This document shows positions 1-39,757 of a stretch of 39,757 nt of DNA, in pieces; position 1 is the stretch's first letter; each line of letters starts with the position of its first letter. The notes below the pieces were generated by a model. That model worked only from the letters and a program-made list of their open reading frames with translations, was not told the origin of the DNA and did no database searches. The stretch comes from a virus (lineage: Duplodnaviria; Caudoviricetes): the IMG/VR virus record IMGVR_UViG_3300032313_000292, positions 1 through 39,757 of that record; one strand, given 5' to 3'. The position numbers and the translations under genes are program-made.

Positions 1-123
1 ACCGGTCAGACCCTTGGTGACTTGCTGTATGCGTTCTGGTCTGAGAAGGGTTTGCAGTATCGTGGAACTTTGGAGTATGAGTTCTATGTAGCGAACGGTG
101 CTACGGGCACAACCTTGGGTGAT
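1..123. repeat. Terminal direct repeat, left copy (circular assembly overlap)
   Basis: Identical to 39635-39757 and lies inside an ORF that reads across the junction. Confidence 0.95.
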
Positions 124-264
124 TTGGCAAATGATTACTTTTCACGGGTTTACCCGTTGGAGTTTGATATACAGAACTTTGATTACTCTGACCCAGATGA
201 ATGGTTGGAGTTACAGGTATTTGACCGTTTTGATACGGTCGAACAACAGGTATTTACTAATTAG
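1..264 (+). CDS. 3' part of a 105-aa hypothetical protein spanning the circular junction (starts at 39581)
   Basis: The frame from ATG 39581 (MATTNDAMFSALSVAYPSTGQTLGDLLY...) continues through base 1 to TAG 264. It contains a repeated TLGDL motif. Confidence 0.8.
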   Translation, partial: TGQTLGDLLYAFWSEKGLQYRGTLEYEFYVANGATGTTLGDLANDYFSRVYPLEFDIQNFDYSDPDEWLELQVFDRFDTVEQQVFTN

Positions 265-286
265 GTAACGATTTAGGAGAACATAT

Positions 287-898
287 ATGGCAACTTTCAG
301 CAAAACAATCCTCAGTGGTTCAACAGATGGCCGTGGCATCAAGGTTGCGGCTACCGCAAGCAGTGGAACCACAATTCATACTGGTTCAAGTACGGCTACA
401 ACTCTAGATGAAATTTGGTTGTACGCACAACTAAACAACCCATTCTCTGCAGCATTAACCGTTTCAAACAAAGCACTAACAACCAACGTAGCAACAATTA
501 CTACTTCGGCTGCTCATGGTTTGTTTGTTGGTGACAGCGTAAAAATTACGGGTGTTGACAGCACGTTTAACGGTATTTGGACAATTACCACTGTTCCATC
601 AAGTACTACTTTTACTTATGCACGAACTTCAGCCAATGTGACCAGTGCTGCTGCGAGTGGTTCGGTTTATCCCGCAGCAACAGCAGCATCACAAAACGTG
701 CGTCTAACCATTCAGTGGGGCGGAACAACGGCAGTTGATGACGACATCACCTATACGGTGACAAACCAAAATGGTTTGTATCTCATTGCAGCAGGTCTAA
801 TCATTAAGGGTAATGCAACCCCACTTGTTGTTCGTGCTTTTGCTGATGTTGCAAACACGGTGGTTATTCACGGGTATGTAAATCGCATTACAGCGTAA
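287..898 (+). CDS. Putative virion/tail-associated beta-rich protein
   Basis: AGGAGA SD; Thr/Ser/Ala-rich; internal ATITTSAAHGL..GD.V.ITGV...FNG module typical of phage tail proteins. Confidence 0.65.
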   Translation: MATFSKTILSGSTDGRGIKVAATASSGTTIHTGSSTATTLDEIWLYAQLNNPFSAALTVSNKALTTNVATITTSAAHGLFVGDSVKITGVDSTFNGIWTITTVPSSTTFTYARTSANVTSAAASGSVYPAATAASQNVRLTIQWGGTTAVDDDITYTVTNQNGLYLIAAGLIIKGNATPLVVRAFADVANTVVIHGYVNRITA

Positions 899-909
899 GG
901 TCATCTTAG

Positions 910-1779
910 ATGCCTAGTTTTATTAGAAACACTTCGGGTGGTAAAGCCGTTAGTGGTGGAGCGTTGTCTCCACGCAATCGCCGTGGTAACACCAATCCAG
1001 TAGCGTCTTATTGGGCTGGTGGTTCTGTTACGATTGCGGAAAAACTTCGTGTAGAGTACGGTTTGCAGGGTGCTGGTGGTGGAACATATTCTGTTATAGG
1101 CGACCCTTTTTTCGGTTCTGGTGCAGCGGCTGGTGTTTGGCGTAGTGGAAGTGACATTTTTAACACATCAGGAACATCTTTGCCTATTGTAATTGGTGCT
1201 GGTGGTGGTGCTAACGCTGCTGGAACTTCAACAACATACAATTCAATAAGTGCAACTGGTGGTAATGGTGCTTATGTGAGTTGTGGTGCTTCAAACGCAG
1301 ATTTTTCTGGTGACTGTAACCGTGTTGGTGGTGACTTTGCTTGCTTTGGTTCGGGAACAAGAATTGACGCAGGTGTAGGTTATGGTGGTGGTGCTGGCAG
1401 CCACGGTAATGCTTGTTATAACGGCGCTGGCGGAACTGGGCAATTTGAGTCTTTTACATCAGCAGGAACTGGTATCGGTGGTGGTGGTGTGGTTGGTCCT
1501 GCTTCTGGTGCAAACATGAACGCAGCAGTTCAATATGGTGGTGGTCAAGGTACTTATGGTGGCGCTCCACAGAGCGCACCTGCTAATCGTGGCGGCGGTG
1601 CATCAGGCGGCGGAACCGCTGGTGTATCTAGCGCAAATGGTGGTTCTGGTGTTGCATATTTGCGATATGAAACCGCACTTGCAGAAGGTTTGAAAATTAC
1701 TGGTGGAACAAAATCATCAAACGGAAAATGGACTGTCCATACATTTACAACTAACGATACATTTTCAATAGGTAGGTAG
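910..1779 (+). CDS. Glycine-rich tail fibre/receptor-binding-type protein
   Basis: GAGGG, GGGAG and NGGSGV..LRY motifs plus a C-terminal TGG......VHTFT, typical of phage glycine-rich domains. Confidence 0.7.
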   Translation: MPSFIRNTSGGKAVSGGALSPRNRRGNTNPVASYWAGGSVTIAEKLRVEYGLQGAGGGTYSVIGDPFFGSGAAAGVWRSGSDIFNTSGTSLPIVIGAGGGANAAGTSTTYNSISATGGNGAYVSCGASNADFSGDCNRVGGDFACFGSGTRIDAGVGYGGGAGSHGNACYNGAGGTGQFESFTSAGTGIGGGGVVGPASGANMNAAVQYGGGQGTYGGAPQSAPANRGGGASGGGTAGVSSANGGSGVAYLRYETALAEGLKITGGTKSSNGKWTVHTFTTNDTFSIGR

Positions 1780-1781
1780 TA

Positions 1782-2195
1782 ATGTCACACTGGGCTGAAC
1801 TTGACGAAAACAATATTGTTATTCGTGTAACTGTTGGAAACAATAATGACCCTGCTGGAGATGAAGGTTATTCTTGGATTATGGAAAACCTTGGTGGTCG
1901 CTGGATAAAAACATCGTACAATGGCAATATTAGAAAAAACTTTGCAGGTGTTGGATATAAGTATGATGAAGCACTTGATGCTTTTATTTTGCCTCAACCT
2001 TATCCGTCTTGGACATTAAACAATGAATATACTTGGATTCCACCAGTTCCTGTACCATCAGATGCGGTTCATATTAATTTAGATAATTCTATAACTGGAA
2101 CAAAGTTTTATATCTGGAATGAAGATATTGTTAATTGGCAAGAAAATCCAGATAGAACACTCCCAACCATTTTTGATGATTCGTTCCTTGACTGA
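1782..2195 (+). CDS. Phage protein commonly found beside glycine-rich fibre genes
   Basis: MSHWAELDENN.V.RV, W.KTSYNG..RKNFAG.GY.YD...DAFI.PQPYPSW and W.PPVP.P motifs. Confidence 0.7.
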   Translation: MSHWAELDENNIVIRVTVGNNNDPAGDEGYSWIMENLGGRWIKTSYNGNIRKNFAGVGYKYDEALDAFILPQPYPSWTLNNEYTWIPPVPVPSDAVHINLDNSITGTKFYIWNEDIVNWQENPDRTLPTIFDDSFLD

Positions 2196-2196
2196 T

Positions 2197-2358
2197 GTGG
2201 CTGAATCTCTAACACCAAAACAACGACTTGATATATGTCTATCTTGCGACAAGATTTTTGAAGTCATCCCTCATGCCCCACAATGTAAAGAGTGCTTGTG
2301 TTTTATGAAGGTAAAGACAAGAATTAGGTCTTCTTCGTGTCCAATTGGAAAATGGTAA
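2197..2358 (+). CDS. Small Cys-rich protein (R..IC..C...C..C.C...CP.GKW; DUF6171-like)
   Basis: GTG start just after the upstream stop is more plausible than 2119; six Cys. Confidence 0.6.
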   Translation: MAESLTPKQRLDICLSCDKIFEVIPHAPQCKECLCFMKVKTRIRSSSCPIGKW

Positions 2359-3728
2359 AATCACGTTGGTTGATTTTTGTGCCAGTAGCAATACTGGCAT
2401 TATGGTCAACAGTTGCTAAAGCAGATGGTTTAGGCGACTGGACCGCTTCGCAGTCCTGCGCCACCGGTTCTGTGAACGTAGTTGAAAACTCGATTGTTAT
2501 TACAGGGCCTGATGGTGGTGGGTGTGGTGGGGCTAACTGGGTAAAGATTGAGACCACAATTCCAGAGGGTGTGAATAGTGTTTCGTTCACATGGTCGTAT
2601 TGGACTGCTGATGGCTGGGTCTATGACCCGCCACAGTATGGTGTCAATGGCGCATACACATTGCTTACACGGTTGAACCAAGCCACAGGGTCTTTGACGG
2701 TTGAGGTAACGGCTGGTGATATATTTACATTCAGACAGTATTCAATTGATTCGTGTTGTCAGCCGGGTCACTTAACGATAAGCGACCTTTCATTATGGGA
2801 ATTTACAACAACATCCACGACCCCAACAACGACGATAGTTACTACTACTGTTCCCGAAACGACTGTCCCTGTCACCAGCACAACTTCTACGACGCTTCCA
2901 GAAACATCAACCTCAAGTACGAGTACAACGACGAGCACAACGTCTACTTCAACTACGACAACCACAACGACGGTGCCAAATACGACAACGACGACAAGTA
3001 CGACGACTACAACATCGTCAACGACGACTACTACAACAACAAGTTCAACTCTTCCAGCACCCGTTGAAATCTACGTTCCTGAAGAGCCTGAAGAAACAAC
3101 GACAAGCACCACAGAGCCAGTAGAAGAGGAACCCATTCCAGAGGAGACGCTTCCAGAAGAAATAGATACGACAGTTGAAGAAGTGACCACAACAACTGAG
3201 GAAGTGACCACAACATCTGAAGCACCTGAAGAGACTAGCACAACGGTAGAGCCAGATTTGGAGCCAGATTTAGAGCCATTGGCTGAAGAAGAAGTAGAGG
3301 CTTTGATTGCTGAAGCCACAACTGTGGAAGAACTTCAGGAAGCCCTAGATGAGTTAACCCCTGAACAAGTTGAGCAGGTTGTTGACCAGATTCTGGAACA
3401 GGAAGAACCACCTACCCCTGAGCAGGCTGTCGCTTTGGCGACCAGCCCAGAGGTGCTGTCAGTTGTTACTCCACAGCAGGCGGTTGAAATCTTTGAGTCT
3501 TTGGATGTGGCAGAGATAAGCGAAGAGGAAAAGGATGCGGTCACAGAGGCTGTCCAGTCTGCGCCTTTGGAGGTGCGACAGGCATTCGAGGAAACCATTG
3601 ACATATTCTCTGACGACTTTGGTGACTACGTGCCTCTGGGGTCTTCTGTGCCAGTAGATACCCGTCGCACCCTAATTGCCGTAGCGGCTGGTGCTACAGC
3701 CATTGCTGTGTCCTCACGCAAACCGTAA
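2352..3728 (+). CDS. Secreted/membrane-anchored protein with mucin-like Thr-rich linker and acidic domain
   Basis: Signal peptide (RWLIFVPVAILALWSTVAKA), Cys-containing beta domain, long poly-Thr tract, Glu-rich region and hydrophobic C-terminal tail. ATG 2352 preferred. Confidence 0.8.
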   Translation: MVKSRWLIFVPVAILALWSTVAKADGLGDWTASQSCATGSVNVVENSIVITGPDGGGCGGANWVKIETTIPEGVNSVSFTWSYWTADGWVYDPPQYGVNGAYTLLTRLNQATGSLTVEVTAGDIFTFRQYSIDSCCQPGHLTISDLSLWEFTTTSTTPTTTIVTTTVPETTVPVTSTTSTTLPETSTSSTSTTTSTTSTSTTTTTTTVPNTTTTTSTTTTTSSTTTTTTTSSTLPAPVEIYVPEEPEETTTSTTEPVEEEPIPEETLPEEIDTTVEEVTTTTEEVTTTSEAPEETSTTVEPDLEPDLEPLAEEEVEALIAEATTVEELQEALDELTPEQVEQVVDQILEQEEPPTPEQAVALATSPEVLSVVTPQQAVEIFESLDVAEISEEEKDAVTEAVQSAPLEVRQAFEETIDIFSDDFGDYVPLGSSVPVDTRRTLIAVAAGATAIAVSSRKP

Positions 3729-3745
3729 CGAATTGGGCTATTAGC

Positions 3746-3913
3746 GTGAAGAAACTTCTATCTGAAATCCATGCTTTGACTTGGACACTTGCAGGTACCG
3801 GTATGGTGCTTATCACGCTGTCTGGTCAGACCAAGGTTTTGGGTTGGGGAATCACCGTAATAGCCGTGATAATCCATTTACTCGGCGTAATGTTCAAGGA
3901 GAACAATGAATAA
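3746..3913 (+). CDS. Small two-TM membrane protein (55 aa; not in the ORF track)
   Basis: GTG 3746 gives MKKLLSEIHALTWTLAGTGMVLITLSGQTKVLGWGITVIAVIIHLLGVMFKENNE; it fills the gap and overlaps the next start. Confidence 0.7.
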   Translation: MKKLLSEIHALTWTLAGTGMVLITLSGQTKVLGWGITVIAVIIHLLGVMFKENNE

Positions 3914-4175
3914 GGCAAAAGATATTGCAGGCAGAATTGTTGCACTTTTCCTCACCAACGCCCTCGGCGTGGTGACTGGTGCTGCGGTAATCGCTCCTGA
4001 CTTGGAAGTATGGAAGTCGGCTTTGATTGCTGGCGCAGTTTCTATCTTCAAGGTTGCAGAGGGTCTTGCCAAGGCAAGCATTGATGGTGTTCTTACCAAA
4101 GATGAAATTGATGCAGCATTTGGTGCAAGTCCTAAAAAGATTGCAGCAAAGAAGGCAGCCGTTAAGAAGGCATAA
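3906..4175 (+). CDS. Holin-like two-TM protein
   Basis: AAGGAG SD, two hydrophobic helices, Lys-rich C-terminus. Confidence 0.55.
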   Translation: MNKAKDIAGRIVALFLTNALGVVTGAAVIAPDLEVWKSALIAGAVSIFKVAEGLAKASIDGVLTKDEIDAAFGASPKKIAAKKAAVKKA

Positions 4176-5761
4176 TGGAACTCACTGACCTTCTCAATGA
4201 GAAGGAGTGGAGGAAATGCAAAGGTAGTGAAGGTGCGACCACAGATGAACTTGTGGTTGCATTTTCACACTTTTGTTCCACCCATTGGATGATTAGACAC
4301 CCTGAGCGGGGTCGTATCAAGTTTGCCTTGCGTGAAGCACAGGAAGAAACTGTAAGAGTCTGGATTGACTCTCGCTACAGTATTGTTCTGAAGGCACGAC
4401 AGATTGGGTTCTCTACTCTGGCTGCTGCATTCACATTCTGGGAAACATTCTTTTGGCCTGACCGCTTTACGGTCATGCTTTCACGTACTGAACGTGAAGC
4501 ATCTAAGTTGTTGCAAAAGACCAAGTATGGTTACAAGATGCTTCCTGCGTGGATGCGTGTGCGTGGACCAGACCTACTCTCAGACAACCAATTGAAGATG
4601 GTGTTTGCTAATGACTCTGCTATTGAGTCTTTGCCATCTGGCAATGACCCTGCTCGTGGTGAGTCTGTGTATCGAGTAATCATTGACGAAATGGCGTTCT
4701 TGCCCAACGCTGAAGAAGCGTGGGCATCTATTGAACCAATTGCTGACGTTGGTGGTCGTGTTATTTGTTTGAGCACAGCCAATGGTGAGGGCAATATCTT
4801 TCACCAACTATGGGTTGGTTCGCAGACTGGTGTAAACCGATTTACTGGTGTGTTTTTCCCGTGGTCTGCTGGAGACCGTGACGAGGATTGGTATGAGGCT
4901 AAGAAGCGTGACCTTCCTGACTGGCAGTTGGCACAGGAATACCCGGACAATGCTGAGGAAGCCTTTATCCGTTCTGGTCGCCCAGTATTTGACCTTGAAT
5001 CATTAAGGAAGATAGAAGCGGTTGACCCAGACTGTGGTTATCTAAAAAATGAGTTAGGCAAGAATGTTTATACTTTCATCAAAGATGGTGGAGAGTTGTC
5101 AATCTGGGATTTTCCAACTCTTAATGAAAACTATGTGATTGGGGCTGACGTTGCAGAAGGTCTTGGGCATGGTGACTATTCATCTGCCCATATTATTTCT
5201 GCGGACACAGGTTTAGTGGTGGCTCATTGGCATGGGCACGTTGATGCTGACATCTTTGGGGAAGATGTTCTTCGGGCTTTGGGTTATTACTATAATCATG
5301 CCTTGATTGGTGTTGAGTCCAACAACCACGGTTTGACGACAATCAAAGGTCTTCAGCGTGCTGGTTATCGCAACACTTATCGCCAGCGCAAGATGAATGC
5401 CCGTAACCCGGTGGCAAGTGAGACTATGGGTTGGAGAACTACTTCGGTTTCTAAGCCTTTGGCAATTGACGAGTTGAATGCGTCAATCCGTGATGAGGCT
5501 ATTTTGTTGTACGACTTTAAGACCATTGCTGAACTTCGTTCATTTGTGCGTGAAGCCAATGGAAAGATGCATGGCTCGCCACACGACGACCGTGTTATGT
5601 CATTAGCCATTGCCAACCAGATGTTGAAGTATGTTTGGTTGCCAGAATACCGATACGACCCAGCACCACCCAAAAATACTTTGGGATGGTGGGAACAACA
5701 CATAATTAAAGAGAAACAGGAGAAAACTTTACCTATTGGTGCGTTTAATATCCGAGGGTAA
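4175..5761 (+). CDS. terL: Terminase large subunit
   Basis: LKARQIGFST Walker A, VIIDEMAF Walker B, STANG coupling motif, and RNase H-like GADVAEG...HDDRVMS. Confidence 0.95.
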   Translation: MELTDLLNEKEWRKCKGSEGATTDELVVAFSHFCSTHWMIRHPERGRIKFALREAQEETVRVWIDSRYSIVLKARQIGFSTLAAAFTFWETFFWPDRFTVMLSRTEREASKLLQKTKYGYKMLPAWMRVRGPDLLSDNQLKMVFANDSAIESLPSGNDPARGESVYRVIIDEMAFLPNAEEAWASIEPIADVGGRVICLSTANGEGNIFHQLWVGSQTGVNRFTGVFFPWSAGDRDEDWYEAKKRDLPDWQLAQEYPDNAEEAFIRSGRPVFDLESLRKIEAVDPDCGYLKNELGKNVYTFIKDGGELSIWDFPTLNENYVIGADVAEGLGHGDYSSAHIISADTGLVVAHWHGHVDADIFGEDVLRALGYYYNHALIGVESNNHGLTTIKGLQRAGYRNTYRQRKMNARNPVASETMGWRTTSVSKPLAIDELNASIRDEAILLYDFKTIAELRSFVREANGKMHGSPHDDRVMSLAIANQMLKYVWLPEYRYDPAPPKNTLGWWEQHIIKEKQEKTLPIGAFNIRG

Positions 5762-5779
5762 CGATTAAAGCCTATAGTT

Positions 5780-6007
5780 ATGAAAGAATTCCGCTGTTTA
5801 GAGTGTTTGACGACTTTTGAATCAGATGAATTGCCCCGTCGTGGTTCAATTTGTTTCAAATGCCATATCAAGTCAGTCCGTCTTGGATTCACTTATGGGC
5901 AAGAAGACTTCCACGGCCCAACCGTGAAAGAACGTGCAGATGAGCAGGTTCGTGTAGCCAAAGAGGCTGGTATCAATGCCGAGCCTGTCGGAAGTCGTTG
6001 GATTTGA
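5780..6007 (+). CDS. Small zinc-ribbon protein
   Basis: CLEC...CFKC. Confidence 0.7.
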   Translation: MKEFRCLECLTTFESDELPRRGSICFKCHIKSVRLGFTYGQEDFHGPTVKERADEQVRVAKEAGINAEPVGSRWI

Positions 6008-6008
6008 G

Positions 6009-6209
6009 ATGGAGGTGGTATGGGTACCGATTGCTGTCGCAATCATATCTGGACCCCTCGTTGTCATTTTGCAAAAGTTGCGTAAAGAAAATACGGAACA
6101 ACATGCTGAGGGGCGAATCCTCCTAAAAATGATTGGAACTAAGGTTGACAAAATTGGTAGCAGACTTGACAACCATATCGGTTGGCATGAAGGACAAGAG
6201 GACAAATAA
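6009..6209 (+). CDS. Small single-TM membrane protein with coiled-coil tail
   Basis: MEVVWVPIAVAIISGPLVVIL; TAATG coupling to the portal gene; ATG 6009 preferred. Confidence 0.65.
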   Translation: MEVVWVPIAVAIISGPLVVILQKLRKENTEQHAEGRILLKMIGTKVDKIGSRLDNHIGWHEGQEDK

Positions 6210-8056
6210 TGGCTCGGAAATCTAATTCGGAAATCATTACAAGTTACAGAAATAAGATTGAACAAACAAAGCGTTGGAGGCGTGAAGAACGCTGCGACGA
6301 CCTTTGGGCACGAATGATTGACATGTATCGTGGAAAGCATTTTAAGACCGAAACCCAAGAAGACCGTCTGCTTGTCAACATTGCTTTTGCAACTATCAAC
6401 GTAATCTCACCTAGCGTTTCTGTCAACTATCCAAAGATTACTGTTAATGCTAGAAAGTATGAAGATGCTCCTCGTGCTGTTGTGACCGAAGCCGTAGTTA
6501 ACTACTGGTGGAGACACTATGAGTGCCAAAAAGAATTCCGTACAGCAGTAAAAGACATGCTCATTATTGGTCATGGTTTCTTGAAGACTGGTTATCGTTT
6601 TGTGGAAAAGGATGGTTCGGATTACGAAGCATCCGATGAACTTGCCTCAGCAGCACCAGAATCAATTACCGAGTCTGACTTCATTATTACCGAAGACCGA
6701 CCATTCGTTGAGCGCATTTCACCATTTGATGTTTTTGTTGACGCTGATGCAACATCCATGCAAGACATGCGATGGATTGCCCAGCGAGTCCGTCGCCCTT
6801 TGAAAGATGTAAAGAAAGACAAGCGTTACAACTCTGCTGCACGAAATGAAGCAGCACCTTCACATTATTCTAAGTGGGGAATTGACGACTGGCGTGGCTC
6901 GGTAAGACCACGCCGTAGCGAAAACGAAGATGACGCTTATGTAGAAATCTGGGAATACTACGACATTGAAACAGGCAAGATGTCTGTGTTCTGTGACGGT
7001 GGTGACAAGTTCCTTGTCAACCCAACAACAATCCCATTTTCGTTTGGACATCCATTCGTGATGTTGCGCAACTATGAAGTGCCAGAGCACTTCTACCCAA
7101 TGGGTGAACTAGAAGCAATTGAACCGTTGCAAATGGAACTCAACCAAACACGTACACAGATGATGAACCATCGCAAGCGTTTCTCACGCAAGTGGTTGTA
7201 CAAGGAATCAGCCTTTGACGCTGATGGTCGTGCAGCGTTGGAATCAGATGAAGACAACGTAATGGTTCCGGTTATCTCTGAAGAACCACTTGGCGGTGTG
7301 ATTACACCAATGCCAGCGGTAATCAGCCCACCAGAGTTCTACAATCAGTCGAATCTTATTTCTGGAGACATTGACCGTGTATCAGGTATTTCTGAATACC
7401 AGCGTGGTGGAATGCCAGAGATTCGCCGTACCGCAACTGAAGCAGCAATTTCACAAGATGCATCTAACGCCCGTTCTTCGGACAAGTTGGCAATCATTGA
7501 ACGTGGTATTGGTGAATGCGCCCGTCGCTTGGTGATGCTTGCACAGCAGTACATGACAGCAGAAGGTGCTGTTCGTGTGGCTGGCAAAGATGCACAACCA
7601 ATCTGGGTAAACTTTGACCGTGACTACATTCAGGGTGACTTTGACTTTGAAGTAGAAGGTGGCTCAACCCAGCCAGTCAACGAATCATTCCGTCGTCAGA
7701 TGGCTTTGCAGGTTGTTGATGCAATGGCACCGTTTGCTTCGGCTGGGATTATTGACATGCCGAAGTTGGCAACTTATGTTCTCCAATACGGTTTCGGTAT
7801 CAAGACCGCCGCTTCGTTTGTGACCGCAGCACCTCCTCCGATGCCACCAGAGATGGCTGAAGCGCCTCAAGGCGCTCTGCCACCGGGTATGCCACCACAG
7901 GGACCTCCGCCAGAAGCAATGATGCAGGGAGCACCACCGCAAGGTGGAGCGCCAGCAGGATTACCACCAGAGTTGGCAGGATTGCCACCTGAGGTTCTCA
8001 TGCAACTCATGCAACAAATGCAACAAGGCGGGGGCATGCCTCCTCAGGGTATGTAA
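6209..8056 (+). CDS. Portal protein (podovirus/P22-like)
   Basis: Size, position after terL, ERISPFDVFVD, SGISEYQRG and TATEA motifs, Pro/Gln-rich tail. Confidence 0.9.
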   Translation: MARKSNSEIITSYRNKIEQTKRWRREERCDDLWARMIDMYRGKHFKTETQEDRLLVNIAFATINVISPSVSVNYPKITVNARKYEDAPRAVVTEAVVNYWWRHYECQKEFRTAVKDMLIIGHGFLKTGYRFVEKDGSDYEASDELASAAPESITESDFIITEDRPFVERISPFDVFVDADATSMQDMRWIAQRVRRPLKDVKKDKRYNSAARNEAAPSHYSKWGIDDWRGSVRPRRSENEDDAYVEIWEYYDIETGKMSVFCDGGDKFLVNPTTIPFSFGHPFVMLRNYEVPEHFYPMGELEAIEPLQMELNQTRTQMMNHRKRFSRKWLYKESAFDADGRAALESDEDNVMVPVISEEPLGGVITPMPAVISPPEFYNQSNLISGDIDRVSGISEYQRGGMPEIRRTATEAAISQDASNARSSDKLAIIERGIGECARRLVMLAQQYMTAEGAVRVAGKDAQPIWVNFDRDYIQGDFDFEVEGGSTQPVNESFRRQMALQVVDAMAPFASAGIIDMPKLATYVLQYGFGIKTAASFVTAAPPPMPPEMAEAPQGALPPGMPPQGPPPEAMMQGAPPQGGAPAGLPPELAGLPPEVLMQLMQQMQQGGGMPPQGM

Positions 8057-8102
8057 CGAAAAATCCCAACATATAGAGCAACCCGAAAAGGACTCCTAAA
8101 AA

Positions 8103-8888
8103 ATGAGCGATATAAATAGCAATGAAATCACAGCCGATGTGACCCCAGAAGAACTGGGACAATCACAGGAAGTTGCGGATGTAGTTGATGCCTTAACCGA
8201 GGAACAAATTGATTTGCTCCCTGTTGATGAGTACGGAGACAAGTATGTTTCTGTAACTGTTAACGGCGAGGAAGTTAGTGTGCCACTCCGAGAGGCGCTT
8301 TCTGGATACCAGCGTCAAGCGGATTATACCCGCAAGACACAGGAACTTGGAGAGCAACGGCGACAAGTGCAATTTGGTGCCGCTTTGCAAGAAGCCTTGC
8401 AAAACGACCCACAGGGTACTTTAAGTCTGCTTTCACAGCATTACGGCGTTGTACAACAACCTTCTGAAGAAGAAGAATTGTACATGGACCCAGTTGAGAA
8501 ACAGTACCGACAATTAGAAAGTCGGGTTCAAGCCTTTGAGCAAGAAAAAGCAAGGGCAGAACTTGAGCGGACAATACAGTCGCTGCAAACACGATACGGC
8601 TCGGACTTCGATGCCAATGAAGTTGTGTCAAGGGCTTTAGCCATTGGCTCATCTGATTTGGAAGCGGTGTACAAGCAAACGGCGTTTGACAAGGTGTACG
8701 AAGATGCTTCGGCGGTTCGTCAACTTCGTGAGAAGCGGGCAACTGAGAATAAGCAGATTACGGACTCAAAGCGTCAAGCATCTGTTGCTTCCACTACTTC
8801 CTCGGCTGGAAGTGCGGATGTATCAGCACAACCCATTAAATCATTGCGAGACGCATTTGAAGCCGCAAAACGGCAACTAAGCGTTTAG
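8103..8888 (+). CDS. Capsid scaffolding protein
   Basis: V.VNGEE..V.L.E...GYQRQADYTRKTQEL scaffold motif; acidic coiled coil; lies between portal and capsid genes. Confidence 0.85.
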   Translation: MSDINSNEITADVTPEELGQSQEVADVVDALTEEQIDLLPVDEYGDKYVSVTVNGEEVSVPLREALSGYQRQADYTRKTQELGEQRRQVQFGAALQEALQNDPQGTLSLLSQHYGVVQQPSEEEELYMDPVEKQYRQLESRVQAFEQEKARAELERTIQSLQTRYGSDFDANEVVSRALAIGSSDLEAVYKQTAFDKVYEDASAVRQLREKRATENKQITDSKRQASVASTTSSAGSADVSAQPIKSLRDAFEAAKRQLSV

Positions 8889-8912
8889 CGTTCTAACTAA
8901 GGAGAAATCATC

Positions 8913-9857
8913 ATGGCATCAGCCAATAGTAACTTTGACCAGTTGCTCTCAACGACGCTTGCGAACTACCGCAGCCAGTTGACAGACAACGTGTTCACTG
9001 CACGCCCACTCACCTACCAACTCATGGACAAGGGTCGCATTCGTATGCTTAACGGCGGTACGAAGATTGTTGAACCTCTTATCTACGGCAAGAACTCAAC
9101 TGTTGCTTCATACAGCGGTTACGATTCACTTGCTTTGACCCCACAAGAAGGCATCTCGGCTGCTGAGTACGAATGGAAGCAGTACGCTGCATCCATCGCA
9201 ATCAGTGGTATTGAAGAAGCCAAGAACAACGGTGAACAAGAAATCATCAACTTGCTCGAAGCCAAGATTATGCAGGCAGAAGAGTCAATGCGTGAATCGT
9301 TCAACCAGATGTTCTTTGCTGACGGAACTGGCAACAGCGGAAAAGACTGGAACGGCCTTGGAAACTTGGTTGAGACCGGCAACACCGTTGGTGGAATCAA
9401 CTCAGCAACTTCAGGCAACGAGTTCTGGCGTTCATACGAAGAGAACACCGCAACTGCGTTGACTCTTGCACAAATGAGCACTGCTTACAACAGCGTTTCG
9501 GTTGGTAATGACCACCCAGACACCTTGTTGACAAGCCAGACTTTGTTTGAGAAGTACGAAGCATTGCTTCAGCCAAACCTCCGTTACACGGACACCAAGA
9601 CCGCAGATGCTGGATTCCAGAACCTGTTGTTCAAGGCTGCTCCTGTAATGTACGACGTGCATTGCACCGCTGGTGTGTTCTACTTCCTTAACACGAAGTA
9701 CCTCACCTTGGTCGGTCACAGCAACAAGTGGTTCGCTCAGACGGACTTTATCAAGCCAGAAGACACCGATGCTCGCTATGCGCTCATCATGTGCTACGGC
9801 AACTTGACCTGTCGCAACCGTGCGAAGCAGGGCAAACTCACGGCAAAGACCGCCTAA
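8913..9857 (+). CDS. Major capsid protein
   Basis: 314 aa after the scaffold; strong AAGGAG SD; HK97-like features (GG.KI.EPL.YG.N, A.YEWKQ, YGNL...NR..QG). Confidence 0.9.
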   Translation: MASANSNFDQLLSTTLANYRSQLTDNVFTARPLTYQLMDKGRIRMLNGGTKIVEPLIYGKNSTVASYSGYDSLALTPQEGISAAEYEWKQYAASIAISGIEEAKNNGEQEIINLLEAKIMQAEESMRESFNQMFFADGTGNSGKDWNGLGNLVETGNTVGGINSATSGNEFWRSYEENTATALTLAQMSTAYNSVSVGNDHPDTLLTSQTLFEKYEALLQPNLRYTDTKTADAGFQNLLFKAAPVMYDVHCTAGVFYFLNTKYLTLVGHSNKWFAQTDFIKPEDTDARYALIMCYGNLTCRNRAKQGKLTAKTA

Positions 9858-9885
9858 GACCACTAACTAACAAGGAGAAAATGAC

Positions 9886-10308
9886 ATGCCACTATTAGCA
9901 AATGATACAGATGGTGCTCTTACCCGTAAGCGCATTGAAACATGGGCAGCAAAGATGGAGAAGGTAACTGTTGTTGCCGCCACCGATGCAGCAACCGTAC
10001 AGGTAGCAGCAACTCTTGCTGGTGCACAACAGGTTGTTTACACCATGACACCAACAGCAAGCCGTACCTTGACCACACCAACTGGTGCGGAACTTGGTGC
10101 AGCGTTCACAGACGAGGGCGTTGGCTCTTCGTTTGAGTTCACTGTTGTGAACGTAGCAGCAGCAACCCACCCAATCGTGGTAACTGCTGGTGCTTCGGGA
10201 GTGACACTTGTTGGTGTTGCGGCAACCTTCTCGGTTGCAGCAGCATCATCAGCATCGTATGTTGCGGTTTTCACTGCAGCAAACACGGTGTCCATCTACC
10301 GCAAGTAA
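9886..10308 (+). CDS. Putative head decoration/minor capsid protein
   Basis: Directly after the major capsid gene with a near-identical leader (ctaactaa..ggagaaa); Ala/Thr/Val-rich. Confidence 0.55.
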   Translation: MPLLANDTDGALTRKRIETWAAKMEKVTVVAATDAATVQVAATLAGAQQVVYTMTPTASRTLTTPTGAELGAAFTDEGVGSSFEFTVVNVAAATHPIVVTAGASGVTLVGVAATFSVAAASSASYVAVFTAANTVSIYRK

Positions 10309-10316
10309 TTGAATCT

Positions 10317-10348
10317 GGGGGGTGGGCAGAAACCCACTCCCCTATTTC
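10317..10348 (+). terminator. Intrinsic terminator-like hairpin after the capsid genes
   Basis: GGGGGGTGGG-cagaaa-CCCACTCCCC followed by tatttc; the single mismatch is G-U on the + strand. Confidence 0.6.
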
Positions 10349-10361
10349 AAAAGGAGCAATA

Positions 10362-10511
10362 ATGCCTTACAACTATCCACAAGTTGATAGTCACGCTGAT
10401 GCAGTAAAGAAGTCTGGAACCGTTACAGCCCCCGGCTTGTATGGTAAAAGTCCAACTCCTGTAAAGCAAGACAAGAATTACAAAGTTCGACCAAATTCAG
10501 ACAAGAAGTAA
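10362..10511 (+). CDS. Small hypothetical protein (49 aa; not in the ORF track)
   Basis: AAGGAG SD; MPYNYPQVDSHADAVKKSG...; fills the gap. Confidence 0.6.
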   Translation: MPYNYPQVDSHADAVKKSGTVTAPGLYGKSPTPVKQDKNYKVRPNSDKK

Positions 10512-10523
10512 AGGAAAATTAAA

Positions 10524-10937
10524 ATGGCACAAAGCAAAGCAAATAAGGCTTACACACTTCGTATGACGAAGCAAGCACAAAAGCCAGCAAAGAATGACAA
10601 GCCAAGTCAGTTCAAGAAGGTTGGAGATTTCCGACCGGGTGGAATGTTCTCAACTGGTCGTGCAATTAAGGCTCAACCAGAAACCCGCAAGAAGGCTTCA
10701 GTGTCTGCTGCTGGTGCTGGTGCAAGCAAGGAAAAGCGTGTTGCAGGTCTACGTGTTCGTGGAATGGATGACGCAGGTCCAGTTGTACGTGCAGGTGTTG
10801 GTTCTAAAGCCAAATCTACTCCTAAGAAGAAAGTTGCTGTTGCCTCAAAAGGACAATCAATTCGTAGTGCTGATAAGGCAAGTGATGCAAAGCGTCGTAA
10901 GAGTGGAACAACCCGTGGTTCACGAGGTATGTACTAA
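10524..10937 (+). CDS. Highly basic hypothetical protein
   Basis: AAGGA SD; Lys/Arg/Ala-rich. Confidence 0.65.
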   Translation: MAQSKANKAYTLRMTKQAQKPAKNDKPSQFKKVGDFRPGGMFSTGRAIKAQPETRKKASVSAAGAGASKEKRVAGLRVRGMDDAGPVVRAGVGSKAKSTPKKKVAVASKGQSIRSADKASDAKRRKSGTTRGSRGMY

Positions 10938-10939
10938 GA

Positions 10940-11374
10940 ATGGCGACTAAGAAGCAAAATCCTGCTGTAGCAAAACGTGTTGCTGACCGCAAAGCGTTTG
11001 TTAAAGACAAGGTTGCTTCAAAGGGCATTACAGACAAACAGGCTCGTCAACGGTTTTATGTTCAGTCTCGAATGGCTGAACTTAAAGCCGCTGGCAAAAC
11101 TGTGACTCCAGAAACACGCAAGAAACTTCAACAGAAGTTTCAGTCTGGTGATGTATCCCGTAAGGGGTTTGCTGCACCAAAGAAGAAGACTGGTGCAACA
11201 GGTAAAACTGGAACAACTGAAAAAGTTGTTTCAGTAAAAAGTGCTGTTAAAACTCCTAACAGTTCGTATATGGACCCTAAGAAACGACCTGTTGGTTTGG
11301 GCAACAAGGTTTTAAAAGGTCAACGCCCATCTAACAGTGTTTACAATAGAATTGGGCGTCAACCGGGATATTAA
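10940..11374 (+). CDS. Highly basic hypothetical protein
   Basis: Starts 2 nt after the upstream stop; Lys-rich. Confidence 0.65.
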   Translation: MATKKQNPAVAKRVADRKAFVKDKVASKGITDKQARQRFYVQSRMAELKAAGKTVTPETRKKLQQKFQSGDVSRKGFAAPKKKTGATGKTGTTEKVVSVKSAVKTPNSSYMDPKKRPVGLGNKVLKGQRPSNSVYNRIGRQPGY

Positions 11375-11419
11375 CAACACTTGTGGTGTTGTATATGTAA
11401 CAAATTGGGGTAGTTGTAT

Positions 11420-11632
11420 ATGAAAAACGCCGTACAAGCCCAATCGTATTACGGAACGCCAGTATCTGGGTTCCGCCTAGCCCCAACAGCGGGAGCAAAG
11501 ATTGCTGCTCCATCTGCGCCGTATATCGGGCGCAACCGTTGTATAGCAAATGAGGACACCTGTGAGGGTCCAAAGGCTAGGGGCACGGACTATTGCATCG
11601 GACATCTAAGGTCACAAGAGAAGGCTAAATGA
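11420..11632 (+). CDS. Small protein with C-x6-C...C-x2-H motif
   Basis: ATG 11420 preferred; ATGA overlap with the adaptor gene. Confidence 0.6.
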   Translation: MKNAVQAQSYYGTPVSGFRLAPTAGAKIAAPSAPYIGRNRCIANEDTCEGPKARGTDYCIGHLRSQEKAK

Positions 11633-12324
11633 GCGTAACCCTTACCACTCTGCGTTCACAAGTCCGAAACATGGCTGACTTGGATGAGGTGGATTTGCCC
11701 GACACCATCATTGACCAGTTTGCTCGTGAGGGGTTTCAGCGTATTTTTGCATTAGAGCGTAGGTGGCCGTTCCTTCAGGAGACTTACACGTTCAACACGG
11801 TTGCCAACCAGCGTGAGTACACGATTGCCACTATTGGTGACATTCGAGAAATCATTTCCGTAATTGACAGTAGTACTTCTGGTGCTCGTCTTACTTTGAT
11901 TCCGTATGACAATGCTGAGGAGATTTGGCTGGGCAACACAGATGTTGCCAGCCGACCATACTTTTATTCATTCTGGGATAAGAAGTTGCAGTTGTGGGCT
12001 AAACCTGATGCGGTTTACCCAATGGTGGTTCGTGCTTACCGAAACCCTGTTTACACATGGTTGACGAACACAGAAGAGATAATTGACCTTGATGAGTGGT
12101 TCCATGCTTTGCTTCCTTATTTTGTGCTCGCCCGTGTGTACCAACGCCAAGAAGATGCACAGTTGTCACAAATGTACATGAACTCATTTGAAGAGGGTGT
12201 TGGTCTTGCTCGTCGTGACTTGATGAAGGCATCAAGTGCACAACCGGTTGTCATGTCTGCTGGTCGCCAGTATCCAACTATGAAGCGCTGGTTGCAGACG
12301 CTTGGAGCGACACTTGGACAATGA
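11629..12324 (+). CDS. Head-tail adaptor (tail tubular protein A-like)
   Basis: N-terminal TL..LR..VR helix, WPFL and L.LW.KPD..Y motifs; precedes the nozzle gene. Confidence 0.7.
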   Translation: MSVTLTTLRSQVRNMADLDEVDLPDTIIDQFAREGFQRIFALERRWPFLQETYTFNTVANQREYTIATIGDIREIISVIDSSTSGARLTLIPYDNAEEIWLGNTDVASRPYFYSFWDKKLQLWAKPDAVYPMVVRAYRNPVYTWLTNTEEIIDLDEWFHALLPYFVLARVYQRQEDAQLSQMYMNSFEEGVGLARRDLMKASSAQPVVMSAGRQYPTMKRWLQTLGATLGQ

Positions 12325-13934
12325 GCAATGTATCCGTTGAACGCTACGACGACTTCACTGGTGGTCTAAACCTTAGGGCAGACCAGTTTCAGTTGGCTCG
12401 AAATGAGTCACCCGACATGTTGAATGTTGAGGTTGACCCTCGTGGTGGTTTGTTTACCCGTGGTGCTATGCGTGAGATTAACTCTACTGCTGTCTCTGGT
12501 ACGTGGACTCCGTACAAGTTGCATCCATTCTATGGTGCAACTCCACGAGTTATGTTGGCTAACAGCACTGCTGTGTGGCATTCAACTGGTGGAAACTTCA
12601 CACAACTTGCTTATTCATCTGGAAACAACATTGTTGCTTCAAATATTAATGGTGCTTCTTTTGCTAACTGGGGTGCAAAACTTTATATTGCTACTGGTCA
12701 TGATGGTACACAAGGTTATGTTTGGGAAACTGGTGACACATACGCAACTGCTATTACGGCATTGACTGGTTCTAACTGGAACAATAACTACAACTCTCCC
12801 GCTAGAGACAAGTTCCCAAAATGCGAACACATCGTTGTTCATGCAAACAAACTGTTTGCTGCATCGGTTGATTATTCCGGAACAAACTACAAGAACAGAT
12901 TGCATTACTCGCATGAAGCAGAACCACAAGACTGGGCTGAAACAGACTACTTTGACTTCCTTGGTGGTGGTGACGGTATAACTGGTCTTGCTGTGTACGC
13001 AGGTCAGTTGATTGTGTTTAAGCCACGTTCTATTTACATTGTTTACGGTTATGAAACAGCAGATTTTTCTGTTGTTGAATTAACCTCAACGCTTGGTGTT
13101 GATGCTCCGACAAAGATTGCGGTAGCAGAAAACGGTGTGTACTTTTATTCACATCCAAATGGTTTGTTTTTCTATAACGGTTCAACCATTGTTGACCTGT
13201 CAGAAAATTTCAACTCTATTTACCCAAACAACTATTTGAACGATACTGCAACGTCGACGATTTCTGTCTCTTACATCAATCGTCGCCTGTGGCTTTCGCT
13301 TCCATATTCAAAAATAACTACGGTTTCAAAAGCAACTGTTAACTTGATTTACGACCAAAGCATTGGTCAGCGTGGTGCGTACACAATGTTCTCAACCGCA
13401 GATGAATATGGCGTGATTGGTGGATGTGACTTTGTTTCATCTGGTGGAACTACATTCGGTCTTGCTATACATCCGGGTATTCCACGTGTTCTCAAGGTTG
13501 ATGCATTTGAATCTGAGAAAGATTTACTAGCAACTGTTGAAAGCAACTTTGTTTCTTATTACAGAACTGGTTGGGTTGATGGTCGTTCTTATTCTGCAAA
13601 GAAGATGTGGCGTAGACCAGATGTTGTTATCAAGCAGTCGGACACAGCAAGAACCGTAAACGTCAAGGTGTTCCATAACTTTGAAGAAGCAAATGGTAAC
13701 GAACGTAAGACATTCAATATTTCAATTGATGCATCAGCATCTGGAATGTTGTGGGGTGAAGGTCGTTGGGGTTCTGGTAGATGGGGTGTTCAGGCCGAAG
13801 GTGCACAGGTTGTTCGTGGTTCAAACCTTGGGCTTGCACGTTCTGTACAACTTTTGTTCACTGGACCAACTGGACTCTCTTGGGGTATTGACAGTATCTC
13901 ATACAAATTTAATGCACGAAAGGTAACTGGATAA
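12321..13934 (+). CDS. Tail nozzle/tubular protein B-like beta-propeller protein
   Basis: DFTGGLN N-terminus, RL.YS...P..W and G..ITGL......LIVFK propeller blades. Confidence 0.8.
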   Translation: MSNVSVERYDDFTGGLNLRADQFQLARNESPDMLNVEVDPRGGLFTRGAMREINSTAVSGTWTPYKLHPFYGATPRVMLANSTAVWHSTGGNFTQLAYSSGNNIVASNINGASFANWGAKLYIATGHDGTQGYVWETGDTYATAITALTGSNWNNNYNSPARDKFPKCEHIVVHANKLFAASVDYSGTNYKNRLHYSHEAEPQDWAETDYFDFLGGGDGITGLAVYAGQLIVFKPRSIYIVYGYETADFSVVELTSTLGVDAPTKIAVAENGVYFYSHPNGLFFYNGSTIVDLSENFNSIYPNNYLNDTATSTISVSYINRRLWLSLPYSKITTVSKATVNLIYDQSIGQRGAYTMFSTADEYGVIGGCDFVSSGGTTFGLAIHPGIPRVLKVDAFESEKDLLATVESNFVSYYRTGWVDGRSYSAKKMWRRPDVVIKQSDTARTVNVKVFHNFEEANGNERKTFNISIDASASGMLWGEGRWGSGRWGVQAEGAQVVRGSNLGLARSVQLLFTGPTGLSWGIDSISYKFNARKVTG

Positions 13935-14212
13935 TGGCTATTGTAATTCCACACTCGTTTACAGATGGAGATATCGCTGAAGCATCTGAAGTTAACGCTA
14001 ACTTCAATGAGTTCAAACTCTATGTTGATGGTTTGTCAACTGGAACAAACATTGATTCATCTGCAATCACTAACGCAAAAATAGATGCAAGCGCTATCAC
14101 GACAACAAAAATTGCAGACGGTACTGTAACTTACGCAAAGTTGAATAGTGATGTTGCAACTTCTTTGGCGGTAGATGACCAAGTTGTGCTCGCAGGACAG
14201 GTATTTGGCTGA
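13934..14212 (+). CDS. Short tail needle/fibre-like protein
   Basis: F..G.IA.ASEVNANF N-terminus and AIT..KI repeats. Confidence 0.6.
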   Translation: MAIVIPHSFTDGDIAEASEVNANFNEFKLYVDGLSTGTNIDSSAITNAKIDASAITTTKIADGTVTYAKLNSDVATSLAVDDQVVLAGQVFG

Positions 14213-14394
14213 TGGATTCTTTTTCAATCCCGGCACTAACTGCGTTGAAATCTACGGATGCCATTGTCATCCGTCAGATTGTCTCGTCTTTGGTTTCTGA
14301 GATTGACAAAATTAACAAACGATTAGATGATGCAGAAGCCACTCGCAAAAGAGTTTCTGAAGATAGAAAGGCTCTAAAACAATATGGCGTATGA
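14212..14394 (+). CDS. Small coiled-coil protein
   Basis: Overlaps the neighbouring genes at both ends. Confidence 0.55.
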   Translation: MDSFSIPALTALKSTDAIVIRQIVSSLVSEIDKINKRLDDAEATRKRVSEDRKALKQYGV

Positions 14395-14815
14395 TGCAAG
14401 TGCTTTCGAGGCACGTCGTAGAGGTCTTATGGACAAGTACGCATCTATTGGTTCAGCCAATACTTACGGTAACTTTGTTTCACAACAAAGGGGTAATCGC
14501 AATCTTGCTGACATGAACAAGGGTTTTGAGAAGGCTCAGCCACAGATTATAACTTCTTTTGGTAAGAGGGGTTCGTTTACTCCAAACGTAAAGACTGGCG
14601 CTTTTCAGAAAGCGCTGCAGGATTTTGCAAAGGAAAGAATTAGTACAACATCACGAGCACAGCAAGACCTTGCCCAACAGAACACAATGTTTAATTTGGG
14701 TCAAGCACAACTTGGCGATGAATACAAGGTTGGTTTACAAGATTTGGAAGCAGACAAGGCAAGGCAGATAGAGCAGGATGCTCTTGAGATAATGAGATTA
14801 AGGAGTGGTTTCTAA
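14384..14815 (+). CDS. Putative internal virion (ejection) protein
   Basis: Gln/Ala-rich helical protein located after the tail genes. Confidence 0.5.
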   Translation: MAYDASAFEARRRGLMDKYASIGSANTYGNFVSQQRGNRNLADMNKGFEKAQPQIITSFGKRGSFTPNVKTGAFQKALQDFAKERISTTSRAQQDLAQQNTMFNLGQAQLGDEYKVGLQDLEADKARQIEQDALEIMRLRSGF

Positions 14816-15984
14816 TGGTTAATGAAGCAAACCCGAACGCATCAAAACAGAATCCTCGTGTACGCACGTGGGGTGGTAGTGCTGACAGACCAGTTGTTGC
14901 AACTGCACCTAAGCCGTATGTTCCAACTGCTGGTATGAACACGCAACAGAACATTCGTGCTGCCGACAGATATGCCACAACACTTCCTTATGTATCTGGA
15001 GTGCAATTAGAAAAAGACCGTGAGGCTGAGGCAGAAAAAATTAAAAACGAAATTCTTGGTGGTCAAAGTTATGGTGGCACTGGAACTCGTAGCGATACCG
15101 CATTCCAAAATGCATTGTCAATGCTTACTAGTGGTGGTACGGGTACTGGTAAATCTACTGCACCTAAAGCGTCAGACCGTCTTGCCAGAGATGAGTTCAA
15201 TTACAAAAAAGAACAAGAAGCAGAAGCAAAAGCAGTTAGAGACCGTGCACTTCAAGGGATGATTGACCAGATTACATCTAATTCTTATCGTGGAAATATT
15301 GATGACTTGATTGCACAGATTGAAGGAATGAGCACAACTGGTAAAGAAGATATTGGAGATATTTACAATACCACAATTGGAAACATTGGAGAAGGATATG
15401 ACACCGCTCAGGGTTTGTTAGACACTGGTTACGGTGCATTGGAACAATATCTAACCCAAAACCAAAACAACCCATACGCTGGGCTAAGTGCACAGATGCC
15501 AGCAGTTACCAACCCAATGGAAGAGTATTTGAATGCTTATGGCGCAATGTCACCAGACATTGCTAACCAGATGCAGGCTGAGCAGTTGGCTGGTCAGCAG
15601 AGCGCTGGAGCATTCCAGAGCCTTATTGACGTGCTTAGCGCTAATGCCAAGTCTAACGACTTGTCACGCTTGGCTGAGTCTCGAATGGCACAGAACATGG
15701 CAAACACTGGTTTGGGCGCTCAGAGGGCTTCGTACACATCACAGGCGGCGAGCAGGCAACAGCAGGCTTTGGCTGCTTTGGCACAGCAGATTGCTCAGTC
15801 TAAGTTTGAGCAAGAGCAGGCTGCTGGTGGTCGTAAGCAAAGCATCATTGATGCGATTATTGCGGCTGGTGGAACACCTCCTTCTGGTCAGGTTGACACC
15901 GCTCAAAACCTTCCAGATTTCTCAGGAATTGACTTCTCGGCATTGAACAACATGTTTGGTCCGGGATTCGGTTCTGGAAGGTAA
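14815..15984 (+). CDS. Putative internal virion (ejection) protein
   Basis: Gln/Ala/Gly-rich helical protein; TAATG coupling. Confidence 0.55.
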   Translation: MVNEANPNASKQNPRVRTWGGSADRPVVATAPKPYVPTAGMNTQQNIRAADRYATTLPYVSGVQLEKDREAEAEKIKNEILGGQSYGGTGTRSDTAFQNALSMLTSGGTGTGKSTAPKASDRLARDEFNYKKEQEAEAKAVRDRALQGMIDQITSNSYRGNIDDLIAQIEGMSTTGKEDIGDIYNTTIGNIGEGYDTAQGLLDTGYGALEQYLTQNQNNPYAGLSAQMPAVTNPMEEYLNAYGAMSPDIANQMQAEQLAGQQSAGAFQSLIDVLSANAKSNDLSRLAESRMAQNMANTGLGAQRASYTSQAASRQQQALAALAQQIAQSKFEQEQAAGGRKQSIIDAIIAAGGTPPSGQVDTAQNLPDFSGIDFSALNNMFGPGFGSGR

Positions 15985-16001
15985 CAAAGGGCTTTAGGTA
16001 T

Positions 16002-17246
16002 ATGAGCATGCAACCAAACCCTTCTGGGCAAATGGATTTCAACTCGCTGTTACCAATCCTTGCCATGTATGCCAACCGCAAAGGCGGTGGCAACTCTGGT
16101 GATTTGAGCAACATCATGAACCCAACCTTGGGTCTTTTCTCTAATTCGTACACAGCACCGTCTGAGATGTCCGATGAGGAAATTGTGAGATTGTATGCTC
16201 CACAGACTTTGGCTATTCAGGGTAGTGATGACCCAATCTCAACCTCGATTCTTGAGTACATCAACAGGGGTTATCCCGCTGTGCAGATTAAAAGAATCCT
16301 GAGCGACGGTGTATACAAGACTGGAACCTTGGATGTTGGTGACGACATTGAGGGTGGTTTGACTATGTACAACAAACTCGTTGATGACTTGTTTGCTGAA
16401 AGCAAGACTGTTGATGAGAAGCGTTATCAGATTCAGAATCAGGACACCATTTTTGAAAAGGCTGGCATGCGTAATCCGAATGAGGATTACGACCCAACAC
16501 AGTTGTTCCCAGAGGTTTTCAATCCAATGATTGACCGTCTTGCTTCAACACAAAAAGATGTTGATAAGCGTATGAAGGAAATAGACCTTGCTGCTGGAGA
16601 CCCAACTGTTTATGCTGCTCCAGATAAGCAAAGCAAAGAAGACAAACGACGCAAAGATGTTGGTATTGGTCAGGGCAATCGTTATTCTGCTGGTCTTAGG
16701 TCAATACTCAATGCAATAAGCACAGAGGGTGATGGTTCGCTGGAATCAGAATATGATTCAGACCTAGCAACAACGGCATCAAGTTTTGGTCTTTCAAAAC
16801 AACAAGTGCTTACTGGAAATTCTCCACAAGCAACTGCTGCACGTAAGGCTTATCAGCAAAGAAAAAAGTGGTCTCTTGAGGACTACGAAAAGAAACAAAA
16901 GGGTGAAGCACCAAAGGTTGATGCTCGTGCTACTGGAATGAATAAAGCGGCCATTGCATATCAGAAAGAACTTGCTGGTGCTGCAGCGCCACAGCGTACT
17001 GCCACCTTGAATGTTGCTGGATTGAAAGACCCAAACACTGGTAAAGATGTTGACATGTCTAGAGCAGTTCAGGGTTCGGTCACAAAGATTCCAACAGAGA
17101 ATCTTCGTGACCCGGTATTGCAACAACAGAAGTTAATAAATTTAGTTGCACAGAAAGTGCAGGAAGGTTTGAGAGCCAGAGGAGAAACCCCATTTAACAC
17201 AGACATGCTTAATAGGATTATTCTCAACAAAGCAATGGGTGGGTAA
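16002..17246 (+). CDS. Putative internal virion (ejection) protein
   Basis: 414-aa ORF coupled (TAATG) to the giant gene. Confidence 0.55.
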   Translation: MSMQPNPSGQMDFNSLLPILAMYANRKGGGNSGDLSNIMNPTLGLFSNSYTAPSEMSDEEIVRLYAPQTLAIQGSDDPISTSILEYINRGYPAVQIKRILSDGVYKTGTLDVGDDIEGGLTMYNKLVDDLFAESKTVDEKRYQIQNQDTIFEKAGMRNPNEDYDPTQLFPEVFNPMIDRLASTQKDVDKRMKEIDLAAGDPTVYAAPDKQSKEDKRRKDVGIGQGNRYSAGLRSILNAISTEGDGSLESEYDSDLATTASSFGLSKQQVLTGNSPQATAARKAYQQRKKWSLEDYEKKQKGEAPKVDARATGMNKAAIAYQKELAGAAAPQRTATLNVAGLKDPNTGKDVDMSRAVQGSVTKIPTENLRDPVLQQQKLINLVAQKVQEGLRARGETPFNTDMLNRIILNKAMGG

Positions 17247-20200
17247 TGGCTTCTCAGCAAGATTTGCTTTCAGCACTTCAGGGTTTATCACAACAGTCTT
17301 CAGCATCAAGGGGCCCAGCACCTGTTGCTATTGCTCCAACAACCCGTACCGCTGCACCACCTAGGGTTGGTGCTGGCGGTGCACCGAACTTGTTTGACCA
17401 AGTTGTAAAACAATCAAGCACGATGGCTTCAAATCCTCGTGACGCAAAGACTCGTACCGCAATCCGTGGCTTGGATGTGTACGCAAGAAAACAGGGTGCA
17501 AAGTATCCAAACGTTCTTGATGAGATTCAGGCTGCAAAAGAAGGTCAAATAAAACCTTCTGGCGCTCTTGGTGTTGTTGCCAACGTGTTGGACAATCCAA
17601 TTGCTAAGGCTGTGTTGAAGCCACTTGAGATTCTTGATACTGGTCGTCGTGCCATCATTTCTGGTGTTCGTGAAGTTGCAGACATCTTAGATACTGATGA
17701 AAAAACTACTGCAAGTTTTGGTGATTGGTTTGACCAGACCAAAGATGTGACTTACGGTTTTGGTACTGCTTTCCCGATGAAGGGTTGGGGTGGAAGAATT
17801 GTTGGTCTTGTCGGAGACCTTGCTCTTGACCCAATTAACTGGTTAACGCTTGGTGCAAACATTCCAAAGAGTCTTGCAACCAGAAGCGTATCGAGTGCTT
17901 TGATGAAGGGTGCTGCAATGAGTGCAGACGAACTTGCAGCAATGGGTCCTGCTGCTCTTGCAAGGATGGCTGCAGAAGAAACAGCAAGAGTTGCTGCAAC
18001 TAAAACTGGTGGTGAACTTCGTTTGCTTTTGGGTCGTAGACAAAGTGGCCGTGGTTTTGCAACCAATCTTGCCGGTCTTGCCGACAAGATGGGTGCATCA
18101 GCAGATTTGGTTCAAGACATTGCTTTGCGTGGAAGAACAGCGCTTGGAAGAACTGAAGAAGGAATCCAATTAGCAAAGAAGATTGGTCTTCCAGATGCTG
18201 GTATTTATGTGATGGGTACGCAGGTAAAGGTTCCTTTTACTGGTCCTGTTGCCGAGATGATTGAGCGTGGTCTTGTTGGTAGTCGTGTAGGAATTATGGG
18301 TAGCCGTTCAACTGAGTGGCTTGCTGAAAACTTTACGACAAAGGGAACTTCTGCTGCACGAAACATGCAACCTCTTCGTCGTGGTTTGCGTACTGGCAAG
18401 TTGGTTGTTGATGGCAAGTTGCAGAGAATGGATGCCGAACTTGCACGTTATGCAGTTCGGCTGGAGTCAATGGATAATGCTGCTCGTGCGTTAGAGGGCA
18501 TCATGATGGACACTTACGGTAAGCGTGTTGCTCCGTTCTTGCAAGAGGAAGACATTAAGGCTGCGGGCACAGAAGTGTATAAGTTCTTGGATACTCCACG
18601 GCTTAAGCCAGATGGAACAATGAACTGGGAACGCGAACTTACTGATGTTGAGCAAAGAGCGTATGACAAGATTCAGAAAATCTTCAAGGATTTTCACTCA
18701 GAGGTTGAGGCTAGATACCAGCAGGTTGACCCTAACTTCCAGATGAATTATGTGGAGAACTATCTTCCACACATGATGACAGACGAAGCACGTGATTGGT
18801 TGAATAGTCTTTCAACTCAGCGTGCTGAAGAGATTCGTCAGTACTTGAAGATAAACATGACTGACCCATCATCTTCGTTTAAGTCTCGTGGTCTTATCAA
18901 GGATGCAAACTTCTTTGGCAAGATTCTTGACGACGAGGACATGCTTAAGGGTGTTGCTGGTTTGAATGAAATAGCAAACAGGCCCGGAACTGGTTTTACT
19001 GGAAAGTTCTTTGAGACTGACATTGACAGAATCATGGCTAAGTATGGACAGCATTATGCTCAGCAGTTTGGAACTGCCGAGTTTATGCGTCTTGCTGTTG
19101 ACGGTGGAATTCTTGCAGAAGCAAAGCAGATGGGTTCGGTCACAAAGGACTGGTTGAAGTCAACTGCTGACTATGCACGTTCTGTTGAGAACGCAATGAA
19201 GAATGCTCATAGAGATATGGCTAATGCGGGCAGGGCCTCTATTAGTGCTTTCACAGAGTACATGGATGGTCTTGCTTCTAAGACTGGTGAGGCTGGTAAA
19301 GAGTTGGCTGCTTTGAAGCAGGGGCTCAAAGAAGTTGGAACACCAGAACAGCGTTTGCTCAAACTACAAGCAGCACAGAAACTTGTTGACAAGGCAATAG
19401 AGCAACAGAAGAAGGCTTGGTATAACTTCACTAAGGCACGCAATACAACGACATCGGTTATTGATGGTTTGTCTTCAATGATTGATGACTTGGATGCAGC
19501 ATGGGATGATTTGTCTAAGTCAATCAATCAGGCAATCATTGACCATCCAGCAATAATGGATGGACTGAACATGGGTCAGGGTGCTGGTGGAACACCGATT
19601 GTTTATAACGGCAAGAACTACACGTATGACGAATTGATTAAGAGTCTTGATGCAAAGCATCAGCGTGCAGCAAATGCGTTGAAAGTTCTTGAAGAAAGTT
19701 TTGAGAGAACAAAAAAACTTGACAATGTTCTTAACGGTATTGTTGAAAGTTATTTGAAGAATGATGGCATGGATGACATCATGGAGAACGTGACTCAGGC
19801 TCTTCTTCGTGAGGGAATTGAAATCCCAGATACCAAGGTGATGAACACTAGGAACATTGGAAGTGTTTGGAGCGATGGAAAAATCTCTCCAGACATGCGT
19901 GCAATCAAATCTGTTCTTGACCCAACAGGAAAAATAAAAAACACCACCTTGTCCAAGTTGACCATTGAAGAAGTTAGACGACGTGTTTCTAGTGCTGTCA
20001 CATCAGCCTCGAATCTCAGGGAGTTGCGTGAGGCTGGTGTTTGGTTGATTGTTCGTGATGCTGTGAACGACCCACAGTTTGCTTCTGCTCTTGCTAAAGA
20101 CATAAAGAACATTGGTAGCACCGTTGAAGGTGCGACTCAATCACGTTATGCAAACTTGGTTGAACTGTTGCGTCAAGCAGATGCCACAGAGCGATACATG

Positions 20201-23200
20201 TTTGACCCTTTAGTAGAAAAGGGTCAACCACCTTCTGTCATCTCGCTTCAAAACAATATTGACGATTCAGAAACAATGATTAGAGACCTGAAAGATGGTC
20301 TTGCAGATAACTCTGATGAACTTGGATATTTTGGAGAAGTGCCAGAAGAAGTTATTCTTACACGTATTGCTGAAGAAGAAGCAAAGATTACCGACTGGAA
20401 CAGAAGACTTACTAAGTTGCTTCCAAAGACAAATCAGTTTGAAGCAATTGGTATTGCAAAAGCAAACGAATTAAACGGTTTCCGTGATGTGATTGCAGAC
20501 CTTGGTGCAGGTATATCTGAGTATTACTTACATCGTGAAACATACCATCGTATGAAGTCGCTACAGGATGCTTTGGCTACAACTGGAATTATTGTTGACC
20601 AAAAAATGTACAACAAAATTCTTGCAGATGTTGCGAAACCAGAGTTGGAACAAACAATCAAATACCAACAAGGGTTGCTGGAACTAGAAGAATTTTTTAG
20701 CGGTGTTCGTACTCGTGTGAACGCTATTGGCAAGGGAACTGTTTCTGATTCTGCCAAGGCAGAAATCAGAGAAGATTTACTAAATCAAGAGTTCTCATTT
20801 CCGGAAGTGGTTGCAGTCAAACCAAAGAATCAGGTCTCTGAAGGAACCGTAATGAAGCCTACTGGTAAGACAATTACCGAGAAGGCTGGGGTATGGGGTC
20901 CAAGAAAGCAAGAACTGTTTGAGAGACAGACTCGTCGTTCACAGGACATCACTAGGTCAATCATTGTTCAGGAAGAACTGGCAAAGATTTTCCGTGTTAA
21001 GCCAGTGGGCAATCCGGGTTCTTTCCAACCAAAAGAAATTGCTACTGCTCTTCGTACACAAGAACTTATTCGTGAGCATCTTCCAGAACTAGAGGCTGTT
21101 TGGCAACGTCAAAATATTGCTACAACTGACAGACTTTTTTATCGTCATCCAGATTCAAACTATCTTGAAGAAGAAGTATTGAAACTTCTTCGCCAGTATG
21201 GCAAGAGACCAGTATGGGGCCGACCAACCAACAGGCAAGCAAGAGTAATGAGCATGCGTGGTGGCAAGTCATCGGGTAGCGAGATTCCGATGTACAAGGG
21301 TGAAGGCGTTAGTGCTGCTGGACAGTACGACAAACTTCGTGGCAATGTTCTTGCCGCAATTCAAGAGTTGAATACTGCAACAATTCCTTACACGGCTAAA
21401 AGGGTGAATCCAGTTCGTCAAAAAATAAAAGAACTTCAAGACCTTTATGAAAAAATTGTAAGAGAAACTGAAATAGACCAAAAAATTGCACAGGAAGCAG
21501 GCAAGCGTCTTACCGGCAAGGGTTCAATCAAAGACATTAACAGGACAATAAACAAAGCAATCAAGGGTGGAAAAGAATACGGCTTTTCCTCGATGCTTAA
21601 CTCTGTGTTTAGTGGAAGCGAAAGAGGAGTTGCTGATTTGTTTGCAGAACTTCTTGGTGGTCAAACATACGACTTCGCAGCAACTCGTGGTGTGCGTCAG
21701 TACAGAGATGTGCAAGTAGCCGACTCTTACTTTGGCAGACTGATGGAAAGAACATCTGGTCGTGTAAAAGGTCTTCGTGTTCTGACCGATGAAACAAGTA
21801 TTCCACTTGATGTTTTGTTGCAAGGTAATCCGGGTCACTCTGTTGGTGGTAAGTACATACCCGGTTCTTGGTTGCTCAGGACAGAGTTGCGTGGTGCTAA
21901 TGCTTCTGCAGACTTCTTGGAAGAATACGCCGATGAACTACTACGACGTATTGATGCAAAGAAAACTATCAATACTGCAGAAAGAACAGCCACCCGTGAG
22001 GTTCAGAAACTCGAAGGTCAGTTTGCTCTTCCGTTTATTGGTGAACCAAAAACTGGTAAGCCATTCACCGCAAGGTTGTCTGATGAAGTTGAGATGGAAA
22101 TACCAGACCAAGGCAGAATCATGCGTCAAAAGATTCGTGAAGAAGTAGAGAATGATGCCGTATTGCAGCAACTTGATGAGTTGGCTGCAACACCAGAATA
22201 TGCTCGTGCTGTTCGTCGTGAAGGAGAACATCGCTTTGCGATGGTTCTCGCAAAACTTGATAGTGATACTGCACGTGAACTTGGGTTCACCAGCCCAGAG
22301 TTTGAAGCACTATGGAATAACCCTCTCAAGCAGGTGAACATTGATGCTCTGCGTTCACAGTTGAAGACGCTAGAGAAGACAAGGACACGACTTGTTGGTC
22401 GTCGCAATGCGATGGTTCGTCGTTATGGAAATGAATTTGCTGCAACTAACTTGGATGTTCAACTTGAAAGAGTTGAGAACTTGCTTCTTCAGGTTGAAGA
22501 AGAAGTTCTTTCATACGATGCTTCTGGTTCTGCTCTTGAAAAGTTGTCAAGACTTTACGACAACTTCAGTAGTTTGGATGGGCAAAAAGAGATTAGTGCT
22601 GTGCTCGCAGAACAGCGTAGCGCCCCACTCAAGTTCAAGACTGGACCGGATGGGGAGATTGCTCTTGGTGCTGATGAAGCATTGCAACAGTTGTTAAATA
22701 ACTCTGGTTCACGTGCGCTCTCAACAGATGTTGATTCACGCTTGAAGTATTTGCAGAAGGCAAGACTTGCAAGCGATGAGTACAAGACTCTCAAGGGATA
22801 CAAAGATATTGAGCAGACTTTGAACTTCAAGATGCAGAGAGAGTGGGCTAACCAGCGCTCTAACGTTTTGGCTTTCCAAGACAGAATCCGTTCAAAGGTT
22901 GACTCGCTTCGTGGTCGAAACATTGAAGAAGAAGCAAACATTGCAAGACTTGAGCAACAGATTCTTGATGAACTTGAACCAACAGGATTGAAGACTCGTG
23001 CTACTGGTGGTGCAAAACTTGCTACAGAAGCAAAGACTCTTTCAGAGTCGTTGCGTACACGACCAAAAGAACCTATTGCTGGTGCAGAGTGGGAAGGTCT
23101 TTCACCTGCAGAGATTGAAGCAAAACTTGGTGGCATGGGTGTTGAGACTGGTCCGACTAGAGAGGGCAAGTTCTTTAGGGCTGACTCTGGGACCATTGAG

Positions 23201-25234
23201 GCTGGAACAACACCAGCACAAATCGAGATTGCAGCACAGAAATCCAAGCAAGATGAAATCTTTGGATTGATTGAAGGTTTGAAGTTCAAGAAGATTGTTG
23301 AAGAGGGTCGTGAGAAAGAAGCAATTGATTCACTTGCGAAGATGACCAACCAACAACGCTCAATAATTGCTAACAGGATGAAGGCTGTTCGTCAGTTGGA
23401 AGATGCAAGAAAAGTTCAATGGAAACTTGACGCTGGTAAGGATAAGAGGAAGTTGCTTGGTGCTGTTACGAAGCGTCGTTCAGAACTTGCTTCTGCACAG
23501 GAGACAGTAAAGGGTGCACAGCAGGCTTACGATAGTGCTGTTGAGTTTGCTGAGTGGGCACCAGAGGCTCTTGAAGATGCACGCAATACGGTCACATCTC
23601 TGAAGGACTTGGCAATTGAGGGTCGTAAGGTCAAAGCAAAAATCAATCAGAGTAATACTGCATGGAACGCTGAAGTAAACAAGTTCATTGAGGATGCTTC
23701 CGGTCTTCTTAACAGTATTGATGGTGATGACATACCGAACAGTATTCGTTCTGTCATTACTGATTACACCAACAAGCAGGCAGAGTACTTCAAGCAGTCT
23801 GCAAGATTGACTGAAGCACAAGAAGAACTGATGCTCGCTAAAGGTCTCAAGGGTCGCAGTTGGATTGCCGGTAGTGATGTTACTGGCAAAGTTGATAGAA
23901 GAGCACCTATTGGGTTCCGTGACCAGATACCAGAAGATGCATACGAAATTGTTCCAATCTTCGACAAGGGCTTTGTTCAACTCAGCAAGTACTTCCCAAC
24001 TATTGGTGTAAGGCAAGAGTTGGCATCAATTGTTCAGAGCGTTCACAGACTGAACGAGCCACAGGTTGTTCGTGAGATGAACAGGTTCATTGGTAAGTAC
24101 ACACGCTTCTTCAAAGCGTATGCAACTTTGTCGCCGGGATTCCATGCACGAAACGCAATGTCAAACTCATTTATGATATTTGCTGCAGGTGCAAAGTTGA
24201 AGTGGATGAACGAAGGTCTTGATATGAGTAGGTCTTGGCTTGCCGCTTCACGTGAATCAAAGACTGTTGACCAGTGGATTGCTTCGCTATCTGCAGACAT
24301 GCAGGTAAAAGCAAGGACTGCAATGGATGCATTCTTTGCATCTGGTGGCGGTATGTCAACGGACTTCTTTGATATTAGTCGTGTGCCTCGTGGAACAAAG
24401 AGGTCAAAAGAACTTGGTAAGTGGGTTGAAAACCATTCCCGTTTTGTGCTCGCATGGGATGGTGTTTCACAAGGGCTAGACATGAATGCAGCGTCTACAC
24501 GGGTAAGAAAGTATCTGATTGACTACGCAGACGTTTCAACTGGCGACCAACTGATGCGCCAGATTGTTCCGTTCTGGATGTGGACAAGTCGCAACCTTCC
24601 GTTGCAACTTGGAAACATGTGGCTCAATCCAAAGGCTTACGCCATCTACAACACCATCAAACGAAACGTTGATGATGAAGAAGAAGGCGCTATTGTTCCA
24701 CAGTGGATGAGAGAGATTGGTGCATTCAAGTTGCCATTCGGAAACAACCTGTATGCAACACCAGACTTCGGATTCAATCGTGTTGGTCAGCAGGTTCAAG
24801 AGTTGTCAGACCCACAGCGTTTGTTGTCAAACGTCAACCCTTTGATTCGAGTCCCACTTGAGTTGATGGGTGGTAGGCAGTTGTACAACAACCGTCAGTT
24901 CTCCGACAAACCAGTTGAGGTGGGTAATGGTGCTGGAGCAATCCTGCAACCATTCCTTGCTGCAGCAGGTTATGGAGAAACACGAGATGGAAAACAGTTT
25001 GTTGATGACAAGGCTTACTACGCAGTACGAAACTTGATTCCATTCCTTGGAACAGCAGAACGATTGACACCATCAATTGACACATATCAACAACGTGGAT
25101 ATGTGAACCCACTACTCGGATTCCTTGGTGTTCCGGGTCGTCAAGTCAAGGAACAGGAAATTCAATCTGAACTTGCAAGACGAAAAGGCAACATAGCAAA
25201 AATAACATCACGAGAGAAAGCATTCGGTGAATAA
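17246..25234 (+). CDS. Giant internal virion/DNA-ejection protein (2662 aa)
   Basis: Last and largest virion gene; DLALDP.NW N-terminal motif; C-terminal DY......R.IVPFW.W..RNLP resembling LPD38-type domains. Confidence 0.7.
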   Translation: MASQQDLLSALQGLSQQSSASRGPAPVAIAPTTRTAAPPRVGAGGAPNLFDQVVKQSSTMASNPRDAKTRTAIRGLDVYARKQGAKYPNVLDEIQAAKEGQIKPSGALGVVANVLDNPIAKAVLKPLEILDTGRRAIISGVREVADILDTDEKTTASFGDWFDQTKDVTYGFGTAFPMKGWGGRIVGLVGDLALDPINWLTLGANIPKSLATRSVSSALMKGAAMSADELAAMGPAALARMAAEETARVAATKTGGELRLLLGRRQSGRGFATNLAGLADKMGASADLVQDIALRGRTALGRTEEGIQLAKKIGLPDAGIYVMGTQVKVPFTGPVAEMIERGLVGSRVGIMGSRSTEWLAENFTTKGTSAARNMQPLRRGLRTGKLVVDGKLQRMDAELARYAVRLESMDNAARALEGIMMDTYGKRVAPFLQEEDIKAAGTEVYKFLDTPRLKPDGTMNWERELTDVEQRAYDKIQKIFKDFHSEVEARYQQVDPNFQMNYVENYLPHMMTDEARDWLNSLSTQRAEEIRQYLKINMTDPSSSFKSRGLIKDANFFGKILDDEDMLKGVAGLNEIANRPGTGFTGKFFETDIDRIMAKYGQHYAQQFGTAEFMRLAVDGGILAEAKQMGSVTKDWLKSTADYARSVENAMKNAHRDMANAGRASISAFTEYMDGLASKTGEAGKELAALKQGLKEVGTPEQRLLKLQAAQKLVDKAIEQQKKAWYNFTKARNTTTSVIDGLSSMIDDLDAAWDDLSKSINQAIIDHPAIMDGLNMGQGAGGTPIVYNGKNYTYDELIKSLDAKHQRAANALKVLEESFERTKKLDNVLNGIVESYLKNDGMDDIMENVTQALLREGIEIPDTKVMNTRNIGSVWSDGKISPDMRAIKSVLDPTGKIKNTTLSKLTIEEVRRRVSSAVTSASNLRELREAGVWLIVRDAVNDPQFASALAKDIKNIGSTVEGATQSRYANLVELLRQADATERYMFDPLVEKGQPPSVISLQNNIDDSETMIRDLKDGLADNSDELGYFGEVPEEVILTRIAEEEAKITDWNRRLTKLLPKTNQFEAIGIAKANELNGFRDVIADLGAGISEYYLHRETYHRMKSLQDALATTGIIVDQKMYNKILADVAKPELEQTIKYQQGLLELEEFFSGVRTRVNAIGKGTVSDSAKAEIREDLLNQEFSFPEVVAVKPKNQVSEGTVMKPTGKTITEKAGVWGPRKQELFERQTRRSQDITRSIIVQEELAKIFRVKPVGNPGSFQPKEIATALRTQELIREHLPELEAVWQRQNIATTDRLFYRHPDSNYLEEEVLKLLRQYGKRPVWGRPTNRQARVMSMRGGKSSGSEIPMYKGEGVSAAGQYDKLRGNVLAAIQELNTATIPYTAKRVNPVRQKIKELQDLYEKIVRETEIDQKIAQEAGKRLTGKGSIKDINRTINKAIKGGKEYGFSSMLNSVFSGSERGVADLFAELLGGQTYDFAATRGVRQYRDVQVADSYFGRLMERTSGRVKGLRVLTDETSIPLDVLLQGNPGHSVGGKYIPGSWLLRTELRGANASADFLEEYADELLRRIDAKKTINTAERTATREVQKLEGQFALPFIGEPKTGKPFTARLSDEVEMEIPDQGRIMRQKIREEVENDAVLQQLDELAATPEYARAVRREGEHRFAMVLAKLDSDTARELGFTSPEFEALWNNPLKQVNIDALRSQLKTLEKTRTRLVGRRNAMVRRYGNEFAATNLDVQLERVENLLLQVEEEVLSYDASGSALEKLSRLYDNFSSLDGQKEISAVLAEQRSAPLKFKTGPDGEIALGADEALQQLLNNSGSRALSTDVDSRLKYLQKARLASDEYKTLKGYKDIEQTLNFKMQREWANQRSNVLAFQDRIRSKVDSLRGRNIEEEANIARLEQQILDELEPTGLKTRATGGAKLATEAKTLSESLRTRPKEPIAGAEWEGLSPAEIEAKLGGMGVETGPTREGKFFRADSGTIEAGTTPAQIEIAAQKSKQDEIFGLIEGLKFKKIVEEGREKEAIDSLAKMTNQQRSIIANRMKAVRQLEDARKVQWKLDAGKDKRKLLGAVTKRRSELASAQETVKGAQQAYDSAVEFAEWAPEALEDARNTVTSLKDLAIEGRKVKAKINQSNTAWNAEVNKFIEDASGLLNSIDGDDIPNSIRSVITDYTNKQAEYFKQSARLTEAQEELMLAKGLKGRSWIAGSDVTGKVDRRAPIGFRDQIPEDAYEIVPIFDKGFVQLSKYFPTIGVRQELASIVQSVHRLNEPQVVREMNRFIGKYTRFFKAYATLSPGFHARNAMSNSFMIFAAGAKLKWMNEGLDMSRSWLAASRESKTVDQWIASLSADMQVKARTAMDAFFASGGGMSTDFFDISRVPRGTKRSKELGKWVENHSRFVLAWDGVSQGLDMNAASTRVRKYLIDYADVSTGDQLMRQIVPFWMWTSRNLPLQLGNMWLNPKAYAIYNTIKRNVDDEEEGAIVPQWMREIGAFKLPFGNNLYATPDFGFNRVGQQVQELSDPQRLLSNVNPLIRVPLELMGGRQLYNNRQFSDKPVEVGNGAGAILQPFLAAAGYGETRDGKQFVDDKAYYAVRNLIPFLGTAERLTPSIDTYQQRGYVNPLLGFLGVPGRQVKEQEIQSELARRKGNIAKITSREKAFGE

Positions 25235-25235
25235 C

Positions 25236-25748
25236 ATGGCAAAGCGCAAATACACAGGGAACAAAGACGGGGCTGCAAAAAGTTTACGCCCCGGCATGAA
25301 GGTGTTCATTGAAGAGACAATCAAGTTGTCTAACGGTGCGCTCTGGAATAATGGCGACTGGGGAGTTCGCCCAATGCGTGGAAAAGAGTCTTTGTCTGTG
25401 CACGCAACAGGTCGTGCGGTTGACCTCTCGTTCAGGCACATGCCACCAAAGAAGGGCATCAAGAATGGTCGCTTGGAAGCGGTGAAGGTGTTGAAGATTA
25501 TTGTAGCCAACGCTGAAGCGTTAGGCGTTGAAGCAATTTTTGATTATATTGTCAAGCCACATGGTCGTGCTTGGATGTGTGACCGCAACGCTTGGTCAAA
25601 CTATAAGAAAGAAACTATCCACGGGGGTGGTTCGGGTGACTGGCTTCATTTTGAGATTTCACCTGAGATGGCGGATAACCCGGCAAAAATGCGGGAAGCG
25701 TTTGCGAATCTTGTGATTCCAGATTTGACTCCTCAGGATTCTGAATAA
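25236..25748 (+). CDS. Endolysin, Zn peptidase M15-like
   Basis: SVHATGRAVD matches SxHxxGxAxD, with a downstream WLHFE. ATG 25236 (alternative start 25227). Confidence 0.75.
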   Translation: MAKRKYTGNKDGAAKSLRPGMKVFIEETIKLSNGALWNNGDWGVRPMRGKESLSVHATGRAVDLSFRHMPPKKGIKNGRLEAVKVLKIIVANAEALGVEAIFDYIVKPHGRAWMCDRNAWSNYKKETIHGGGSGDWLHFEISPEMADNPAKMREAFANLVIPDLTPQDSE

Positions 25749-26031
25749 ACACAACTGGTTGTTCCAGTATCTTTGTGTCAATCACCATCCCTACGGGGAT
25801 GTGGATTGGCATACCCACAGTCTTAGGGTCTTCAACTTCATCTGGAAAGTATGAGTTGACGAGGGTGATGTACCCTTGAAGTACGTCTGGGATTAGCCAT
25901 CCTACGGTCACAACCGTTGCTTCCTTGGGCTCATACTTTTCTAGGTCTGTCCAACCGTTCTCTCCATCGAATGCATCCATCCAGTGGATTGCAACGAGAG
26001 CCCATTCTGATTTGACTGGTTTAGTCCTCAT
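25615..26031 (-). CDS. Conserved phage hypothetical protein (V.I.W.DA...GW...TVGWL family)
   Basis: Recognisable motif pattern; the 3' tail overlaps the endolysin gene on the opposite strand. Confidence 0.65.
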   Translation of the reverse strand: MRTKPVKSEWALVAIHWMDAFDGENGWTDLEKYEPKEATVVTVGWLIPDVLQGYITLVNSYFPDEVEDPKTVGMPIHIPVGMVIDTKILEQPVVFIQNPEESNLESQDSQTLPAFLPGYPPSQVKSQNEASHPNHPRG

Positions 26032-26299
26032 AAGGATTTATTCCTTCTTCGCTTAGATGTTCCTCTATTGTTCCGATTATTCCTGATACGAACGAACTTA
26101 TCTTTATCCACGCCATTGCATTACCGTGTAATGCTTCTTGCCATGTACGGCATATCTCAACAGCGGATTCATCGTTGGCACTCATCACGATTGTTACACC
26201 GTTCTGTGAACGCTGTTCAATCTGTTCCATTTTTTCGTGCATGTCATCGGCTTGCTCTTTGGGAATGATGCTGTAAATCCAATCGTTCTGGTCAGACAT
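26021..26299 (-). CDS. Hypothetical protein
   Basis: ATG 26299 (MSDQNDW...) is preferred over 26440 because another frame codes upstream. Confidence 0.6.
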   Translation of the reverse strand: MSDQNDWIYSIIPKEQADDMHEKMEQIEQRSQNGVTIVMSANDESAVEICRTWQEALHGNAMAWIKISSFVSGIIGTIEEHLSEEGINPYED

Positions 26300-26468
26300 T
26301 TTTTTTCTTTCTTTTCTTATTAGCAACATATATACTCCCGATGGGCAGACCATTTTCCTGTACTCCCGTACCCACAGTAACGTCGCCATACACAGAAGCA
26401 AGAAGCGTAGCAATCGCTTGCGGGCTAACTTCAACATCAAAACCCACCGTTATCTGTCGTGTCTTCAA
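26292..26468 (-). CDS. Small hypothetical protein (58 aa; not in the ORF track)
   Basis: TTG start with GAAAGG SD; MKTRQITVGFDVEVSPQAIATLLASVYGDV...KKRKKKNV. Confidence 0.55.
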   Translation of the reverse strand: MKTRQITVGFDVEVSPQAIATLLASVYGDVTVGTGVQENGLPIGSIYVANKKRKKKNV

Positions 26469-26841
26469 GTCCGAGCCTTTCTCTAATAATAGGATTCTCT
26501 AAGAGGTGGAATCGTAACCGCTCATAAGCAGCATTCCTTAGTCTCCAAGCATGAGGTTTGGACACGCCAAGCCTTCCCCCAAGTTCTTCAAGTGAAATCA
26601 TTTCTGAGTTGATTGCGTCAATGATGAAACGGTCTTGTTCTCCAAGTTGTTCAATGCATTCCGCTATTGCCTCTCGCAGTGGTTGGAGTTCTACTACAGA
26701 CTCAACAAGGTTCTCACCGCTGGCAGCCATCATCAACGCCTCCATCGGCGTTTCTGGTCTCCTAGTTCCACGAAGGTTTGCTTCGTGGAACGGAGTCATC
26801 GATACTTCTCTATTCTTCAAAGTCGTCTGGCTTATCTCCAC
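26437..26841 (-). CDS. Stand-alone sigma-70 region-4-like HTH protein
   Basis: LREAI...L.EQDRFII......SLEELG.RLGVSK....RL.NAA.ERLR. Start is uncertain. Confidence 0.75.
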   Translation of the reverse strand: MEISQTTLKNREVSMTPFHEANLRGTRRPETPMEALMMAASGENLVESVVELQPLREAIAECIEQLGEQDRFIIDAINSEMISLEELGGRLGVSKPHAWRLRNAAYERLRFHLLENPIIRERLGLEDTTDNGGF

Positions 26842-26894
26842 AGGATGGATTACGTGGAACTACTCCACGATAAACACAGCAACAAAGTTTTGCA

Positions 26895-27329
26895 TTACTC
26901 ATTTAGGTCATACTCCGGGTTTATCATCATGTCCATTACTTCTTCTGGTAGAAGCAAGAAACCTTTTGCTGGGTTGGCAGAGTTCCAAGCAAATGTTTTC
27001 ATTCTGCTCTTAGGAAGTGTTGCAATGTATCGCTTCAGTCTTTCAACTGAAACGGCAAGCATTGCACCATCAAGACAGTAGATGTACACCCACCACTTTG
27101 CTTCTGTAACTTCAAGACCACTTGGCTTCCAACCATTACCTCTTGGGTTCTGTTCAGTCTCAACGACCATGCGACCATTGCGGTAGCGGTCTGTCTTGAC
27201 TTCAAATGAACCATCAGCAATTGATTGCAGGAAATCACGGGTGAGTTCTTCACCTTTCTTTCCAAACTTCAAGTCGTCGGAGAAGTTGTATCTGCGTTCT
27301 GCTGGGAAGTCCCAGCGTGACTCTTTCAT
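26895..27329 (-). CDS. PD-(D/E)XK-like phage protein
   Basis: F..DL..G..GE, EVKTD and KPSGL..T.A.WW motifs. Confidence 0.6.
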   Translation of the reverse strand: MKESRWDFPAERRYNFSDDLKFGKKGEELTRDFLQSIADGSFEVKTDRYRNGRMVVETEQNPRGNGWKPSGLEVTEAKWWVYIYCLDGAMLAVSVERLKRYIATLPKSRMKTFAWNSANPAKGFLLLPEEVMDMMINPEYDLNE

Positions 27330-27381
27330 GTGAACAACACAGTTGCGATTATGAGTGCGCCAAGAACAAACATTACTTTTA

Positions 27382-27738
27382 TCATGCCTTCTCCAAATAC
27401 AGACAAACGATTTGTTTGTCGTCTGTGTACGCTACGCCATTCAAAGCATCAAGTACAGCCTTTGCATAGTTGTCAATATCTCCTGTGAGTTTCCCCTTGG
27501 GTTGATTTACGTTCACATTCTGTTTCACGGGTTCAATGAATATTTCTGTTCCCGCTGTTGTGAACGCAAGTTTTACTGACAGTAGTTCGGTCTCGTAAAG
27601 AGGGCCCTCGTACAGTTCGGCAAAGTCTTGCTCGTACTTCTTGGTTTCCTTTGGGGTGAATGCATGACCAGTCTTGGTTACTCGTGGTCTGCCCTTCGCT
27701 CTTGGGCGAAGTGCAATAATCTGATGGAATGGCTTCAT
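27382..27738 (-). CDS. rusA: RusA-family Holliday junction resolvase
   Basis: KGRPR and DIDNYAKAVLDALNG....DDKQI motifs. Confidence 0.9.
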   Translation of the reverse strand: MKPFHQIIALRPRAKGRPRVTKTGHAFTPKETKKYEQDFAELYEGPLYETELLSVKLAFTTAGTEIFIEPVKQNVNVNQPKGKLTGDIDNYAKAVLDALNGVAYTDDKQIVCLYLEKA

Positions 27739-28631
27739 GGTCTAAATGCTCCAGTCGTATCTAATCCGTAAACGTCTTCAACTATCTTCACTAACTGTTC
27801 TACTGAATCAGTACGCAGATGAAACTTTCCCCAACGCTTGTCAGCGTCAACGAGTATTACATATGCATGGTTCATTGGAGTACCTAGATTGCGCATCTTG
27901 TGCACCATCCTGACCAGCGTTGTTGACCTGTCGCTTCCATCGAGAGGTCCGTGCCTCCAGATGGTTGCAACATATCCATCAACATGGTCAAGTGCTTCCT
28001 GAACGGAAACACCAACTGGAAGGTTGTCAAGTTGTGCCTTACTCTTTGGTCTGTGCATCTCTGCCAATGGCAACAGCGTCTTTGCAGAAACCCTGCTTAT
28101 CAAAGCAGAGTTTAGAAAAGTACTGAGCGTCATCGGAACATCATCTGAATCAAAAAGAATATAACGATTCTCTGGAATCACATGCATACCGTTTGGATAC
28201 GGTAAGCGAACATAGTTCCCAAGTCCGGTTGTTTCTTCTTGCTTTGGATTGACTTCCTTTGGCGGTAAACCAATGGCTTCGTGTGCCGACAGGAATGCTC
28301 TACGCATTACTGCCGCAGATATCCAGTCGCTGGCAAACACCCACACATGAAAACCCTTGCGGGTTTTCTCAACGAATGATGGTATGCCTTTGACCATGAG
28401 TGCTGTCTGTAGATTGCGTGCAGAGTCAATGTCATCAACATCAATATCCGAACACCCCCACTTGACAGTGTTGCCAAGTGTGAGTGGGTAGATACCAATG
28501 AGTTCTTTGCCATTGAGATGATTGGCAAATGTTTCTGCGGTCACAACTGACTTGACAGCACCACCTTCCCAAGTCCCGTAAGCATCTGTGCGACCTTCAA
28601 ACAGTGTTTTGAACATCTCCACTTCAGTCAT
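27735..28631 (-). CDS. AEP-superfamily primase/primase-polymerase
   Basis: F.GR.DAYG, GIYPL, DID, KGFHVWVF and GNYVRLPY motifs with a PriCT-like tail. ATG 28631 overlaps the helicase stop. Confidence 0.8.
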   Translation of the reverse strand: MTEVEMFKTLFEGRTDAYGTWEGGAVKSVVTAETFANHLNGKELIGIYPLTLGNTVKWGCSDIDVDDIDSARNLQTALMVKGIPSFVEKTRKGFHVWVFASDWISAAVMRRAFLSAHEAIGLPPKEVNPKQEETTGLGNYVRLPYPNGMHVIPENRYILFDSDDVPMTLSTFLNSALISRVSAKTLLPLAEMHRPKSKAQLDNLPVGVSVQEALDHVDGYVATIWRHGPLDGSDRSTTLVRMVHKMRNLGTPMNHAYVILVDADKRWGKFHLRTDSVEQLVKIVEDVYGLDTTGAFRP

Positions 28632-29652
28632 AAGCCATTCCCATCTGCAGGTATTGCTCTGGCAGTTCACCATCTAGTTCACGAAGACGACCAGTTGCTG
28701 TGTCTAACTCAAAGTCAATGTCGTCAACAAGTTGCCCTGCTGGTCGTTTGTTCTTGAGTAGTGACACGGTGACTGTGTGTTCGTGCACCTTGGCTTCATG
28801 GCGTAGCAATTCGAGTCTGTCTTGTGCACGCTCTGAATGTGAACGGTCAAGTTTCTCAATCAGTTCGTACATCTCGTGCGCAATCTGATATTTCTTGCGA
28901 CGGACACCGATGATTGATGTTGCTTGTTGTTCTCCACCGAATGAGCCAGATGACATGGTAAGTTTCGCACCATCAGCGCCAGCATGGCGTGATGTTTGGT
29001 GCAACACGAGAATCGGCACATCATGCCGACGACCGAATCCTTTGAGGAAGGTTGCTTTGTCTGGAACTGTTTCCCCTGCTTCAACTAGGTCTAGGTAGTC
29101 AACCACAACCAGTTCAGGTACTTGTCCCCACACATCACAAACTTCACCGTAGGCACGTTCCATGTCGGAACTTGTCAGTGGCTGGTCAAACACAGCGAGG
29201 TTTGGAAAATCTTCCTCTGCTGTTCGGCGTAGCAAGTCAATGGCTTCTTGGTCATCGGCTGCAACACGTGCTTCCAGTTCTCGTGCATCAATTCCATGAT
29301 GCATACAGGTGAGTTTGGTCAATACGAGTTGGCGTGGCTCGTCAGGTATGAACATTGCAATGTGTTTGTCACGGTTGTTGCGAAGTGCATGAAGCAGTAA
29401 GAGTGTCTTACCGCCGTGTGCAAATCCCAACATCATGGCAATTTCGCCCGGTGCAATGCCTCGTAATTCTTTATCTATCCGACTGATACCGAGATGCACT
29501 CTCTCTTGCGGTGACTGTGCCCAACGCACAAATGAGTCAGCCGCTTCTGAAAGAGGTGTGTACATTCGGTACTCAGAGAGTTGTGGAGCGACCGCGGATG
29601 GTCGCCCCACATTCTCCCAGCCAGCAGATATTTCTTCTGCTGATAGTCTCAT
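28624..29652 (-). CDS. DnaB-like (SF4) replicative helicase
   Basis: GFAHGGKT Walker A, VVVDYL Walker B, LHQ and KNKR motifs. Confidence 0.85.
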   Translation of the reverse strand: MRLSAEEISAGWENVGRPSAVAPQLSEYRMYTPLSEAADSFVRWAQSPQERVHLGISRIDKELRGIAPGEIAMMLGFAHGGKTLLLLHALRNNRDKHIAMFIPDEPRQLVLTKLTCMHHGIDARELEARVAADDQEAIDLLRRTAEEDFPNLAVFDQPLTSSDMERAYGEVCDVWGQVPELVVVDYLDLVEAGETVPDKATFLKGFGRRHDVPILVLHQTSRHAGADGAKLTMSSGSFGGEQQATSIIGVRRKKYQIAHEMYELIEKLDRSHSERAQDRLELLRHEAKVHEHTVTVSLLKNKRPAGQLVDDIDFELDTATGRLRELDGELPEQYLQMGMAYD

Positions 29653-30113
29653 TACTTGGCTCGTGGTGGCCAGTAAGCCTTTTCCGCATCTACTGCACGG
29701 AATGAAGGGCGCTTTGGATTCTCGGCTAGACCATCACGGTTGTCGTACACAACGGTTACACCGTCACGCTTGCAAGCCTTGATGAGCCAGTCTGGAAGTG
29801 GACCATGCTGTGTTCCTTTTACGGTCACAGTTGGAGTTGAAGATGACGAAGACGAGAACGACTTCGCTGGTGCTGGTGCTTGAACTTCTTCAGCACCTAG
29901 TTCCTGCTTCAACATGCTAATCACAGCGGTGTTCTGCTGTACTGCCTGACTGTTTGTTGTACCACCGTAAATGGTGTCCATCATGATTTCATTGATTGAT
30001 GAGAACAAAGTTGCAAACTCACCCAAACGGGTGTCTACATCTGTGGTCTTATTGGTGAGGTCTGCAGCAATTTTTGCTGAGACTTGGGTGATGATTGCTC
30101 TATCTTTATCCAT
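29652..30113 (-). CDS. Hypothetical replication-module protein
   Basis: ATG 30113 with TAATG coupling at both ends; C-terminal YDNR....NPKRPSF motif. Confidence 0.6.
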   Translation of the reverse strand: MDKDRAIITQVSAKIAADLTNKTTDVDTRLGEFATLFSSINEIMMDTIYGGTTNSQAVQQNTAVISMLKQELGAEEVQAPAPAKSFSSSSSSTPTVTVKGTQHGPLPDWLIKACKRDGVTVVYDNRDGLAENPKRPSFRAVDAEKAYWPPRAK

Positions 30114-30982
30114 TAGTTTGCCTCCTCGGCATTTGTTGTTTCGCTCGTGATGTACGAGCCTTTGCACATTGACCATACAGGACACCAACGCTGTGAGCAT
30201 AGGTAATGCTGGTCATTTACTATCCATCGTGTTGATGGCATTTTCGCTTGAACCGTCAACAGGTTGTTGACGAGTGCGATTGTTTGGTCAATTATCCATT
30301 GACCGTGTTCTGGTGTTCGTGTAATAGAAACGATTTGTCCTGTTGACGAAGCGTTCCTAATCATAACACCAAAATTGAATTCAACCGGGTACTCAATCAT
30401 TCCCAACGCATGGGATGCTTCTGCGTACACAGCAGACTGAACGTTTTGTGTTTGCTTCTCTGCTTGGTAATACTTTCGAGCCGCTGTCTTCCAGTCCCAA
30501 ATACCTTTCGGGTGGAAGTAATCCATCGTTCCCTCAAACCAGAGTTCATACTCAAACAGTTCGTTGTCCACATTCGCAACCTTAGTTGCAAACTTGTACT
30601 CAGAAATGCCACCCAATGGAACATGAGGCATGATGTCACTCACCCAAGCGTTAGCCATTGAGTTGATGTGCTTCGCCCAGTTCTTCGGGTCGGTGTTGGT
30701 GATGTTGATTTTCTTTCCTTCAGCGTTCAACGCTTTCTCACGCTCAAAGAATGAGTTCACAGAGTACTCACCAATGTCTTCTGGTTGGATTTCGCTGTTG
30801 AGAACTTGCTCAATTCCTGCGTGCACAGCCGTGCCCATCATTGCTGAGTCGTTTTCTTTGCGTGTCTCAGGGTGTAACGCCGTGAGCCTTGCTCGTTCGG
30901 GACACATCAAGGCATCACCAAGCCATGACTGGCGGATGAAAACTTTGGTTACGTCGTAGCCATTGTTGTTATCTAATCTCAT
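30113..30982 (-). CDS. PD-(D/E)XK exonuclease (RecB/Cas4-like)
   Basis: CP, GTAVH, E...GTMD...DWKT, Q...Y and C-terminal C..WC....C motifs. ATG 30982 has an AAGGA SD. Confidence 0.85.
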   Translation of the reverse strand: MRLDNNNGYDVTKVFIRQSWLGDALMCPERARLTALHPETRKENDSAMMGTAVHAGIEQVLNSEIQPEDIGEYSVNSFFEREKALNAEGKKINITNTDPKNWAKHINSMANAWVSDIMPHVPLGGISEYKFATKVANVDNELFEYELWFEGTMDYFHPKGIWDWKTAARKYYQAEKQTQNVQSAVYAEASHALGMIEYPVEFNFGVMIRNASSTGQIVSITRTPEHGQWIIDQTIALVNNLLTVQAKMPSTRWIVNDQHYLCSQRWCPVWSMCKGSYITSETTNAEEAN

Positions 30983-31116
30983 GTTTTTCCTTTGTTTGTT
31001 TTTGTGTACGTACATGTTTGCGCCGTTGCCTAAGCAACAGGCGCATAACTACTGGCTAGACCCCCCCTTTCCCCCCCATTGTGACAGACAATGAGAGGGA
31101 ATGCTGGGGTGGTCAG

Positions 31117-31138
31117 AACTGATATTGAAGTATCAGTT
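31117..31138. repeat. 22-bp palindrome copy 1: AACTGATA-TTGAAG-TATCAGTT
   Basis: Read directly; 2 nt after the stop of the SLT gene. Confidence 0.9.
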
Positions 31139-31140
31139 TT

Positions 31141-31560
31141 TTACAGACCCCACGGACCAAATCCGTTGTCATATCGGGCTTCTGCATAGTTGTGAATAGC
31201 AAGTGCTGCTCTCAGGTTGCGGTAAGGACCGAACAGCCCCTCAGAACGGCTTACAATGCCTCTAGAAGCCAACCACGGTGTCCAGAAGCCATTGATTTGC
31301 ACCAATCCTCTTGAACCACCCATTGGGTCTTCGGTGTTGTGAGCGCCTGTGTTGCATCGGCTTTCTCTCCACATCAGATAATCCAGTGTTGGTAGAAGTG
31401 ACGGTTTCCACCCTGCATCAACAGCGGTTTGCCACCACTGAGGACAACGGGCAGAGGCAGAAATTTCGACCGGCTCTGGAACATCGTGCTTGGTAAAAGA
31501 AGTGGGGGGCACGAAGCCCCCCACACCTAATGAAATTGAGATAAGTATTTTTGCTATCAA
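31141..31560 (-). CDS. Secreted lytic transglycosylase (SLT-like)
   Basis: Hydrophobic N-terminus, RESRC catalytic Glu, GLVQIN, NL.AA and PW motifs. Confidence 0.8.
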   Translation of the reverse strand: MIAKILISISLGVGGFVPPTSFTKHDVPEPVEISASARCPQWWQTAVDAGWKPSLLPTLDYLMWRESRCNTGAHNTEDPMGGSRGLVQINGFWTPWLASRGIVSRSEGLFGPYRNLRAALAIHNYAEARYDNGFGPWGL

Positions 31561-31785
31561 CTATTCCCCCCTTAGTGCTTCCAATAAAACATCTTCCATC
31601 TCGCCTTTGGCGGATAGAAGTTCTTCCAACTCTGCATGAGTTGAGTCGGCTCTCCGACCATCACCTAGACGCTGGGTTTTCTTTGCCAGTTGGTCTACGC
31701 CGATAGCGAGAGACTTGACGACAGCACGTAACTCAGAGAGAGTTAGTGTCACCTCAAGGGTTGGTTCTTCTTTGCGATTACTCAC
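31561..31785 (-). CDS. Hypothetical protein
   Basis: GTGA overlap with the upstream gene; helical. Confidence 0.6.
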   Translation of the reverse strand: MSNRKEEPTLEVTLTLSELRAVVKSLAIGVDQLAKKTQRLGDGRRADSTHAELEELLSAKGEMEDVLLEALRGE

Positions 31786-32315
31786 GGTAGTTGCCTTTCA
31801 TTCTGTTTTGTTGATGAGACCTTCAATGCACGAACGACATCGTACAAGTCTTGCATGGCACTTGCTAATGAGCCCATTGCGTTACCTTCGTCGTATGTAA
31901 CGCTTTCTTCATCCGTAAATCGGATAGAAGAGCCCATTTTTCCGTTGTGCATCATTGTCATGAGACGCACACGCCTACGCTCAGGGTGTTGTGATGGTGC
32001 AACTTCGTTGTTGTCATCATTGTCTTTGTCAATGGGTGCAGCCCAACCCGTAGTCACAACAGCAAAGCCGTTGTAACCAGAGTCAAACAACAAGACGGCA
32101 TTGAGTGTGTCGTCAAGCATTTCGTAGATGTCTGCATGTTCTGCAATCAATCTGATTGCTGGCACTTCACCACGAACATAATCAACGGCAAATAACTTTG
32201 CTGTTGATGACTCGAATGGTGTTGATGTCATGCTCTCTATCTTTGTTGCAACAGCATGGTCAATCTCTTGCAGAGTTTGTCCAAACTTTTCTGAATAGTT
32301 GATTGGTGTGTTCAT
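31782..32315 (-). CDS. Hypothetical protein
   Basis: ATGA coupling with whiB; GWAAP...PSQHPERRRVRL motif. Confidence 0.7.
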   Translation of the reverse strand: MNTPINYSEKFGQTLQEIDHAVATKIESMTSTPFESSTAKLFAVDYVRGEVPAIRLIAEHADIYEMLDDTLNAVLLFDSGYNGFAVVTTGWAAPIDKDNDDNNEVAPSQHPERRRVRLMTMMHNGKMGSSIRFTDEESVTYDEGNAMGSLASAMQDLYDVVRALKVSSTKQNERQLP

Positions 32316-32563
32316 TTCTTTTTATTCTTTCTGTAGTCGGCTTTGCCGTTTGTTAGTGTGATACCACCCCAAATGCCCCATGAATTGGTTGCTTTACCGT
32401 AGGCAAGGCACTCAACTTTCATGGAACATTCAGAGCAAATTGCTTTTGCTTGCTTCCATTCTTTCATTTTCTGTTTTGTAGGTGGCCATTCTGGAAACCA
32501 CCACACAGTTGGTTGGGACTTACACTTTGCTCTAGTGAAGTCTATCGTCACAGGCTCAAACAT
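32312..32563 (-). CDS. whiB: WhiB-family Fe-S transcription factor
   Basis: C-x(n)-FP...AKAICSEC-x5-C...GIWGG. Confidence 0.9.
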   Translation of the reverse strand: MFEPVTIDFTRAKCKSQPTVWWFPEWPPTKQKMKEWKQAKAICSECSMKVECLAYGKATNSWGIWGGITLTNGKADYRKNKKK

Positions 32564-33089
32564 CTGAACCTGCTGTCAATCGGTTCTGAATAACCTTGAG
32601 TACTTTCTCTGCAATCTCGTTAGAAAGATTGCTGGTCATTGACTCAACTTTCTCATTGACCAATTCTCTAACGAATGATGCGCTCACTGTTTCACCAATG
32701 TTCACCTGTACTTGATTGTTCACCATGTTTCTGAAACGGTTGTTGCTCATGAGGTGGCGAAGAAACGCTTCGTTCTCCCACAATGGTGCTGTCAAGTCAA
32801 TGAGTTGCTGATAATCAAGGTTGCTACCAACCTCACTAACTATCTGTGAGTAGTCAATGCTTTCCAAGACCCAGTTACGCACCTTGCGTGTAAAGTCCCG
32901 GCTCTCCTCAAGATATGAGGACACAGACTCAACAACATTGTCGTGACTTGGAATGCGACCATCTACTTGACGGGTCACTTCCTGAATAATGGTTGTTTCC
33001 ATTGACTGACTGAACAATGATGGCATTGAGGCACTGTCTACAGATACCTCAAATTCCATTGTTGATGGGATTAGTTTGATTGTTGTCAT
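32556..33089 (-). CDS. Hypothetical helical protein
   Basis: AAGGAG SD with a CA-rich leader. Confidence 0.7.
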   Translation of the reverse strand: MTTIKLIPSTMEFEVSVDSASMPSLFSQSMETTIIQEVTRQVDGRIPSHDNVVESVSSYLEESRDFTRKVRNWVLESIDYSQIVSEVGSNLDYQQLIDLTAPLWENEAFLRHLMSNNRFRNMVNNQVQVNIGETVSASFVRELVNEKVESMTSNLSNEIAEKVLKVIQNRLTAGSDV

Positions 33090-33235
33090 TTGCTTTCTCC
33101 TTGTGTGTTTGTTTCTGTTTTGAGTGAATCGGGAATGAGGTCATCAAACGTGACCTCATTCAGACGGATATTGTTTTGTGCAAAGCCACGCTGAAATGCG
33201 TTCAGGTAGTATGCGTATCTTTCTTCTTGGTTCAT
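33086..33235 (-). CDS. Small hypothetical protein (49 aa; not in the ORF track)
   Basis: GGAGG SD; MNQEERYAYYLNAFQRGFAQ...; ATGA coupling. Confidence 0.6.
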   Translation of the reverse strand: MNQEERYAYYLNAFQRGFAQNNIRLNEVTFDDLIPDSLKTETNTQGESK

Positions 33236-33242
33236 GTTCCTC

Positions 33243-34247
33243 CTAGTTGTAACTTGGGTGTGTTGTTGTTTGTGGAACGACTACAGCATTTGCTGCATAG
33301 ATGTCTTCATTGAATGCTTCAACGTCATACACCTGATAGATGGCAGACCAACAAGCACATGGATACTGTGCACCACAGAAGTGGCATGCACCGCACTCAT
33401 CACAATGAGTTTCCATCACACCCTCTGGTGTTTTGTGTGCGTGAGCACAGTTGTAACACTCAATGAGTTGTGTTGTGTCGTCAATGTGAGTAGTGAACAC
33501 CTCAAACTGTTGCATCTGCTCTTCTGCTAGATACTCAAGTTCGTCATCATAATCAGGAATGATTAGACCATTGTCTTTCTTATCCCATGATGATGCATAC
33601 GAAGTCTTGCCGTATCCATAATCCCAATCGTCGTAACCCCAAAGACTGCCACTTGATTTGTATGAAGTGCCAGCGTAAGGCTTGTAAGTCACAGCCTCGT
33701 ATGAATAGTTAGACCACCACATATCTTTATCCCAGTGACCAGACTTCTCATTGAGTATGTACCAGTCTTGCTTGGCTTCATCATTAGTGGTGAGGAATAC
33801 CAACTTGGAACCAGTAGCCCATGCTTCTAGTTTCTTGTAGTACTCATCATCATCAAGTGAAGTAATGCCACCAACGCTAGGCATGATGTCTTGTGCAAAC
33901 ACTTTTGTGTCCGAACGAGTATCGCCCTTTGGTATGGCAACTGGAAGTATGCCGTTGTGACCAACGACTGATTGGTTGTCTTTACCCAAGAAGAATGGGT
34001 GACAATTAGAAACAGTCTCACTGCCGTGAGTTGCCCAACGGAAGTGAAACACAGCAGGCCCTTGATGTGTGCGACGCAAGTCCGTGAACTTGTTTGCAAC
34101 TTCATCGAAGTTCATGCTGTGGCAAGTCACAATGGTCTTGCCTGTTGATATTGCGAAACCAAACCCGTCAGGGTTTGCGGTCGCCGCAACTTTGAACCTG
34201 TCCATGTCTGGTGAGACATAATCAGGAATGAATGTTAGTAAACACAT
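33243..34247 (-). CDS. Class II (Ntn) glutamine amidotransferase with Cys-rich C-terminal domain
   Basis: N-terminal Met-Cys, NPDGFG, HFRWATHG, NCHPF, HNG and SDT motifs. Confidence 0.9.
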   Translation of the reverse strand: MCLLTFIPDYVSPDMDRFKVAATANPDGFGFAISTGKTIVTCHSMNFDEVANKFTDLRRTHQGPAVFHFRWATHGSETVSNCHPFFLGKDNQSVVGHNGILPVAIPKGDTRSDTKVFAQDIMPSVGGITSLDDDEYYKKLEAWATGSKLVFLTTNDEAKQDWYILNEKSGHWDKDMWWSNYSYEAVTYKPYAGTSYKSSGSLWGYDDWDYGYGKTSYASSWDKKDNGLIIPDYDDELEYLAEEQMQQFEVFTTHIDDTTQLIECYNCAHAHKTPEGVMETHCDECGACHFCGAQYPCACWSAIYQVYDVEAFNEDIYAANAVVVPQTTTHPSYN

Positions 34248-34285
34248 ATTGTGTTCCTTTCTTGTTTGTTGTTTGTGTGATTAGA

Positions 34286-34307
34286 AACTGATACTGGAGT
34301 ATCAGTT
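34286..34307. repeat. 22-bp palindrome copy 2: AACTGATA-CTGGAG-TATCAGTT
   Basis: Contains the TGA stop of amidoligase A. Confidence 0.9.
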
Positions 34308-35363
34308 GTCATTGGTGATTGTTGTAGTGACGGAATCGCAACGCTCAGCGAGGCGATTAGACAGAATGGCATAACGCTCTTGTGTGGCAACCCATGAACG
34401 GAATGAACGGAACGCCAAAGCATTACCAGACATAACTTTCTGAGTGTCACACTCTGTCTCGGTGTAGTTGAAGACTGCATCACAGAACTGCAACGCAGAC
34501 TGCACAGTCTTGGGATTGAGTGATGGCTTGAAGAAACGCAACTCAACTGTGTGGCGGTTCTGCAAATTGACAGCGCAGTAACGATTGTCGTTGCGACTTT
34601 CGTTCTTTGCATGCTTCATCAACGATGAATTGGTACGAGTGACATAGTTGCCATCGTCGTTGTACTCATTCCACGCATTGAGGAAATAACCCTTGTCAAA
34701 GTTAGCCCAACGCTCACTATCACGACCTGCGAAACGCTTCACATCTGTTGCGTTATCAAGTATCAACTTGAAGAACTTGAACAAATGCTTTTCGTCTTTG
34801 AATGCAGAGCGTGACAAGTGAACATGCAGACCACAAGTGCCTGTGTCCCACGACTTGCAACCTTTCTTGATAAGACCAGATATGCCAGCCCAATCAAAGT
34901 GTTCCATTGCAAAGCCCAATGTCATCGGATGCGAAACAATCTCGAATCCATGTTCCAATGAACCATCTTCCTTGAGATAAACAATGTCGTTGCTCTGCGT
35001 GTTGATTGTGTCAAGCACGAAACGTGCACAATCCTCACGAGGGAAACGACCTGTCTCCAACTCCAACTCAAAGCCCATGTACAACGATGTACGGTTCAAT
35101 GATGTTGTCTGGTCAATGACTGTTGCATAATACGATTTATGCCCGTCATCATTGAGGAATATCGCAGTTGGTTTAGCAGAGTAAGACAGAATCAACTCTG
35201 ACTCGTCGTTCTGTTGCTCTTCCATTTCGCAGACGAAATCCTCATTGCAACCGCAACAGCGATAAGCGCTGTCCCAATCGTTACTGTAGGCATCATCTTC
35301 TTCCATTGTTTCACCACAGTTGTGGCACTCAATGTATGTTGGTTCTTCTTCACTTGCAGGCAT
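34302..35363 (-). CDS. Putative amidoligase A (COOH-NH2 ligase fold, Amidoligase_2-like) with N-terminal Zn finger
   Basis: MGFELELE, DGSL..GFEIVSHP, CGLHVH, RYCAVN and TVELR motifs; N-terminal CHNC...CCGC. Confidence 0.85.
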   Translation of the reverse strand: MPASEEEPTYIECHNCGETMEEDDAYSNDWDSAYRCCGCNEDFVCEMEEQQNDESELILSYSAKPTAIFLNDDGHKSYYATVIDQTTSLNRTSLYMGFELELETGRFPREDCARFVLDTINTQSNDIVYLKEDGSLEHGFEIVSHPMTLGFAMEHFDWAGISGLIKKGCKSWDTGTCGLHVHLSRSAFKDEKHLFKFFKLILDNATDVKRFAGRDSERWANFDKGYFLNAWNEYNDDGNYVTRTNSSLMKHAKNESRNDNRYCAVNLQNRHTVELRFFKPSLNPKTVQSALQFCDAVFNYTETECDTQKVMSGNALAFRSFRSWVATQERYAILSNRLAERCDSVTTTITNDN

Positions 35364-35463
35364 GATTAGCCCTTTCTATGTTTGTTGTTTGTATCTCATA
35401 ACTTTTGTCATGAGCGAGAATGCACCAATGCATGGGGAACACTGATGCACTCTCGCCCACGCA

Positions 35464-35485
35464 AACTGATACCGCAGTATCAGTT
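35464..35485. repeat. 22-bp palindrome copy 3: AACTGATA-CCGCAG-TATCAGTT
   Basis: 14 nt downstream of the stop at 35500. Confidence 0.9.
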
Positions 35486-35499
35486 TGTATGAGCGTTGT

Positions 35500-35676
35500 T
35501 CACGCTGATTGCTCTGCGTGCACATCACCTGATTTACGCAATGCAAACAGTAGTAGTTTGTGTTGGTAATCTCGTTCTTCTTGTGACTGATTGTATGCCT
35601 TGACCATCTTCCATGCAAACTCAACGAGTTCGTCTTTCTTCATTGCATACAACGCTGTCTTACTTGTCTTATTCAT
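35500..35676 (-). CDS. Small hypothetical protein (58 aa; not in the ORF track)
   Basis: GGAG SD; MNKTSKTALYAMKKDELVEFAW...; overlaps the upstream stop. Confidence 0.6.
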   Translation of the reverse strand: MNKTSKTALYAMKKDELVEFAWKMVKAYNQSQEERDYQHKLLLFALRKSGDVHAEQSA

Positions 35677-35821
35677 TTACGCTCTCCATTTCTTTCGTTA
35701 GTTCTGCAATTTGCTTGAGCAGACGCTTGTTCTCTTCTTGCAACAACTGAATATCAGTCTCTGCATTATCTAATGTTGCTCTGATTTGCTTGAGTTGCAT
35801 CTTGATGTAACTACTTGTCAT
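35669..35821 (-). CDS. Small coiled-coil protein (50 aa; not in the ORF track)
   Basis: AAGGAG SD, ATGA coupling, heptad pattern. Confidence 0.65.
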   Translation of the reverse strand: MTSSYIKMQLKQIRATLDNAETDIQLLQEENKRLLKQIAELTKEMESVNE

Positions 35822-36624
35822 TTCTGTTCTCCTTTTGTTTTTTCTTGTGTGTCTAACATGTATTGCATGTAAGTTAGAATTTGACCCTTTGTAGGCACTG
35901 GCTCAAAGCAACGAACCTCAACAGTATTTCTGTGCAATAAGTTCACTGCACAGTATCTACCAATACTGTCATCTGGGTTGGAACTTCTTGTTGCACAATA
36001 ACGGTGTTCAGGTGCAAAGAAACTATCGACCGCTAATCTTTGGAACATTTTCACATCAGCAACGATTGCGTCAGCAAATCTTTGCGTATGTGCTTCATCA
36101 ACAAATGAAGCCCTGTTGATATGAATATGAAAACCACGCTCACCAATTCCATTGACCTTGAAATCTGATTTGATTATCGGGCTAGTCCAACCCCAGTTGA
36201 AATGATTTTCGTAGTAGAAGAATGTCGCAGGTTGCGAAATAATTTCGAATCCTTGTTCCAACGAACCATCTCGCTTGCACATCACATCTTCCGTGTAAGA
36301 AAGAATATTTGCAGCGAGTTCTTCCGACTCAAGTGCATGAGGTGTTCGCTTGCTTGCTTCTAATTCCAACTCAAACCCCATAACAGGTGTCTCCGTGCCA
36401 TAAGCAAATGGTGAATCGCCATTGTTGTGATACAGACGCATTCTGTCGTGGATACCGTGACCAAACTTGAATTCTTTGCTGAAACTACTTGAGTATGGGC
36501 GAAGAACACTGAGTTCGTCACGTGCAAAATCTTCCAACTCTTGAAGAAGTTCATGCTTTGATAATTCGTCAGCATTGTTGATTAGGTGGATAAAACTACG
36601 CAAAATTGCTACTTGATTATTCAT
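35818..36624 (-). CDS. Putative amidoligase B (paralogue of 34302-35363)
   Basis: MGFELELE, KRDGSLEQGFEIISQP, GFHIH, RYCAVNL and TVEVR motifs. Confidence 0.85.
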   Translation of the reverse strand: MNNQVAILRSFIHLINNADELSKHELLQELEDFARDELSVLRPYSSSFSKEFKFGHGIHDRMRLYHNNGDSPFAYGTETPVMGFELELEASKRTPHALESEELAANILSYTEDVMCKRDGSLEQGFEIISQPATFFYYENHFNWGWTSPIIKSDFKVNGIGERGFHIHINRASFVDEAHTQRFADAIVADVKMFQRLAVDSFFAPEHRYCATRSSNPDDSIGRYCAVNLLHRNTVEVRCFEPVPTKGQILTYMQYMLDTQEKTKGEQK

Positions 36625-36666
36625 GTCTGTTTCTCTTTTCTGTTTGTGTGTTTGTTTGTGTACGAA

Positions 36667-36688
36667 AACTGATACCGCAGTATCAGTT
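36667..36688. repeat. 22-bp palindrome copy 4: AACTGATA-CCGCAG-TATCAGTT
   Basis: Contains the TGA stop of 36683-36922. Confidence 0.9.
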
Positions 36689-36922
36689 CCAGTCCTTTAG
36701 TTCCCATGTCTTTGGGTCTAGTTCCCATTCTCCACCCAAATAAACATTATTCGTTGGGTGATTACGCTTAGACCAATTCTGATTTTCCATTTCCAAACGG
36801 TCAAGCCATTCTTTGCTCATTGTCCAATCTTTCTCGGCTTTCTCGTAGCCATACTCAAATGCGAAGCCCCAAACTGCAAGCACCACAATCATTCCCATAG
36901 TAAATAACCCGAACCAATTCAT
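36683..36922 (-). CDS. Small N-terminally anchored membrane protein
   Basis: AAGGAG SD before ATG 36922; MNWFGLFTMGMIVVLAVWGFAF TM segment. Confidence 0.7.
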   Translation of the reverse strand: MNWFGLFTMGMIVVLAVWGFAFEYGYEKAEKDWTMSKEWLDRLEMENQNWSKRNHPTNNVYLGGEWELDPKTWELKDWN

Positions 36923-37025
36923 AACTATCTCCTTGTTTGTTGTTTGTTTAGTCCACTTGTGTGAACATGACGCAACACTATGCAGGGGGCTACACAATGT
37001 TGCGGTAACTCACACAGAGTTACGC

Positions 37026-37047
37026 AACTGATATCGCAGTATCAGTT
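37026..37047. repeat. 22-bp palindrome copy 5: AACTGATA-TCGCAG-TATCAGTT
   Basis: Overlaps the TAA stop of 37046-37492. Confidence 0.9.
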
Positions 37048-37492
37048 ATTTTGCTTCAAGCATCTTGAGCAGTTGAGCCTTTGTGTACTTCTTGGCTTCA
37101 CGCTTAGCATCAAATTGCTTCTTCTTGCTTGTCTTTGCACGCTGTCCGTCACCAGCAACCATTGCCTTGAGGCTATTCCATGATGCAGTTGCATACTCAA
37201 GTTCGCAAGCACGAATTGCACCAGCCATAGTGCCGTACTTGTTGATGAGTTTCATGCCAGCCGTAACATTCTGGCGGATAGTGTTGTCTGACCAGCGAGC
37301 CTCACCAGCGTTTAGCGGTGAGATACTTGCACTTGCATACTTGCTTGCGTCAATGCCCAATCGCATTGCTTCAAGTGATGCACCGAACCAACCTTCAATG
37401 ACAGTTTCACTGCCTTGCTTTATTTTCTGACTGTGAACAGTCATGAAATTGGTGCGGATAGTTTTCTTGCTTGCTTGCTTTGATGTTGCCAT
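37046..37492 (-). CDS. First early-arm gene; basic helical hypothetical protein
   Basis: AAGGAG SD and CA-rich leader before ATG 37492. Confidence 0.75.
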   Translation of the reverse strand: MATSKQASKKTIRTNFMTVHSQKIKQGSETVIEGWFGASLEAMRLGIDASKYASASISPLNAGEARWSDNTIRQNVTAGMKLINKYGTMAGAIRACELEYATASWNSLKAMVAGDGQRAKTSKKKQFDAKREAKKYTKAQLLKMLEAK

Positions 37493-37563
37493 GATGGCTC
37501 TCCTTGTGTTTGTATTTGTGTTAGTCGGTAACACGCCGAGTGATTACTCACTAGAGAACACAC

Positions 37564-37585
37564 AACTGATACCGCAATATCAGTT
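37564..37585. repeat. 22-bp palindrome copy 6: AACTGATA-CCGCAA-TATCAGTT
   Basis: Upstream of the first early gene, embedded in a longer hairpin. Confidence 0.9.
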
Positions 37586-38039
37586 ATGTATTCGTACTAA
37601 GTAATTACTAATCGCAACGACAACCGAACACGCCATGCTCAACGCAAGCCCATGCGATTGCTCTAATAGTTTCTTTAGTAATTGGTTCGCCACGCTTTAT
37701 GAGTAGCACCATTGCATCAACTTCTTCGTCACTCATTATTGTTCCGTCTTCATATTGCACAGACATATGTTCTCCGTTTGTTTATGTATGACTCGCCATG
37801 TTTGGCGTGCCTCTTACAACAAGTGTGGGGTCGGATTTGTGAAACGGGCTTGTTGCGAATAAGGCTCGTTTCATTGGGCTTTTGCGTGCACAGGACACAG
37901 GGGAGGGTGGGCCCCCCCGGCACCCAGCGAATAAAAGGATGGCGATAAGACAGAGCCGTACAACTAATTTTCTAAAAAGGGGGTGGGGATAGAAGAAAAG
38001 GGTACCTTTTCCTTATATAATATAGGTTTTATTCTATTT

Positions 38040-38432
38040 TTATGAACGTGCTTGTTTGCCAGCCTGTTTTGCTGGCTTTGTGTTCGCCACAAATTGCTTA
38101 CCCTGCTTGGATGCGGCTATCTTTTTCTTGTTGGTTGCAGCCTTTTGGGCTGGTGTTAGTTTGTTCCATGCAGCGTCTGGTAGGTAGCGTGTTGTGCCAC
38201 CTGCACGTTGTGCTGGTTTGCCATCTGATGTGCGCCACTTTTCTCCAGTCCACTTTGTGAGACTCGATTGGGCTGCTGTTTTGGCACCAGAGTAACCACC
38301 GCCAGCCTTCTTGTATTCTGAGGCTAATAGTTGTGCTTTGCGTGCTGACCATTGTCCGGGTTTGCCACCTTTGGAACCAGCCATGATTCTGTTTTTGATT
38401 TGTTCTCGTTTGGCTGGGTTTGTGTACGCCAC
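38040..38432 (-). CDS. Basic phage protein (DUF5872-like)
   Basis: GGKPGQWSARKAQLL...Y...GGGY and RYLP..AW motifs; GTG start overlapping the upstream TAG. Confidence 0.75.
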   Translation of the reverse strand: MAYTNPAKREQIKNRIMAGSKGGKPGQWSARKAQLLASEYKKAGGGYSGAKTAAQSSLTKWTGEKWRTSDGKPAQRAGGTTRYLPDAAWNKLTPAQKAATNKKKIAASKQGKQFVANTKPAKQAGKQARS

Positions 38433-38713
38433 TAGCAGTTCCATTTCTTCAAGGCAAGAGCCTTGCGGGTTGGTCTACCTTTTTCGTCTTTCATTGGTCC
38501 CGGCATACCACCCATACGGGAACAAAAGTTCTTTCTACGGTTCGCTGCTTTAGAACCGGGTTTGAGTTTTGATGGCTTTGTTGTGACCGCCATCTGTAGT
38601 TTAGAACCGGGGTTCTCTTTACGGTAAGACGCAACACCTTTACGGTTCAAGCCCCCTTTAGGGTCTTTCCCTTCCTTGCGTTGCCATGCAGCAGTTTTCT
38701 TTTTCGTTGCCAT
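38432..38713 (-). CDS. Basic phage protein (DUF6321-like)
   Basis: KDPKGGLN.KG, RRKNFCSRM.GM.GPMKDEKGRPTR and KWNC motifs. Confidence 0.75.
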   Translation of the reverse strand: MATKKKTAAWQRKEGKDPKGGLNRKGVASYRKENPGSKLQMAVTTKPSKLKPGSKAANRRKNFCSRMGGMPGPMKDEKGRPTRKALALKKWNC

Positions 38714-38885
38714 GTCTTTACCTTTTGAAACTGTGTTCGTAGCCTGCGAGCCAACCTTCGCTCTTAGGAGCGAGGTTGGACATGTCTTGCCTTCCCCCCA
38801 TCCCTACCCTTCCCCCCATTCCGTTACATATCTTTCTGCGTTCACAACACCACTCACAGTGGTCGTAACGAAACGGCTTTATTGT

Positions 38886-39026
38886 ATGAAACCACGAAGA
38901 GCAGAGCCATTTCCAAACCCCAAGCGAGATGGAAAGACTGCACCGCCACCTACAAAAAAACTGCCGAAGCGACCACCGCTTCGCTCTAAACCTCGTAAGC
39001 CAAACCTTAAGCCCTACGGTCAATGA
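38886..39026 (+). CDS. Small Pro/Lys-rich protein (46 aa)
   Basis: ATG 21 nt after a GTAACGA motif; ATGA coupling to the small terminase gene. Confidence 0.55.
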   Translation: MKPRRAEPFPNPKRDGKTAPPPTKKLPKRPPLRSKPRKPNLKPYGQ

Positions 39027-39457
39027 AACAGAACGAAGAACTGACGCTCACAAGCCAACAGCAGGAATACCTTGATTGGCTTCTCACAGCCCCTAGCGAG
39101 CGTGTACCGCCTTCCAAGAAGCAGATGGCTGTGCACGTAGGCGTCGATGTCAAGACACTCCGCCGATGGGAAAAGAAAGAAGTATTCCTTAGTCAGTGGA
39201 AAGAGGCGGTTGACGAAGTTCAGGGGTCGCCTGAGCGTACTCAGCGCTTGCTGGACACTCTGTACAGCAAAGCGCTTGATGGTGATACCAAGTCTGCACA
39301 GTTGTATTTGCAGGCAACGAACCGTATGGCTCCGCCTACGGTAACGGTTCAGTCTAATAAGAAAGCAGCAGAACTTTCTGATGCTGAGTTGGATTCTTTA
39401 ATCGCTGCGGTAGCGGAGCGAGAGAAGGCTCAACGTACACACTTGAAGGCATTGTGA
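39023..39457 (+). CDS. terS: Terminase small subunit (N-terminal HTH)
   Basis: A..VGVD.KTL.RW.K...F HTH and L..KAL.GD..SA.LYLQ motifs. Confidence 0.7.
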   Translation: MKQNEELTLTSQQQEYLDWLLTAPSERVPPSKKQMAVHVGVDVKTLRRWEKKEVFLSQWKEAVDEVQGSPERTQRLLDTLYSKALDGDTKSAQLYLQATNRMAPPTVTVQSNKKAAELSDAELDSLIAAVAEREKAQRTHLKAL

Positions 39458-39459
39458 AC

Positions 39460-39594
39460 ATGGTTGAATGTCCTGAGTGTGGCGAGGAGTATCCACCTGT
39501 GGCAACACATTGGATTTGTCCAGCGTGTGGGATTGATGACAGGGCACAGCCGAAGATGGCTGTATTTGAAGTGAGGGATTATGGCGACAACTAA
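39460..39594 (+). CDS. Small zinc-ribbon protein (44 aa; not in the ORF track)
   Basis: MVECPECGEEYPPVATHWICPACG...; fills the gap. Confidence 0.6.
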   Translation: MVECPECGEEYPPVATHWICPACGIDDRAQPKMAVFEVRDYGDN

Positions 39595-39757
39595 CGATGC
39601 GATGTTTAGCGCTCTTTCGGTAGCGTATCCGTCGACCGGTCAGACCCTTGGTGACTTGCTGTATGCGTTCTGGTCTGAGAAGGGTTTGCAGTATCGTGGA
39701 ACTTTGGAGTATGAGTTCTATGTAGCGAACGGTGCTACGGGCACAACCTTGGGTGAT
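39581..39757 (+). CDS. 5' part of the junction-spanning hypothetical protein (ends at 264)
   Basis: GAGG SD and an open frame continuing into the terminal repeat. Confidence 0.75.
   Translation, partial: MATTNDAMFSALSVAYPSTGQTLGDLLYAFWSEKGLQYRGTLEYEFYVANGATGTTLGD
39635..39757. repeat. Terminal direct repeat, right copy
   Basis: Identical to 1-123. Confidence 0.95.

Follow-up and report, generated by a model that had tools for sequence, protein, structure and literature searches.

The window, i.e., the whole stretch of 39,757 nucleotides analysed here, represents an entire phage contig. Its plus strand carries the terminase, portal and major head genes, and its minus-strand arm encodes an amidoligase, a GATase, WhiB, an SLT protein, a PD-(D/E)XK nuclease, a DnaB helicase, a primase and a sigma region-4 protein. 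WhiB is a pointer to an actinobacterial host, and the presence of its gene suggests that the phage infects Actinomycetota. Other genomes holding this early arm come mostly from lake or freshwater metagenomes. As to a temperate life cycle, no integrase family was recognised among the window proteins scanned (22 against Pfam and 36 against PHROG, a set that leaves aside small virion-arm ORFs and host enzymes). In GTDB genomes, scans for prophage or host copies, limited to word patterns, revealed no relative of the GATase or of the putative 148-aa regulator encoded in the early arm. The gene for this protein lies among six short palindromes:

37564..37585, no strand given: site 1, upstream of the regulator gene, with the core TTGCGG on the minus strand
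37046..37492, minus strand: candidate site-binding protein, 148 aa, basic, all-helical; gene between sites 1 and 2
37026..37047, no strand given: site 2, overlapping the stop codon of the regulator gene itself
36667..36688, no strand given: site 3, containing the stop codon of a small upstream ORF; missing in two relatives (L118 and L119)
35464..35485, no strand given: site 4, upstream of the amidoligase gene, capping an extended stem (35454-35495)
34286..34307, no strand given: site 5, containing the stop codon of the amidoligase gene and followed by the GATase gene
31117..31138, no strand given: site 6, past the SLT gene and ahead of the PD-(D/E)XK nuclease and replication genes

All six palindromes are exact, with 8-bp arms around a 6-bp core, and both their positions and their cores are those given in the original prediction. 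A scan of the window at up to three mismatches added a single match, at 11215 within coding sequence, and shuffled sequence gave on average 0.22 matches (maximum 2) at the same threshold. The 8-bp half-site occurs 12 times genome-wide, every time within one of the six sites, which have five different cores among them. The proximity of five sites to stop codons was likewise borne out: the stop codon lies inside the sites at 34286 and 36667, overlaps that at 37026, and is found 2 nt off 31117 and 14 nt off 35464. For 73 sites in 17 genomes, the stop codon that ends the longest frame upstream of the site begins at site offset −1 or +3 in 33 cases. The site at 37564, described earlier as preceding the first early gene, does lie upstream of 37046-37492, but the latter cannot strictly be called the first early ORF, because a 52-codon ORF (37608-37766) precedes the site, 22 nt upstream of it. 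Each site stands ahead of a leader and a ribosome-binding site; the leader is CA-rich as stated, except that at 31117 a G/C-rich stretch comes before it.

An exact-pattern scan of relatives returned 108 loci, including 20 contigs with at least two copies of the site. Since such a scan holds the arms fixed, loci were refetched by means of the GATase protein (47 loci). In the relatives obtained in this way the two arms change in a symmetric manner, and do so at nearly every copy in a genome, giving the arm types AACTGAGA (L110, L112, L113, L116), AACTCATA (L127) and AGTTGATA (L129-L135). The GATA arm is common to many divergent phages. The arms thought to be invariant are so within the window genome only, and the supposed absence of arm covariation proved wrong: the two sides change jointly at all copies, in step with the 148-aa protein. 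The cores form phage-specific symmetric families: the window type has YYNNRR cores, L108 mostly GA..TC, L151 only A/T bases and L046 CTTGCG. They differ within most genomes and are identical within the genomes of L129-L135. Furthermore, the sites exchange as 22-bp alleles inside conserved, near-identical flanks. At site 6, the flanks of the window and L108 are 95% and 100% identical, yet four of the six core bases differ, and in flank trees for sites 4 and 5 the GATA and GAGA genomes are intermixed.

The 148-aa protein has no family match among Pfam, PHROG or PDB profiles and no match among annotated phages, and its own family comprises 66 clusters at 50% identity. In the better structure model (pLDDT 88.9) the protein is wholly helical, with helices at 16-45, 49-56 and 69-86; the conserved motifs SxYA and S-x-x-T-I-R-Q fall in the latter two, in a helix pattern which we take to resemble helix-turn-helix. 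Among 68 aligned rows, the majority residues are Y52 (65), A53 (58), T71 (62), I72 (52), R73 (49) and Q74 (41). In most relatives, too, site 2 sits on the stop codon of this gene. A Foldseek search with the model gave no match, and a wide structure aligner returned nothing at Z of at least 5 (best Z 4.4 and 4.8). The palindromes are best read as operators for what would be a new family of phage-encoded regulators. Proteins of L141 and L148 were considered as further members, and homology is not claimed for them because the profile probability is only 1-2%. The S-x-x-T-x-x-x-Y motif presumably recalls the core-binding domains of tyrosine recombinases, a resemblance left unsupported by any such family or fold among the matches listed.

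The presence of the protein and that of the sites were compared at those loci found by the GATase that extend at least 4.4 kb upstream (37 of 46, nine short loci being dropped and several near-duplicate genomes included). The protein occurs together with at least four sites at 21 loci, and both the absence of the protein and at most one site characterise the other 16, with no discordant case. In relatives without the regulator, the amidoligase and GATase genes are mostly closely coupled, with no site between them. The arms of the adjacent site follow the protein: each of the eight T74 proteins is accompanied by GAGA arms, and GATA accompanies each of the 24 proteins with Q, L or N at this position. 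Five protein columns (13, 15, 67, 74 and 115) fully split the 8 GAGA from the 24 GATA phages, columns 67 and 74 being located at or in helix 69-86. In the tree, the GAGA proteins make up two clades at an open fork, so that the GAGA switch counts as one or two events.

Because linkage could explain the behaviour of the two sites flanking the gene, only the remaining sites were scored. Of 63 such distal sites, drawn from 22 genomes, 59 have the arm type that matches T74 vs. non-T74, compared with a mean of 37.8 under permutation (p 0.00024; the label shuffling ignores kinship between genomes). The four mismatches to the own protein are all in L111, L162 and L185, which are either recombinants or assembly chimeras. 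The cores show a similar dependence, YYNNRR being found at 24/24 GATA sites of Q74-N75 phages vs. 1/19 elsewhere. The sharing of the GATA arm by many divergent phages and the existence of mosaics could also mean that a host factor binds the sites and that the phage protein is linked to them by hitchhiking. However, sites up to 6 kb away switch with the gene when their flanks do not, and relatives devoid of the gene are devoid of the sites but for one at most, which makes a host factor highly improbable as the binder.

As a further test, we scanned for AACTCATA arms and obtained one new multi-copy contig, L198, encoding a homologue with S73. Its relative L122 combines R73 with GATA arms; the two proteins (148 and 145 aa) share 89 identities and also differ at positions 68, 69, 76, 78 and 79. 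Arginine reading G and glutamine reading A are textbook contacts. The arm changes track residues 73-74 in the motif predicted to be helix-turn-helix-like, with exceptions: L74 and N74 proteins retain T7, and we regard a residue-base code as only suggestive because L167 (A73) and L029 (E73) retain G5. Since the palindromes change in step with the 148-aa protein, they are likely its binding sites, not sites of gene swapping. Both the co-occurrence and the covariation thus support the product of 37046-37492, one of the proteins originally proposed for binding assays, as the candidate binder.

The sites may be recognised as DNA or as RNA. The left and right half-sites have a common consensus reaching into the core, AACTGATAYY or AACTGAGAYA. 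In 114 sites, 34 arm positions are unpaired; 25 of these show neither G-U nor A-C, and all, two chance coding hits aside, are located at the outer positions 1-3. Moreover, inverted cores are met at orthologous sites (TTGCGG/CCGCAA at site 1, CTGCAA/TTGCAG at site 6). The shared half-site consensus, the outer, mostly non-G-U mismatches and the inverted cores favour a symmetric double-stranded site. The symmetry of the sites and their covariation with the protein argue for what had been predicted from the window, a two-fold symmetric protein site on DNA, and we consider it quite probable that the 148-aa protein binds the sites on DNA.

The flanks of site 1 nevertheless bear a genuine RNA-type stem:

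37543..37605, minus strand: long hairpin of 26 predicted pairs with an internal loop and site 1 at its top

Outside the arms, 18 pairs of this hairpin covary, with many G-U pairs on the mRNA strand; across 17 sequences these flank pairs are 95.7% paired, ten show two-sided changes, and none of 500 shuffles reaches as high a score. All six site regions fold better than shuffles (z from −2.0 to −5.2). Most cores along the mRNA have the same orientation and several resemble UNCG loops, features not needed in a DNA site that is purely symmetric; CTGCGG and CTTCGG in the mRNA orientation are presumably UNCG-type loops. RNase III-type processing stems are a feature of the T7 early region. An RNA hairpin might be the working form, the sites serving to process or stabilise the early transcript in an RNase III-type manner and the 148-aa protein binding them as RNA. 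Such a reading is unlikely, as the stem is extended by no more than 29 of 105 flank pairs, T74 phages have cores lacking a closing pair and, at arm position 3, a C-C mismatch that recurs, the cores of L151 are A/T-only, inverted cores are tolerated, and the site regions have no match in Rfam. A universal UNCG or GNA loop rule for the cores, tried as a generalisation, fails across relatives. As to the hairpin alternative of the original prediction, an RNA-type stem is real in the flanks of site 37564; in the arms, an operator fits better because the two-sided changes hit all copies together, with the protein. We infer a second, RNA-level layer at site 1 and probably at site 4, possibly representing RNase III-type processing.

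The geometry of inverted arms around a 6-8 bp spacer is also that of tyrosine-recombinase core sites, which underlay the initial idea of a system exchanging accessory gene cassettes. This idea can draw on the 8-6-8 geometry and the intergenic positions, on the cores being identical within each of the L129-L135 genomes, and on three breakpoint ends found within 10 bp of site 2. The data obtained largely refute it. In 11 relatives, 48 breaks of at least 100 bp gave 96 ends, none of them within a site; three lie within 10 bp of a site (all at the 3′ end of the regulator gene) and nine within 30 bp. Gene gain and loss recur instead at junctions of a ribosome-binding site and a start codon near 36922, 36620, 35836 and 33100, and the deletions responsible for the loss of site 3 in L118 and L119 end at no site. 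Site-to-site junctions were sought in four DNA runs, at the level of contigs, which drop rare forms, and none of the 15 joints listed links two sites; one of these runs may be that from which the window itself derives. Exchange by tyrosine recombinases needs matching spacers between partner sites. Such a match is absent from the window, with its five cores in six sites, and from most genomes, being confined to those of the L129 type; no integrase was matched among the scanned proteins, and the 148-aa protein model is all-helical. Cassette exchange at the palindromes is thus extremely improbable.

We consider it fairly probable that the six palindromes are operators of the phage's own 148-aa protein, which would likely repress the long early operon. 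The stoperator-like operators named among the original alternatives agree with this, as the site motif diverges together with a phage protein. The protein would bind each palindrome as a two-fold symmetric complex, with helix 69-86 reading the inner arm bases (R73 arm position 5 and Q74 position 7) and other residues setting the symmetric core preference. Repression itself seems probable to a lesser degree than binding. Consensus scans located no promoter at the sites: TANNNT occurs at any single fixed offset in at most 3 of 73 sites, and sigma-70-like promoters show no enrichment (6 against 11.7). Since the sites have no promoter motif and many are on stop codons, the simplest form of repression, though a less supported step, would be an elongation roadblock formed by the bound protein in one long early transcript. 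The regulator would then hold down its own gene, which has sites 1 and 2 on either side, and the downstream early genes would be stepped down as far as the replication block.

A protein bound to the same DNA sites might, conversely, activate transcription or organise the DNA in a partition-like or entry role. The leader and ribosome-binding site after each palindrome would suit this, and so would weak structural resemblances to ParB/KorB-type folds. KorB, ParB, SopB and Spo0J chains were aligned with Z 3.0-3.6 among unrelated helical chains, a level that is not significant (e.g., KorB structure 1r71, Z 3.6, rmsd 3.5, 75 aligned), and the Atlas assignment to DUF3102 at 0.89 serves as a lead only. 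Both promoter scans speak against activation, and no ParA family was matched among the scanned proteins, so we hold a role of this kind to be unlikely.

Repression by the 148-aa protein may extend beyond its own genome. The regulator may also silence co-infecting phages of the same type, as suggested by the rapid switching of specificity among near-identical phages. That related phages carry at least six types of site hints at conflict, by analogy with the mixed immunity of Cluster A phages (PMC6550527). DNA-bound proteins, LacI being cited, stop RNA polymerase ahead of the stop codon and thereby lead to trans-translation, according to a published report (PMC13584721). Sites on stop codons could trigger trans-translation likewise; the overlap of site and stop is accounted for equally well by dense packing, given an arm that bears a stop. 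At its boldest, and rather doubtfully, the new regulator family may define immunity groups for non-integrating freshwater actinophages, where roadblocks at stop codons would yield stop-less messages with products tagged for destruction, and escape would take a change of one recognition helix and six operators together. If repression does act between phages, it would imply immunity-like competition in lake phages without a recognised integrase.

The literature searched (open main texts, with supplements and subscription papers outside its scope) gave no account of the motif or the 148-aa protein. Cluster A mycobacteriophage stoperators are, like the palindromes here, many dispersed sites for one phage protein with a proposed stop of elongation, and the repressor and motif diverge together among relatives, as here; they are asymmetric 13-bp sequences read by a monomer in temperate phages (PMC6550527; PMC9283540), whereas here we deal with six symmetric 22-bp sites, a protein without a family match and no recognised integrase. 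The OB operators of KorB from plasmid RK2 are palindromic as well, with repression described there and proposed here, but KorB has a CTP-binding clamp domain (PMC11790492), and in the 148-aa protein none was recognised, the fold match being not significant. In phage SPbeta, the element SPBRE is similarly repeated across the genome; its master repressor MrpR maintains lysogeny and has a tyrosine-recombinase fold (PMC10516654), which is not among the matches listed for our protein. The array works like those of stoperators, KorB or MrpR and is, by the tests run, a member of none. Repeated stem-loop elements between variable early genes are also known as the PeSL cassettes of T4-type phages; PeSLs contain a promoter and a terminator and mediate shuffling and mini-circles (PMC2839356), whereas here neither a promoter nor breakpoints map to the sites.

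The 7-3-7 repeats of Cluster O mycobacteriophages are the nearest unsolved parallel. They too are palindromes of a non-integrating actinophage, concentrated in a leftward accessory region and proposed as dimer sites, which we count as a likeness; the available text describes 34 copies with arms invariant across the cluster, a cognate protein that was not identified, and some indels between repeats (PMC4351075), in contrast to the covarying candidate protein and the breakpoints avoiding the sites here. The present case offers a route to these repeats, namely, to seek a covarying early protein. For a phage protein family that had no annotation, it further supplies a function open to testing and a candidate cognate site. 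How specificity can switch over six sites simultaneously may be studied on the naturally occurring set of paired protein and operator variants (Q74, T74, S73 and several core types).

Different palindromes are present in L141 and L148, two related phages without the recognised regulator, and their placement resembles that of sites 1-6, the palindromes of the window's early arm:
L141, 1431-1449, 2637-2655 and 4752-4770: palindromes of the pattern GTGTAAGA-CNG-TCTTACAC
L148, 1229-1245 and 1698-1714: palindromes of the pattern AATAAGA-YGG-TCTTATT

Just as at the regulator gene (37046-37492, minus strand), one such palindrome lies at the stop codon of a different basic protein of 140-150 aa. These palindromes and basic proteins would represent a parallel, or else a very distant, system; homology of the proteins to the regulator family is unproven. 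Among the other relatives, L146 has GATA-TATC spacers of both 6 and 7 bp within one genome (at approximately 769, 1562 and 2664), and L111, L162, L185 and L182 combine a regulator of one type with distant sites of another, being either recombinants in transition or assembly chimeras.

Two hairpins lie beside or partly within the window's sites:
35416-35454, minus strand: second long hairpin with a pyrimidine-rich loop, directly after site 4
36999-37028, minus strand: hairpin from RNA fold prediction, including the end of the site 2 right arm

Stems like the former, altered in sequence, also occur in L151, L171, L127 and L198, and it is possibly a processing site or a small RNA. The latter and the site 2 palindrome fold are predicted to be competing structures.

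Accessory genes are swapped at repeated ribosome-binding-site/start-codon junctions, in the window near 36922, 36620, 35836 and 33100. A gene end reading GDK is repeated in L001 and L077.

Two further reading frames of the window stand out:
35818-36624, minus strand: 268-aa ORF with amidoligase-like motifs, matching two unnamed PHROGs
17246-25234, plus strand: 2662-aa protein

The amidoligase gene (34302-35363, minus strand) has its closest annotated relatives at about 30% identity; 19 of the 24 records belong to phages of Mycobacterium, Marvin among them. The 268-aa ORF, which gave no match in a Pfam scan, is possibly a diverged second copy of this gene. The 2662-aa product, without a PHROG match, is probably an internal virion protein.
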